Below are positions 1-64,000 of a stretch of 64,000 nt of DNA, one piece after another. Each line of letters opens with the position of its first letter. Position 1 is the stretch's first letter. The notes under the pieces were generated by a model, which was given only the letters and a program-made list of their open reading frames with translations, ran no database searches and was not told where the DNA came from. Origin of the DNA: an uncultured Methanoregulaceae archaeon (lineage in GTDB: Archaea; Halobacteriota; Methanomicrobia; Methanomicrobiales; Methanospirillaceae); NCBI GenBank assembly GCA_963841015.1, contig CAWJAX010000004.1, forward strand, positions 32,001 through 96,000. Direction: 5' to 3'. The position numbers and the translations under genes were made by a program.

Positions 1-780
1 GAAGGGAGTAGCGGATGCAGCTGCGGCCCAAATTCCTCTTGCTGTGGCGGAGCGACAACGGCAGAACAGATAAGCGCGAAGGTCGGCTACTCAGCCGAGG
101 AGATGGGGGCTGTCCCGGAGGGGGCAAATCTCGGCCTCGGGTGCGGGAACCCGCTTGCCCATGCAGCGATTCATGAAGGGGACACAGTCCTAGATCTGGG
201 ATCCGGTGCCGGGTTCGATTGTTTCCTTGCTGCCCGGAAAGTCGGAAAGACAGGACGGGTTATCGGGGTTGACATGACGCACGAGATGCTGCTGAAAGCA
301 CGGGAAAATGCGAAAAAGTCGGGTGCAACCAATGTAGAGTTCCGGCTCGGGGAAATCGAAGCCCTGCCGGTTGCTGATAACTCCGTTGATCTTATCATCT
401 CAAATTGTGTTATCAATCTCTCTCCTGACAAGGCGAGAGTCTTCCGCGAGGCATTCCGGGTGCTGAAGCCGGGGGGATTGCTCATGGTTTCAGATATTGT
501 CCTGACCCGTGAACTTCCGGAATCAGTGCGTACTTCGATGGAAGCCTATGCCAGCTGCATCGCGGGTGCGAGCCTGAAAGATGCCTATCTTGACCTGATC
601 CGAAAGGCACATTTTTCCGATGTAGCGGTACTTGAGGAAACCGCCGTACCTTTCGGGCTGGCAGTGGCAGACCCCCTTATAAAAGCAGGTTTTGAGTCCC
701 TGTCCCTTTCGAAAGATGAATACACACAAATCACGGAATCGGTGAAGAGTGTGAAGGTAAAGGCGATAAAAAGAAGATGA
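1..780 (+). CDS. arsM: Arsenite S-adenosylmethionine methyltransferase (5' end outside window)
   Basis: Frame is open from base 1 (EGSSGCSCG..SCCGG..GYS..E). Motifs NLGLGCGNP, LDLGSGAGFDC, ISNCVINL and SCIAGA are typical of ArsM. Confidence 0.9.
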   Translation, partial: EGSSGCSCGPNSSCCGGATTAEQISAKVGYSAEEMGAVPEGANLGLGCGNPLAHAAIHEGDTVLDLGSGAGFDCFLAARKVGKTGRVIGVDMTHEMLLKARENAKKSGATNVEFRLGEIEALPVADNSVDLIISNCVINLSPDKARVFREAFRVLKPGGLLMVSDIVLTRELPESVRTSMEAYASCIAGASLKDAYLDLIRKAHFSDVAVLEETAVPFGLAVADPLIKAGFESLSLSKDEYTQITESVKSVKVKAIKRR

Positions 781-813
781 CTGTTAGATTATAATCCAAT
801 CCTTTGAATCAAG

Positions 814-1179
814 GTGAGAGAAATTACTGACGAAAGTCCATTGATCCTTATCACCTGCTCGGGTGTTTCCAATACCGGGAAACTGACGGCACAGGTCGCG
901 GGAATCCTTGCGCAGAAAGAACCGGATCTCTTTGAGGGGCACGTGCATGTAAAGCAGTCCACCCGCGATATGGAAGCGGTAATCAATGGTGGTAAGGTGG
1001 TGGTGATTGACGGATGCGGAGATCGGTGTGCAGCAAAGAAACTCAAAAGTTTTTTCATTACCCCCCATATCCATATCATCGCGACTGAAGAGGGAATCGA
1101 AAAGAACGGAATGGGTGACCCGAAGTTCGAAGAGATTGAAACGCTCATCGCGGCGGTTCGCAGGGAAGTTCGGCGATAA
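814..1179 (+). CDS. DGC-domain putative zinc-binding protein
   Basis: CSGVSNTGK and VIDGCGDRCA motifs; follows arsM. Confidence 0.8.
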   Translation: MREITDESPLILITCSGVSNTGKLTAQVAGILAQKEPDLFEGHVHVKQSTRDMEAVINGGKVVVIDGCGDRCAAKKLKSFFITPHIHIIATEEGIEKNGMGDPKFEEIETLIAAVRREVRR

Positions 1180-1356
1180 TCCAGATCGTGTATGTAAAAA
1201 ATGAATAGATGAATTATGGAAATGGTGAAGAAATACTGAATTTCCTGTACTCAGTTAAAATTTTTGCGGGGGACTGGAAGACCACAAAAAAATCTTTCAT
1301 GCCCGGATTTGAATGATCGATAAGAAACTCGCCTGTTTGAAATCAGTGACGGAATC

Positions 1357-2274
1357 ATGAACGCTATAGAAGCCGGGCATCTCATCAAAAGATTTGGTAC
1401 GGTAACCGCAGTGAACGATGTCAGCCTTACGGTGCGTGAGGGAGAAATCTTCGGGTTCCTCGGCCCCAACGGGGCCGGAAAGACGACGACGATGCGCCTG
1501 CTCACCAGCGTTCTTACTCCGGACGCAGGAACAGTCCTCATCAACGGCATTGATATCCACCGTCATCCGCTGGATGCCAAGATGCAGATGGGTGTCATCC
1601 CGGAGAACAGCTCGGTCTACGCAGACATGTCCGCGGAGCAGAACCTGCATCTGAGTGGGCAGATGTACGGCATGTCCCGGGCACTCCGGGAAGAGAGGAT
1701 CGATGAGATACTCTCAAGGATGGGCCTTTCTGAGAAACGACGCCTCCCGGTCCGTACATTCTCGAAAGGGATGAAGCAGCGTGTAAGTATCGCATGCGCC
1801 ATCATCCACCGGCCTAAAGTCCTGTTTCTCGATGAGCCCACAAGCGGCCTTGACGTGCAGAGTCGCAGACTCGTGATCGAGACGATTCGTCAAATGAACG
1901 AGCAGGGAAGTACAATCTTCCTCACCACGCATAACATCGAAGAGGCAAACACGCTCTGCCAGACAGTCTGCATCATTAATAAAGGGAAGATCGTTGCACA
2001 GGACAGTCCCGAACGGCTTAAAAAGATGTTCGATACTACGCAGTCCGTAGAGGTTTCCTTTGACCGGGCTGTAACCCGGGACTTGTTCGCAGCGGAAGGG
2101 ATTTTGCGGGCGGAGCAATGCGGTGACAAGTGGAGGTTGTATACGGACAATCCGGACATGATCCTGAAATACCTTGTCGGGCGTGCCGAACGCGAGTCCA
2201 TTGGCATCACATCCCTCACGACCTCCGGTCCGAGCCTTGAAGAGGCATTTGTCACGCTAACGGAGTGTGCATGA
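1357..2274 (+). CDS. ABC-2 (DrrA-like) exporter ATP-binding subunit
   Basis: Walker A GPNGAGKT, signature FSKGM, Walker B LFLDEP, C-terminal SLEEAF. Confidence 0.92.
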   Translation: MNAIEAGHLIKRFGTVTAVNDVSLTVREGEIFGFLGPNGAGKTTTMRLLTSVLTPDAGTVLINGIDIHRHPLDAKMQMGVIPENSSVYADMSAEQNLHLSGQMYGMSRALREERIDEILSRMGLSEKRRLPVRTFSKGMKQRVSIACAIIHRPKVLFLDEPTSGLDVQSRRLVIETIRQMNEQGSTIFLTTHNIEEANTLCQTVCIINKGKIVAQDSPERLKKMFDTTQSVEVSFDRAVTRDLFAAEGILRAEQCGDKWRLYTDNPDMILKYLVGRAERESIGITSLTTSGPSLEEAFVTLTECA

Positions 2275-3020
2275 TGGAGATACCGATATTCCTTCGCGGT
2301 ATCCTCGTCATTACCGAAAAAAACATGAGGCTGTATTACACCAAACCGCCAGTCCTTATGTTCGGGCTCCTCTTCCCGCTCTTCATGTTCTTTGCGTTCT
2401 TCGTCGGGCGTAAACTCGAGCTGACCACCTATTTTCCGGCGTTCCTGGCGATGATGCTGTTTTTCACTGCGTCATCGGTAGGCCCGCTGATCACACCATG
2501 GGAGAAACGGGATAAGACGTATGAACGGCTCCTCTCGTACCCGGTAACGCAGGACATCATCATCCTCGGCGACGTTGCAGCGGGTGCGATCTTCGGGATT
2601 GGGATCTCCCTGCTTATATGGATTTTGAGTTCCCAGTTTATTCCAATTGCAGTCACGAGCCTGGGGTTATTTGTCCTTGCGTTTGTCCTCGGCACGCTTT
2701 CCTGTTCCGCGATGGGGGTCCTAATCGTATCGCCGGGATCCGACAACCCGCCCAACGTGATGATCTTCTCAAACCTGATCCGGTTCCCACTTATCTTCAT
2801 CTCCGGCATCTTTGTTCCCCTCGCGGATATGCAAGGATTGGCCCTTACGCTCGCGTATTTTTCACCTCTGACGTACCTTGTCGACTTGTTCAACGCTGCC
2901 ATGAACGGAATATCAGTATTTTCACCGGCTGTTGATTGTGGGGTGCTCATTGGTATCTTCGCCGGTTTTCTCCTTGCTGCACGGTTCATTCAGAAACGGA
3001 ATCTGATGAAGGGAATGTGA
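2271..3020 (+). CDS. ABC-2 type permease
   Basis: About 6 hydrophobic segments, ERLL..P, FISGIFVP and SPLTY motifs; ATGA overlap with the ATPase stop. Confidence 0.88.
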   Translation: MMEIPIFLRGILVITEKNMRLYYTKPPVLMFGLLFPLFMFFAFFVGRKLELTTYFPAFLAMMLFFTASSVGPLITPWEKRDKTYERLLSYPVTQDIIILGDVAAGAIFGIGISLLIWILSSQFIPIAVTSLGLFVLAFVLGTLSCSAMGVLIVSPGSDNPPNVMIFSNLIRFPLIFISGIFVPLADMQGLALTLAYFSPLTYLVDLFNAAMNGISVFSPAVDCGVLIGIFAGFLLAARFIQKRNLMKGM

Positions 3021-3038
3021 GGATAAAACAGCAGGGAA

Positions 3039-3669
3039 TTATGGTCTCCAGACCTCCACCATCGATTGATCACCGTGGTATCCAAGGAACTTCTGGAGAG
3101 CGGGAAGCTCGATTTTTCTTTTTTTGGGATTGGTATCAAGGGGATTGTTGAAGTACATGAATTTGTCATTGATTCCGGTCACTACAACCCAATGAGGGAG
3201 GTCTTCTTTGCTGAAAAACAAGGAATTCGTCACCACCAGGGGAACATGGTTCGAAAACAGAGATTTGAAAATGGTTTTTCCGGTGATGGTTTCTCGTTTT
3301 TCCCTGACCCCCAGTTTTCTGCATCTGGTTCTTCGTTCGTAAAACTGGTCCTTGAGCATCTCCATATCCGGGGCGTTCAGTGGTGGAACGAACTGTTCAG
3401 CAAAATCAATTCCACCACTATTGCTGGTAACTCTTGCGGAAAATCCACGAACTGCTGCAGAAAAAGCCAGACCATACCTGCTTGTTCCATAGACAGCTGA
3501 CAAGGGTTCCTTCCCTCCAGAGGTCCAATTCCAACTCTTTTCCGAGGCGCACTTCCTTATCCAGGTACTTCATTGCCATCATCAATGAAGCCGGGCCGCA
3601 GGTGAAGTCATAATGCTGCCGGTAAAAGGGAATATTCAGTTGGATAGACGCTCCGTTGTCAGCCTGCAT
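3039..3669 (-). CDS. Peptidase C39-like family protein (one extra base near 3498-3499)
   Basis: N-half IPFYRQHYDFTCGPASL (Cys) and C-half PHWVVVTG..NNP (His) lie in different frames; removing one base next to AGCT joins them (GTLV-AVYGTS). Confidence 0.75.
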
Positions 3670-3843
3670 GTCCTGTCCCCTTTTTTGTATGTGGATTGGA
3701 TGAACCTTTCTTCGATGGTGCTTTTTATTGAATACCGCTATAATTCTGAAACTTCCTGGTGATCTGAAACAGCTCATGAAAGAATGCTGCTGCAATCAAA
3801 CATGGATAATCCATCATAAAATGATATCCCGGTACATAATCCA

Positions 3844-4098
3844 TCAGCATTGCTGTTCCGATGTTTTTATTTGTGGAGTAATCCGTATGCGTTTCAGGTC
3901 ATACCATCCCTTCCCCAGCACGACGAGTCCAATCACGATAAAAAAGCAGGAATGAACTCCATAGACCCAGGTCTCAAAACCGGAATTTCCGGAAAATAAA
4001 CTCATCCAGAAGAACGGGCATACCAGACCAAAGAGGGCAAGTCCTGCACCTACTTTTACCTGGCTTTTTATCTGTTGTTCGCTGGGAGGCATTTTCAT
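3844..4098 (-). CDS. Small two-TM membrane protein, paralog of the adjacent gene
   Basis: GxGxxLxGxxCPxFWxSxxSG...VHS motif shared with 4142-4576. Confidence 0.6.
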   Translation of the reverse strand: MKMPPSEQQIKSQVKVGAGLALFGLVCPFFWMSLFSGNSGFETWVYGVHSCFFIVIGLVVLGKGWYDLKRIRITPQIKTSEQQC

Positions 4099-4141
4099 TA
4101 CCCTGAGGTGTTCAGCAAATCAATCATTATCAGATACCGAT

Positions 4142-4576
4142 TCATGGATTTTCATTAAATTCACGTGCCTGTTCGTTTCTCAGCTGAATCCGGTACATTA
4201 TCACGAACCCGAGACCGAATAGGAATACAAGGGACGAGTGCACGGCATTGAACATGAGTTCGTTTCCCCGGGCGCCGGACAGAAATGAGATCCAGAAGAT
4301 CGGGCAGAATATCCCGATGAGCATTATACCATACCCGATTTTTATATTGCTTTTCAGGTGGATTTCCCGGTTGGTGTTCCATTCAAGGGGTGTTCCCGTT
4401 TCCCCCCGCAGGAACTGGAGGACCTTTTTGCCAAGCATTGTGTAGGGACAGCAGGAGATCAAAAAACTGATGAATCCGCGTAGCCCTTGTTTTTGTCCCA
4501 CCGATGACTCTGATACCGGGCAGCGGATCCCGGGTGCATCACCGGAACAATTCTGTCTGATGAGCTGTCCTTTCAT
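4142..4576 (-). CDS. Membrane protein, paralog of 3844-4098 (start uncertain)
   Basis: IGYGIMLIGIFCPIFWISFLSG..AVHS; divergent from the HxlR-type regulator. Confidence 0.55.
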   Translation of the reverse strand: MKGQLIRQNCSGDAPGIRCPVSESSVGQKQGLRGFISFLISCCPYTMLGKKVLQFLRGETGTPLEWNTNREIHLKSNIKIGYGIMLIGIFCPIFWISFLSGARGNELMFNAVHSSLVFLFGLGFVIMYRIQLRNEQAREFNENP

Positions 4577-4658
4577 TATTCAAATGTGTGACATTACTAA
4601 ATTTATAGGGGATACTAATTTAGATTTAATATACTAACAAAAAACATAGTGATATTGC

Positions 4659-5030
4659 ATGATGAAAGATCCTTCCTGTTATTTTTGCCCGGTGGAAGGC
4701 ACACTCGATGTGATCGGCGGCAAATGGAAACCGCTGATCATCTGGTTCCTGAGAAAACGTGTCCTGCGGTTCAGTGATCTCAGGCGGTCGATTCCCGGCA
4801 TCACCGATGTGATGCTGACAAAACAGTTACGGGAATTGGAACAGGATGGTATTATCAGACGAAAAGTGTATACCCAGGTCCCTCCCAAGGTCGAATATTC
4901 ACTTACACCTCTTGGGATGACGGTTATCCCGCTCCTCAATGCTCTCTGCGATTGGGCGATCGAGCATATGAAGATCCCGATGATTGACGATAATGAAATT
5001 ATTGTGTGTGGAAGAAAGAAGAAAAAATGA
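4659..5030 (+). CDS. HxlR-family winged-helix transcriptional regulator
   Basis: CPVEGTLDVIGGKWK, LTKQLRELE, VPPKVEYSLT. Confidence 0.92.
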   Translation: MMKDPSCYFCPVEGTLDVIGGKWKPLIIWFLRKRVLRFSDLRRSIPGITDVMLTKQLRELEQDGIIRRKVYTQVPPKVEYSLTPLGMTVIPLLNALCDWAIEHMKIPMIDDNEIIVCGRKKKK

Positions 5031-5297
5031 GCCTCATATTGGCGTTCTGGCAGGGTTTCTGAGGTCCGGAGGGGGTAAATATGTGGTAAAAACAATCTCG
5101 ATTTAAAGTCCTTTGATGGCCAATAGGCGAGGTGAAAATCTGCCTTAATTTGGCAAACAAAGCGAATATTGGGCATATTCTCCATACGAAACGAAAAGAA
5201 GCGTTTTACGGGTTTTTCCGGTATTGGTAAAATATATCTGGACGGGAAAAGGAGTCCATTTTGGGCGTATTTTCTCTCATGGCACTTAGCATCCAAA

Positions 5298-5783
5298 TTA
5301 TTTCTGCCCAATCCGCTTTTGTGTAGTTATGAGGTATTTTGTCACATCCTTCAAACAGCACCCGCCGGAGGGGTTGTTCCGCTCACAGTTGCACCCAGCT
5401 GTTTTCATCCTGCTCATGATATCCTCAACCGCCAGACTCTTTCCGGTCCGGGTAATCTCATCATCGATCTTTTTCTGTGTCCATCCATAACAGTAGCATA
5501 GAGGGACAGGATCTTCGGTCTCCTTGATACCGACCCGTACATTCACGTCTCCTTTTTCAATATACTCGTCAGTGTCGTTGTTGAAGTAAACCACCGCACA
5601 GTCCGGTGTGTGGCAGAATGAAAAGCCATCCGGAGATGCCAGCAGGGACCGGCGTTTTTCTCTTACGAGTGATTCCACGGAGATCCTTGTTACCGGAGTA
5701 CCGGGATTCCCGCACACCAGGCATACTGGTTTTATATCGGGCTTTTTCGGGCCACAACAACAGGAGTGCTGGTTTTTTTCCAT
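5298..5783 (-). CDS. Cys-rich Zn/[2Fe-2S] protein similar to the N-terminal domain of Archaeoglobus CopZ
   Basis: CxxC, FCxTPxCxVVYF, PLCYC and CxCExxNPSGGCC motifs. Confidence 0.75.
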   Translation of the reverse strand: MEKNQHSCCCGPKKPDIKPVCLVCGNPGTPVTRISVESLVREKRRSLLASPDGFSFCHTPDCAVVYFNNDTDEYIEKGDVNVRVGIKETEDPVPLCYCYGWTQKKIDDEITRTGKSLAVEDIMSRMKTAGCNCERNNPSGGCCLKDVTKYLITTQKRIGQK

Positions 5784-5973
5784 TTTAAATTCTCCTTATA
5801 TAGTACTACAGATTTTTGTTCTCATGCTTTATGAAAGATAATCCCTGAAAATCTACCTGAAATTATCTGCATGATAAAATATTTTCTCACTAGCGATTTT
5901 TGAAAATCAGGGGAGGGAATATATACCCCGTTAACGGATAACCAGTTATCAACTGCCAGTGGAAGGATGCGTT

Positions 5974-7933
5974 ATGACCGAAGAACCAAAACCCCAGCTG
6001 ATACGGGAGAAGCTCGATGTCTGCGAGCTCGATAAAGCCCGAATGGCAATCCTGAATCCTGCATTAATTGAGCAGAAGAAGAATGATCGTACAATCGACG
6101 AGAATGCTAAACCAGTCCTTGAACTGATGTTGCGGGAAGGCATCGAGACGGTCTGGGACCGGTTCGAGATGCAACAGCCTTCGTGTAAATACTGTCTTGC
6201 CGGAACATCCTGTTCGCGCTGTACCATGGGACCCTGCCGTATCATCCCGCCTAACCGTATCCGTGGTGTATGCGGTGCAGATGCCGACCTTATCGTTTCC
6301 AGGAACCTCCTGGACCTGATAGCAACCGGTTCCGCAGCCCATTCAGACCACGGCAGGGACATTGCTGAAACGCTCTATCTCGTAGGTACGGGGAAAACCA
6401 AGGATTACACCATTTCTGATCCGGTAAAACTTAAACGAATATCAGAAGAGTTTGGGATAAAAACTGACGGGAAAAAACCAGAGCAGCTCGCTGCCGAGCT
6501 TGGCGGGGCCATGCTGGATGAGTATGGTATGCGAAAGAATACCCTCCAGTTTCTCAACCGTGCCCCGAAAGCGACACGGGAGATATGGACAAAACTGGGC
6601 ATCACCCCCCGGGGGATTGACCGTGAAGTGGTAGATTCGATGCACCGCGTCCAGATGGGTGTTGGTGCTGACTATGTCAATATCCTGCTCCAGGGGCTGC
6701 GTACCAGTCTTTCTGATGGATGGGGCGGCTCGATGATCGGCACCGAGGTGTCGGATATCCTGTTTGGCACACCGACAATACAAAGCTCAACGATGAATCT
6801 TGCAGTCATGAAAGCAGATCATGTGAACATCTCGGTGCATGGTCATAACCCGGTGCTCTCTGAAGTAATCGTGAAGGCGGTAGCTGATCCAGAGATGAAA
6901 GCACTCGCGCAAAAATACGGTGCAAAAGGAATCAATCTTGTCGGGATGTGCTGCACGGGCAGCGAACTGCTGATGAGAAAAGGCGTCCCGATGACCGGTA
7001 ACCATCTCAACCAGGAACTGATCATTGCAACCGGCGCCCTTGAAGCGATGGTGGTGGACTACCAGTGTATTTTCCCATCGCTTCCCCGGACCGCAAGCTG
7101 TTTCCATACCCTGATCATATCAACAAGTTCGAAAGCTGACGATACCTGGTTCGTACTTCTTCGACTTCCACGCTGAGGATGCATATCTGACAGCAAAAGC
7201 AATCGTGCGGATGGCAGTGGAGAATTTCAAGAACCGGAACCCGCAGCGTGTCCTTATCCCGGGAGAACCCGTACCGGTTATGTCAGGATTCTCCAATGAG
7301 GCGATCAAGAACGCACTTGGAGGTTCATTTAAACCACTGATCGACCTTATCGCTGCTGGCAAGATCCGGGGAGCAGTAGGCATTGTCGGGTGCAACAACC
7401 CGCACATTAAGCATGATTCCGGCCACATCGCTCTCACAAAAGAACTCATTAAGAAGAACATTCTCTGTGTTGAGACCGGTTGTGCTGCAATCGCATCAGG
7501 AAAAGCCGGGCTGCTGAGACCAGAAGCTGCATCGCTCGCAGGTAATGACCTCCGGGCGATATGTGAATCTCTCAAAATCCCCCCGGTGCTCCACATGGGC
7601 TCCTGCGTTGACAACTCCCGTATTCTCGTGCTCGCTGCTGAACTTGCCAATGCCCTCAACGTCCCGATCCATAAGTTACCTATCGCAGGTGCGGCGCCGG
7701 AATGGTATTCACAGAAAGCTGTCTCTATCGGAGCATACTTTGTTGCATCCGGTGTCTACACGGTGCTCGGGGTGATGCCTCATATCTCCGGAAGTCCTCC
7801 GGTAGTATCGCTGCTCACCGAAGGACTGAAAGGTGCCGTTAATGCGAGCTTTTCCGTTGAACCGGATCCGGTCAAGGCATCTGTGCTTATATCGGACCAC
7901 ATCGAACGCAAGCGGACTGAGCTCGGGATTTAA
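5974..7933 (+). CDS. cooS: Anaerobic Ni-CO dehydrogenase catalytic subunit (one extra base near 7138)
   Basis: B-cluster CxxCxxGPC..GVCG; C-cluster ligand motifs HGHNP, MCCTG, DYQC, VGCNN, TGCAA and GSCVD; the two ORFs join at KA-TIPGS. Confidence 0.92.
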
Positions 7934-8845
7934 GTGTCCCCAACCATTAACCGTGCACAATCAACAGAAAAAAGCCATCTTTCCCCTCCTGGCGGAACGG
8001 GAATCCGGATCGTAATTACCGGAAAGGGCGGGGTCGGTAAAACCACCATTACCGCTCTTCTGGCCCACCTGTTTGCACAGGAAGGGTTCAGGGTCCTCGC
8101 TGTTGACGGGGATCCTCAGCAGAACCTTGCAGTCACCATGGGTATTCTGCCGCAGGATGCAGAGCGGATAGTACCGGTTTCGCAGAGTACTGATTACCTT
8201 CGGGAAAAAACCGGCGCCGGCCCGGGAATATCCCCGGGGGGACTTCTTACCCTCAATCCTGATGTCAGTGATGTCATTGACCGGTTCTCGGTCAGCGTTG
8301 CCAAAAACCTCCGGCTCCTAGTGATGGGTGGCGTCAGCCAGGCTGGTGGCGGTTGTCTCTGTCCTGAGTATACGCTCCTTTCAGCTATCTTCCGTCATAT
8401 GCGTCTTCTTCCTGATGAAGTAGTCCTTCTTGACACCCCGGCGGGAATGGAGCATTTCGGCAGAGCGGTCGCAGACGGTTTTTCCTGTGCGCTGGTCGTT
8501 GCTGACCCGTCCTATAATGCGCTCGCTGTCGCAGAGGAATCTGCAGGGCTTGCACAGCAGCTGGGAATCCAGGATAGAATCCTGGTAGTAAACAGGGTAC
8601 ACAAGCAGGCAGAGGTTGATAAAATACAAGAAATGATGGAGGCAGTTACAGGATTTTCCCGGATGGTTTTTTTACCCTGTGATCCTGAAATAATTCATCT
8701 CGAACCTGCAGTCAACCGGCTCCTTTCACGTGAATCCGTGTTTATTGATGAAATGCGTTTACTTGCAGCAACAGTTGCTGCACAAGAAGAGAACAGGCCC
8801 TCAGCAGTGTTGAAAAAAAATTGCAGACAGGAACTGTCAAGATGA
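7934..8845 (+). CDS. cooC: CODH nickel-insertion ATPase
   Basis: GKGGVGKT, GGGCLCPE (CxC Ni site), AGMEHFGR; directly follows cooS. Confidence 0.88.
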   Translation: MSPTINRAQSTEKSHLSPPGGTGIRIVITGKGGVGKTTITALLAHLFAQEGFRVLAVDGDPQQNLAVTMGILPQDAERIVPVSQSTDYLREKTGAGPGISPGGLLTLNPDVSDVIDRFSVSVAKNLRLLVMGGVSQAGGGCLCPEYTLLSAIFRHMRLLPDEVVLLDTPAGMEHFGRAVADGFSCALVVADPSYNALAVAEESAGLAQQLGIQDRILVVNRVHKQAEVDKIQEMMEAVTGFSRMVFLPCDPEIIHLEPAVNRLLSRESVFIDEMRLLAATVAAQEENRPSAVLKKNCRQELSR

Positions 8846-8935
8846 TGAAGCCTTGCTAAAAACATAATCTCCGTTTAAGATGAGCAGATCATTCCTGCCC
8901 ATTGTCCTTTTTTTCCTTTGCTATTACAAAGCCAT

Positions 8936-9359
8936 TTATGGGGTTTTCGGTTTCCCATGCCTATGATCGCCCGGTACCCACCGTCCCCCATCCTTTGTCA
9001 GCTCTTTTTTCCAGATGGGAACACCGGCTTTGATTGCCTCAATAATAAACCGGGATCCGGCGTAAGCCTCTTTTCGGTGTCCTGCAGCAACAATGATGAT
9101 CAGTATATTCTCACCCACCGCAAGCCGCCCAATACGGTGGATGATATCGACATGCAGGAGCCGGAACTGTTCAGTCGCGTCTTTGGCAATTTTTTCCAGT
9201 TCCTGTGTTGCGACATCTTCGTACGCTTCGAGTTCCATCTCGGTAATATCGTCATCTCTGACGATACCATCGAAGACCACCACAGTCTCCCGTCCCCTGT
9301 TTCTTTGCTGCCTGAATGAGACCCCCGATATCGACATCATCTGTCTGGATTGAAATCAT
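8936..9359 (-). CDS. moaE: Molybdopterin synthase catalytic subunit (one extra base near 9286)
   Basis: FDGIVR, HRIGRL, HRKEA, KxxVPIWKKE. The N-terminus MISIQTDDVDIG..KQGTG starts at 9359 in another frame. Confidence 0.85.
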
Positions 9360-9371
9360 GCTTCACCTTAA

Positions 9372-9649
9372 TTATCCTCCCGCAACCGGGGGAAAACTGC
9401 AATCTCATCACCATCGGTAACCGGGGTTTTTGCCGCATCAGCGATATCGATCCGTTTACCGTTTTTCATAAGGATGACAAACTCCCGAAACTCGCCTTTC
9501 TCATCAAAGATAGCAGCGTATCCCTCGGGATTTTTCTTTGCGACCGTGGTAATCAGCGGGGTGAACATTGTTCCCGCTGCCACATCAGTCATGATATCGC
9601 TCCCGAGCAGTTCACGGAACCGTGCAAAAAACCGGATCTTAACGCTCAT
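9372..9649 (-). CDS. moaD: MoaD/SAMP1-like ubiquitin-fold sulfur carrier (one base missing in a C/G run near 9390)
   Basis: VKIRFFARFRE...DGDEIAVFP; adding one C gives the canonical FPPVAGG-stop. Confidence 0.85.
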
Positions 9650-10400
9650 TTTTTCTCCTTGCTGGTGTCTTCTTTTCCATACCACCACACGCTACGCAGG
9701 CTGGGTTGCGTTCCACGCATATCTCCTCTGCGTGCGCCAGTAATCCATCCCAGATGATGAGACGCCCCGTGAGCATTTCACCGATACCGAGCAGGTACTT
9801 CAGTACTTCATTGGCCTGAACCGTGCCGATGATTCCTGCTGTCGCACCCACCACCGGGAATATTTCCTGTGGCGGGGGTTTGGGAAAGATGCATTTCAGG
9901 CACGGGGTTGTTCCGGGAATGATGGTGGTTGCCTGCCCGTAGAATCCCCGGATACCTCCATGGAAGAGCGGGATCTCCTCTGCAATTGCGACCTCGTTGA
10001 GCAGGTAACGGGCAGGATAGTTGTCCAGGGCATCTACAATCCCATCAGCTTCCCCCACCAGGTCAGCAGCATTGGTTTCATCAATCTTTATATCGATGGC
10101 GTGGATCGTGATGTCCGGGTTTATTTCCTGTAATTTTTCCTGAGCGGACTCGGTTTTCTTCCTGCCGATATCCCGGTCGAAATGGAGGATTTGTCGGTTC
10201 AGGTTCGTCCGGTCAACCACGTCCGTATCGACAATGGTGATTGTTCCTACACCCGCGACAGCAAGATAGAGGGAAACCGGTGATCCGAGGCCCCCCGCAC
10301 CTGCTATGAAGATATGCGCTTTTTTAAGTCGTTCCTGTCCCTCATCCCCGAAGAGCAACATCTGCCGCTTGTATCGTTCGCGTTCACGTTCTGAAAACAT
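9639..10400 (-). CDS. moeB: MoeB/ThiF/UbaA E1-like adenylyltransferase
   Basis: RYKRQ, GAGGLG, TNLNRQ, PCLKC and CVAC Zn motifs. Confidence 0.9.
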   Translation of the reverse strand: MFSERERERYKRQMLLFGDEGQERLKKAHIFIAGAGGLGSPVSLYLAVAGVGTITIVDTDVVDRTNLNRQILHFDRDIGRKKTESAQEKLQEINPDITIHAIDIKIDETNAADLVGEADGIVDALDNYPARYLLNEVAIAEEIPLFHGGIRGFYGQATTIIPGTTPCLKCIFPKPPPQEIFPVVGATAGIIGTVQANEVLKYLLGIGEMLTGRLIIWDGLLAHAEEICVERNPACVACGGMEKKTPARRKNER

Positions 10401-10439
10401 TGTTCACCGGAATTTTGGATTTGTTCCTGCAGTCCTGCC

Positions 10440-10874
10440 TTAATGATCGCAGGTGAGATCTTCAGCATGATCATGGGAATGGGGATGTTTCTCCTCCCAT
10501 GGTTCCAGCCCTTTCTTTACACGGTAATCGTTGATTGCCTTGTGAATGCCTTCTTCGGCCAGAACCGAGCAATGCATTTTGATAGGGGGCAGACCATCAA
10601 GCGCCTCTGCGACTGCTTTATTCGAGAGATCCCATGCCTCCTCCAGCGTCTTTCCCCTGACAAGTTCAGTTGCCATGCTGCTGGATGCAATTGCTGCTCC
10701 GCAGCCGAACGTTTTGAACTTCGCATCAACTACGATGTTGTTTTCGATCTTCAAAAAGATCTTCATGATATCCCCGCAAACCGGGTTCCCGACCTCGCCA
10801 ACCCCGTCAGGGTTTTCAATCTCCCCAACATTTCGGGGATTCCTGAAATGATCCATCACCGTGTCACTATACAT
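10440..10874 (-). CDS. iscU: Fe-S scaffold IscU/NifU with His-rich tail
   Basis: MYSDTVMDHFRNPRNVG, NPVCGD, TFGCG, LPPIKMHCS; start set at ATG 10874. Confidence 0.93.
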   Translation of the reverse strand: MYSDTVMDHFRNPRNVGEIENPDGVGEVGNPVCGDIMKIFLKIENNIVVDAKFKTFGCGAAIASSSMATELVRGKTLEEAWDLSNKAVAEALDGLPPIKMHCSVLAEEGIHKAINDYRVKKGLEPWEEKHPHSHDHAEDLTCDH

Positions 10875-12063
10875 TGCATCCCCCTTCTTTTCCGCTCTTT
10901 TGGTAGAGCGGGGACATGTCCCGTAGTTTTTGTACGACTTTGGGGAGAATGTCGAGCACAATATCCACATCCCCTTCCTTATTTGCATCGCCCAGCGTGA
11001 GGCGGAGCGAGCCATGCGATATTTCGACCGGAAGCCCGGTCGCAAGTAATACGTGTGAGGGTTCAAGGGAACCGGATGTACAGGCACTTCCGGTTGATGC
11101 GCAGATACCTTCATCGTCCAGCCAGAGCAGCATCGACTCGCCTTCAATAAATTCAAAACTCACATTGAAGTTACCCGGCAGCCGTTTCTCAGGGTGCCCG
11201 TTCAGCCGTGCATTGGGAATTTTTTCCAGCACGCCTTTGAGGAGACGGTCCCGCATCGCTGTGATCGCTGCGTTGTGTCCCGGGATATCCGCAGTGGCAA
11301 GTTCGATAGCTTTCCCCAGACCGACAATACCGGCAATGTTCTCTGTTCCCGCACGACTTTTGCGTTCCTGGCCTCCACCATGAATAAGATTCTCGATCCG
11401 GACACCCTTTCTTATATAGAGTGCCCCTGCTCCTTTCGGGCCATAGAATTTGTGGGCAGAGAGGGAGAGCAGATCGATGTTTTGTGATTTCACATCAATC
11501 GGAATATTCCCTATAGCCTGCACCGCATCAGTATGGAAGTATATCTTGTGATTCCGGGCGATTGCACCGAGATCTCCAACGGGTTCTATTGTTCCGATCT
11601 CATTGTTGGCATACATAACCGAGATCAGGATCGTCTTTTCCGTGATAGCATTTTCCAGATCTTCAGGATTAACAAGACCGTACTGGTCAACCGGAAGATA
11701 GGTGACTTCAAAGCCTTCCTTTTCGAGAAACTTGCAGGTGTGGAGTACTGCGTGGTGCTCGATCTGTGTCGTGATGATGTGGTTACCACGCTTCCGGTTC
11801 GCAAGTGCCACTCCCTTGATCGCCCAGTTGTCTGATTCACTCCCGCCAGAAGTAAAATAAATCTCGTCCGGGTCTGCACCCAATGCCTTTGCAGTCTGTA
11901 CCCGGGCTGTTTCAATTGCCTTTTTCGAATGCCGGGCAATGCTGTAAATGGAGGAGGGGTTGCCAAAATATTCCGTGAAGTAGGGGATCATGGCCTCCAA
12001 TACCTCTGGTTTTACAAACGTGGTTGCAGCGTGATCCAGGTAGATTGTGCGCTGTGCTCCCAT
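10867..12063 (-). CDS. iscS: Cysteine desulfurase
   Basis: YLDHAATT, SAHKFYGPKG (PLP Lys), STGSACTS (catalytic Cys). Confidence 0.95.
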   Translation of the reverse strand: MGAQRTIYLDHAATTFVKPEVLEAMIPYFTEYFGNPSSIYSIARHSKKAIETARVQTAKALGADPDEIYFTSGGSESDNWAIKGVALANRKRGNHIITTQIEHHAVLHTCKFLEKEGFEVTYLPVDQYGLVNPEDLENAITEKTILISVMYANNEIGTIEPVGDLGAIARNHKIYFHTDAVQAIGNIPIDVKSQNIDLLSLSAHKFYGPKGAGALYIRKGVRIENLIHGGGQERKSRAGTENIAGIVGLGKAIELATADIPGHNAAITAMRDRLLKGVLEKIPNARLNGHPEKRLPGNFNVSFEFIEGESMLLWLDDEGICASTGSACTSGSLEPSHVLLATGLPVEISHGSLRLTLGDANKEGDVDIVLDILPKVVQKLRDMSPLYQKSGKEGGCNV

Positions 12064-12210
12064 GCGTTCCCTCGTACCTGAATATGTGCGTTGATCTGGG
12101 GATTATTCTTTTCCACTCTGATTATACAAGAAACCATTCGGTCAGGTTCCCGGAACATCTTGCGACAGTTGCCGGCTTTTCACAAAGCTTGCCCAATTTT
12201 GCCGATGGAA

Positions 12211-12252
12211 ATAACAATTGTGAATGCAATATATTATGTGACAATTGTGATA
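12211..12252. promoter_or_regulatory. Candidate operator: two ACAATTGTGA copies flanking an AT-rich TATA-like core in the divergent iscS/HTH promoter
   Basis: ACAATTGTGA at 12214-12223 and 12241-12250; the core ACAATTGT is a perfect palindrome. Confidence 0.5.
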
Positions 12253-12271
12253 ATTTAAACGATGTGATAGT

Positions 12272-12605
12272 ATGGAGACCCCCTGTCAGAAAATAGTCTG
12301 GGACGTTCTGCCGGCAATCCGGGCAGCAATCGCAGTAGAGCTTGTCAGGTGCGGAGTCTCCCAGGTCCAGGCAGCACGCATGCTGGAGATTGCACCATCA
12401 GCGGTCTCGCAGTACCTTTCAGGTAAGCGAGGATACCGGATCGAATTTGACGATGAGGTGAAAAAATCCATCGCCCGGCTGGCGCAGGATCTGATCGACA
12501 AGAAACAGATAGATGTAGTCGGGCGGATCTGCGGGATCTGCCGGGCAGCTCCGTGAAGGGGAAGGCGGATGTACCGGCCTTGTGCCCGAGCGCTGCGGCT
12601 CGTAA
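12272..12605 (+). CDS. Archaeal HTH transcriptional regulator with C-terminal CxxC (probable extra base near 12545; as sequenced it stops at 12556)
   Basis: PCQ..V..VLPAIRA, SAVSQYLSGKRG, ICGIC. Removing one G gives CRQLREGEGGC..CGS-stop. Confidence 0.75.
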
Positions 12606-12655
12606 TTTTTTTATCTGCCTGACATTCATTTGATACCCATGGTTCTGGTCTCCCG

Positions 12656-13453
12656 ATGAATACCGTAGAGAAAACACGAGCACTCAAAAAAACAATCGCA
12701 GGGAGAGGATCGATGCTGGTCGCTTTCTCAGGAGGGGTTGACAGCACGCTTCTTGCGGTCCTCGCAAAAGAAGTGCTTGGTCATAAGACAACGTGTGTCC
12801 TTCTTGACAGCCCGGTTGTCCCGCGAGCTGCTGTTCAACAGGCACACCAAATCGCAAAGGAACTCGGACTCGAGCTGGAAACCATTGCAGTCCCCCTGAT
12901 GGATCATGAAGAATTCCGGAAAAATCCGGCAAACCGTTGTTATTACTGCAAAAAGATCTCCGCACCTTGTCTCAGACAACGGGCAAGAGAGCGGGGTTTT
13001 GCCAGTATTGCTGACGGGATAAATGTCTCGGACAAGAGCGAGCATCGCCCGGGACTTGCCGCATCAACAGAAGAGGGGATCCTCCACCCGTTTATTGAAT
13101 CCAGTATCACCAAACAGGAGATTCGGGAGATCGCTCGGGAGTATGGTCTGTCAGTCTGGCAGAAACCCTCTGCAGCCTGTCTTTCATCCCGCATACCCTA
13201 CGGAGAAGAAATCACCCGGGAAAAACTCCGGATGGTTGAAGAGGCTGAGGCATTCCTCGCAGAAGAGGGATTCGGACAGCTCCGGGTACGTTTACATGGC
13301 ACTATTGCCAGGATAGAAGTGCATAAAGAGGAGATGAAGAAAATACTGGATATGCAACCTGCAGTCGTGAAGAGACTCAAATCAATCGGTTTTTCTTATG
13401 TCACCCTTGACCTCGAAGGATACCGGAGCGGGAGTCTGGATGAAGTATTGTGA
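12656..13453 (+). CDS. larE: LarE-family ATP-dependent sulfur transferase, 3-Cys type
   Basis: PP-loop SGGVDS, RCYYCK, PSAACLSSRIPYG, DLEGYRSGS. Confidence 0.9.
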   Translation: MNTVEKTRALKKTIAGRGSMLVAFSGGVDSTLLAVLAKEVLGHKTTCVLLDSPVVPRAAVQQAHQIAKELGLELETIAVPLMDHEEFRKNPANRCYYCKKISAPCLRQRARERGFASIADGINVSDKSEHRPGLAASTEEGILHPFIESSITKQEIREIAREYGLSVWQKPSAACLSSRIPYGEEITREKLRMVEEAEAFLAEEGFGQLRVRLHGTIARIEVHKEEMKKILDMQPAVVKRLKSIGFSYVTLDLEGYRSGSLDEVL

Positions 13454-13505
13454 TGTAATCTATAGTACTGCCTCAGGATTGTCCTGGTGAAGGAGAAGGA
13501 GAGAG

Positions 13506-14291
13506 ATGAGCGAAAAGATGTACCGGAAACTGCCCTGTATTAAGGTCGACGGGGACACGTTCGGAAATGTACTTCACGAAGTCGTTGAAGAAGTACCTGT
13601 TGCCCTTTTTGTGAATGGCAGGCACGCGATGACTGGGATGATGAGCCCGGTGCAGCTCGAGGATTTTGTTACCGGCTACCTCTTCACCGAACAGATTATC
13701 AAGGGTGTCGATGAGATCGAATCAATCAGGATTGAGAAAAACCGGATCAGCGTCATTACAAAGAACCTGTTCAAAGTGCTCGGCCCAAAAAAGACCATTT
13801 TATCAGGATGCGGCGGGAGTGTATCTTATATTGACGCAGAAAAACTCCCGAACATAAAGTCTGATCTTGTGATAAGCATAGAGAAAATCAACGAATCGGT
13901 CAGGGATGCACTCTCTTCAGATCTTCACAAAACAACCGGCGGGATCCATGTCGTTGCCTTACGTGATACCGAAAAAGTTATCTCGGTTTCTGAAGATATC
14001 GGCAGGCACAATGCGGTCGACCGGGTTATCGGGCATGGACTCCGTACAGGTGTCGATTTTTCGCAGACATTTATCGTTTCTTCAGGCAGGATCTCTTCTG
14101 AAATGGTGCGAAAATGCCTTATTGCAAATATTCCCCTGATCATATCGCGCAGTGCTACGACGACATTATCAGTTGAGATTGCAGAAAAGACGGGACTGAC
14201 TATTATTGGTTTTGTGCGGGCAGGAAAAATGAATATTTATTCGCGACCACATCGAATTATTGGATTGGAATCTTCGTCAGCACTTTTATAG
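13506..14291 (+). CDS. fdhD: Formate dehydrogenase accessory sulfurtransferase
   Basis: SGCGG, TGGIH, EDIGRHNAVD, SGRISSEMV. Confidence 0.92.
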   Translation: MSEKMYRKLPCIKVDGDTFGNVLHEVVEEVPVALFVNGRHAMTGMMSPVQLEDFVTGYLFTEQIIKGVDEIESIRIEKNRISVITKNLFKVLGPKKTILSGCGGSVSYIDAEKLPNIKSDLVISIEKINESVRDALSSDLHKTTGGIHVVALRDTEKVISVSEDIGRHNAVDRVIGHGLRTGVDFSQTFIVSSGRISSEMVRKCLIANIPLIISRSATTTLSVEIAEKTGLTIIGFVRAGKMNIYSRPHRIIGLESSSALL

Positions 14292-15221
14292 GTCAAGTGA
14301 CTGACGGAGCAGGCATACCTGGCAGAGATCCCCGCTGCAGGGATCACCACACTCCCGGCAGGAACGGATGGGTTCAGACATCCCCGAACCTTTATCGCAG
14401 CGCTCGATCTTTTCTTTGCTCTCCACAAGGTTGAGCATAGTGCCGGGATGCTTATATTCAAAACCTGACAGCATTGACCGGACCTCCCGCCGCATTGCAT
14501 ACCGGGTGTACGGGCACTCCGGAAGTTCGTTCCACGCATGATTGAGCAAAAGATACGTAGCAATCTCTTTTTCTGAAATCCGTGAAAGCGGCTTGATCCT
14601 CGGGATAAACTTCCCGGATGATTCACCTCTGGAATTCCGGACAAGACGCGGCAGGTCACCCCTGAATACATTCATTAATACCGATTGCGCCTCATCGTCA
14701 AGGTTATGACCGGTGGCAAGCTTTGTTGCCCCCGCCTGGTATGCGCCCACCACCAACGCTTTTTTCCTCATGATACCACAGATACTGCAGGCCTGCGTCT
14801 CCCTGCCGGTGAGGAAAGCATCGAGTGAGTCTCCGAACAGGCTGGTAAAAGAAATACAGTGATGTTCGATCCCAAGCCGACCGGTGAGCCGTTCTGCTGA
14901 CTGGATCGTTTCTTCACGGTAGCCGGCAATACCCTCATCGATCGTTATGGCAATGAGCCGGACGTCCTCCCACGCCGGGAGGAGACGGTGCAGGAGGAGA
15001 AGGAGTGCGGTGCTGTCTTTGCCACCGCTCAGGGCAACTGCCACACGATCCTGAGGGACGATCAACTGCCGGGTTGTTATAGTATCTGCCACTCGCAGTT
15101 CCACATCAGCAGTAAAATGAGTCCCACAGAGGTGACGGTTGTAATATCGCTGGCATACTACGGCCGGTTCCGTGCAGAAAGAACATTTCGGAACATCCGG
15201 TTGCACGGCCTTTGTTTCCAA
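14286..15221 (-). CDS. TtuA/NcsA-like tRNA thiolation PP-loop enzyme
   Basis: N-terminal CxxC..CxxH, SGGKDS, CSIC, TGHNLDD, CPY, C-terminal Zn finger. Confidence 0.85.
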   Translation of the reverse strand: METKAVQPDVPKCSFCTEPAVVCQRYYNRHLCGTHFTADVELRVADTITTRQLIVPQDRVAVALSGGKDSTALLLLLHRLLPAWEDVRLIAITIDEGIAGYREETIQSAERLTGRLGIEHHCISFTSLFGDSLDAFLTGRETQACSICGIMRKKALVVGAYQAGATKLATGHNLDDEAQSVLMNVFRGDLPRLVRNSRGESSGKFIPRIKPLSRISEKEIATYLLLNHAWNELPECPYTRYAMRREVRSMLSGFEYKHPGTMLNLVESKEKIERCDKGSGMSEPIRSCRECGDPCSGDLCQVCLLRQSLDL

Positions 15222-15224
15222 GCA

Positions 15225-15419
15225 TCAACCCCCGTGTGCTATCCTGATAATTCGAACCTCATCACTCCCTTGAATAATCGTATCCTCAGGAAGCAGCTTC
15301 CCGTTCCGGGATACGATCACTTCAAGCGGATTTATACCCTGTTCGAGCAGGATCTGTTCAACAGGAGCCGGACTATGCTCAAAAATCCGGACGTCCTTGT
15401 CCGATAGGATAAGTCTCAT
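15225..15419 (-). CDS. Small ubiquitin-like sulfur carrier (SAMP2/ThiS-like)
   Basis: 64 aa ending AHGG, immediately upstream of the TtuA-like gene. Confidence 0.85.
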   Translation of the reverse strand: MRLILSDKDVRIFEHSPAPVEQILLEQGINPLEVIVSRNGKLLPEDTIIQGSDEVRIIRIAHGG

Positions 15420-15564
15420 TTTGCCACTAAGTAGCTTTGCGAGCAGGTTTCTTAAACATCCCGCTGGGGAAAATTGTCATTGAAAAGCCCTCAACAAAAA
15501 AACTTAAAGGCTGATACGTAATCCACGTATTTGATACACAGGATTAACACATACAAGTACGGAA

Positions 15565-16482
15565 GTGTGCAGGGTGCCAGATGCATCGTTCATTCATGAT
15601 GAAATTTTCCGGCTGAAAGAGGATCGGCATGCGATTATTCTCGCGCACAATTACCAGCCGGTCGAAGTACAGGATATCGCTGATCTCACCGGGGATTCCC
15701 TCGAACTGTCCCGGGCAGCCGCCTCCATGGATGGCGACATTATTGTTTTCTGCGGCGTGGATTTCATGGCTGAGACTGCCGCAATCATCTCCCCGGAAAA
15801 GACGGTCCTGTTGCCGGCTCCGGAGGCCTGCTGCCCTATGGCAGATATGATCACGGCAGACGAGCTGAAACACCTGAAAATACGGCACCCGGGGGCTGCG
15901 GTTGTCTGTTATGTGAACACAACCGCTGAGGTAAAAGCCGAGAGTGATATCTGCTGCACCTCTTCAAACGCGGTAAAGGTAGTCAACTCTTTAAAAGAAG
16001 ACCGGATACTTTTTGTTCCTGACCGCAATCTCGGGCTCTATACCCAGCGTTTTACCAAAAAGGAGATCCTGCCCTGGGAAGGATTCTGTAGTGTACATGA
16101 CCAGATTACCCCGGATGACGTGCGAAAGGCACACGATCTCCATCCTGGTGCGATCATCCTGGTGCACCCGGAGTGCCGTCCTGAGGTAATCGATCTTGCA
16201 GATCATGTCGCGAGCACTTCAGGTATCATCTGGCAGGTGTGCAATTCCTCTGAAAAAGAATTCATCATTGGTACTGAAGTTGGTATCCTCCACAGGCTCA
16301 TAAGGGAATGCCCGACAAAACAATGTTATCCTTTATCACCGGCAGCAATTTGCAGAAATATGAAAAAGACAGATCTGAATAAAATCCGGAATGCTCTTAT
16401 CTCCCTGCAGCCCCGCATCACCGTACCAGAAGAGATTGCTCATCGTGCCCGCTGTGCAATCGAGCGAATGTTGGCAGTCTGA
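15565..16482 (+). CDS. nadA: Quinolinate synthase
   Basis: LAHNYQ, GDSLELS, CGVDFMAE, CPMA, YVNT, VHPEC, CRNMKK. Confidence 0.95.
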   Translation: MCRVPDASFIHDEIFRLKEDRHAIILAHNYQPVEVQDIADLTGDSLELSRAAASMDGDIIVFCGVDFMAETAAIISPEKTVLLPAPEACCPMADMITADELKHLKIRHPGAAVVCYVNTTAEVKAESDICCTSSNAVKVVNSLKEDRILFVPDRNLGLYTQRFTKKEILPWEGFCSVHDQITPDDVRKAHDLHPGAIILVHPECRPEVIDLADHVASTSGIIWQVCNSSEKEFIIGTEVGILHRLIRECPTKQCYPLSPAAICRNMKKTDLNKIRNALISLQPRITVPEEIAHRARCAIERMLAV

Positions 16483-16507
16483 AAAAAGAGATTATTTCTC
16501 CTGCTTT

Positions 16508-16750
16508 TTAAGGGGGGATGTTTTTTCGTTCCATAAGTTTCGTGTACATTTCCTGACCGATACATTCCTTTGCATGCCGGCACCACTGGACACAGGATTC
16601 GATATCATTGTAGACCACAAAACCGCACCCGCTGCATTTCACGGAGATATCGTTTGAGAAGAGTTCCACTTCCTCACCGCAGTGTGGACACTTTTTGATC
16701 GCGAGGGTGGGAGTCCGCAGGTTCGCGGCACCAGGGCAGTGGTCAGGCAT
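16508..16750 (-). CDS. Small 8-Cys metal-binding (zinc-ribbon-like) protein
   Basis: CPG, CPHC, CSGC and SCVQWC..C in 80 aa. Confidence 0.7.
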   Translation of the reverse strand: MPDHCPGAANLRTPTLAIKKCPHCGEEVELFSNDISVKCSGCGFVVYNDIESCVQWCRHAKECIGQEMYTKLMERKNIPP

Positions 16751-16761
16751 AGGGAATATCC

Positions 16762-17451
16762 TTAGCAGTAGGTCAGATCATCTGTTAAAGAATTCAATGG
16801 ACGGATGATCCGTTCATCATCAGCAGCCGGAGAATTCACAAGGGAGGATATGGGATACATCGACATGTTCTTTGCGGGAAACGGTGCAAGAATTTCTTTG
16901 AGTGCCTCAGCATTCAAAGGAGTTTTTGAAAGCCAGCGATCTTCATGTTCGGGCAGGAGAATTGACGGCATACGATTGTGAACCTTTGCGACAAGTTCGT
17001 TGGGCGCGGTAGTAACGATAGCATACGTTCTGATAAGATTTCCGTGAGTTCCTGCCCATTGGTCATAGAGGCCGGCAAAAGCAAAGAGCGGGATCTTCGG
17101 CAGGTAAACATAGAACGGGATCTTCTTTTTACCTTCCTTTTTCCATTCAAAAAAACCGGATGCCGGAACAAGACACCGGCGGTTTTGCAGCAGCTCTTTA
17201 AAGGTAGGTTTTTCTGATAAGGTTTCTGCACGTGCGTTGATCGGTCGTTGTGCCGTGGTAATATCCTGTGTCCGGTGAGGCACCAGCCCCCACTTCATCA
17301 TGACAATTTCGTTTTTTTCTTCACGAATAATTACCGGCATTTCATTTCCCGGAGCGATGTTGAACCGCGAACGTGACCCGATCATCGGGTTGAATACCCT
17401 GAACCGGTTGCCAAGATCATCGATAAAGACTAACGAGTACCTGCCACACAT
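16762..17451 (-). CDS. SRAP (YedK/HMCES-like) abasic-site protein
   Basis: MCGRY N-terminus, INARAETL, GFFEWK, HNRMP. Confidence 0.92.
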   Translation of the reverse strand: MCGRYSLVFIDDLGNRFRVFNPMIGSRSRFNIAPGNEMPVIIREEKNEIVMMKWGLVPHRTQDITTAQRPINARAETLSEKPTFKELLQNRRCLVPASGFFEWKKEGKKKIPFYVYLPKIPLFAFAGLYDQWAGTHGNLIRTYAIVTTAPNELVAKVHNRMPSILLPEHEDRWLSKTPLNAEALKEILAPFPAKNMSMYPISSLVNSPAADDERIIRPLNSLTDDLTYC

Positions 17452-17582
17452 ATACCTGATCGCTTCGGATGTTCGTTAAACGGGTATATCATCCTGCCGC
17501 AGGGACTTTATAAATACCCTGTCTGTTCTCCACCCATGATACAAACATGTAATATTGCCCATAGCCAAATAACTGGCAACCA

Positions 17583-19112
17583 ATGACAGAAAAACAACTT
17601 ATATCGACAATAAAGTATATCTCTGCAATAAAACCGGCTTTTTTCCTGTCAGAGATTATCCCTTACCTCGATGAGACGATGCCCGTGCACCAGCTGTTCC
17701 GCATTATATCTCCTGAACTTTCTGCTCTGGGACTTATGGCCAAAAAAACTCAGGGGGATTTTGAGATTATCCGGATTCCGCCCGCACAACCATATCTTAT
17801 GAATCAGGAGGAAGTCAAACAGCAGCAGCATTTTTTTACGACCAGAGAACTGCCTGATTCCCTTGCCCAAAGTATTGAACGGTACATTACAAAAAAAGTC
17901 GGAAAGGACTGGAACGATCCGATCATTATCGAACGTATCCGCAGGGCGATCGTCTCCCAGAAAGATGATTACTGGAAACCATCACACAAAAGGTCCTTGC
18001 ACTACATAAAAGGTTATAGTGTTCTCAGTTATCTCGCCTACCATTTCCCGGTATATTTTTTCCAGACCGAACACCTGCTCCTTATGCTCGCACGGGAAGG
18101 TCTCCTGAAAAAAAGCATGACCGTCCTCGATGTCGGAACCGGGCCTGGGGTAGTTCCGCTCGCAATTGCTGATTTTTATTCACGGCTGGATGGACCGCAG
18201 GCGACCATATATTCTCTCGAAAGGTCAGAAGAGCATATCGAGGCCTTCACCTATTTACGCGAGGCTTTCGTACCCAGAGGGGGCAGAGTATCCATTAAGT
18301 CTCCGGTTAAAACAGATATCAGATCACTCGACCTCGCCAGACTTCCGGAAAAAATCGATCTGGTTATCTTTTCCAACGTCCTGAATGAACTTCCGGATGC
18401 CACCATGGAAGTCAGGGCTGACATTGTGGCACTGATCTCAGAGCGACTCGCTCCTGATGGTTCAATCCTGATGGTTGAACCTGCGGATGAGGAGAACGCG
18501 ACCCGGATGCGATCACTCACCGTTGCGCTGCAAAAAAAAGGGCTGTCTGTCTCCAGCCCGTGCTCATTCATATGGGGTTCAACCTGCACTGCCCCCCGAT
18601 GCTGGAGTTTTGAGACCGCACCTGCGATCAGACTCTCCCGGTTGATGGAGACGCTTGCCCACTGCGAGGATTCCTACCGGTACGTGAACACTGACATCAA
18701 GTATAGTTATGCAATCCTGCGAAAAGATGGCAGGCGAAAGGAGCATTTCCGGTTACCCGTCGGATCAAAATTCCTCCGGTTATCCAAACTGCACCTGCAT
18801 GTGGGAAAACGGATCAATGTTGCCGGTGGAAAAATGTCCGGGGAGCTTGGCAATGCACGATCCCATGTGTATAAGATATGTGACGGGACGGCAAAAACAC
18901 CGGTGTATGCGGTGCTGCCTTCCTATCATATCACACCGGAAAATGACCTGATCACATCTGCCCCGTATGGATCAATCCTCGAACTGCGCAATGTGCTGGT
19001 GCGGTATAACAGGACCCATAATGCGTATAATCTGCTGGTGAGCCGGAATACGAAGGTCACTTTTATAAAAAAGAAGCAGTCTGAACATCCGGAAAATGTT
19101 AAACAAGAATGA
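17583..19112 (+). CDS. Class I SAM methyltransferase, Rsm22-like
   Basis: VLDVGTGPG, FSNVLNEL, MVEPA, and a Cys cluster SPC..C..C. Confidence 0.72.
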   Translation: MTEKQLISTIKYISAIKPAFFLSEIIPYLDETMPVHQLFRIISPELSALGLMAKKTQGDFEIIRIPPAQPYLMNQEEVKQQQHFFTTRELPDSLAQSIERYITKKVGKDWNDPIIIERIRRAIVSQKDDYWKPSHKRSLHYIKGYSVLSYLAYHFPVYFFQTEHLLLMLAREGLLKKSMTVLDVGTGPGVVPLAIADFYSRLDGPQATIYSLERSEEHIEAFTYLREAFVPRGGRVSIKSPVKTDIRSLDLARLPEKIDLVIFSNVLNELPDATMEVRADIVALISERLAPDGSILMVEPADEENATRMRSLTVALQKKGLSVSSPCSFIWGSTCTAPRCWSFETAPAIRLSRLMETLAHCEDSYRYVNTDIKYSYAILRKDGRRKEHFRLPVGSKFLRLSKLHLHVGKRINVAGGKMSGELGNARSHVYKICDGTAKTPVYAVLPSYHITPENDLITSAPYGSILELRNVLVRYNRTHNAYNLLVSRNTKVTFIKKKQSEHPENVKQE

Positions 19113-21030
19113 AATTGAATACCACGAGGGTTATCAGGAGTAAAACGCACGCATGCTTAACACCCGCTGCAAGGGATGACTCCCCCATCTGGCCGGGAAT
19201 AAGACCGGAGAAAAATGCCTGGATAAGGCACGCATGATAGAGGATCCTTGCAAATGTAGCGATCGATATTGCTCCAATCCCCGAAAGGATTCCGGTTGCA
19301 GAAATTCCCTGCGTAGAGATATTTTCGAGGACGGGGAGAAACTGCATTGTCAGGACCGCCACAACAAAGAGGAATACAAAGAATGCGAGATACACAATAA
19401 CCGTGTAGATAAACATCTCAGCATGGCGCTCTTTTTTGAGCATCTCGGTCATTTTTGCATCAGCTGCAGCAATGGAAAGCACTTCGCCTATCTGCCCGCT
19501 CATCTCACTTGCCTTGGTAATCAGTGTTACGGTACGTGCAATCGAAGGTGTGCTGACCCGCTCTTCAAACCTCACCAGTGCTTCGGTAAAATTCGCACCC
19601 CAGTCCATATCCTTCTTGATTTTCCTGATTTCATAGCCGATAAGGCCGAGATTGGTATTTACCATAATGGCAATTCCCTGGGCAATGGTGAGACCGGACT
19701 GGTTGATCCCGGCCATTCTTTCAAGGAAATCAGGAATGAGCTCCTGAATACCAAGTACTTTTTTTGCCCAGATTCCATAAAAGACAGCGTAGGGGATAAG
19801 TACAACAAGCAGGGCTATTACGATATGATCATCGATGACACTGAAATAGAGTTCGCTATCTGTGTAGGCAGGAACCTGTAAAAAAGTAATTACGCTGTAG
19901 ACGATGGCGATTGGAACAGTTATGTACAGGGTGAGATTGACATTATTGATAAAACTGTCAAGGGGATGCCGGATAAAGGTAATAAAATTCCTGATCCGGT
20001 CGTATTTTTTCAGTTGCTCCAGCAGGGATTCTTCATCCTTTTTTTTATAAATCCTGATGTTGGCATAGGTTTTAAGCAATTTTGTCCGGATATATCGTTC
20101 CGTCTTTTCAGTTTTGTCTGACAGGTGATAGATAAGAAAAATAAATACCACTGATCCAACAGGAATGATCACATAGGTAACTAAGGTCAGCTGGGATACT
20201 GCAGATCCTCCCATCATCCCCATCACAACCATGATGATAATCAAAAAGAGGGGTCCAGCGACAAAGAGAGTAACATAGGACTCAGCTACAAGGGAAAGAA
20301 TGTTGAGGAATTGTTTCTGTTCAAAGCGTGCTTCTTCCTGGTAAAGCCTCACTCTCTGGGAGAGAAACTCTGCCATATCCCCACCACTCTCAATTACCGA
20401 AAGCAGATCCTGTAAAAAATCCTTGAGCTTCTCAGAGGGGGTGGTTTGGGCGAGATGGTGAATAGCAGTTATGACATCGTGCCCAAAAAAGTCCGCATCT
20501 CTCACAATCTGGCGAAATTCAAGGGCAACCTCTCCATAAATATCTGCCCGGTCGGAGAGGGAGCGAAAGACCATCATCAGCTGGGCACCTCCTCTCCGCA
20601 TAGCGTACATATAAGCAACCGCATTGTGCAGGGTCAGGTTGATTTTTATTGCGCGGTTTCTTTTTTCATACCCGGGGAGTTTTAAAAGGAATAAATATCC
20701 GAAATATATTCCCAGGAGGAACATAACAAGCACGGTAAAAATCTGGATGGACAGGATGCCTGAATCGGTAATAGGGATTGAGGGAACCTGGATATTGAGT
20801 ACATTGTAGATGCCGATCTTTCCAACCTGGAACTCCAGGGTAAGGTACGTGGTGATAAAATATCCAAGAACCGCAAGGATGATACCTGTCAGGAATGCGA
20901 TTTTAACCGATCGCCATAAGAACTGTTCGAGGGTCAGACCCATCCTGGCAGAAATCATCTCTGCATGCAGGTCTGAATACCGGGACGGGTCTTGTTGTAT
21001 CCATTTCCTGATATGGTGTCTCACATTCAT
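19099..21030 (-). CDS. Type IV pilus membrane platform (TadC/FlaJ-like, two T2SSF domains)
   Basis: IYGEVALEF, TPSEKL, SGGD, PDFLER, multiple TM segments. Confidence 0.9.
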   Translation of the reverse strand: MNVRHHIRKWIQQDPSRYSDLHAEMISARMGLTLEQFLWRSVKIAFLTGIILAVLGYFITTYLTLEFQVGKIGIYNVLNIQVPSIPITDSGILSIQIFTVLVMFLLGIYFGYLFLLKLPGYEKRNRAIKINLTLHNAVAYMYAMRRGGAQLMMVFRSLSDRADIYGEVALEFRQIVRDADFFGHDVITAIHHLAQTTPSEKLKDFLQDLLSVIESGGDMAEFLSQRVRLYQEEARFEQKQFLNILSLVAESYVTLFVAGPLFLIIIMVVMGMMGGSAVSQLTLVTYVIIPVGSVVFIFLIYHLSDKTEKTERYIRTKLLKTYANIRIYKKKDEESLLEQLKKYDRIRNFITFIRHPLDSFINNVNLTLYITVPIAIVYSVITFLQVPAYTDSELYFSVIDDHIVIALLVVLIPYAVFYGIWAKKVLGIQELIPDFLERMAGINQSGLTIAQGIAIMVNTNLGLIGYEIRKIKKDMDWGANFTEALVRFEERVSTPSIARTVTLITKASEMSGQIGEVLSIAAADAKMTEMLKKERHAEMFIYTVIVYLAFFVFLFVVAVLTMQFLPVLENISTQGISATGILSGIGAISIATFARILYHACLIQAFFSGLIPGQMGESSLAAGVKHACVLLLITLVVFNFILV

Positions 21031-22680
21031 TGGATTACCTTGTACAGGTCGGCGAGACTGTTAAGAACTTTCGGGGCATCAATATAATAAGCGTGAAAGA
21101 GGGATGCAACCGATATATAATCCCTGATTCCCTGTTTTTTCATTGCCTCAAGAATGTTCTTTCGTGTGCTGATCTCGGATTCCAGCTGATCCCGGGTCCA
21201 GCCCCGTTTTTCAGCGATCTCGGCATAAACCTGGGATCGGCCGGTAAAACTGAATACATCGTGAACGGGATCATAGACAAAGACGTTATTCACCCGCAGG
21301 TTTCCGGTTGCGGGATCGATTCCGGCGATTTCGACAATTTCCTGAACGCGACGCACCCGCTCTGTCCCGCGATAGAGCAGCTCCTGGACACATACAATAT
21401 TCAATGCCTGGATCATGTTTCTTGGGACATTCAGGGGTTCACTTTCAAGACGATGAACAGACTGCATCCACATTTCCCGCATGCATGGTCGAGAACGTTG
21501 TATGCCCGGTATTCATGGCCTGGAAGAGCGTCTGCGCCTCAGGTCCTCTCACTTCACCGACAAGGATGAACTCAGGTCGCTGTCGCAATGCCGACTTTAA
21601 CAGGTCGAACATCCTGATTGCATTTCCCCCTTCAGCAGATCCATCGCGGGTCACACTTGCAATCCAGTTATCGTGGAAGAGGGTAATCTCCCGGGTGTCC
21701 TCAATGCTCACGACCTTTGCAACCGGGGGGATGAGAAGGGAGACTGCATTGAGGGAGGTTGTCTTTCCGGATGCAGTTCCGCCAACAAAGAGCAGGCTCT
21801 TGTTGTTTTCTATCGCGAGCCAGAGATACGCAAGTGACTCCGCATTGAAGGTGCCGTTTTCCATCAGCTCAACCGGAGAGTATGGATCCTCCCGGAATTT
21901 CCTGATGGTAAATGAGGTCCCCCGTGTTGTTACCTCAGAACCAAACGTGAGCTGCAGTCTTGACCCCTCGGGAAGGGTTGCATCGACCATGGGTGAGCCG
22001 GTCGAGATATGCTTTCCTGAACGCTGGGCAAGTGCAATTGCGAGCGAATTAAGGGCATCTGATTCAAATGCGATATTTGTTTTTATGTTAGCGTAAATGC
22101 GGTGATAGAGGAACAAGGGGATGTTGTTGCCATCACAGGAAATATCTTCTATCTGGGAATCTTTCATAAGGGCTTCAATACGGGACCACCCCGTGAAATT
22201 CCTGATTAAATAATACTGGATTTTAAAAAGGGACAAGGAATCAGGAGTTATTCCATAATCATCGATAAGCTCATTTACTTTTTCCAGCAGAATACGTTTG
22301 GGATCCTTTTTGATTTCATCAGAGGAAAGGATCAGAACATCCCGCAGGTCCTCATGGAGACGTTCGAGCAGCTCATATTCGAATTCAGAAAGTGCCGGTT
22401 CAGACAGCAGATACTCTTTCTGGTTGGTCTTCTTATTCAGAGCAATTACTACCAGTGAACGCCCCTTTTCAACCCAGTAGCGATCGATTTGTTCATACTC
22501 AGGAGAAATCTCAGCCTCAACAAGCGTTCCAAACCGTTCAAAATCATATTCCACCACAGGTATTTTGACTTTTTTCTTCAGGATATGAAAATAGTGGCGA
22601 TAGGTGGAATCGGGTTTTGTTGGCTCCTTTTTTTGTTCCTGGGGGGGAACCACATTTTTTCCAAAGTCAGGATCAGTCAT
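21027..22680 (-). CDS. Type IV pilus assembly ATPase (FlaI/VirB11-like; one extra base near 21461)
   Basis: EDISCDG, GGTASGKT, EDTRE, ALRQRP, VGEVRG, TGH; the C-terminal part continues HRLESEPLNVP in another frame. Confidence 0.9.
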
Positions 22681-22987
22681 GGATAATTCATCCGTTGCCT
22701 TGAGGATCGCCCTTACTTGTTAAGGTTTTGAAGGATATGAAAATGTGGACTATCTGGATAGTGCTCATCCTCCTTCCTTTTCGCTGAATCATTTTTATTC
22801 TCTCGAATAATAATTCGGGAGATCATTTTATATAATTATGCAGTATTTCAGGGAATTTCATGGCGCTTCAGAGTTTTAATATCGTTTTCCTCATCCGTTT
22901 TTTAATAATACGACAGATATCTTTATCACAAATACCTACGAGAGTCTCTTTTAAGAAGTCAAATCTATCGTTTATGAGGATATTTTT

Positions 22988-23815
22988 ATGCAGAAATTGA
23001 AGAATGTAAAAATGCCAACCGGTATCAGATCTCTTGACCCGATCCTTGGTGGAGGAGTACCTGCAGGATCCGTCATCCTTCTTCTCGGGGATCTTGGGGC
23101 AGGCAATTATGAATTCGTGTTCAGTTCCCTGGTAAATACCATAAACGCCAGGAAAGGGAGTGAACAAGAAGGTGCTGTCGCTCCCCATGAAGTGCGGTAC
23201 ATCACCTTTACCCGGTTAAAAGAAGAGGTGAAGCAGGAGATCATCAGTTCGTTTTCAATCGATGATATCCCCTCACTCGTGGACAGGATCCAGTTTGATG
23301 ATCTTTCGGAACACTATTTTGACGGCAGTATGGTTCCTGACGAATGGTATTGCAAAGGTGATACGAAAACCCGATTGCAGAAACGATCGGTTCATGAGAG
23401 TATTTTTGTCCAGATTTCACACGTGATAAATGCTGTACAACCGGACAGCCTTGTTGTTCTGGATTCTGTAACAGAAATTGCAACCCAGTGCAATACCCCG
23501 GCCCTCTGGAACAACCTGACGGGATTCCTTCGGGGGTTACAACGTGTGGCAAAGCAGAAAAACATCACCCTGTACCTGCTGCTCAGCCGGGGTATTCTTG
23601 ATTCTTCCAAAGAAAGGGAAATGGCAGATATCGCCGATGCCGTTTTGCTCTTCAAATGGGAGGAGAGCTCCGGTGCCAGGAGGCAACGTGTGATGTATTT
23701 CGAAAAATTCCGGGGAGTGATGCCCCATCTCGAAGAGCGCGATCTGGTGAAATTTGCAGTCCGTATCTCCACTTCCAGTGGATTTGAAGTGAGCAATATC
23801 CGGGTGGTCATATGA
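22988..23815 (+). CDS. RAD55/KaiC-like ATPase with degenerate Walker A
   Basis: PTGIRSLD.ILGGG, GDLGAGNY (no Lys), VVLDS, FEKFRG. Confidence 0.8.
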   Translation: MQKLKNVKMPTGIRSLDPILGGGVPAGSVILLLGDLGAGNYEFVFSSLVNTINARKGSEQEGAVAPHEVRYITFTRLKEEVKQEIISSFSIDDIPSLVDRIQFDDLSEHYFDGSMVPDEWYCKGDTKTRLQKRSVHESIFVQISHVINAVQPDSLVVLDSVTEIATQCNTPALWNNLTGFLRGLQRVAKQKNITLYLLLSRGILDSSKEREMADIADAVLLFKWEESSGARRQRVMYFEKFRGVMPHLEERDLVKFAVRISTSSGFEVSNIRVVI

Positions 23816-24510
23816 GCACTGAGAGAGTAAAAATCGGAATTGACGGGCTCGATGCAATGATGGGTGGGGGTCTCATCTCTAAAAGCATCGGTGTGATTAT
23901 CGGAACCTATGGTACGGGGAAAACAACATTCTCCCTGAATTTTATATGGGAAGGACTGGAAAAAAAGGAAAATGTCATTTATATCAGTCTTGAAGAGAGT
24001 AAAGACCGTATCCAGACCTATATGAAGCAGAAAGGCTGGGATATTGAAGATTACCTTGACAGGTCACTCCACATTCTCAAACTTGATCCCACCGATTTCA
24101 ATATCGCAAGTAACCGGATAAAAAACGAGCTTCCCCGGCTCATTGAAGAGGTGAAGGCAACACGGGTGGTGATTGATCCTATCTCTCTTTTTGAAGATCT
24201 TTTCACGAATGATGCAGAGCGCAGGCAGGAAATGTACCAGTTTGCCGAAGGGCTTCGCGATAAACAATGCACCATCGTGATGACTTCAGAAACGCACCGG
24301 GATAATATGTTTTCAAGCCGTCATGGGCTCATAGAATACCTGGCCGATACCGTGATTCTGCTCCGCTACGTCCGTCCAAGCGACCTGACAAATGTTCACC
24401 TCGCTCTCGAAGTTGTCAAGATGAGAATGTCACAACACTCCCGGGAGATTAAACCTTACGATATCCTGGAAGACAGGATTGAGGTATATTCAGAAGCAAA
24501 CGTCTTTTAA
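23812..24510 (+). CDS. KaiC-domain ATPase
   Basis: GIDGLDAMMGGG, GTYGTGKT, YISLEE, VVIDP, VVKMR. Confidence 0.9.
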   Translation: MSTERVKIGIDGLDAMMGGGLISKSIGVIIGTYGTGKTTFSLNFIWEGLEKKENVIYISLEESKDRIQTYMKQKGWDIEDYLDRSLHILKLDPTDFNIASNRIKNELPRLIEEVKATRVVIDPISLFEDLFTNDAERRQEMYQFAEGLRDKQCTIVMTSETHRDNMFSSRHGLIEYLADTVILLRYVRPSDLTNVHLALEVVKMRMSQHSREIKPYDILEDRIEVYSEANVF

Positions 24511-24592
24511 ATAAGATTCCCGAGCGTACCTGAACAAAAATCCGGAATGAGTGAGAAAATAATATTGTTTTTTGGTTTTTGCCGGTAGTTTT

Positions 24593-25138
24593 TTATTCCA
24601 TATCAATAACAGCATCAACATAGGTTGTGAGCTGCGTCATGAGCAGGGGATCCAGCCCTTTTTCTACGGCGAGAAAGACGCCCGGAGAATCCAGGAGCCG
24701 GAGCTTGCTTGTCACGAAATGGATGAACTTGGAGATATTGGTTGAGGGTATGTAAATGAGCATGGTACTAACCGAGTCGAACAGGATACAGGGTTTCTCC
24801 TTTGAAAATGCATTCAGGACTTCAGTAATCGCAATCCCGAGGTCGGTCAGGTTTGAAGGATTGTTGATAAACCGGCAATTCTTTGTCTCAGCCGGGACTT
24901 TTCCAATAGCGTATTTTGTGATCGCATCAATAAACTGGATCTTCGAAATATCAAGCATATTTTTCTCGTAGGAGGCTACAAGGGCGGAGTATGGCTGGTT
25001 TGTTGTTACGATGATAACACTGTTCTTGTTCTGTATCAAAAACCGGATGATCTCGATATTATTGAGCTTCAGATGGTCAGGAGCTGACATCACCAGGTAG
25101 AGCTTTTGTTCTCCGGACAGGTTGATGGAAAATGTCAT
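24593..25138 (-). CDS. Inactivated KaiC/RecA-like small protein
   Basis: IVTTNQP, FIDAIT, PSNLTDL, ILFDSVSTMLIY, FIHFV; no Walker A. Confidence 0.7.
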   Translation of the reverse strand: MTFSINLSGEQKLYLVMSAPDHLKLNNIEIIRFLIQNKNSVIIVTTNQPYSALVASYEKNMLDISKIQFIDAITKYAIGKVPAETKNCRFINNPSNLTDLGIAITEVLNAFSKEKPCILFDSVSTMLIYIPSTNISKFIHFVTSKLRLLDSPGVFLAVEKGLDPLLMTQLTTYVDAVIDME

Positions 25139-25151
25139 GAAAATCTCCCCC

Positions 25152-25795
25152 TCACCGTGTTAAAAATTCCCGGTAGGCATCCGGAATGTCAGAGGATCCC
25201 TCTATGACTGCTGCATTCAGAAACTGCAGGGTTTCAAGGATCTGCTCCATATTCTTGATCTGGACCTGAAGGGAGTCAAGGGTTTCCGGTGAAGCTACCC
25301 GGAATTTTTTTCCAGGGTCTCTTTGATTTCCATCAGATTCCAGAGACTCAACCGCATGGGGTTTTTCATCCTCTGGGTGTACTCGACCATAAATCCGATG
25401 AGGGTAGCATTTTTCTTTTCAATTTCCTGCTTGGAGGCTAACAGGGCCTTGCTGTATTCTTCTTTTTCTTCAGAAAGCATGGCTACCAGGATAGCAACGA
25501 GAACAAACATGGAGGCACGAACAAACGGACCCCACAGCAGTTCTCCGCTGACCATATAGGAGGTCGCAAGATGTATCGCGGCAAGAATCAGGGCAAGCCA
25601 GATCGCTTTTTTCTGGAACCAGATTCCCACAATGACAATCAGGACATAAAAAAAATGGGTGTAGCCGATATCAATATTCTGCCAGAGATGCATTACGATT
25701 TCACAGAAAACAGATACAACGATAAGGATCCCGACAATTGCTATCTTGACGTTCCTGTCAGAAACTGCCACCCCATCCTTCAAGGGAACTTGCAT
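25152..25795 (-). CDS. 4-TM membrane sensor-like protein with a His-less HisKA-like helix (frameshift near 25297-25311)
   Basis: YTHFFYV TM bundle, coiled coil, EYTQRMKNPM; another frame continues VASPETLDSLQVQ..IPDAYREFLTR-stop. Confidence 0.65.
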
Positions 25796-25976
25796 ATGTG
25801 ATTTGTTATTGCGATGACGGTAAAATGTTTCGCTTCAACGAATAATTTCAGGCCATTTGCATTGGCAACAGGAAAGAAAATGAAAAATGAGTCCTCAACA
25901 GGATAAAAAAAAGAAAGGGTAGGGTCACTATTAACCACAAAAAAAATGATTTAAGACGTGAGAAAATGAAAAAAAT

Positions 25977-26176
25977 GGCTCTGTAGAATTCCTTTTCCTT
26001 TGATATGAAATTCACGATGCCGGTACAATGAAGAAGGGGACAGGCCCTGTCCCCCCTTACTGCCCCTACGCTGAGCGATGATGAAGGTAGTACCAGTTCG
26101 GGAGTTATCGCATCGGGGTCGCCACAGCGGCGGGGGCGGAGGAAAAAGCTCAAGCCCAAAGGAGCATCACCAATGA
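25977..26176 (+). mobile_element. Dispersed ~200 bp MITE-like repeat, copy A
   Basis: GGCTCTGTAGAATTCC..ATGAAATTCA.GATGC..GGGGACAG/CTGTCCCC..TTATCGCATCGGGG, shared with four other copies. Confidence 0.8.
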
Positions 26177-26238
26177 TTTTTTTTATAAAACGTGAAGAAA
26201 TGTTAGTTGTTTGAATGTGACTATACAAAAAAAAGAAA

Positions 26239-28957
26239 TTACTCCAGAATTGTGTAGCCATTTGGCAGCGTGCCATACAGGGCGTCCGTGTTGGTCACCC
26301 GGACATCAGTCAACCCGACCACGACGGTCTCGGGAAGAGTGAACGATGTGGTGATCTGGGTGGGTGAATTCACGGTCACGGAAGGAGCGGTATAAATCAG
26401 GGTGGTTCCCCGGTATAACCTGACCCGAGCACCCGTCAGGAAATTTGTCCCGGTCACTAGTATCGGGCTGACCGTCATCCCATCCCTTCCCTGTACCGGA
26501 CTAATGGAAGTTACAGTCGGGGGTGGATTCGTGACCGTAAACCGGCCAGTGCGGGACGCCGTAGTCCCATCAGTATTGATAACCCTGACACCATACGAAC
26601 CGGCCGTGGCACCGGAGGGAATATTCAGTGTCCCGGACATACGGGTACCTGAAATAACATTTACATCGGTCATGTTGATCCTTGTGGTACCGTAATAATA
26701 ATCGACCAGTGCTCCCGGCTGGAACCCGGTGCCGGTAAGGCTGGTAATACTCACTGATGTCCCACGGACTCCCGTAGCCGGGGTGCTTGTTGAGATTGTC
26801 GGAGTGGGGCTGTTGACCGTAAAGGTCAGCGTGCCGGATGTTTTTCCATCCGGATTCATAACCTGGATATTCCATGTACCCGGGGCCGCCCCAAGAAGGT
26901 TAAAGGTGCAGGTGATTTGAGTCGGTGATAGTACCGACACTCCTGTTGCAACGATATCCGGATACCCTGTCCTCGTCATGCGCACGCCAGCTCCCGGCTG
27001 GAACCCGGTGCCGGTAAGACTGACAACCACCGGCCATCCGCGGTTACTGGAAGTAACATTCCTTGCAGTTAGGGTTGGTGCATTGCCGGTTACGATGAAC
27101 CCGTTTACCAGACTTCCGGCATCGGAATCCGGATTAGCGACAGTAACATTCCGTGAGGCAGCTGTCGCCCCGGTCAGGTCAAAGGTGCAGGTAATGCGGG
27201 TAGCTGAAACAACCACAACATTTGCAGCAATAATATCCGGCCCGGCAGAGCTGTTCACGAGACGTACTGAAGCACCCGACCTGAAGCTGGTGCCGGCAAG
27301 ATTGGTGATGTTTACGTTCCAGCCGCGAACCTGCGTGTTGGGCGTGATTGAAGTCACAGTTGGTGTCGGTGTCCTGACCCTGAACCCGGCCGGCAACATA
27401 CCAGCCTGCCCATCGGCATTGGTAACTACCACATTCCACAATCCGGGAGTGGCACCGGCTGGAAGGGAAATTGAGCAGGTGATAAGGTTGGAAGACCCCA
27501 CATTCACTCCTGATGCAATGATATCCGGATCACCGGTTTTATTGAGCCTCACCGTTGCACCACTCACAAAACCGTTACCTCCGATAGAGACAGGTACTAC
27601 CGTTGAACCCACAACGCCAGAGGAGGGGGTTATTCCACTGACAAACACACCCGCACCTTTTACCAAAAATCCGTTCGGTAATACCGCCACCCTGCCATCA
27701 GGATTGGTAACTACGACATTACGGGCACCCAGGGAGGCGCCGGCAAGGTTTACCGTGCAGCTGATCTGGTTCTGGTTCACAACCACAACACCAGATGCTA
27801 CGATATCAGGGGCCGATGAACTATTGAGAATAACCGTGGCCCCATTCTGGAAACCAGATCCGGCAATACTGGAAATCGTGATCGTGTTGCCGGTGATTCC
27901 CGAGTCCGGGCTGATATTGGTAACAAGCGGTCCGGGGGTGTTGACCATGAAACTGGTGGGAAGAATCCCTGACTGGCCATCCGTATTTATCACCGTTACA
28001 TCCCATAATCCGGGAGATGTCCCGGTGGGCAGCGTAAAGGTGCAGGTAAGATTGGTTGCGTCCAGTACCAGGTACATCTGAAGCAAAGAGATCGGGATTT
28101 CCTGTTTTCGAAAGTTTTACCGAAGATCCGGTGATAAAGTTCGTACCCGTAAGATTTCCGATACTCACTATGCTTCCACTATTTCCGGAATTTGGGGTAA
28201 TGCGAAGTACCGTTGGTGCGGGGCCGGGTGTGAGGACCGTGAAACCATTGACAAGTGTCCCCGGGGCACTCCCGGGATTGGTTACCGTCACATTCCATTG
28301 ACCAGGAAGAGCACCGTTCAGATTAACGATGCAGTTGATCCGGCTCTGTGAAACCACCAGAACATTCGTTGCAGGAATAACAGACGATCCCTGGACAAGT
28401 CGTACTGTTGCACCATTCACAAACCCGGCACCTGAAATGATCGTGGGAATTGAAGAACCGGTTATACCGATATTTGGGGTGATTCCCGTTACGGTTGCGG
28501 CTTCTCCCGGTGTGGGGATTGCAGTCGGAACGAAGGTGGGCATACCACCGGAAAAATCGGTTGAGACAAGGACGGTCTGCGATGACCCGCTTGTATAGAC
28601 TATCTGCACTTTTCCCGGCAGTGAACCAGTATAGTAATCCAGAGATTCACCGGGTGACCAGGCAGTCCAGTTCGAACCTCTGAGAGTAAAATTGGAGGTT
28701 GTATCCACCCCATCCACTAAAATAATCATTTCCTGACGTAACAGGGCATCCCCGCCGTTATGAAATATCCTGAGGGTGTCGTTGCCGTTTGAGGATATGA
28801 CAGCATCGAGTGCAGGGATCTTCTGCGGGAGAGGTTGTGACGTAAGAACAACCCCGATAAGTGCAACAGCCATCACAACAACCGATATAAGCATCACTGA
28901 TCCTATCACCTCTGATACACCAGAGTCATGACCTTTGTTCCTGTTCCGTTCTTTCAT
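26239..28957 (-). CDS. Archaeal type IV pilin with ~8 IPT/TIG repeats, ~905 aa (one extra base near 28071)
   Basis: Class III signal DSG|VSEVIG plus hydrophobic helix, HNGGD, and repeats PTVxxIxP..GxxFxxGAxVxL..WNVxVxNPDG. Confidence 0.85.
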
Positions 28958-29068
28958 CGCTGACAACATCCTCAGTTCCATTGCCCGATTACCCAGTGTT
29001 GAGAGTTTTATCTCATTAGCCTATCTGAAAGAGACTGTTCTTCAACCATCCGGAAATAAATCATGCAA

Positions 29069-29950
29069 TCACTCACTCATAATTTCAATCGCGGAAACTT
29101 TTGGATTTTCATAACCCTTGATGAAATCGATATCAAGGATACCGTCATTTACCGTAATATGGTAGGTTCCATCTGTTGCAGAGTAAAGGCCTGCCGTTGA
29201 TAACAGATAGAGATCCGTGATAACCTGATTTCCTTCCAATGCAACACTGAATATCCTCGGATTATTGGGATTAATTCCATTGTAGATCTCAGCAAATTTC
29301 AGGGTCACTTTATAGTTACCATCTGGTACAGTAAAGCGGTACTGCCCGTTCCCACCCGAAAACCAGCTTTCGGTCTGGTAGAGGGTTGGATCCATGGTAT
29401 TCGCGATAGAATTTCCTACCGAATAGGATTGCCGGTTTCCACCATATCCCCAGCCTCCGGGAATATATTGCTGGTCTGCAGACCAGAGATTATTCTTTGT
29501 ATCGGTATATGCTCCGTCTCCGCAATTCACCCTGATGCTGATTACAGGTTTGCCTAAGGAGAGGATGACCTGCGGTGAAGTTCCACTGGTGTAGACCAGC
29601 TGAAGACTGTCAGGCAAGATCTGTCCTGCCGGGACATCATATCTGAGTGTGTCCCCGGCAGACCAGCGGGACCAGGGAGTTCCATCCATATTTTTAAAAA
29701 AATTCCTCATATCGGTCCCGTTCACCAGGAAAGACACCTCTTCTTTCAGGAGTGTATCACCACCTTCATGGCGGAGCAGGATAGAATGATCGATCGTTAT
29801 GAAATCCACATCAAGTGCAGGGATCTTTTGCGGAGGGGATTTTGAGAGTATACTGACTCCTAATAGAGCCACCCCCATACCGACTACCGCAACAAGAATA
29901 ATGGCACCAAGAGCATCAGAAAGACCGCTGTCATGGTACATATTCCTCAC
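29069..29950 (-). CDS. Archaeal type IV pilin with C-terminal malectin-like domain
   Basis: DSG|LSDALG, HEGGD; VNCG..WSAD..LYQTE..YKVTLKFAEIY..RIFSV..PKVSAIEI. Confidence 0.85.
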   Translation of the reverse strand: MRNMYHDSGLSDALGAIILVAVVGMGVALLGVSILSKSPPQKIPALDVDFITIDHSILLRHEGGDTLLKEEVSFLVNGTDMRNFFKNMDGTPWSRWSAGDTLRYDVPAGQILPDSLQLVYTSGTSPQVILSLGKPVISIRVNCGDGAYTDTKNNLWSADQQYIPGGWGYGGNRQSYSVGNSIANTMDPTLYQTESWFSGGNGQYRFTVPDGNYKVTLKFAEIYNGINPNNPRIFSVALEGNQVITDLYLLSTAGLYSATDGTYHITVNDGILDIDFIKGYENPKVSAIEIMSE

Positions 29951-31452
29951 GAAATGACTCCACCGGCTCCGTGTATTGTAGTTGTGAAGGTCCCCCGTGC
30001 TGCAATCACATTGATATCGTTCCAGGTGTCAGTCACATCGTAACCATTTATGGTGATATAACTCTCGTTGCCCGCAATACCCGTGGTGAAATGTGGCACC
30101 CCTGCTACAGTAGCGGTGTAATCAAAATAATTTTTCCACATATTCCTCGACTGATTGTTGGTGGTATTGACTGCAATCGTTATCCACTTGGTGTTGGCAC
30201 TGCCGGGAGCATAGGGAAGTGTAGTGACACTATCAAGATGTGTCTTTACCTGGATTGAACTGCTCCCGCCAACGATCCCACGATTATTTGGATCAAAGGT
30301 GAGGGCATTGATATTTACGGTGACAATTTTTTTCGTGACAACGGGGTCGTTATTATAGTTGAAGGAAATCTCGGGGGGGAGTTTGTATACCGTGTTGCCA
30401 TCTGCCTGGGAGAGGAACACACCCCCGAGCTGATAATAATACGTCTGGGGGATCCAGTAATTATTCTGTCCGCGGTATTCTAAAGATCCCAGGGTAATAG
30501 GGGCTACAGTATAGTTCATTTCTGTAAAGCCATAGGTAACATTCCCGTTTCCCTTTATATGGGAGGTATAGTGAAGAGTGTCGAACTTGTCCAGGGTAGG
30601 TGAGAGGAAAAGATTGTCGGGAATTTGCAGCGATGATTTCATTCCATACGCGTCATCCATCAGATCAACTGTATACGTTCCCGGAGAAATTGTTTTGTAG
30701 ACGGTAAGATCCTGCACTGTTGGAATATTACCTTTTATAACGGTTACACTGATATCAGAACCGGTATAATTGGATGCCGGAGTTGAAACAAGGCAGTTTA
30801 CGCCACCACCCGGATTCATGCCAACAACCTGGCCCGGCGGACAGGAAGGTTGCTGCACGATACTATATGCATCATAATAGGCAAAGCGGGGGGTGAGATT
30901 CACCGTTGCAAGCCAGCCTGATCCGTTTATCTCGACTCCGTAGTAGGTGTCTTTTGAAAGGTCATTGGGGGTTATTCCGGAAATAGTGACATAGATATGT
31001 TCTGGAACATTATCAATTCCGGCAGGAAGATCTACCGCATCATTCACCGTGTTATTAAGGATAAGAGAGCGTGATGTTAACGATAATAACTCCGGCTCTT
31101 TTGTCCTGTCATTTATTGCAATTACACCGGATGAGCTCAATGGGCTCATTATCGGGATAAAACTGATTGTTCCCTGGGAATAACCTCCTGCCGTGCCAAG
31201 GGTAAACGAATTACTGACCGTTGTGCCAACTTTATTGTTATTGAAAAGTGAGTCAAGGCTGAGTTTATAGCCGACAAACTGATCTTTTACCTCATTCATA
31301 TGACCAATTTCATTCTCCCTGCCCTGTGCAGGAACGCCATAAGTCAGGTAAAGAGACGCCACAACAACGATCAAGCCAATGATCAGGACAAAACCGATCA
31401 CTTCGGATAGTCCCGATTCTCGATGGGGGTATACCTGGGAATAGTCAGTCAT
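29947..31452 (-). CDS. Large minor pilin-like protein
   Basis: ESG|LSEVIGFVLIIG, VPAQG..NE..H, NNYWIPQTYYYQLGGVFLSQ. Confidence 0.8.
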   Translation of the reverse strand: MTDYSQVYPHRESGLSEVIGFVLIIGLIVVVASLYLTYGVPAQGRENEIGHMNEVKDQFVGYKLSLDSLFNNNKVGTTVSNSFTLGTAGGYSQGTISFIPIMSPLSSSGVIAINDRTKEPELLSLTSRSLILNNTVNDAVDLPAGIDNVPEHIYVTISGITPNDLSKDTYYGVEINGSGWLATVNLTPRFAYYDAYSIVQQPSCPPGQVVGMNPGGGVNCLVSTPASNYTGSDISVTVIKGNIPTVQDLTVYKTISPGTYTVDLMDDAYGMKSSLQIPDNLFLSPTLDKFDTLHYTSHIKGNGNVTYGFTEMNYTVAPITLGSLEYRGQNNYWIPQTYYYQLGGVFLSQADGNTVYKLPPEISFNYNNDPVVTKKIVTVNINALTFDPNNRGIVGGSSSIQVKTHLDSVTTLPYAPGSANTKWITIAVNTTNNQSRNMWKNYFDYTATVAGVPHFTTGIAGNESYITINGYDVTDTWNDINVIAARGTFTTTIHGAGGVIS

Positions 31453-31695
31453 TTCTCATTGATTCGTATGGCAACGTCTCATATATATGTTGTTCGTCAG
31501 AAATCCTTGCATTTCCCGCTAAAGACCATTAAAATCATTTTTTTTAATTCACCCATCAAAAAAGCAAGGGAAGGCAGTATCCCGGGGCTACAACGCATGG
31601 TCTCCTTTGAGGTACAGAAGAGTTTTGTGCTTTGCTTACAAATAAAAAAGAACATAATTTCAGGAATTGCCTGGTATCTCAGGAAGGGGTTGTGG

Positions 31696-32688
31696 GTGTC
31701 ACTTTCAAAAGGCTGTGTTCTCTGCCATCAGGGCGCAAAGATGGTACTCTTTGTTACGGGGCGATGCCATCGCTCCTGCTGGTACTGCCCCCTTTCCCGT
31801 GAACGAAAAGGTTCCGACACCGTTTATGCAAATGAGCACCCGGTGGATATACCGTCACAGATGATTGAGGAAGCGGAGAATATGAGCGCTCTTGGTACGG
31901 GAATCACAGGAGGAGAACCACTCCTGTGCCTCGACAGGGTTATTGGATATTGCCGGCTGCTCAAGGATCATTTTGGAACTGATCACCACATACACCTGTA
32001 TACCGCAAAAGCCCCCGGCGACGACGAACTGAGAAAAATGAAAGGGTTCGTTGACGAAATCCGGCTTCATCCCCCTCATGAATGCTGGAATGACATACTC
32101 GATACTGATTACATCCGATCAGCAAAATTGGCACGGGAAATGGGATTTGATATCGGCATCGAAGTACCTGCACTTCCGGGTCTCGAAATGCTCATCCCTG
32201 CACTTCCCTGCCTTGACTTCCTCAATATCAATGAACTCGAATGGGGAGAGACTAATGCGTACGAGATGCGGGAGCGGGGGTATGAACTTGCCGATGAACT
32301 GCATAATGCAATTGAGGGAGCAAAAGGCTGGGCTGAGGAATTGTGCAGGCACGACAAGGTTCACTGGTGCTCATCTGCGTTCAAGGATTCGGTGCAGCTG
32401 CGGGAGCGGTTGAAGCGAATCGCAGAAAATACTGCCCGACCATTTGATGAAATTACACCGGACGGAACTATTGTCTATGGTGTGCTTGAACCTCCACTCC
32501 TTCAAAAAAAGAAATGCACTCAGTTCTGTGAGCAGAAATTTGATCCGGGAAGTTTTGAGGATTATAATGACCGGATAGAGATGGCATGGTGGCTGCTTGA
32601 AAAAAATATCGATGATCTGCCGGGGAAAAAATACGTTGTGGAACGCTATCCCAACGGGGGTATGGTTGTTGAGGTGACACCGCTATGA
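31696..32688 (+). CDS. Archaeal radical SAM protein (start approximate)
   Basis: GCVLC, TGRCHRSCWYCP (CxxxCxxC), TGGEP, DEIRLHP, NINELE. Confidence 0.85.
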   Translation: MSLSKGCVLCHQGAKMVLFVTGRCHRSCWYCPLSRERKGSDTVYANEHPVDIPSQMIEEAENMSALGTGITGGEPLLCLDRVIGYCRLLKDHFGTDHHIHLYTAKAPGDDELRKMKGFVDEIRLHPPHECWNDILDTDYIRSAKLAREMGFDIGIEVPALPGLEMLIPALPCLDFLNINELEWGETNAYEMRERGYELADELHNAIEGAKGWAEELCRHDKVHWCSSAFKDSVQLRERLKRIAENTARPFDEITPDGTIVYGVLEPPLLQKKKCTQFCEQKFDPGSFEDYNDRIEMAWWLLEKNIDDLPGKKYVVERYPNGGMVVEVTPL

Positions 32689-33446
32689 TCCTGCGGTCGC
32701 TGATTGAACCACTCTATGAGAGGTACCTGAAGATGCAGTTCCAGCGTGTGCCCAACCATATAGCCATCATCCAGGATGGTAACCGGCGCTATGCAAAAAA
32801 ACTGGGGATCGACACTCCGAAGGGGCACCGTGCGGGAGCCGATAAAACTGAGGAAATGCTTGACTGGGCACATGAACTGGGCATTAAACATATCACATTA
32901 TACACGTTCTCCACGGAAAATTTCTCACGAAACAAAGAGGAAGTCGACCATCTCTTTGCCCTGTTCCGTGAAAAGTTCATTTCAGTCCTGAACGACGAGC
33001 GTGTTAAGAGATACAGGATTCGTGTCCAGATGGTGGGAGACCGTTCACTCCTCCCCCCGGAATTAAAGGAAGCCGTGGATGCAGCAGAAGAGGCAACAAA
33101 GGACAATACGGGATTCAATCTCAATATTGCCCTTGCCTACGGGGGAAGAAACGAGATCGTGCTCGCTGCCAGAGAAATACTTGCCGATATCGAGCATAAT
33201 AAGGTCGCGCCCGGGCGGATCGATGCTGCAATGGTGGAAGAACACATTCATGGGGGCAAAGGGATCCCCCCGGTTGACCTTATCATCAGGACAGGAAACG
33301 AGTGCCGCACGTCAAACTTCCTCCCCTGGCTCGCCAACGGCCATGAATCCACAGTCTACTTTTGCGCCCCATACTGGCCCCTTTTCAGGAAAATCGACCT
33401 CATGCGTGCAATCCGCATCTACGACCAGCGCATGTCGGCGGGTTAG
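32685..33446 (+). CDS. uppS: cis-prenyltransferase, catalytic subunit
   Basis: HIAIIQDGNRR, FSTENF.R, AYGGR, IIRTG..RTSNFL; lacks a C-terminal RxG. Confidence 0.93.
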   Translation: MILRSLIEPLYERYLKMQFQRVPNHIAIIQDGNRRYAKKLGIDTPKGHRAGADKTEEMLDWAHELGIKHITLYTFSTENFSRNKEEVDHLFALFREKFISVLNDERVKRYRIRVQMVGDRSLLPPELKEAVDAAEEATKDNTGFNLNIALAYGGRNEIVLAAREILADIEHNKVAPGRIDAAMVEEHIHGGKGIPPVDLIIRTGNECRTSNFLPWLANGHESTVYFCAPYWPLFRKIDLMRAIRIYDQRMSAG

Positions 33447-33508
33447 CGTTTCTCTGGCAGGAAAAGATCGCGTACTATATTTCTCCCGGGGACAGATCAA
33501 CAGTAAGG

Positions 33509-34195
33509 ATGGCAGGAAAAAAAGAGAGCAGCACCCCGTGGCGTCAGATATCGATTGTGATCAGGGCTGATATCCTTGAGCAGGCCCGCCAGAAAAAAAT
33601 CGATGTCAGCGAGGCGTGTAACAGGACTCTTGCGGAGAGGCTGGGAATCGACTTCCGCCAGCAGAAGATTCCGGACGGAATCGTGTTGGAACCGGTAATC
33701 ATCGCAGCAAACGGAAAACCTGTATTGCCAGATCCTGTATCTCCTGAACCTGGAGTTTTGGCGGTCCCGGCAATCATCAACGCCGATGATCCCAAGGCGG
33801 CAAAAGCGTTGAAGTCACAGCATCCCCCCAAAGGAAAACCTGCACGGGACGCACTGGCACCTGCCCCTCTGCCGCCTCCTGCTCCGGAAAAAGAGATAGT
33901 ACCCCTCCGTGCACCCGCTTTGACGACAGGAAAAGCAAAAAATCCTGCACCCAGGAAGAAGAAGGATGATGCTGTGAAAAAGTTCTTCACTTCGATGATC
34001 CTCCGTGAAGATACCGAAGCTGCACATCTGGTAAAAGACGATATGTACTATTCGTTCGAACGCTGGTGCCGGGATCACCGCGTACTTCCGGTCCCTGATA
34101 AAAAATCTTTTTCTGTCACCTTAAAAAACCAGTTCGCTGTGAAGGAAAAGATGGTAAATGGGACCCCAACGTGGATTGGCATCAGGTTAAAGTAA
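33509..34195 (+). CDS. Putative two-domain DNA-binding protein (CcdA-like RHH, Pro-rich linker, winged helix)
   Basis: ISIVIRADILEQAR..IDVSEACN..L; C-terminal YYSFERWC..K.F..L..WIGIRLK. Confidence 0.6.
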   Translation: MAGKKESSTPWRQISIVIRADILEQARQKKIDVSEACNRTLAERLGIDFRQQKIPDGIVLEPVIIAANGKPVLPDPVSPEPGVLAVPAIINADDPKAAKALKSQHPPKGKPARDALAPAPLPPPAPEKEIVPLRAPALTTGKAKNPAPRKKKDDAVKKFFTSMILREDTEAAHLVKDDMYYSFERWCRDHRVLPVPDKKSFSVTLKNQFAVKEKMVNGTPTWIGIRLK

Positions 34196-34268
34196 AATTT
34201 TAATTTTCGTGAGGTGTAATGAAATGAGCGACCAGAAAAAAACAGGGTTCTCCCCCAAAATTAAACAC

Positions 34269-34898
34269 TCACTTCCCAAACCTGCGTATCCGTGACTGGT
34301 AATCCCGGAGAACCCGTAAGAAATCTACCTTCCTCAGGTATTTCCAGTTTACATCCGAAAAGAACAGCTCAGAATAAACCGACTGCCATATGAGGAAATC
34401 TGTCAGGTGGTCCCCACCGCTCTTGACAACAACATCAGGAGTGTACTTAAAGGTCAGGTAGGATTCAAGCATCTTCTCGTCCACATCTGACGGGTGAACG
34501 TGGTCCTCCGCCATCTTCCGTATACAATCGGTGATCTCCTCCTTCCCGCTTTTCCCGATCGCGATAACAACATCCATTCCACTGCCGGCAATCTCTTCCT
34601 TGTCCCTGATGTGGAGAACAAGACGGGCAATAGTGCTGATCTTCCGGATCTCAGGGAGGTATGCTTCCATCGCCGAGGGGTCGGAAGTGCTGATGTGGAA
34701 GGTTAAACCGCGGATGATAGTCTTTCCTGAAGGATGGGATTTTTCCACGTAGTTTGATATCTCGCTGCTCCATGACGTGATATTAACCAGGTTGGCGGGT
34801 GCATCCGCCATATCCTGCCCGCTGATCATGAAGCAGACATGCCCCGGCAACTCAGTAATCTGCCGTTTGAGCAAATATTCATAGAGCCAGTAAATCAT
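34269..34898 (-). CDS. Degenerate UppS-family protein (probable non-catalytic partner subunit)
   Basis: PDVVVKSG, LTDFLIWQSVYSEL, RDYQSRIRRFGK; no DGNRR motif. Confidence 0.85.
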   Translation of the reverse strand: MIYWLYEYLLKRQITELPGHVCFMISGQDMADAPANLVNITSWSSEISNYVEKSHPSGKTIIRGLTFHISTSDPSAMEAYLPEIRKISTIARLVLHIRDKEEIAGSGMDVVIAIGKSGKEEITDCIRKMAEDHVHPSDVDEKMLESYLTFKYTPDVVVKSGGDHLTDFLIWQSVYSELFFSDVNWKYLRKVDFLRVLRDYQSRIRRFGK

Positions 34899-35052
34899 CA
34901 GTACCCCAGAAACACCCGTAAAAATTATTCTATTATTTTTTATCTTTTGATTTGTTTATACCTTATAGTATTGCAACGATTTCCCTGATAGTGCAACCCT
35001 GATCCAAATCAATAAAGTCGTCAGGAGACTAAAACTAGTCAAGAGTACTCCT

Positions 35053-35727
35053 ATGCTGCCCTCCCTGCGGGAAGATTACCTGGAAGCCATCCAGCAGTTC
35101 TCAGAAAAAAATGCTCATTCCCCTCGCTACGCAGAGCTGGCGGTAATCCTTGGTAAACCCGAATCAGTGGTGAGTTCTGATATGAAAGACCTTGTTTCCA
35201 GCGGGGATGTCTCCATTATACGGGGGGAGGTGATAGAGCTCACCGGGCAGGGAAGACAAACCGGGGAAAGTGTCATAAAAAAACATGAGACACTCCAGTG
35301 TTTTTTGTCAGAGATTCTCGGTATGGATACCAGCTCTGCATCAGATGAGGCATGCACTCTTGAACATGCCGTATCTGATGAAACTATTGACCGTTTAGGC
35401 CAGTTAATTGTAAAACGGGATGGCCTGCGGCACTATGGGCGGGGAAGACACGGCAGGCAGATGAGTACCACCCAATACACCGAGAAGGATTATGACTGTC
35501 AATGTCCCAGCATTTCTGATTGTGCAGAGGGGGAAAACGTCATCATCCACTGTATTCATGGCAGGGCATGTGCAAAACGTCTCCTTGATCTTGGCATGGT
35601 ACCCGGGGAGCGTGCCTCAATTAAACGAAAATTATCCAATGGTGCTCTTGTTGTTCAGGTGAAAGGATGTGATGTCGCTCTGAGCCCCGAGATCGCTTCT
35701 GCAATCGGTGTGGAACGCTCATCATGA
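35053..35727 (+). CDS. DtxR/MntR-family metal-dependent regulator with FeoA domain
   Basis: EDYLEAI, KKHETL, EACTLEH; C-terminal RLLDLGMVPG. Confidence 0.9.
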   Translation: MLPSLREDYLEAIQQFSEKNAHSPRYAELAVILGKPESVVSSDMKDLVSSGDVSIIRGEVIELTGQGRQTGESVIKKHETLQCFLSEILGMDTSSASDEACTLEHAVSDETIDRLGQLIVKRDGLRHYGRGRHGRQMSTTQYTEKDYDCQCPSISDCAEGENVIIHCIHGRACAKRLLDLGMVPGERASIKRKLSNGALVVQVKGCDVALSPEIASAIGVERSS

Positions 35728-37574
35728 AGATCGCACTTCTGGGCAATCCCGGTGCAGGAAAATCCCTCATTTTCAACCAGCTCACCGGCCTTGGTATTGA
35801 AGTGAACCGCTATCCCGGATCCTCCGTTTGCCTGGAATGCGGGAATGTCTGTTATAAAAAAGAGAAGATCGAGATAGTTGACCTGCCCGGAATTTATTCC
35901 CTTGACGGGATCTCCGAAGAAGAAATACTGGTGCGGAAATTCCTTGAACAGGGGGGAGCAGATGTCATTGTCGCAGTTCTCGATGCCACAAAACTCGAGC
36001 GAAATCTCTACCTCTTCACCCAGGTGACTGAATTCTCACCAAAACTCATTGCCGTAGTCAACATGATTGACGAAGCAGAACGGCAGGGACTCATCATCGA
36101 TGTTGGTCAGCTTTCATCTCTTCTTGGAGTCACGGTTATTCTTACTGCTGCGTCTGAAGGAAGAGAGATTGACCGTATTCTTCCTCTTGCACTGGGTTCT
36201 GCAAGAGTTGCAACCCTGCAGGTGCCCTACGACCACCATATTGAGGCAGCACTCAACAGCCTCGAAAAAACTCTGGGAGCTCCCCGGTACAAGAGCCTGC
36301 TGGCCCTGCAGGGTACCGGAGATGAGAGGATACTGCTCGATGCTGCAGGAGCTGTCGCTCACGAGATCGAACTGCGCCACAGGATGTCGGTCCGCCAGAT
36401 CATTGCAACGAACCGCCATAATTTGTCCCGGAAGATTGCAGCTGCAGCAGTCAGGCAGGGAGATCGGAAAAAAACCTATGATCTGGACAGTCTCCTCACA
36501 AGGGTAATTCCCGGAGTCCCTATCCTTATAGCCATCCTCTTTTTTCTGCTCCTGTCCGTCTTTGTCATCGGTTCATGGATGCAGGAGCTGATCGTCCAGA
36601 CATTTACCACCTACATCATCCTGCCGTTTACCGCGTTGGAATTGCCGCCTTTAGCGGAGAGAATAGGATTTTCTGTCCTGATTGCACTGGAAGCCGGTTT
36701 CGGTATCGCATTCCCGTTCATCCTGACGTTTTATATCGGACTCTCACTGCTTGAAGATACGGGATACATGACCCGTGCTGCATTCCTTGCGGATCGTGCA
36801 ATGCACCGGCTCGGCCTTCACGGTGAGGCGATCATCCCCATGGTGATAGGGTTTGGATGCACGGTGCCTGCAGTTATGAGTTTGCGCATCTTAAAAACAC
36901 GCCGTGAACAGACCATCGCGGCATTTCTTATCAGCATGGTCCCCTGCTCTGCCAGGACGGTGGTAATTGCAGGTATTGTTGCTGCTTTTGTCGGGATTTT
37001 CTGGGCGTTTTCCATTTATGCTATCGTGTTTATTCTCATTATTCTCACAGCAGTCATACTGAGCCGCATCACCCCAGGAGAGCAGTTTGGCATGATCGTT
37101 GAGATGTCTGCCCTCCGCAGGCCCCAGGCTCGTCTGGTGCTGGCAAAATCCTGGCTCCGGATCAAAGAGTTCCTCTTCATAGCAATGCCGCTGTTGATCA
37201 TCACCAGTATAGGACTCGGGCTTCTCCAGTATTATGGTGTGACCGACGCCTTCGAGCAGCTGCTTGCTCCTGTAACGGTCACCCTTCTCGGGTTGCCTGA
37301 GTATGCATCAACAGCGCTGTTATTCGGCATCTTCAGAAAAGAACTCGCTTTTGAGACGCTCGCAGTCCTGTCCGGTACTGCTGACCTTGGTTCGGTGATG
37401 ACCGCTGGACAGCTCTATACCTTTGCTATCGTCAGTGTCCTTTTCATTCCCTGCATTTCCACGATTGCCGTTCTGTATCGCCAGCTGGGAGCACGAGTTG
37501 CCATTCTTATATCGGTGTATTCGGTTTTTCTGGGTTTAACAGTAGGAGCGATTATCAACATGCTGGTAAAATGA
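35724..37574 (+). CDS. feoB: Ferrous iron transporter B
   Basis: GNPGAGKS, DLPGIYSL, LERNLYL, LEDTGYM.R, GFGCTVPA, PCSAR. Confidence 0.95.
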   Translation: MKIALLGNPGAGKSLIFNQLTGLGIEVNRYPGSSVCLECGNVCYKKEKIEIVDLPGIYSLDGISEEEILVRKFLEQGGADVIVAVLDATKLERNLYLFTQVTEFSPKLIAVVNMIDEAERQGLIIDVGQLSSLLGVTVILTAASEGREIDRILPLALGSARVATLQVPYDHHIEAALNSLEKTLGAPRYKSLLALQGTGDERILLDAAGAVAHEIELRHRMSVRQIIATNRHNLSRKIAAAAVRQGDRKKTYDLDSLLTRVIPGVPILIAILFFLLLSVFVIGSWMQELIVQTFTTYIILPFTALELPPLAERIGFSVLIALEAGFGIAFPFILTFYIGLSLLEDTGYMTRAAFLADRAMHRLGLHGEAIIPMVIGFGCTVPAVMSLRILKTRREQTIAAFLISMVPCSARTVVIAGIVAAFVGIFWAFSIYAIVFILIILTAVILSRITPGEQFGMIVEMSALRRPQARLVLAKSWLRIKEFLFIAMPLLIITSIGLGLLQYYGVTDAFEQLLAPVTVTLLGLPEYASTALLFGIFRKELAFETLAVLSGTADLGSVMTAGQLYTFAIVSVLFIPCISTIAVLYRQLGARVAILISVYSVFLGLTVGAIINMLVK

Positions 37575-37730
37575 TCACCCGGTACATGTCATGGAATACA
37601 GCAGAAATGAAATCTATTGATCAGTTTACAACAGGTTTAAAAAAGGGGGGACCGGGGTAATGTTTTTATTAACCATATATCCTGCAGAGGGGGATGATTC
37701 ACCGGTCTGCCGGGGAGGGGGTGTGAAACG

Positions 37731-38480
37731 ATGCTGACATTTATCGGACTCGGGCTCTATGACAAAACTGATGTTTCAGAAAAAGGGCTCGCCAGTATCC
37801 GCAACGCTGACCACATCTTCCTTGAAACCTACACTTCACGGCTCATGGGCACATCATATGAAGAGCTCGCGGCATATTATGGAAAGCCTGTGCGCCTCCT
37901 CGGCCGTGAAGATGTAGAACAGCACCCCGACGAACTCCTGAACACAGCTGCGAGCCAGAACGTAGTATTTCTCTGTGCAGGAGATCCGATGATCTCCACA
38001 ACCCACGCAGATCTGCGGATGCGTGCCGCTTCACGGGGGATTAAGACTACAATCATTCATGCAGCATCCATCTCAAGTGCAGTCTGCGGTCTTTCCGGGC
38101 TCCAGAACTACCGGTTCGGGAAGTCCTGTTCAGTGCCCTTCCCGCAGAAAAACTGGTCCCCTACATCATCCATCGATGTCATCGCGCAGAACCTGTCTCT
38201 GCAATTGCACACGCTTGTGTATCTTGACATCCAGGATACAAGGTTCATGACAGTCCCTGAGGCAATCCTCCTTCTTGAAAGAATGGCAGAAGAAAAAAAA
38301 ATTCACCTGCCTCTCTATGTCGGTATTGCACGGGCAGGCTCGGATAATCCCCTGGTAAGAGCCGGGCCTGCAGCTGCCCTGAAACCGGTGAATTTCGGTC
38401 CACCACTTCATATCCTGATTGTCCCTGCTGACCTCCATGAAATGGAACGCGCTTACCTGGAGATGTTTGCTGGTTTATGA
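37731..38480 (+). CDS. dph5: Diphthine synthase
   Basis: [45 protein letters not shown]. Confidence 0.95.
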
Positions 38481-39052
38481 AGATTACCGATTGCCAAATC
38501 CTGCTGACAACAACGCTCTCCAGGACAAAAAACTCAGCACCCGAGAGTACCCATTTCAACAAAACTGCAGCAATAGTCCTTGAAATGGCGGGTGCCTATG
38601 AAAGTGACGGGATCTCATTTTTTGCGTCCGGCGATCCCGTCAATGCGCTCGCAGGTTTTTATTACGGGTCTGGCTGGCTGCATTTTGGCTTGACATCCGG
38701 ACTGCTTGCGATCTCAACCTCTCCCGGGTGTCCTTTTTTGGAACAGCAGGAGGAACTCCAGCCACAGTTCAGGAAGAGACTTGAGGAGAAAGCGTATCGC
38801 TATGCACGTCTGCTGGATACTGCCCTGTCGTCAGTGAAATATGCCCCGGATCCTGCTACGATTAGTCATGGTTTCGCTGAGCGTATTCACTCTGTGGCTG
38901 TAGTGTATGCCAGACGTGGGAATTACTTCCTGAAATCCGGCTCTTTGGAAGATGCCCTTGCAAGTTTCAGTTATGGACATGGATGGCTTGATGCCGGGGT
39001 TACCGCAGGATTCTTCCACATACTGGCAGAGCGGGATCTCTTCACTGTCTAA
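38477..39052 (+). CDS. DUF357 protein (two repeats)
   Basis: Two Y..D/R..F..GD..ALA..YG.GWL units; coupled to dph5. Confidence 0.8.
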
Positions 39053-39193
39053 ATGTGATGACTGACACGCTCCTGGCATCAGTCCCGCTGTCCGGACACA
39101 GATTCAAGTCATAAAAGCGTTTATACTATGTCTTAATAATCTGTAAAGATACCACGACCAAAAAATTGTGCTCTGTCTGACGAGGGAAAAACC

Positions 39194-40213
39194 ATGGAAA
39201 AGTCACAGGTAAAATGGCTCTACATTTCAATCGGGTTTTCCCTGCTTGTTTTAGTAATCATCCTGTTCCTCACCATCAATGAAAATACAATCCTGATTCT
39301 GAGGGAGATCAATCCAGTCTTCCTTCTTCTCGCATTCCTTGCCCATATACTTACGATGTGCTTCTGGGCATGGCGCATCCAGAAGATGTCCGGCTCGCTG
39401 GGATATCGTATCGGTTTTTTCTACAGCCTGAACCTTGTTTTTGCCAACCTGCTTATGGCAGCCATAACTCCCTCACAGGCGGGAGGAGAGCCGGTGAGAA
39501 TTCACGAACTCTACAGGGCTAACGTGCCACTTGGAGATGCAACTGCAATTGTAATCATGGAGAGGGTGCTGGATGGCATCGTTCTTGCCCTGCTTGCAGC
39601 TTTTGCGATGATTGTCCTTGCTGATCAGTGGAAAAGCCTGGGTGTAATCTCGCAGCTCATGGTTTTTATAACCTGGATCTTTGTAATAGGATGCCTGCTT
39701 CTCTTTTACCTTTCAACAAGGCGGCCGGACAAGGTAAAAAAGGTCGTCCACCGTATTGCTCGTTTCTTCACCCGTACCTGGGAGAGCCCCCGGGTGGAGG
39801 TATTCGTCGCGCGGACTGACAAGGAGATTGATAATTTCAATGAGGCAGTCATCAAGTTTGTGAAAAGTGCCAAAGGTGGACTTTTATGGGGATTTCTGTT
39901 TACCCTGCTCTACTGGATCTCAGAGATTTTAATTGCTTCTCTTATCCTCCTCGGGCTTGGGCAGCCACCGCTCATTCTTGAATCTTTTGTGATTCAGCTT
40001 GTTCTCACAATCCTGATGATGATCCCGCTCACTCCCGGCGCTTCCGGTATAGCTGAAGTGGGAGCCACATCGATGTATGCGCTGTTTATTCCCTCATCGA
40101 TAGTCGGGATATTCGTTGTCATCTGGCGGACGGTTCTCTTTTACTTTAATATTGCACTCGGAATTCTCTCAAGTTTCCTTATTGTGCGTCGTGAAGTAAA
40201 ATCCAAGAAATGA
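39194..40213 (+). CDS. Lysylphosphatidylglycerol synthase TM-region (flippase-like) protein
   Basis: TPSQAGGEP, ERVLD, TPGASGIAE, WR motifs. Confidence 0.85.
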   Translation: MEKSQVKWLYISIGFSLLVLVIILFLTINENTILILREINPVFLLLAFLAHILTMCFWAWRIQKMSGSLGYRIGFFYSLNLVFANLLMAAITPSQAGGEPVRIHELYRANVPLGDATAIVIMERVLDGIVLALLAAFAMIVLADQWKSLGVISQLMVFITWIFVIGCLLLFYLSTRRPDKVKKVVHRIARFFTRTWESPRVEVFVARTDKEIDNFNEAVIKFVKSAKGGLLWGFLFTLLYWISEILIASLILLGLGQPPLILESFVIQLVLTILMMIPLTPGASGIAEVGATSMYALFIPSSIVGIFVVIWRTVLFYFNIALGILSSFLIVRREVKSKK

Positions 40214-40272
40214 CGCATTTTTTTCCTGACCTTAACTCTTATCACTCATGACAGCAACCATTGTGAACAGAT

Positions 40273-40725
40273 ATGACGCAAATAAGGTGCGAAGTAAAAG
40301 GTGTCTTTGTCACCATGAATGATGCTACAACAGTCCCCCTTGTAGTACTGTCTGACGGGGGTGAACAAAGTCTTCCGATATTTATCGGGCTCTGGGAAGC
40401 AGTTTCCATCAATAGTGCGAAAAACAAAGAGGTTCTGTCAAGACCATTCACTCACGATCTTTTTTTGGATCTGATTGTAAAATTTTCCATATCTGTCCAT
40501 TATCTGCAGATTGACAGCATTGAGGATGGGGTTTATTATGCCCAGCTTGTGCTCTCGGCAGATCATCACAAGGAGTATCTTGACTGTCGTCCCAGCGATG
40601 GCATCGCCCTTGCGCTCCGGGCAGATGTTCCAATATTTGTTGATGAAAACGTACTTGCGTCAGCTGGCCAGAAAACGGCGGATCTCCCCCCCATGATTGA
40701 CCTGGCCACATTTTTAAGAAAATAA
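40273..40725 (+). CDS. Bifunctional nuclease family (DUF151)
   Basis: LPIFIG..EA, RPFTHDL, DCRPSDGIALALR. Confidence 0.9.
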   Translation: MTQIRCEVKGVFVTMNDATTVPLVVLSDGGEQSLPIFIGLWEAVSINSAKNKEVLSRPFTHDLFLDLIVKFSISVHYLQIDSIEDGVYYAQLVLSADHHKEYLDCRPSDGIALALRADVPIFVDENVLASAGQKTADLPPMIDLATFLRK

Positions 40726-40960
40726 TTACGAGCCATTTTCGATCCTGGGGAACCACCAATCATTCGATCCGGTTCACCCTTTTACTAGGTAATTTTTACG
40801 AGGGGCTTCCAGCTCAGGACCTGTCCGAGTCACGGCGGGCAGAGGTTTTTTTTGAATGGTTTGTTACTGATCCGCCGCGGGGGCAACCCTTCGGGGCGGG
40901 GGCAATTATCGTACAGGGAAGAGTGAAAAAAAATATCGTATCATAGCTGAATAGTTCAAT

Positions 40961-41222
40961 TTTCATGGGAAACGCTCAAGCTAAACGCTCAAGGGGGTTT
41001 CACCCCCGCCGCTGTGGCTCCCCCGATGCGATAAATCCCGAACAGGTGCTACCTCATCATCGCTCAGCGCAGGGGCGGCATGGGAGGACAGGCTCATGTC
41101 CCCTCCTTCATTCATACCAGCATCTTAAATTTCATATCCATGGAAAAGGAATTACCATGAAAGACCCACGATTATTCATCATGTTTGCCTGAGTCCGTGA
41201 CTCATGCTCGTTTCTACAGAGC
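40961..41222 (-). mobile_element. MITE-like repeat copy B (core 40961-41162 inverted) plus tail module
   Basis: Reverse complement of the core, bounded by TTTCATGG..CCATGAAA; tail TCATGCTCGTTTCTACAGAG is shared with copy D. Confidence 0.8.
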
Positions 41223-41294
41223 AAAAATTTTCGTTGATCCGCAACAGAGACCCCCCCTCAGGGGTTATGTAAAAAAAAATAAATTCTGCACTTC

Positions 41295-41600
41295 CTATTT
41301 CCGGCGCCGTGCAAGTTCCTGCATCACATCGGCAAGGTCTATGTCAGCTGCCCGCAACGCAACCAGAAGGTGAAAGATAAGATCAGACGCTTCCTCGATA
41401 GTACGCTCCTGCACACCATTTTTTACGGCTATAATAAATTCTGTTGATTCTTCGCCGACCTTTTCGAGCACCTTATCGATTCCCTTATCATCCGTGAGCA
41501 GGCGGCTTGTATAGGATTCCGGTGAGGGGGTTTTTGCCCTTTCTGCAATAACTGACCAGATTGTTGCGATAACCGCAGGATCAACCGTACTTTTCATCAT
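41295..41600 (-). CDS. hisE: Phosphoribosyl-ATP pyrophosphohydrolase
   Basis: SYTSRL, KVGEE, EASDLIFH, EL.RR. Confidence 0.93.
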   Translation of the reverse strand: MMKSTVDPAVIATIWSVIAERAKTPSPESYTSRLLTDDKGIDKVLEKVGEESTEFIIAVKNGVQERTIEEASDLIFHLLVALRAADIDLADVMQELARRRK

Positions 41601-42037
41601 TCCTCCTGTTCAAGGAGAACTTCCCCGACATCAAGCCCAAAGAATCTCCTTGAAAGGATACGCGCTTTTTCTATATTGCATCCAGCCTTTCCGATAGCGA
41701 TACCGAGGTCACTTCTCTGCTTCACAAACACATTCAATGGACCGTTTTCTGCATTCCGTTCAATACTCACCACTTCAGCGGGTTTGAAGATGTTGATAAT
41801 AAATTCCTCCGGTGTCTCCGCGTACTCCACCATCTCGATCCGCTTGCCAAGCACACTCTGAAGACGTTTGATATTATCCCCTTTTTTTCCAATCGCAAGA
41901 CCCATATCACCCTTGCGGATCACGTAGATCACCCGGTCAAAACGATCATCGATCACGCAGTCGAAGGCAGTGGATTTTGTCAGAATTCTTAATTCCTCAA
42001 TGTACCTTCGCTCTTTAAAGCCGATATTGCGTTCCAT
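41597..42037 (-). CDS. nusA: Archaeal NusA-like KH-domain protein
   Basis: Two KH motifs, GLAIGKKG.NI and GIAIGKAG.NI. Confidence 0.85.
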   Translation of the reverse strand: MERNIGFKERRYIEELRILTKSTAFDCVIDDRFDRVIYVIRKGDMGLAIGKKGDNIKRLQSVLGKRIEMVEYAETPEEFIINIFKPAEVVSIERNAENGPLNVFVKQRSDLGIAIGKAGCNIEKARILSRRFFGLDVGEVLLEQEE

Positions 42038-42184
42038 ATCAAAATCATTCCTATTGTATCCGCAATTTTTGGGATATTCGAAATTTTTTGCTGGCTATTT
42101 TTTCCGGAAAACCCGGACCATGCATTGTGCTTTATGAGATAATCACACGCTGCTTATGTAAAAAAGTTTTGAAGAGATCCTGCA

Positions 42185-42922
42185 TCATGAACGGATTGTA
42201 TACGTGACCGATACCTGTGCAGTCACGGTAATATCCCCGGGCTGTATCGGTGTTGGCGCTGCCGATTTTACCATAGCGTCACCAGCCTGGTAGTTTTCAA
42301 ACAGTACCGGGGAATACCCTCCGCTGATATCGGCATTTTTAACTCCGGTAACCGAGGTACCGAGGGCAGCTGCAACGGTGTCAGCATCTGCGCGGGCACG
42401 GGAAACAGCTTCTTCGAGAGCTGCGGTTCGGAGTACCTGAGCCTGTTCATCGGAAAGCAGAAACTGAATTGAATTTGCCTGGTTTACCCCGTTGGCCACA
42501 GCGATATCAATCACTTCACCGGTCCTGTTTACATCATGGAGCGTGACCGTCAGGGAGTTTGTCACATGGTACGTTCGGACTTTCTGGTCCAGGAGAGGTT
42601 TTGTGTAGTCATCATATACCAGATAAATTGAATACCCGGTCGTTTTGAGCGCATCTTTTGGCAGACCTGCGGAAACGAGTGCATCGATCACCTTTTTCAT
42701 CTGCGCAGCATTTGCCTGCTGTGCGACTTTTACATCCGGATTCTCGGTACCGACGGCAAACGTAATCTGAGCCCTGTCAGGAGTGCCGATCACATTTCCG
42801 CTTCCGGTCGAGTGAATCACATTTTCGTCACAGGTTGCGGTCGTTGCAGCTGTAACGCTTCCGATGCATGCCATTCCCAGAATGACCATGAAAAGAGTAA
42901 GGGAAAAGATCTTTTTCATCAT
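42185..42922 (-). CDS. SIMPL/DUF541 secreted protein
   Basis: Signal peptide; G.G.V..PD.A, AL..AV..ARA.A, PIQPG....A.V.V.Y. Confidence 0.85.
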   Translation of the reverse strand: MMKKIFSLTLFMVILGMACIGSVTAATTATCDENVIHSTGSGNVIGTPDRAQITFAVGTENPDVKVAQQANAAQMKKVIDALVSAGLPKDALKTTGYSIYLVYDDYTKPLLDQKVRTYHVTNSLTVTLHDVNRTGEVIDIAVANGVNQANSIQFLLSDEQAQVLRTAALEEAVSRARADADTVAAALGTSVTGVKNADISGGYSPVLFENYQAGDAMVKSAAPTPIQPGDITVTAQVSVTYTIRS

Positions 42923-43055
42923 TATTATCACTTGAACTTGTCTGGATTGGAGTTTAATGATTACCTTAACTACGAAAAAACTGGCAGTTATCGATGCAAA
43001 CCTGCTGACTCCCAAACTACAATATAATTGAGCACTTATAGTACCCCGATAAAGC

Positions 43056-44307
43056 ATGGGAGCAACAATCGTAGAGAAAATATTTTCCCGGAAATGTGGC
43101 AGGGATATTCAGGCTGGTGAAGTAGTCATGTCGCCCCTTGATGGTGCGATGATCCATGATATTACCGGCCCCCTTGCGATCCAGAAGTTCTACGAGATGG
43201 GGGGATCAAAGGTTTTTAACCCCGAACGCGTTATCATGCTCTTTGATCACCAGATACCGGCAGACTCTATTCCCGCTGCGGAGAACCACGTCTACATGCG
43301 GAGATTTGCCGCAGAACAGAAGATCCACAATTATGATATCAATGAAGGGGTCTGCCATCAGGTAGTAGTGGAAAAAGGACGTGCAGCACCGGGCGAGATC
43401 GTGGTTGGGGCAGATTCCCATACCTGCATGTATGGGGCAGTCGGCGCATTTGCTACCGGCATCGGATCAACCGACATGGGATTTGTCCTGAAGTATGGCG
43501 CTCTGTACTTTAAAGTACCCTGAGACCATCCGTGCGGAGGTCTACGGAAAATTCCCCCGGCGTGTCGGGGCAAAAGACCTGATCCTCTCCATCGCAGCAG
43601 ACATTGGTGCCGATGGAGCAACCTACAAGGCGATAGAATTTGTTGGAAAGACTATCTCAAAAATGGATATGCCAGGGCGGATGACCTGCTGCAATATGGC
43701 CATTGAAATGGGAGCAAAAGCGGGTATAGTCGCTCCGGATAAAATCACCTGGGATTACATGAAAGGGAGGCGAAAAATGAAACCGTTCCCGCTGGAGAGC
43801 GATGAGGATGCAGACTATCTTGCAAAACGGTCCTACAACGTCTCGGATATGGAGCCACAGGTGGCAGTGCCACATAATGTGGATACCGGGGTTCCTGTAG
43901 GTGAAGTTGCCGGAACACCGGTAGACCAGGTGTTCATCGGTTCATGCACGAACGGGCGGTTTGAGGATCTGGAGGAGGCCGCTGAGGTACTGGGCAGGAA
44001 GAAGTTCAACCCGAATGTCAGGGTTATCATCATTCCGGCATCCCGGGATGAATATATCAAAAGCCTCCGCGCCGGCCTCATCGAAAAGTTCGTGAAAGCC
44101 GGATCACTCGTGGAAGCACCGTGTTGCGGTCCCTGTATGGGCGGAGCATTCGGGTTGCTGGCGCCAGGAGAGGTATCCCTGTCAACATCGAACCGGAACT
44201 TTAAGGGGAGACAGGGAAGCACTGAAGGTAAGGTGTACCTCTGCTCCCCGGCAACTGCTGCTGCAAGTGCAATCACCGGTGTGATCACTGATCCCCGGGA
44301 GGTCTGA
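43056..44307 (+). CDS. leuC: 3-isopropylmalate dehydratase (or homoaconitase) large subunit (one extra C near 43519)
   Basis: [38 protein letters not shown]; halves join at FKVP-ETIR. Confidence 0.82.
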
Positions 44308-44309
44308 GC

Positions 44310-44807
44310 ATGAGAACCTGGAAGTTTGGAGACGATATCGATACGGATGCAATAATACCGGGCAGGTTCCTGACGATTTATGATCCCAGAGAGCTGGCAA
44401 AGCACGCCTTTGAGGGCACAAGGGACGAATATGCAAAACAAGTAAAAGCGGGTGATATCGTTGTCGGAGGAAAAAATTTCGGCTGTGGATCTTCCCGTGA
44501 ACACGCCCCTCTTGCCTTCATAGGAGGGGGTGTCAGGGTCGTTGTCGCGCAATCGTTTGCCCGTATCTTCTTCCGGAATTCAATCAATGTCGGAGTGCTG
44601 CCCGTAATCTGTAAGGATGCTGACAAAATCGCTGATGGGGCAAAAGTTACCCTGAACCTCAAAAAGGGTTTCATTGATGCGGATGGGAAGAAATTTACGA
44701 TCGAACCGGTGCCGGAGTTTATGCAGGGAATCATCGATGCCGGTGGGCTTGTGGAATATGCAAAGAATCTGAAGGAATTACCGGTATGTACAAAATCGCA
44801 GCAATAG
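44310..44807 (+). CDS. leuD: 3-isopropylmalate dehydratase small subunit
   Basis: [30 protein letters not shown]. Confidence 0.85.
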
Positions 44808-45904
44808 GCGGAGACGGGATCGGCCCTGAGATCGTGGCCGAAGGGAAGAAGGTACTTGAGGCAGCAGGAGAGCGGTTCAATTTCGATATCCAGTGGACTG
44901 ATTTTGATCTCGGTGCCGACCGGTACATTCATTCAGGAAAACTGGTAACCGAGGATGAACTGGAAGAACTCTCGAAATTCAGGGCGATTTATTTTGGCGC
45001 TATTGGCGATGAGCGGGTGACACCAGGTATCCTTGAAAAAGGCATTCTCCTTGCGCTCCGCTTCCATTTCGACATGTACGTCAACCTCCGGCCCATAAAG
45101 CTCCTGAGTGGGGTAGAAACACCTTTAGCAAACAAGACTCCTGAGGATATTGATTTTGTCGTGGTCCGGGAGAACACCGAGGACTTCTATGTGGGAATCG
45201 GGTCGCGGTTTAAGAAGCACGAGAAGAAGGAACTGAACGTTGCCCGCGACATGTATAGTGTTAAATTTGGCCTTGACGTGGAGAGTGATGCCGAGGAAAT
45301 TGCCTACCAGATCGGGGTTATAACCCGCGAGGGGTCACGCCGGGTCCAGACCTATGCTTTTGACCTTGCTCAGGCACGGAATAAGAAGCTCACTTCAGTT
45401 GACAAGGCCAACGTGCTCTCGGAAGTATACGGACTGTGGCGGGATGTTTTCACAGAAACGAAAATAAAGTATCCCGATGTAACAACCGAATTCACTTTCG
45501 TTGATGCCATTACGATGTGGTTTGTTAAAAACCCTGAGTGGTTCGATGTTGTAGTTACCCCCAACATGTTTGGTGATATCATTACCGATCTTGGTGCAAT
45601 GATCCAGGGAGGGCTCGGACTTGCACCGGGAGGAAATATCAACCCGGAGGGTACCTCAATGTTTGAGCCCATTCACGGTTCAGCACCGAAGTACAGGAAT
45701 ATGGATGTGGCAAATCCCATCGCTACGATCTGGGCCGGGTCATTACTGCTCGACCACATTGGTGAGCCCCGGGCAGCTGCTGCGGTCATCGCTGCTATCG
45801 AGCAGAGCATAAAAGATGGAGTGGTAACAAAGGATATGGGCGGTACGGCACGGACAACAAAGGCAGGATCGTATATCGCCGAGTGCGTGAAGAAAGTAAG
45901 GTAA
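44786..45904 (+). CDS. leuB: 3-isopropylmalate dehydrogenase
   Basis: [39 protein letters not shown]. Confidence 0.85.
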
Positions 45905-46010
45905 TATTTTTTTTCGAATAATGTAATTTATTCAGCTTGGTAGAATAGGCTGGATTGATTCTTTATCTTTTTTCACCGTTGAACCGCCAGCCTTGCCAAA
46001 ACCACGGGTT

Positions 46011-47033
46011 TTAGTCCCGGATGAGCTTTTTTAAGTCTTTGGGAAGTTCAGGAAATTCTTCATCCTCATCCTCTTCTGAGCCGCCTGATATAATATACCT
46101 GAAATAATTAACCGGCCCTTTTGTACCAGAAGATGTAACTTGAGTCTCAGTGCGTTTTTTGACACCGAAATCCCTGAAGAGATCTTCAGCCTCTGCTACT
46201 GCTTCCTCCACCAGCTTTTTCTCGGTAATATCAATTATGGAGCCCACAATTGAGACGGTTTTGCCGTTCTTTACAACCGGAATCTCGTTGACTTCAACCC
46301 AGATGATGCGTCCATCCTTTCCGTTAATCTCAAGCCGGTAGGGTGGTTCCCGTCTCCCGGATGAAATTGCCCTGATCGTTCGCTCAAGACCCACGGCATT
46401 CACCGGATTATCGGTCAGGTAATCAGTCCACACGCGTTTTCCAGCATACCGATGGCAACCCAGGAGTGTGCGAATTCTCGGACTGACGAATGTCACCACA
46501 TGATCAGGATTATGGGAATAGTACATCTGGTTCCCACTCTCAAGAACGAACATCAGCTCGTCATCTTTCTTTTTAATTGCCTTCTGATCATGTTTGATTC
46601 GGGTGATATCACGACCGGATGCAACGATTGCCAGAACCGTAGTCCCATTTTCAAGAATCGAATGCGCCGACCAGCTGATGCATCGCATACCTTTTGGTGT
46701 ATGTATCCACTGTTCAACAGTACAGGAAAACGGGGGCCGGAAAAGTTTGGTCATCTGCGTGGCAATAACATCAGAATAACGTTCCCCGGTAACCGGCATG
46801 AAAACGCTGCCGATAAGGTCCTCCCGGGTTTTCCCGAGTATATCGCAGTACGCGGAATTTACATAAAGAAGACGACCCTCCGGACTGAACTTGACGATAA
46901 GATCCTGCAACGACTCGACAAGGTCCTGGTAAAAATGCTCCGTATCTGCGATGATTCCCGCCCCCTTCATGCGTTGTTGAACAAGATGTTCCCTTTCATA
47001 AAAAAAGGTAACTCTCTCTTTACTCAGGATCAT
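46011..47033 (-). CDS. Stand-alone tandem PAS/PAC protein
   Basis: YVNSAY..G.TREDLIG..GRDIT and FVSP..KDGRIIWV..DITEKK; no kinase domain. Confidence 0.8.
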   Translation of the reverse strand: MILSKERVTFFYEREHLVQQRMKGAGIIADTEHFYQDLVESLQDLIVKFSPEGRLLYVNSAYCDILGKTREDLIGSVFMPVTGERYSDVIATQMTKLFRPPFSCTVEQWIHTPKGMRCISWSAHSILENGTTVLAIVASGRDITRIKHDQKAIKKKDDELMFVLESGNQMYYSHNPDHVVTFVSPRIRTLLGCHRYAGKRVWTDYLTDNPVNAVGLERTIRAISSGRREPPYRLEINGKDGRIIWVEVNEIPVVKNGKTVSIVGSIIDITEKKLVEEAVAEAEDLFRDFGVKKRTETQVTSSGTKGPVNYFRYIISGGSEEDEDEEFPELPKDLKKLIRD

Positions 47034-47088
47034 CTGTTGCAGGACTATTAATGTTGTACGATTTGAGCAAATACAGGTTCACTCAGGA

Positions 47089-47505
47089 TTAGACTGTTAC
47101 TGATATCCGTTTCTGATCCTGAGATACTTTTCGCGTCCTGTACAGCTGCAGGGTCTGTTTCGGTATTTTCATGATGAAAGCATGCCGATCTTTTCCGTAC
47201 ATAACGTTTCGGAGTGCTCTGAGGGAAACGGTGAAACATCCGTCATTGAAAAGATCAATATTCAGGGCTTTTCCTGACACGGAGATCTGGGCAAGACCGC
47301 AGGTGGATCCCAGATAATAATTCCAGTTATGGGTCAGCTCTTCGACCTGGACAAATACCCGGCCGGTAATAGCACCGGCAAGACCGTCTCTGCGAATTGC
47401 ATATCGTAGACCATGGATATGTATCTCGATTACTTCGTGCATGACCCCGTCATTGTCAAATGCCCTGATTCCGGTCCTTTGGAGATATCCTGCTTTTTCC
47501 ATCAT
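47089..47505 (-). CDS. Hypothetical protein
   Basis: 138 aa ORF filling the gap; GGTGG and TATA-like sequence upstream; SVSGKALNI motif. Confidence 0.55.
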   Translation of the reverse strand: MMEKAGYLQRTGIRAFDNDGVMHEVIEIHIHGLRYAIRRDGLAGAITGRVFVQVEELTHNWNYYLGSTCGLAQISVSGKALNIDLFNDGCFTVSLRALRNVMYGKDRHAFIMKIPKQTLQLYRTRKVSQDQKRISVTV

Positions 47506-47644
47506 ACACGACCACCTTCTGTCGTACTACGGCGTTGGGATTATGGGTATATAATCCATCAGCCTGCGCGGGGTGAAAGTGATCACAGGGTTCTTCGGGA
47601 GGGATGGCAACGACAATCGGAAATGTCATGAAACGCTTTCTTTG

Positions 47645-48766
47645 TTATTTTTCCCGGTCCATGCATGCATTCAGGACATTCTCGACAAAGGAAAGGGTGC
47701 CGGTAATACCTGCAACAGAATGCGGGGCCAGCTTCACCATCCCCCTGAGTGGGGGTGTAAGCCCGACAAAAGCAGCCTTGCTTTCCACAGACCGCTCAAA
47801 CGAGGACCCTATGACGAGATCAGGATTAAACTGCCGGATAAGTGACGTTACACGGGAAAAACCCTGCACGTGCTCACCCGGATAGGAAGAGATGCCTGGT
47901 TCGTTGCGGGAACCAACATACAGGATATCTGCATCAAGGTAATGCTTCAGGGTCCTCGCTGCAAATGTTGCATACGAAAAACCACCAAAAATGATTGCCT
48001 GAGGGGGATTGAACCTGCGGAGATATTTATCACATGCCCTGACAATTCTTTCATCTTCCCGCTCAATTTCTTCGTTAACCGGACTGATATCTGCTTCCGG
48101 ATATACCAGGGCAATTTTCTTAAATGTAGCACGTATTTCTTCAAATCCGAGCGTGCCTCCAAGCCACGTTCCGACACCACTGGAAAAATCCATGTTTGTT
48201 CCCATTGTATACCTGGCTGCATGCCCCACACGCTCAAGCCGGTCCGAGCAAAAAACAGTGCCCACGGATACTGATGCACAGCCCAGCAACCGCACAATTT
48301 CCCGCACATTACCGCAGGAAAATGGATCGAAAAGACAGGCGCCATCAATATTTATCCCTTCTACACCTGGATCAACCATCGGTTCAAGAACGGAGAGTGC
48401 CTTTTTATATCCTGTCTCTACATCTCCCGAAAAACCCGGGCTGTCAACAAGGATCACATCGTACTCTTTGAGCATCGACCGTACATCCTCACCAAGTATT
48501 GCGGGAACGCAGGTCATAACCACAGCAATCTTTTTGCTCTTCTCAGAAAGCCCGTCAAGCACTTCATGAAGTCGCTGCTCTGAACCGAAAATTACCTCGT
48601 TCTCCATGATAAAGGTGCCATGGAGGGGAACATGGAGGAGCGTTGCAGGATAAAAGTAGCATCCGCTCGACCCATGGATCACCACAGTTATACCCTCAAA
48701 ACCCGCCAGACATGCTGCAGCTCCGGTCATAGCACATGGCCAGAGGGGATTTTCGCAGTCAGGCAT
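47645..48766 (-). CDS. Nitrogenase component-1-like subunit (short, group IV-like)
   Basis: WPCAMTG, HGSSGC, MTCVPAILGED, PDLVIG; ~373 aa. Confidence 0.8.
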   Translation of the reverse strand: MPDCENPLWPCAMTGAAACLAGFEGITVVIHGSSGCYFYPATLLHVPLHGTFIMENEVIFGSEQRLHEVLDGLSEKSKKIAVVMTCVPAILGEDVRSMLKEYDVILVDSPGFSGDVETGYKKALSVLEPMVDPGVEGINIDGACLFDPFSCGNVREIVRLLGCASVSVGTVFCSDRLERVGHAARYTMGTNMDFSSGVGTWLGGTLGFEEIRATFKKIALVYPEADISPVNEEIEREDERIVRACDKYLRRFNPPQAIIFGGFSYATFAARTLKHYLDADILYVGSRNEPGISSYPGEHVQGFSRVTSLIRQFNPDLVIGSSFERSVESKAAFVGLTPPLRGMVKLAPHSVAGITGTLSFVENVLNACMDREK

Positions 48767-49799
48767 GGATTGCACGCCTCCACCTGTGGAGCATCCGCAT
48801 GACACCGGTTGTCCCCACGGGGGGTGATATCTCCAGGGGAACCCTGCATCCATCACGATCAATCGTAATATCGATCTCGTCTGCAATTTCGCAGGCCAGC
48901 CTGAAGGTATCAGAATCCTTAAGGGCAGGATCAAATGCTATGGAGGTACCGGTTATATCGTTAAATTCCGTAAGGATCTCTTCCTGCAGGACTTTTTCCT
49001 CGTGTACGGCTCGCAGGTATTTCACACCAAAACTATCTGCAACCGATTCGAGAAAGCTGATTGTCCCTGAAAGTCCAACCGGAAAGGATGGAATAAAAGG
49101 TGTAGCGAATCGTTGGTGAAGCCGTTCTCCGACAGGACGCAGATCATCGTCACGGAGAATGTTGAGCCGCGCAGCACCGAGACGGGTTATGTCAGTCATG
49201 GAACAGTCCCGCACGAACCGCAGATTTACGGATATGCCGAGTGCGGAAAGTAACCGGGAAACTTCTGCATAGTTCTCTTCAACTTCATATTCGAGATTTT
49301 TTTCACCGATAATATTCACGCACCAGCCCTTTGTGCAGGGTTCAGCGGTATCAGCGAGGGCATTGAGGGCATTATTCACGCCATTCTGGAAAGTACCCCC
49401 AAGGAATCCCCCGCTTGGAACCGGGAGAACAGGCACTCCACGGTCCCTGCGGCAGAGAGCTGCAACGTCATCGCCAATAGTGTCAGCGATGCAGGTTGAA
49501 AGAACGAAAACAGCGCCAATATGTCGCTTTGCAACCGCATCGAGAGTCCTTTCGAGCGCCGCTTCACCACCAAAAATAATATCACTTTCGGATAACCCTG
49601 TTGAGATCAAATCCGGCATGGTAATATGATCGTTATTAAACCCCGTTGCATGTAAAAGAGAAAAGTTATGATGGGTGCACCCTTTCGGCCCGTGTATTAT
49701 GGTAACGCTATCCCGTACATGGGTCGTCACCGAGAGTGCTCCGGTAAGCGTGCACCCCCCGTACCTAGATATATTCAATGGCAAGGGATTCGAGGTCAT
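48759..49799 (-). CDS. Nitrogenase component-1-like subunit (short, group IV-like)
   Basis: [43 protein letters not shown]. Confidence 0.82.
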
Positions 49800-50577
49800 C
49801 AATTTCAAGGGGGGTCGGGATAGAGAACCGGGTGTTTTTCATAATACGTGCTGCAAGGGACCTGTACTGTGCTGCCTGATCAGAGTCCGGATCATACTCA
49901 AGCACCGTCTTCCGGTTGAGTTCTGCAAGCTGCACAACACGATCCCGGGGGATATACTGTATAAGTGAACTGTTCACCCGCTGTGCAAATTCACTCACGA
50001 GCTCTTCTTCGCGAGGCTGGTTCTTTGCATTACAGATAACCCCGGCAAGCCGGCACGTGCTTTTTGTCCTTGAGGAAAGGCGTTTTATCGCCTTACAGAT
50101 ATTATTCGCAGCGTACAGCGACATTAACTCCCCGGAAGTAACGAGGTAGATATCCTGAGCATAACCCTCACGCATGGGCATGGCAAATCCACCACAGACG
50201 ACATCCCCGAGGACATCATACACGATGACATCCCCTTTGAGTGCCCCGAATTTCTCAAGAAGCTGGAACGTGGCGATAATCCCCCGTCCGGCACACCCGA
50301 CACCTGGTTCCGGTCCTCCCGCCTCAACACACCGTACCCCGTTAAAACCAGTATACACGATATCTGAAAGAGAGAGTGCGGCTTCACCCCGGACCCTGAC
50401 CAGATCCATGACAGTGGGAATGAATGTCCCGTGCATCAGCATACGTGTGCTGTCCCGTTTGGGGTCGCATCCGATCTGCATGATATCCAGGCCCTGAAGG
50501 GAAAGAGCAGCGGACAGATTCGCCGAGGTAGTTGATTTCCCGATGCCTCCCTTTCCATACAGGGCTATCTGCTTCAT
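49765..50577 (-). CDS. NifH/BchL/CfbC-family Fe protein
   Basis: [41 protein letters not shown]. Confidence 0.92.
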
Positions 50578-50729
50578 CACCGTACTATGGTACGGCAATT
50601 TATATTAGATCTCCTGATGTTAAGAAAAGTAAAGTTGCGTTGATTTTTTTGGTATGTTCTTCCCCATTTATTTTAAAAAGGAAAATACCAAAAAAAGGAG
50701 GATTCCTTTATCGGTAATTTCTCGTAGAT

Positions 50730-51725
50730 TTATGATAGATAGACTGGAGGAGGTATTTGTATAAAGCGGGCAGCATTCTTCAGGCTGAAAATATGTTTAT
50801 ATGCCAATTCAATTTGTCGTTTACTCAGTTTCGTGCTTTTTTGGACTATATCTGCAGGCAGATGGTTTTCATCAGCATATAAAAGCTGGTCGAGGATAGT
50901 ATAGGGTAACCTCATGGAAATTTCTTCGTCCGATGTGTAGTGACTCCAGGTGTCCGGGCTTGGTGCCCTTGCTATGATCCTTTTGTCAACATGTAATAAT
51001 TCTGCAAGTTTATAGACCTGTGATTTATAGCAATTTGCAATAGGTTCCAGATCAACTCCCCCGTCTCCATACTTTACGAAAAATCCTGTGAGCGATTCAG
51101 TTTTATTCGTAGTTCCACATACGGCATAATTCCTTTTCTCAGCATGCATGTACTCAACAATCATCCGTGTTCTCTGTTTCACATTCTGGAGACTAAGAAC
51201 GGTAAAGAACTGTTGTGCGGTCAATCGTTTTGTGCCGATGGTTTTTCCGTTTTTCAACAGAATAAGCGAGGGTATATTGAGCATTTCCGCAGATGCCATC
51301 ATTGAGGGGCGCAATAATGATGTGGTATGATATGCCGGATCATACCCGGGGAACAACTCGCGGATCAGTGATTCTTTTTTAGAATAGATATTGAATGCTT
51401 CAAGCATGGGGGTGATCGGAACTTCCTCATACCTGATTTTTAACGCTTTACAATGATCTATCCCCAGTTCCCTGCTGGAAGGAGCCGATTCCTTCTCTGG
51501 AAGGATTAGGCCGTATACCCTCTCAGGGCCTAGAGCATCAACGGAAAGAGCCGCAATTACTGCAGAATCAATTCCTCCTGATACACCAATCACAATGCCA
51601 TCTTTCTTAAACTGATCACGTACTGTTTGCTTAATAAAAGTGGATAATTTTTCTTTGAGATCTTCACTATTTTTAAGCATCTCTTTTTTTATATCAAACC
51701 CGTCTTTAAAGGTTCTTTTAACCAT
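50730..51725 (-). CDS. nadE: NH3-dependent NAD synthetase-like N-type ATP pyrophosphatase
   Basis: SGGIDS, NVKQRTRM, GTTNKTE, GFFVKYGDG, PSPD; long insertion; AT-rich. Confidence 0.7.
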   Translation of the reverse strand: MVKRTFKDGFDIKKEMLKNSEDLKEKLSTFIKQTVRDQFKKDGIVIGVSGGIDSAVIAALSVDALGPERVYGLILPEKESAPSSRELGIDHCKALKIRYEEVPITPMLEAFNIYSKKESLIRELFPGYDPAYHTTSLLRPSMMASAEMLNIPSLILLKNGKTIGTKRLTAQQFFTVLSLQNVKQRTRMIVEYMHAEKRNYAVCGTTNKTESLTGFFVKYGDGGVDLEPIANCYKSQVYKLAELLHVDKRIIARAPSPDTWSHYTSDEEISMRLPYTILDQLLYADENHLPADIVQKSTKLSKRQIELAYKHIFSLKNAARFIQIPPPVYLS

Positions 51726-51830
51726 AGTTCACCATATTTTAATATACTTGTTACTAGAAATACTATACCAAACACTTTATTTAAACATTTGCCTTACACT
51801 TCAATTATATAGCAAACGATGTGAACCACC

Positions 51831-52079
51831 ATGAATGAAATACAAGGAGATATACTGGAATTTTTGAAAACGCAGGGATTTCTGAATGAAAAAATTTCAT
51901 TACAGGAAAACGACTCCTTATCAGAAACGGGTGTAATCGATTCAATCACCTTACTTCAGCTTATTGATTTCCTTGAGAGTAAATATCACATTCAAATTCC
52001 TGTAGAAATGATAACTCCTGAAAATTTTGATACCCTGGCCGGAATCAGTCAATCGGTCATGAAATTGAAAAAAAGCTGA
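51831..52079 (+). CDS. Acyl carrier protein
   Basis: Acidic 82 aa protein; GVIDSI (phosphopantetheine Ser), PENFDT. Confidence 0.85.
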   Translation: MNEIQGDILEFLKTQGFLNEKISLQENDSLSETGVIDSITLLQLIDFLESKYHIQIPVEMITPENFDTLAGISQSVMKLKKS

Positions 52080-52516
52080 ATAAAAAACTGCAGGGTTCTG
52101 ACATATGAAGAACCGGAGATGATCTCATCGCAGATACCTGCCTGTTGACCGCTGGCTTTTCCAACAATTATTTGTGATCAGCATATCTTTTTATCAGGAT
52201 GGGACACTGTTCATTCTCCCGATGATATTATATTTCATATCATTTGGAGCCGGTATTTTGTTCTTTAAGATACTGAACCGGGGAGAACCGCTAAAAAAAC
52301 ATTGAATCCCGGTTGGCTTCATCCCACCGGTTTATCCACCCCACAATGCGATCACTCCACAAAAAGGAAATATATCATCATTCCAGGTGCAGGGATGTAA
52401 GGAGGTACAGGCCCAAATCCCTGCTCTGCCTTACCTGTGCCTTTTATTGCCTGCCCGGGATAAACGGGATTCTCCAAAGTCAGAACCTGAGTTTTTTTAA
52501 AAAACATATTTTTTTT

Positions 52517-52723
52517 GGCTCTGGAGAATTCCTTTTCCATGGATATGAAATTCAAGATGCTGGTACGAATGAAGGAGGGGAGAGTGCCTGTCCCCCCATG
52601 ACGCCCCTGCTCTTAGCGATCATACCAGGCACCTGTTCGGCAGTTATCGCATCGGGGGAGCCACAGCGGCGGGGGTGAAACCCCCTTGAGCGTTTGGTTT
52701 GTAATTGAGCATTTCTGCAAAGC
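52517..52723 (+). mobile_element. MITE-like repeat copy C
   Basis: GGCTCTGGAGAA ... ATTTCTGCAAAGC imperfect terminal inverted repeat; conserved core. Confidence 0.8.
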
Positions 52724-52743
52724 ATTTTTTTAAACGGAATATT

Positions 52744-54205
52744 TCAGTCATATCCTCTGAACAAAGCCATAAAGAGCATTACAACAGGAATCACTTCCAG
52801 TCTTCCCACCCACATCACTCCAATAAAAATCCACTTCGAAATGATGGGCATATCAGGGGATACATACCCGGTATTGGTACCACATGTTGAAAAGGCCGAT
52901 ACAACTTCAAAGGCGATGTCAGTTATGGAGTATGTTGTAATATGGAACTGCAACACAAGAAGGGTAGCAATAAAGATGGTTACTACCGAGAGGATAATGA
53001 TAAGCATGTTCTTTGCAGCCTCCAGTTCTGCAGTCGCTCTCGGGATTACCCGCCCTTCGATCTTGAAAGGCAGAAGCACCTTACCGCTTACAAAGAGCCT
53101 GCGGAACCACCAGAACAGCGTACGGAAAGCAAGAGCTACCCGGTTTAGTTTGATACCTCCGGCAGTGCTGCCGGATGCTCCCCCGATAAGCGTTAGCATG
53201 GTAAGGAATAACAGGGTAATACCTGCCCAGGAATGAATATCTGCGTTCTGGAAACCGGTAGTTGTGAGAGTCGATACGGTCATAAAAAGACCCTGTTCAA
53301 GTGCCGCCATGAATTCAAGGTTCCCGAAAAAAATCAGATCATAGGTTATTACCGCTACCCCAATACCCGTAAAGAGAAAGAACAGTTTTACCTGTTCATC
53401 CCCAAAAAGGCTCCAGCGCCGGTTTTCCAGGATGAGATAATAGAGCTTAAATGGCAGGGCACCGGCGATCATTATCGGGATCAGGAGGATTTGAAGTGCA
53501 CTGTTATTGTAGTAAAGGATACCCCCTTCATGGAGGGTAAACCCCCCGGTTGATACTGCCGCAAAAGCAAGATTCACCGATTCCCATAAAGAAAGCCCGG
53601 TGAACAGGATAAGACTAATGGCAATAAATGTTATTAGTCCGTAAATTTTCCAGAGCGCACGCCCCGTGGCAATCACACTGGGCATCAGCGGTTCTTCTCT
53701 CCCCTCGGACCGGAAGATCTTTGAACCCAAAAGACCGGTACTGCTTGCTAATGCGATAATAAATGCAATGATTCCAATGCCCCCGATCCACTGCATATAA
53801 GATCGCCAGAAAAGGAGGGCGTGGGGGGCTGTATCAACCGAACGGATCATCGAAAACGCTGTACCCGTCCATCCTGCCATCCCTTCGAAGAATGCGTCAG
53901 TGAATCCCATATGCAACCCGAGCATGAACGGTATACCACTGACCATAGCACAGGTAAACCAGAAAAGCGCAACCGAACACATTGCCGTAGAGAGCCTGTA
54001 CACCCTTGCTGGTGCGGGGTAGTTTTTTAAAGAGCATCCCCGTGATAAAGAATACGGCAGGGACTGCCGCCATGGGAAGGATCATATTCCACTCGGAGAA
54101 GAGAATCGCAACAATGATAGGAACGGCGGTTATCGGTGCAATAAAGGTGAAAATATCCCCCAGATCAGCAAAAATCGTGGAGATATGTTCAAGCCGCTGC
54201 ATCAC
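52744..54205 (-). CDS. trkH: Trk potassium uptake membrane protein (one extra base near 53997)
   Basis: FEGMAGWTGT, QWIGGIG, STGGF, TTTGF, GSTAGGIK, MWVGRLE. Confidence 0.9.
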
Positions 54206-54286
54206 TAATGGGTTACCACTGGTTCTCTATTAGTATTTGCCTGTCAAAAAAAAAAGAAAAGAACAGTTGTGTTGTGCATTTTAATA

Positions 54287-54667
54287 CTATATCTTGTTTG
54301 TCCAGAGTCCGTGGACATTACAGTATGCCCGTGCTTTTACACTGGTATCAGCAATACAGAACTCCGTTTCGGGAGTTTCCCCGGGTTTGAAACCCCTGAC
54401 ATATACATTCTCGCCGGTCCTTACCTCAACCCACTCGATATAGTGCTTCTCCTCCATGGGGTGGGGAACGGAGCCGATTTTGACCCTGATTCCTTTTTCG
54501 GATTTCTCAACTACCGGGACATGTTTTTCCTTACCCGCATCAGCCGTCTTTTCCTGTTGCAGGATCATGGGTTTGCCGCAACAGACAAGGAGCCCGGCAG
54601 AATTATGTACCACTTTTGTTATATTCCCGCACACTTCACATTTATACACTTCAAACATTTTCGTCAT
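54287..54667 (-). CDS. dfx: Desulfoferrodoxin (2Fe superoxide reductase)
   Basis: YKCEVCGN..LVCCG, EKHVP, PHPM..HYI, CNVHGLW. Confidence 0.93.
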   Translation of the reverse strand: MTKMFEVYKCEVCGNITKVVHNSAGLLVCCGKPMILQQEKTADAGKEKHVPVVEKSEKGIRVKIGSVPHPMEEKHYIEWVEVRTGENVYVRGFKPGETPETEFCIADTSVKARAYCNVHGLWTNKI

Positions 54668-54683
54668 ACCAAAACCTCCTTTC

Positions 54684-55868
54684 CTATACGATATTACTTT
54701 CCCGGTGCTTCTTTAAGATATCGTCCGCCAGCCGGTTGAGTGCCTGAAATGTCGTTTCATCCGGGAGACCCTTTACCATGACAGGTTCGAGGATCTCAAC
54801 TTTAACATGGTCAAGCATTTTTACGATAGTTTCAACCGTCTTCCCCCCCCAGCCAAAGGATCCGATCACCGATGCAAACCGGACTTTGGGTTTGAGCAGG
54901 TTTGCAAGATAGGTGGCATATACGACCTGTGGGTGGGGACCGAAAAGCACCGTGGGGGTTGCAATAACCACGGTTGCTGAATCCACAAGGGACTTTGCAA
55001 GCTCCCCGATATCAGTCCGTGTCAGGTTGAAGGGTTTTACGGTGACCCCTCTTGCGATTAGTGCATCGGTGAGATGTTCCACCATTTTCTGCGTACTTCC
55101 ATGCATCGAGACATACGCTATTACGACTTCATTTTTAACCGCGTCTGATACCCAGTCAGCGTATGCATCAAGAATGAACTGCGGTCTCCGGTAGATTGGC
55201 CCATGGCTGGGCGCGATCATTGCAAGCGGGAGTGCCTTTACCATCTCAACGTACCCTTTGATACTGTTGCGGAACGGCATCATAATCTCGGCATAATATC
55301 TCTTTGCGGACGGGTAAATCTCAGCTTCGTCAGTCACATAGAGGTCGCTTTTTCCCGTGTGGGACCCGAAGAGATCGCAGGGAAAGAGGATCCTGTCCTC
55401 ACGCAGGTAGGTGATCTGGGTCTCAGGCCAGTGTGTCCACGGGGTAAGGAAAAATTCGAGGGTACGATCGCCAAGAGACAGGGTTTCTTTGTCTTTGATT
55501 ATCCTGAAACGGTTTGCCGGCAGGTGAAGATGTGTGATAAGAAGGTCTTTGCACTTCTCGTTTGTCACAACAAGCGCGTCGGGGAAAAATTCCATAATCA
55601 TCGGCAGGGAACCCGAATGATCCTGTTCGGCATGGTTGACAACTACATAATCAATACGGTCGACATTCAGCTTGACAAGGTTTGAGATCAGTTCGTATTC
55701 CTTGGTGGGATCGACCGTGTCAATCAGTGCTGTCTTCTCACTGCCCTGGATAAGATACGAATTGTAACTCGTACCATCCGGGAGCGGAATCAGCTCGTCA
55801 AAGATCCTCCGGTCAAAATCAATCGCCCCCACCCAGTGGATCCCATGAATAATTTCTCGTGATACCAT
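54684..55868 (-). CDS. fprA: Flavodiiron protein (FprA)
   Basis: GTSYNSYL, NHAEQDHSG, HWPE, PSHG, SMHGST, GSFGWGG. Confidence 0.93.
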   Translation of the reverse strand: MVSREIIHGIHWVGAIDFDRRIFDELIPLPDGTSYNSYLIQGSEKTALIDTVDPTKEYELISNLVKLNVDRIDYVVVNHAEQDHSGSLPMIMEFFPDALVVTNEKCKDLLITHLHLPANRFRIIKDKETLSLGDRTLEFFLTPWTHWPETQITYLREDRILFPCDLFGSHTGKSDLYVTDEAEIYPSAKRYYAEIMMPFRNSIKGYVEMVKALPLAMIAPSHGPIYRRPQFILDAYADWVSDAVKNEVVIAYVSMHGSTQKMVEHLTDALIARGVTVKPFNLTRTDIGELAKSLVDSATVVIATPTVLFGPHPQVVYATYLANLLKPKVRFASVIGSFGWGGKTVETIVKMLDHVKVEILEPVMVKGLPDETTFQALNRLADDILKKHRESNIV

Positions 55869-55880
55869 ACTATCAGCCGG

Positions 55881-56039
55881 TTACTCCTTCGTGAAATTTT
55901 TCTTTGATGCGCCACAGATAGGACACTGCCAGTCGTCAGGCAGGTCTGAAAATTCCCTGCCGGGGGATATGTGCTGTATCGGCTCACCCTTGTTCGGGTC
56001 GTAAATATGACCACAGATAGCACAGGTATATTTTTCCAT
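55881..56039 (-). CDS. Rubredoxin
   Basis: MEKYTCAICGHIYDP...LPDDWQCPICG. Confidence 0.93.
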   Translation of the reverse strand: MEKYTCAICGHIYDPNKGEPIQHISPGREFSDLPDDWQCPICGASKKNFTKE

Positions 56040-56144
56040 CAAATGAAAAGCCTCCGAGTGTTTTTTGGACCGGTACAGAATTACGTGGATATTTGCATTA
56101 ATCATTTCGATGCTGCACCACTCCTGTGAAAAACAAAAAGGAAT

Positions 56145-56696
56145 TTATTGAATCACATGATCTCCCGCAGGATCTGCCAGATGATACCGTTCAATAAAAA
56201 ACCTGAATGAATGGTTTTTCTTTCTCGCTGAATCTATGGAGAAGTACTTGAGGATTTCAAACATAAAATCGATACGGGAATCATACTTTTTCGGAATAAG
56301 ACCATTAAAATCCTCCTTGATGAGATCATCGGTGAAAGGGAGGTCAGGAACATCAAGGCTCAGGGCAGATTCATGCGTTAGCCCGGCATAGTACCAGCTT
56401 TCAATCTCCTTAATCACCACGATGATGCTTCCTCCGTCAATGTGACTGAAGTGGGAGTGGAGAACCTGTTTTTTGTCCCGCACAGAATTTTCTGCGTCAA
56501 TATCTGCAACAAAAATATAGTCGTTATTCATGAGCCTGATGCTCTTTAAAAAATTATCCACTTTTGTGCGTTTGATACTTGCATAGGGGATAATCTCCAC
56601 TGCATCATAACGGTTGATCAATAATGGTTTGATAATGCGCCCGAAAAAACGGACATCATCTTCGCCTTCAACCAGGATAAAAATGCGGGTTTTCAT
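56145..56696 (-). CDS. TOPRIM-like putative nuclease, partner of the upstream ATPase
   Basis: ILVEGEDD, FVADID, EIESW. Confidence 0.65.
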   Translation of the reverse strand: MKTRIFILVEGEDDVRFFGRIIKPLLINRYDAVEIIPYASIKRTKVDNFLKSIRLMNNDYIFVADIDAENSVRDKKQVLHSHFSHIDGGSIIVVIKEIESWYYAGLTHESALSLDVPDLPFTDDLIKEDFNGLIPKKYDSRIDFMFEILKYFSIDSARKKNHSFRFFIERYHLADPAGDHVIQ

Positions 56697-56698
56697 AC

Positions 56699-57964
56699 TT
56701 ACATTCCCAACAGGTTCTGGACGTAAAGTTCCTCAATGCCGATCTCATTTTCCAGAAATAACCGCACCTCTTCCTTGTCAGCGGGCCGGGAAAGAACAGA
56801 GAATCCTTCCACGTCCCGTGAAACAAGAAGAAGATGCTCTAAAGAGGCATGTTTTACTACTTCGGTGGTATGGGTTGTAATCATAACCTGCTTTCTTTTC
56901 GAGGACTCTTTCATCATGGAAATAACCCGTGCAACCAGAAACGGGTGGATATGGCTTACTGGTTCCTCGATGATGATTAAGGGCTTTTTTTCGAAATAGA
57001 GCGCAATGATGAGGGCAAATATTGTCAATGTTCCGTCAGAAAGCGAGGGTGAAGGGAGGTTGTGCCCTTTTGAATATTTTTCGCGGAGCGTGAGTACCAG
57101 CGAAATGTCCATGAATTTTTCGACCGAAAAATCTTCTATAAAGGGAAGTACATCCCGTAAAAGGTTTGAGAATTTCCGCTTTTTTTCCGGGTCCCCGATA
57201 ATATTTTTCAGGACGAGTACAAGGTTCCCGGCATCCTCTTCAAGTTCCCTTTTACCGGTTATTGCAACTCCTTTTTTCATGAGTTTTGGGTCGATATCAT
57301 AGACAGCAATGCGATCAAAGAATTTTTCCCCGTGGGATAAAGGATATGCGTACGGAGTTTCCAGAAGGAGTGTTTTTTCAGGCAGGTGTTTCCCCCTGAA
57401 ACAGAGAGGGATAACGTCCTGTTCGGAAAGCGGGCAGCCTTCCGGCAGATCGACTTCATAGGTGATTTTTCCGGCATCATTGGTCACCCGTATCTCACCA
57501 TGTCCGATGTTCTTTTTTTCGTTGTTATGGTCATTTTTATGTCTGCATGAAAAAACCTCACATCCAAGAATGATCCTGTCCTTTATGATGGAAAATCCGT
57601 CACCCCTGGAAGCAAACCTGAGAGCGAACTCATAGGAAGACAGGCACGATTGTATGACGAGGAGCGGGGCATCCTTATCCTGACGCTCAAGAATCTCTGA
57701 CTTTTGATCGGGCACATAAACAACCTTAATCTGAAGGTCTTTTAATGGGCCGATCTTTGTATTCTGGATATATTCTGACCCACCCTGCATTGCGATCGCA
57801 TTGACAACCCCGTGTTTTGCGATATCCCGCAGGAATTTGAATATGTTGATGAAATTGGACTTTCCTGCGGCATTAGAACCGATCACTACATTGAACCGTG
57901 ACAACTCGATATCAAGTTCAGAAAAACTCTTGAAATTTTCCACGTGAATACGCTGAATTGGCAT
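56699..57964 (-). CDS. ABC-type (AAA_21-like) ATPase
   Basis: VENFKSF, GSNAAGKS, LSDG, IIIEEP..HIHP, ITTH; start set at MPIQRI (57964). Confidence 0.85.
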   Translation of the reverse strand: MPIQRIHVENFKSFSELDIELSRFNVVIGSNAAGKSNFINIFKFLRDIAKHGVVNAIAMQGGSEYIQNTKIGPLKDLQIKVVYVPDQKSEILERQDKDAPLLVIQSCLSSYEFALRFASRGDGFSIIKDRIILGCEVFSCRHKNDHNNEKKNIGHGEIRVTNDAGKITYEVDLPEGCPLSEQDVIPLCFRGKHLPEKTLLLETPYAYPLSHGEKFFDRIAVYDIDPKLMKKGVAITGKRELEEDAGNLVLVLKNIIGDPEKKRKFSNLLRDVLPFIEDFSVEKFMDISLVLTLREKYSKGHNLPSPSLSDGTLTIFALIIALYFEKKPLIIIEEPVSHIHPFLVARVISMMKESSKRKQVMITTHTTEVVKHASLEHLLLVSRDVEGFSVLSRPADKEEVRLFLENEIGIEELYVQNLLGM

Positions 57965-58038
57965 GGGAACTCCGCATGTCATCGTCACCTTTGAACAAAA
58001 AGAAGATATTGGTCTTTGGATTGCGAAAAGATTTTTCA

Positions 58039-58348
58039 GATCTGTTGAGTCCTTTTCCATTGTTATGAAATTCAAGATGCTGATACGATCAAGGAGGGGA
58101 CAGTGCCTGTCCCCCCATACCGCCCCTGCGCTGAGCGATGATGACGTAGCACCGGTTCGGGGGTTATCGCATCGGGGGAGCCGCAGCGGCGGGGGTGAAA
58201 CCCCCATGAGCGTTTATCTTGTAATTGAGCATTTCCCATGAAAATCAACCAAGTTAAATTTATCATTCATACCAAAATAAAAACAGGGTATTCGATTTTC
58301 ATGATTTGTGTGTGAACCCGATCAGTTCATGCTCGTTTCTACAGAGTC
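58039..58348 (+). mobile_element. MITE-like repeat copy D (core to 58243) plus tail module
   Basis: Conserved core ending TTTCCCATGAAA, then tail TCATGCTCGTTTCTACAGAGTC. Confidence 0.8.
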
Positions 58349-58356
58349 GATTTTTT

Positions 58357-58857
58357 TTAAAATGAAATCCCGAAGAGAGCTGGATTCAGTACCAGAATTG
58401 CATAGTTGAGATACCCTGCAAAGGAGACCCAGACAAAATAAGGTATGAGCAACACTGCAGCAGGAATGGAAAAACGCCATACCTGGATGATAGTACAGAG
58501 CAGAACTGCCCAGAGCAGCACGATAGCCAGGAAGCCAAAAAACGTTGAATGGAGACCAAAAAAGAAAAAAGACCATCCGATGTTCACCATAAGCTGGAAA
58601 ATAAAAAGGATAAGACCAAATTGAACATCCTGTATCTTTAAATCCGACTGCAGGATCAGGAAAAGAGAAATTCCCATCAGGATATAGAGTGCAGTCCAGA
58701 CGGGAGCAAAAACCCATGAAGGGGGAGTGATATCAGGTTTTTGCAGGCCGGCATACCAGGTTGGAATCGCAGGAGTTGTGTAATAAGAACCGACATACCC
58801 TGCCAGCAGGCAGATACCAACGGCAAATATGAGCGTGAGGATCTTTTTTCCCGTCAT
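58357..58857 (-). CDS. tspO: TspO/MBR tryptophan-rich sensory protein
   Basis: WYAGLQKP..PP.WVFAPVW..LY, N..WS..FF, LLIPY..W..FA..LN. Confidence 0.92.
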   Translation of the reverse strand: MTGKKILTLIFAVGICLLAGYVGSYYTTPAIPTWYAGLQKPDITPPSWVFAPVWTALYILMGISLFLILQSDLKIQDVQFGLILFIFQLMVNIGWSFFFFGLHSTFFGFLAIVLLWAVLLCTIIQVWRFSIPAAVLLIPYFVWVSFAGYLNYAILVLNPALFGISF

Positions 58858-58937
58858 TCCTGTCCGGGGTAGTATTTGAAAAGAGGGCATAAAAGATTAT
58901 TGGATGGAAAAAGTTTGAGTATAATAATAAAATAATT

Positions 58938-59129
58938 GGCTCTGGAGAATTCCTTTCCTTTACTATGAAATTCAAGATGCTGGCACGAATGAAGGAGGGG
59001 ATAGTGCCTGTCTTCCCATATCTCCCCTGCACTGAGTGAGAATGGTGTAGCACCTGTCCGGGGGTTATCGCATCGGGGGAGTCACAGCGAGGGGAAACAC
59101 CCCTTGTAATCGAGCATGTTTACAGAGTC
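58938..59129 (+). mobile_element. MITE-like repeat copy E
   Basis: GGCTCTGGAGAA ... GTTTACAGAGTC terminal inverted repeat; conserved core. Confidence 0.8.
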
Positions 59130-59213
59130 AAAATATAACATCATTGTTACTGATGAATTACCAGGAGATTGGTATTTTTCTTAAAAAAAACAGGGGGGAG
59201 AAGAGACCCTTGT

Positions 59214-60191
59214 TCAGGTTGAATTTGTAACACGGAATTTTTGGTTCCAGGTCGCCTTCTGCTGGCCGTCTATGTTAAGAACCGTTACATCCCAGTCACC
59301 GGCAACCGCACCTTTGAGATCGAGATTGCAGAGAATTTTTGTCGAATCCGTAGATACCGGGCTGGTACAGACAATTTCAGTCGAGCTTTTCATGATGGTG
59401 ACTTTCACCCCTTCTTTGAAGTTCTGGCCATTAATTATTAAAGACAGGACACTGTTTATTGCACCCTGACCCGGACTGACACCCGAAATGACCGGGATTG
59501 GATCAGTGATGGTAAATGCACCTATCTTGGTATCAGACTGGCCATCAGGATTTGTTACAACCAGGTTATAACTCCCTTTTTCCGCTTTGAAGAGACTGAA
59601 AGCACAGTCAATAGTTGTCGCAGAAGATACTGATACACCGGTTGCATACACCGGCATGTATCCGGCTCGCATCAGCTTTGCGGTTGCTCCACTCCGGAAG
59701 TTATCCCCGGTAATCGTTGCACTCACGGTCGCATTCGTGCCTCCTGTGGCTGGGGAAATACCGGATATGCCGGGTGCATTTCCGGAAAGCGCTGTGGTAA
59801 CAGTAGGGGGAACGGTTGGGGTGATAATAGGGATAGCAGCAACAGTCACGTGGGATATTTTTACCGGATAGACTTTCTCAACAAGGGTTCTTTCAGCCTT
59901 TTCAGTGCGGTTATTGATAAAATACCCCCAGGATCCATTCGCATTTTTATAGAGTAATTGTCGCGTGTACTGATCGGTCGAAATGTCGAACTTGAGTATG
60001 ACATAAGCTGAATTTTCCGTTGCAGATGTGGTTTTTCCAATAATATCCCCTGAAACGTATTTTGCATTTGATACAGCAGTAGTTGGGAGGGTTGTTGTAT
60101 CGGCGGGAGATTGATCCGAACACCCCGCAATGAACACTCCGGAAATCAGGAAAAGACTGATAAGAATACCATAGCAAAATTTTTTCGTCAT
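59214..60191 (-). CDS. Lipoprotein with two IPT/TIG domains
   Basis: Lipobox IAGC, Thr/Pro linkers, two P.I.GISP..G.NF..V.V.N.DGQ repeats. Confidence 0.8.
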   Translation of the reverse strand: MTKKFCYGILISLFLISGVFIAGCSDQSPADTTTLPTTAVSNAKYVSGDIIGKTTSATENSAYVILKFDISTDQYTRQLLYKNANGSWGYFINNRTEKAERTLVEKVYPVKISHVTVAAIPIITPTVPPTVTTALSGNAPGISGISPATGGTNATVSATITGDNFRSGATAKLMRAGYMPVYATGVSVSSATTIDCAFSLFKAEKGSYNLVVTNPDGQSDTKIGAFTITDPIPVISGVSPGQGAINSVLSLIINGQNFKEGVKVTIMKSSTEIVCTSPVSTDSTKILCNLDLKGAVAGDWDVTVLNIDGQQKATWNQKFRVTNST

Positions 60192-60374
60192 ACTGGTATC
60201 CTTCAACGCAGGACAGTATAAGATTTTTTATCGGAATTTTTTTAAGATTCATGACGCGTCTATTTTTCAAGATAGTCCGGGAAAATTCAGATCTGACACG
60301 AATCCGGGACCAGCCCCCCCTTTGTCAGTGGGATCAGAGTATTGGACCAGGAGTCTCGGACAATAATGTTCCCG

Positions 60375-61178
60375 TCACGTTGCCGGAATCTTTAAGGTCA
60401 TATAATTTCGTGCAAGATACAGGTGGATACCCATCAAAGCACAGACGGTGAGAACCGCACTCATCCAGACTAAGGGGACAGTATTCTGCACATAAAACGG
60501 GTTGATACGATCTGCCACAGCAAAAACACTGCACACGGCTACGACAACCGTGGTTGCGTATACTTCTCGAACGGCAAAGAAAAAAAATGCCGCAATAATC
60601 CCGATACTGACAGATGAGATAAGCGCATCCTGCTGCATGACGGCGGGAAAGTAGGCAAATGTCGTCATGCCAAACAGCACTGCAGTTACCATGATACCGA
60701 CAGAAATAGAAATAATTGCCCCTCCACTGCGGACTAAAGCCTGCACGTGAGTCCCCATAAGCACCCAGCACACCATCACTGAAGCGATGGCACCGGGTAG
60801 AAGAAGAATAAAGGCGTTTAAAAACGCGAGCCGGTCAGTCCCGAACGGATTGAAAAGGATGACGGTGATGTAGCCGATGCCGCAGGTAAGGGCACAGGCA
60901 AGGAAGGTGTATCGTACTGACCGGAATCCGATATGGAACATGTTGACAGCACCTGAAATAAAGGTGGTCCGGATATAGAGCAGCGGTGCACCAATACCGG
61001 TAATGATGCATGCAACGATTGTGTACAGGAAGATTCCGGAGGGGTCAGGACGCTCAAAAGTGTGTATACTTCCTGTAAGCAGGAAGGTCTCAAGCAACCA
61101 GGCTGCATAGATCGCAAAGGGAATTACGAGCAACCGTAGTGTTGCAGAACGCACTCCAGGAGATTGTTGCCCGGTCAT
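60375..61178 (-). CDS. Multi-pass membrane protein
   Basis: About 8 hydrophobic segments; fills the gap between recognised genes. Confidence 0.65.
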   Translation of the reverse strand: MTGQQSPGVRSATLRLLVIPFAIYAAWLLETFLLTGSIHTFERPDPSGIFLYTIVACIITGIGAPLLYIRTTFISGAVNMFHIGFRSVRYTFLACALTCGIGYITVILFNPFGTDRLAFLNAFILLLPGAIASVMVCWVLMGTHVQALVRSGGAIISISVGIMVTAVLFGMTTFAYFPAVMQQDALISSVSIGIIAAFFFFAVREVYATTVVVAVCSVFAVADRINPFYVQNTVPLVWMSAVLTVCALMGIHLYLARNYMTLKIPAT

Positions 61179-61314
61179 GTTAAAAACACCCCGGGGGAAA
61201 TTCCCATTCCTTGCAGGTTGTTATCATAGGAGGTACCCCATAGAGTCACGTTACTGGAAAGAGTTTGTCTGTTATTTCACCATTCATCGCTATCGTGTGT
61301 CTGGGAGTGCCTCA

Positions 61315-62166
61315 TCATGCTCTCATCAGAAGGAGCTCATCGATAGCCCGTTTTCGGTCTTTTGTTGCATTCTCATGTACGGCTATTTTGTCATTAAAAC
61401 TTGGCAGGGACCGGGTAAAAAACGTTCCAAGAGCGATCCGTGTGTCGCTGTTATAGTCCCATTCCCTGGCTTTTATGCACGCGGATTCAAAGTCTGTCGG
61501 GTCATGTCCGGATAGTTCGTATACCCGCGGGGAGTAGTAATCTGCAGCTGGAAAGAAGGTGGCACAAATCTGGAGAACGTCGATAAACGAGAACCCCTTG
61601 TGCGCTATGCCCTCAAGGACGAGCTTCTTTAAAAGATCCATCTTCTTTGTATACCCCCGTGCGACCCGGGTTGCGCCGCTTGCAAGCATCAGCTCGAGGG
61701 GATTGACAGGATATTCTGCAGTACCTGAAGGGGTGGATTTTCCTTTGAAACCAAGGGGTGAGGTTGGAGTATATTGCCCGGTGGTAAGTCCGTACACCCG
61801 GTTGTTATGGATGATCACCGTGATGTCAATATTGCGTTTGGCTGCAAAGATGAGATGATCAAGCCCTTCGGCATAGGAGTCGCCGTCACCTGTACAGCAG
61901 ATAACGGTCAGCCGGGGGTTGCCAAGTTTGATACCGGTCGCTGCCGGGATCGCCCGCCCGTGCAGTGCGTAAAAACTATTGATATTGAGATAATCAGCGA
62001 TTTTTGCATGACACCCTATGCCGGATACCAGCACTACATCGTCAAGCGACTTCCCTGCCTGCTCCATCTCCATGAGAACATTTTTCAGGGTGTGCTGGAT
62101 AGAGAAATTCCCGCAACCCGGGCACCATGTATTCTGTGCATCGGTTATAATCTGGCGTCCCGTCAT
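61315..62166 (-). CDS. 2-oxoacid:ferredoxin oxidoreductase beta subunit
   Basis: WCPGCG, SGIGC, LHGR, GDGD..NN (TPP), YGLTTGQ. Confidence 0.92.
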   Translation of the reverse strand: MTGRQIITDAQNTWCPGCGNFSIQHTLKNVLMEMEQAGKSLDDVVLVSGIGCHAKIADYLNINSFYALHGRAIPAATGIKLGNPRLTVICCTGDGDSYAEGLDHLIFAAKRNIDITVIIHNNRVYGLTTGQYTPTSPLGFKGKSTPSGTAEYPVNPLELMLASGATRVARGYTKKMDLLKKLVLEGIAHKGFSFIDVLQICATFFPAADYYSPRVYELSGHDPTDFESACIKAREWDYNSDTRIALGTFFTRSLPSFNDKIAVHENATKDRKRAIDELLLMRA

Positions 62167-63815
62167 ACCGTTACCTCCTTTATCTTTACGAGCAGTTCAT
62201 CAGGAGAGAAGGGGCGCCCGTCATACTGCAGGATCCTTTCGTCGGCAACGATCCCGTACTGCCCTGCAAGCGTGGCAAGTTGTGCTGTTGCATTCTCCTC
62301 GACTGCAATCAGTTTCCTGACACCGTGGATCGCATTTTTCAGTTGAATCTCAGGGAACGGAGAGAGGATTATCGGCTGGATCACCCGCAGTCCAAGGAGA
62401 GATGCGATTTCATTACACACACCTTTTGTGGATCCCCAGCAGAGAAGTGCCGTGGAAGCGTCAGAAACTCCGGACAGCATGACACCCGGATAGTGTTGCA
62501 TCTCCTCTGCCAGGCCTTCCCACTTGCGCAGACGTTTTTTTGTCATCTGAACAACAACATCAGCCCTTTCGCTCGTGATACCTGCCGTATCATGCGCATA
62601 GCTGTTCACCTTGATTACTGCATCTTTCATTCCCGGAATGGCAAGGGGTGAAACACCGGACTGTGTATCTGCGTATCGGAGATAGGGCATACTCCCTGAC
62701 CATGCGGGGGAGTCCTCTCTTGGGACATCTGAAATTGCAGCAGGATCGACACTATAGGTTCCCTCAGAAAGGGTTTTATCGGTAAGGATGAATGCAGGAA
62801 CCTGAAATTTCCATGCTATATTCATAGCGATTTCTGACCAGAACAGAGATTCCTGTGCATCCCCCGGAGCAACAATCAACCGGGGGTATTCTCCCTGTCC
62901 GGCGTGGAGGACAAAAGCGAGCTCGGACTGACCGGTATAGGTAGGGAGCCCGGTTGAAGGCCCGGTCCGCTGGGACACCACGAGCACAAGGGGTATCTCT
63001 GCCATTCCGGCAAGGGAAAGTCCTTCGGTCATCAGGCAGAACCCGCCTCCTGATGTGCCCACTGCGGATCGTTTGCCGGCATAGGAAAACCCGAGTGCCA
63101 TCAGGATTACCGCAATTTCGTTCTCGGGATGCACGACCGTAATGCCAAACCTTTCCTGGTGTTCTGCGAGAAAATGGAGGAGGCTTGATGAGGGTGTCAT
63201 GGGATACGAGACATAGGCGTCAAGTCCTCCTTTTACCATACCCAGGCCTATCGCTTCGTTGCCGGTGAGAAGGGGGCGGGGCGGCTGTATCCCTTTCCGC
63301 ACCAGGTGTCCTTTTTCAACCTGATCATATGCCCTCTTTGCTACTGTCAGGTTAAGGTCAACTTCTTTGGGGATATGGGCTTTAAATACCGCTTCAACAA
63401 CATCCCAATCAATTCCAGCCGCTTTTGCAAATCCACCGATAATTGCCGAATTTCCCATGATTGCCGGGGCTTTTTCCCTGGTCAGAATTGCCTGTACCGG
63501 AATACCCTGACCAGCAGATTTCACCAGATCTGCGTTGTATATGATGGCAGTTTCAGGTGTACATCTGTCACGATGCTGCTCTATTGTTTCATTGTTGAGT
63601 GCCAGGATAAAATCCAGGCTGTTCCAACAGGTCCCGACATTCTGTTCTGAACCCCGGATAATCGCAAAATTATGCCCCCCTCGTATCAGGGAAGGGTAAT
63701 CAAAGTACAGGTAAATACAATAACCACTCTGATTGAGCAACTGGGCAACCAATGCACCTGCACTGTTGATACCATCACCCGCTTTCCCTCCGATCAGCAC
63801 TGAAATGTCTTTCAT
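62163..63815 (-). CDS. 2-oxoacid:ferredoxin oxidoreductase alpha subunit (gamma-alpha fusion)
   Basis: GGKAGDG, SLIRGGH, GNEA, YPMTPSS, ENEIA, QRTGPSTGLPT. Confidence 0.92.
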   Translation of the reverse strand: MKDISVLIGGKAGDGINSAGALVAQLLNQSGYCIYLYFDYPSLIRGGHNFAIIRGSEQNVGTCWNSLDFILALNNETIEQHRDRCTPETAIIYNADLVKSAGQGIPVQAILTREKAPAIMGNSAIIGGFAKAAGIDWDVVEAVFKAHIPKEVDLNLTVAKRAYDQVEKGHLVRKGIQPPRPLLTGNEAIGLGMVKGGLDAYVSYPMTPSSSLLHFLAEHQERFGITVVHPENEIAVILMALGFSYAGKRSAVGTSGGGFCLMTEGLSLAGMAEIPLVLVVSQRTGPSTGLPTYTGQSELAFVLHAGQGEYPRLIVAPGDAQESLFWSEIAMNIAWKFQVPAFILTDKTLSEGTYSVDPAAISDVPREDSPAWSGSMPYLRYADTQSGVSPLAIPGMKDAVIKVNSYAHDTAGITSERADVVVQMTKKRLRKWEGLAEEMQHYPGVMLSGVSDASTALLCWGSTKGVCNEIASLLGLRVIQPIILSPFPEIQLKNAIHGVRKLIAVEENATAQLATLAGQYGIVADERILQYDGRPFSPDELLVKIKEVTV

Positions 63816-64000
63816 AGGGATTTTCCGTATGTTCTGATACTTTTTTTAAAGACGTAAATAGGTTAGCATACCGTAATTGCGGAGGTTTTTTCCCGTAAGC
63901 GGAAGGATCGTTTCGTTGATACTCATTCCATTTACCGTATTTGTTCACGGATCCGGAGGATACCTGGATGACATCACCTATCCACATTAATATATATTCA

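Follow-up and report, generated by a model that had tools for sequence, protein, structure and literature searches.

Enzymes of the nitrogenase-like type have repeatedly been found to carry out unexpected chemistry, including steps of chlorophyll and coenzyme F430 synthesis and a C-S cleavage that releases methane and ethylene. Several described systems come close to the locus analysed here. In methanogens, the Fe protein CfbC works with CfbD, a Group IV-B component 1 made of one homomeric subunit, while in DPOR (BchL/BchNB) and COR (BchX/BchYZ), Group V, an ATP-driven Fe protein acts on a heteromeric N/B-like pair that has an interface Fe-S site and no ligands for a second metallocluster. A further set comprises the bacterial systems Mar, Nfa and Isr of Groups IV-A, C and F, defined as BHDK sets in the available part of one paper (PMC11423573). 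According to the accessible text of a 2026 review, Mar and Nfa carry six P-cluster cysteines in an HDK layout, Isr is said to be without conserved FeMo-co-type ligands and is proposed to hold a [4Fe-4S] cluster, and the uncharacterised nitrogenase-like clades are the main open problem of the field (PMC13474568).

The locus lies in a window of 64,000 nucleotides, the whole stretch of DNA that was analysed, from an uncultured Methanoregulaceae archaeon, and its features are collected in Table 1. The earlier note had described three overlapping genes, and these are indeed present, all on the minus strand, with an overlap of 35 nt between H and D and of 8 nt between D and K (ATGCCTGA). The ATG at position 49799 is the start of D in 40/40 homologues (alignment A1), and M1 of K is likewise invariant among its homologues (alignment A2). 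H precedes D in 66 of 69 related loci and K follows D in 63 of them, and the H-D-K order was also found in 20/20 further genera, contiguously in 19; because it recurs in this way, the arrangement is not due to chance. We conclude that cfbC-nflD-nflK is a predicted operon of a Methanoregula species. In the RNA libraries of two studies, contigs match parts of H, D and K, and one spans the D/K junction; the support is weak, as such libraries may also contain DNA, and with contigs this short, transcript, strand and level are not readable and uncovered stretches carry no meaning.

Table 1. Genes of the locus and conserved residues of their products, in window coordinates
Feature	Position	Strand	Length	Remark
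H, predicted cfbC, NifH-type Fe protein	49765..50577	minus	270 aa	
H Walker A motif				GKGGIGKS
H cluster Cys95	50293..50295			codon checked
H cluster Cys128	50194..50196			codon checked
D, nflD-like short alpha-type subunit	48759..49799	minus	346 aa	
D Cys16	49752..49754			invariant
D Cys41	49677..49679			invariant
D Cys103	49491..49493			invariant
D Cys116	49452..49454			near-invariant
D Arg216	49152..49154			invariant; at NifE/NifD cofactor Cys position
K, nflK-like beta-type subunit	47645..48766	minus	373 aa	
K Cys11	48734..48736			invariant
K Cys36	48659..48661			invariant
K Cys86	48509..48511			invariant

Two flanking genes were considered as further members and rejected. The product of orf138 (47089..47505) has no Pfam, NCBIfam or Atlas match, and the gene is missing after K in 13 Methanocorpusculum loci and is kept in a genus that has neither D nor K. 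The upstream NAD synthase gene (50730..51725) encodes a genuine member of the NadE family (388 bits) and occupies that place only in the two nearest relatives. A scan for bacterial-type promoters and terminators was set aside as not meaningful for an archaeon.

The Fe protein H scored 357 bits against Pfam Fer4_NifH, and its Cys95 and Cys128 are invariant in 21/21 sequences. It passed the NCBIfam model F430_CfbC (NF033200) with 416.3 bits at a cut-off of 402 (415.8 bits in the genome search), and with 389.2 bits it remained under the cut-off of the nifH model, 394.35. On the CfbC model the H genes of Methanomicrobiales score 412-420 bits, the cfbD-adjacent CfbC proteins of other orders 400-429 bits, all but one above 402, and Nif-type NifH proteins 382-395 bits. 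Judged by these scores, H is the apparent orthologue of CfbC, which acts as an ATP-dependent reductase when coenzyme F430 is made. It is also the sole NifH-family gene of its own genome (94% complete), and exactly one such gene was counted in 51/71 Methanomicrobiales genomes (completeness at least 95%). A single copy of CfbD, 349 aa long and scoring 490.8 bits with TIGR03282, is encoded on another contig (C3:161564-162610). CfbD occurs once per genome in 71/71 Methanomicrobiales genomes and was found in 35/61 genomes of the phylum sample; its gene never adjoins cfbC in the 8 genomes of the same order that we compared, versus 15/27 genomes of other orders in which it does. The expectation that a separate cfbCD would be located elsewhere was therefore not borne out, as only cfbD is found there; since H is the sole NifH-family gene and passes the CfbC model, the Fe protein would be shared. 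The statement that no nifB/E/N, nifI, cfb or bch gene adjoins the pair holds for its nif and bch part, with no nifB, nifE, nifN, nifI or bch gene found in the 39-58 kb part of the window, and fails for cfb, because H itself is the putative cfbC.

Both D and K are members of the nitrogenase component 1 superfamily, since they pass Oxidored_nitro (PF00148; gathering score 28.6), D with 190 bits over profile positions 1-255 of 399 and K with 115 bits over positions 1-398 of 399. They share 28% identity over 206 residues. Earlier they had been described as short subunits that each keep three N-terminal cluster cysteines and have lost the cofactor-ligand region, and all of this stands. The lengths are those of Table 1, and D C16, C41 and C103 together with K C11, C36 and C86 are invariant in 21/21 genera-level sequences and in 40/40 homologues and align to the P-cluster cysteines of NifE, NifD and NifK. 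The alignment of D to NifE/NifD stops at about residue 260-280, so that the region of the His ligand lies beyond the end of D, and opposite the cluster Cys of NifE/NifD (NifD C275) D has, in two alignments, either Arg216, itself invariant in 40/40 sequences, or a gap. AlphaFold2 models of the subunits reached a pLDDT of 89.5 (D) and 93.4 (K). In a Foldseek search BchB was the top match of the D model, but BchB, NifE/N, NifD/K and MarD/K all matched with E values of 1e-18 to 1e-16, without discrimination.

D is present in 193 of 201 sampled Methanomicrobiales genomes, in 140 of 144 high-quality ones, and 37 of 40 genera have it; a sample of 301 genomes of the phylum gave no full-length D from outside the order (254 genomes). 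The frames of D are intact in the 193 genomes, with no internal stop in any listed match, and in five comparisons dN/dS was 0.14-0.23 for D, 0.08-0.18 for K and 0.01-0.05 for H. Across the order D/K retain 40-62% identity versus 66-83% for CfbD, and they evolve about twice as fast. In one genus D and K were cleanly lost and cfbC was kept, hence the function of D/K is not essential and can be dispensed with in at least one genus. In the tree, which held a single BchN and a single BchB reference on long branches and was built without Mar, Nfa, Isr, Group VI or BchY/Z, D and K each form a clade of their own (support 99 and 100), outside the CfbD, NifD/E, NifK/N, BchN and BchB clades; the CfbD clade (14 rows, support 100, branch 1.58) excludes both. 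The earlier view that the pair is neither CfbD nor NifDK/EN nor BchNB is thus upheld by the tree and by the HMM cut-offs alike, with CfbD-model scores far under the cut-off and none of the cut-offs of nifD, nifK, nifE and nifN reached by D or K. From these data D/K appear to be an old pair of an alpha-type and a beta-type subunit, kept under purifying selection in nearly all Methanomicrobiales and belonging, on sequence grounds, to no characterised clade among those in the tree.

The nearest relatives in the tree are short NFL proteins of Bacillota/Limnochordia (P0151) and NifH-NifE-like fusions of about 740 aa, which fall with D into a 30-row group (support 98); to our knowledge none of them has been characterised. 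P0151, too, is a small protein (372 aa) encoded behind a nifH gene, but it has only 37% identity to D over residues 15-305, and in the bacterium its locus is associated with a TonB/Peripla_BP_2/FecCD importer, the adjoining Peripla_BP_2/FecCD genes being those of a chelate importer. Among the archaeal loci, NikR directly follows K in 5 of the Methanocorpusculum type, and CbiM/NikM does so in 2; no nickel-related neighbour was found in the 39-58 kb part of our own window. Such neighbours in relatives could serve cfbC alone.

The near-universal position of D/K directly behind cfbC within the order points to an undescribed reductase. On balance we lean towards the reading that cfbC and D/K make up an uncharacterised heteromeric nitrogenase-like reductase that receives its electrons from CfbC. 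D and K would form a heteromer like NifDK and BchNB, with a single interface Fe-S centre held by the six invariant cysteines, which could be P-cluster-like or consist of one or two [4Fe-4S] clusters, and with no site for an L- or M-type cofactor. CfbC, which is suggested as the partner by gene order and because no other Fe protein was found, would pass single electrons to this heteromer upon ATP hydrolysis, and the substrate would be reduced directly beside the interface cluster, as in DPOR, COR and CfbCD. One point against D/K reducing the substrate directly is that six-Cys P-type sites usually serve as relays to a second cofactor. As to the substrate, our leading guess, and a tentative one, is an intermediate of a nickel- or tetrapyrrole-type cofactor, for example an F430-related compound. 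It is conceivable, although we would not count on it, that one Fe protein serves two nitrogenase-like enzymes, CfbC donating electrons both to CfbD and to an order-specific D/K that reduces a nickel or cobalt tetrapyrrole, for example a derivative or a precursor of F430. We know of no cofactor peculiar to Methanomicrobiales that needs such an enzyme.

The enzyme had been called heteromeric and DPOR-like. Our results bear out a nitrogenase-like component 1 that is heteromeric and accompanied by an Fe protein, whereas the likeness to DPOR is an analogy only, because K has Cys at all three positions and the site is thus of the six-Cys P-cluster type, not three Cys plus Asp; BchB has one Asp there according to the accessible text of the review (PMC13474568). 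D and K are also shorter than the BchN (426 aa) and BchB (522 aa) references, they lack a photosynthesis context, and they scored 49.4 bits against 420 with TIGR01279 (BchN), 71.2 against 490 with TIGR01278 (BchB) and 44.2 against 529 with BchZ.

An alternative, which we regard as unlikely, is that D/K are not a reductase but, in the manner of NifEN, scaffold or carry Fe-S clusters, and together with NifH/CfbC and NifB mature or traffic complex clusters such as the NifB-derived [8Fe-9S-C] cluster of the MCR activation complex. NifEN, too, is an alpha/beta pair working with NifH, and the best sequence scores of D are to NifE-type proteins (94.4 bits with the NifEN fusion 9i0g, 116.6 bits with NCBIfam nifE); the own genome encodes NifB (352.6 bits, cut-off 343.65) and no nitrogenase, and L-type clusters have been reported in MCR activation, with a role of NifB in them suggested in the part of the paper that was accessible (PMC12176620). 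However, 116.6 bits compares with a nifE cut-off of 505.1 (nifK, 46.2 versus 427.3), scores remain far below the nifN cut-off as well, and D and K stand outside the NifD/E and NifK/N clades. Moreover, the invariant Arg216 replaces the L-cluster Cys of NifE, most of domain III is absent from D, with Pfam profile positions 256-399 unmatched, and NifB and the activation complex also occur in other orders of methanogens, which lack D/K, the 254 genomes outside the order having yielded no full-length D. A gene of the NifX-like family PF02579 adjoins K convergently in 4 loci of one family, an association that, taken as a sequence context, fits a cluster-handling role better; as a part of the system it was rejected, since it is family-specific and none was found in the own genome.

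It is rather improbable that D/K, like Group IV Mar, Isr and Nfa, form a small-molecule reductase for nutrient acquisition, cleaving C-S bonds or reducing nitrogen compounds. These are non-nitrogenase reductases of the same superfamily with the same HDK order; the six P-cluster-type cysteines recur in Mar and Nfa, and Isr, like D/K, is said to be without FeMo-co-type ligands, as far as the accessible text of the review goes (PMC13474568), while the loss of D/K in one genus would suit an accessory role. Unlike Isr, Mar and Nfa, which the available part of the defining paper gives as BHDK sets (PMC11423573), the archaeal D/K have no adjacent B gene: no radical-SAM B gene was found in the 39-58 kb part of the window, and NifB lies on another contig. 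D/K also lack ligands of the Cys270/His429 type, D having none of the Cys270 type, and fall 100-170 aa short of the PDB chains of MarD and MarK (519 and 466 aa); D matches MarD 9FMG_A in phmmer with only 47.7 bits, lower than it matches NifE or NifD. No sulfur-metabolism genes were found nearby (39-58 kb of the window), and an operon with a housekeeping cofactor gene, present in 37/40 genera, fits a housekeeping role better.

That D/K act with CfbC in the role of CfbD is very improbable. The Fe protein gene is the same, D/K sit in an operon with cfbC in a methanogen host, the sizes are alike (346 and 373 versus 349 aa) and both lack L/M-cluster ligands, but CfbD itself is kept in 71/71 genomes, and D/K are encoded by two different adjacent genes, are confined to one order and have three Cys each, whereas BLAST aligns no Cys of the own CfbD with D C16. 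D matches the own CfbD over 100 residues only, with 30% identity, and TIGR03282 gave 41.3 bits for D and 49.1 for K (cut-off 268.4), in line with the long branch that sets off the CfbD clade. We give almost no credence to D/K being without enzymatic function, as a relic or as a pair that binds CfbC only to regulate it: their faster evolution than that of CfbD and H and their clean loss in one genus would be in keeping with it, but the intact frames, dN/dS of 0.08-0.23 and the invariance of all six cluster cysteines stand against it.

Returning to the favoured reductase reading, the system had been put forward as undescribed. No paper giving D/K a function was found in our literature search, which had subscription papers and bioRxiv supplements outside it, nor one naming both 'CfbC' and 'Methanomicrobiales', so that the lack of an assigned function in searchable papers stands; the pair itself is not wholly new, as a 2012 paper mentions that of Methanocorpusculum in passing (Dos Santos et al.). 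The D/K clade is archaeal, near-universal in Methanomicrobiales and linked to the one Fe protein available for F430 synthesis. The system lends itself to direct testing, since its genes are three and small, some hosts are in culture and one genus provides a natural knockout.

Methanomicrobiales are a major methanogen order of wetlands, sediments and guts, and we know of no earlier case of an Fe protein with two catalytic partners that differ in their subunit composition. If CfbC does have two such partners, this would bear on how Fe proteins recognise the enzymes they serve and on how the heteromeric D/K architecture arose early in evolution. It would also bear on the control of F430 supply and hence on methane formation, and, should the second partner reduce a tetrapyrrole as conceived above, it would add a step to the cofactor chemistry of methanogens.

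The three genes, encoding a NifH-type Fe protein (H), an nflD-like alpha-type subunit (D) and an nflK-like beta-type subunit (K), overlap on the minus strand by 35 nt (H/D) and 8 nt (D/K), confirming the three overlapping genes and the subunits of about 350-370 aa described in the earlier note. K covers the whole Pfam profile and D only positions 1-255 of 399, indicating that the third domain of D is short or divergent. A Pfam/family search showed the flanking genes to be unrelated or housekeeping ones, with TrkH, a flavodiiron-type protein and NAD synthase upstream of H, and orf138, a PAS protein, isopropylmalate/homoaconitase-type genes and isocitrate/isopropylmalate dehydrogenase downstream of K. 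The aconitase-family gene in this flank is split by one extra base near 43519 relative to the close relative L010, where it is a single frame; the split reflects an error of assembly or else a recently arisen pseudogene. A three-gene stretch between TrkH and cfbC is confined to the window genome and the two relatives closest to it (L010, L011), and looks like a recent insertion; in other relatives TrkH abuts cfbC.

Coordinates of features in the window and in related loci
Feature	Position	Strand	Description
H (cfbC)	49765..50577	-	270 aa; NifH family by Pfam, 357 bits
D	48759..49799	-	346 aa; Pfam 'nitrogenase component 1'
K	47645..48766	-	373 aa; Pfam 'nitrogenase component 1'
orf138	47089..47505	-	138 aa; no known family; follows K on same strand
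Aconitase-family large subunit (isopropylmalate/homoaconitase type)	43056..44307	+	two frames, 43056..43523 and 43495..44307
Three genes between TrkH and cfbC	50730..52678		PRK00876-type NAD synthase; 82-aa acyl-carrier-like ORF; 121-aa ORF
RNA-library piece	48654-48844		crosses D/K junction
NifB (L224)	G000:C2:312744-313556		window genome, far from H-D-K
NikR locus L095	8219..9378		NikR directly after K; Methanocorpusculum type
PF02579 locus L092	4243..4818		NifX-like gene convergent to K
Bacterial locus L225	23..7082		Bacillota MAG; D-like protein of 372 aa

We found that H, which has the Walker A motif and both cluster cysteines, is CfbC, the Fe protein of coenzyme F430 synthesis: it passes the NCBI CfbC model (416.3 bits, cut-off 402) and falls below the cut-off of the nifH model (389.2 bits, cut-off 394.35). 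A Pfam search of the window genome (2.28 Mb, 5 contigs, 94% complete) yielded no second NifH-family gene; two further NifH matches (44 and 24 bits) were weak and represent other P-loop ATPases. The statement that no cfb genes are adjacent is thus overturned by H itself, and of the separate cfbCD expected elsewhere, a true cfbD was found on another contig (TIGR03282, 490.8 bits) but no second cfbC. A NifH-family gene was present in all 71 Methanomicrobiales genomes at least 95% complete, exactly one in 51 by a tabulated count, the remaining 20 having extra Nif-type or fusion-type genes; Table S1 of Anderson et al. 2009 gives a single NifH each for Methanospirillum hungatei and Methanoculleus marisnigri. 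H of this order scored 412-420 bits on the CfbC model, against 382-395 for Nif-type NifH and 400-429 for cfbD-adjacent genes of other orders, only one of the latter not exceeding the cut-off. Moreover, cfbC adjoins cfbD in 15/27 CfbD-bearing genomes outside the order but in 0/8 within it in the same samples. From these scores and neighbourhood counts, we conclude that cfbC of this order is no longer linked to cfbD and has instead joined D and K.

D Cys16, Cys41 and Cys103 and K Cys11, Cys36 and Cys86 were invariant in 21/21 and 40/40 sequences, bearing out the three N-terminal cysteines claimed for each subunit, and all six align with the P-cluster cysteines of NifD/E and NifK; D Cys116 was present in 21/21 and in at least 90% of the 40. 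Opposite the L-/M-cluster cysteine of NifE and NifD stands the invariant Arg216 of D or a gap, and the His-bearing C-terminal part is missing from D, for which the claimed lack of the FeMo-co His region therefore holds. D and K together have six P-type cysteines and, as judged from the alignment, no L/M-cluster site.

D and K scored below the cut-off of every curated model, the top score being that of D on nifE (117 bits, cut-off 505), and among solved structures D matched a NifEN fusion best (94 bits), followed by NifD (75), BchB (66) and the MarD of 9FMG (48), the latter being MarDK2H2 according to the accessible text of PMC12552129. A NifEN-like cluster scaffold, to which this ranking points and from which the predicted cluster sites depart, appears unlikely. 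The window genome has a NifB above the nifB cut-off and no nitrogenase, in agreement with reports of methanogen NifB kept for other purposes. The AlphaFold2 models are confident (pLDDT 89.5 for D, 93.4 for K), and that of D resembles BchB, NifE/N, NifD and MarD/K to a similar degree. Slightly less probable than the scaffold is a Mar/Isr-like nutrient reductase. Our trees (138 rows, LG+G4; 89 rows, LG+C20 PMSF, including 14 CfbD, single BchN and BchB references, and NifD/K/E/N from bacteria and Methanoregula) contained no Mar, Nfa, Isr, Group VI or BchY/Z rows; what argues against placing D and K in Group IV-A, C, D, E or F is not tree position but the lack of a B gene and of the Cys ligand, the short length and the low score on MarD. 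Both trees came from quick searches supported by SH-aLRT alone, and their deep nodes are unreliable. In both, CfbD (support 100), D (91, then 99) and K (100) each formed a single clade, and D and K reached 41 and 49 bits on the CfbD model against 268, so the view that they are not CfbD stands. A redundant CfbD, which the operon with cfbC might suggest and these separate clades speak against, is improbable. K fell amid NifK/N- and BchB-type sequences, and D grouped with unnamed bacterial nitrogenase-like proteins and NifH-NifE fusions (support 98) in a group adjoining NifD/E and BchN. Such fusions (740-800 aa) are frequent across the phylum (G033, G051, G077, G079 and several genomes outside the order), form their own well-supported clade and appear uncharacterised.

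H directly precedes D in 66/69 related loci, the other three beginning at D, and K follows D in 63/69; four of the six loci lacking K are contig ends and two gave no match passing the filter. The H-D-K order recurred in 20/20 further genomes, one per genus of the order, and was contiguous in 19. At E 1e-30 or better (191 matches at E 4e-65 or better), D was present in 193/201 sampled genomes of the order, 140/144 high-quality genomes and 37/40 genera. In a 301-genome phylum sample, D scored at least 252 bits in 46/47 genomes of the order; outside it the best match reached 132 bits, and the matches listed there mostly spanned about residues 14-280. The same gap appeared among 1.84 billion representative proteins, where about twenty full-length clusters at 241 bits or more were followed by a run of fragments and then by a 372-aa Bacillota/Limnochordia protein (166 bits), after which came unnamed nitrogenase-like proteins, NifH-NifE-like fusions and NifE. 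D frames were unbroken in every match listed, and dN/dS over five relatives was 0.14-0.23 for D, 0.08-0.18 for K and 0.01-0.05 for H. Identities across the order (D 40-62%, K 39-54%, CfbD 66-83%) show D and K to be changing faster than CfbD. D was absent from two 99%-complete genomes of one same-family genus and one genome of another genus; in one of these the order reads TrkH, cfbC, about 280 bp, orf138 homologue. This clean loss of D and K with cfbC kept indicates that the pair is dispensable, and since the orf138 homologue was retained, orf138 (49/69 related loci, 0/13 Methanocorpusculum loci) is not tied to it. These results show D and K to be a conserved alpha/beta pair within the nitrogenase component-1 superfamily, specific to the order and under selection; a relic, with which the losses would fit and the intact, selected frames would not, is the least credible explanation. 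Sediment RNA-library contigs from two studies covered parts of H, D, K and orf138, which places these sequences in RNA libraries but does not demonstrate a transcript.

The Mlab_1040/1039 passage of Dos Santos et al. 2012 is the sole literature mention of the pair that we found, and the accessible text of a 2026 review of the family (PMC13474568) yielded no treatment of the archaeal clade. NikR directly follows K in five Methanocorpusculum-type loci (L062, L065, L070, L071, L095), two of which have a CbiM/NikM transporter gene after it, and one locus has Opp/Nik-type ABC ATPases and a methyltransferase ahead of cfbC; these neighbours are probably the 'ABC transporter' link that Dos Santos et al. 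noted. In another family of the order, four loci (L092, L093, L098, L100) have a PF02579 (NifX/NafY-like) gene convergent to K, with only 32-34% identity between genera; none was found in the window's own genome. The bacterial protein closest to D is encoded at L225, in an uncharacterised nitrogenase-like system linked to a chelate importer (TonB_C, unknown, Peripla_BP_2, FecCD, NifH, short D, K); for that lineage, this gene order would suit a metal chelate taken up from outside as the substrate.

D and K would form a heteromer receiving electrons from CfbC and reducing its substrate directly near the interface cluster. Because the pair is fused in an operon to a housekeeping F430 gene, has nickel neighbours in some relatives, is CfbD-like in size and has a bacterial cousin adjoining a chelate importer, our tentative preference for the possible substrate is a cofactor intermediate of the nickel or tetrapyrrole type.
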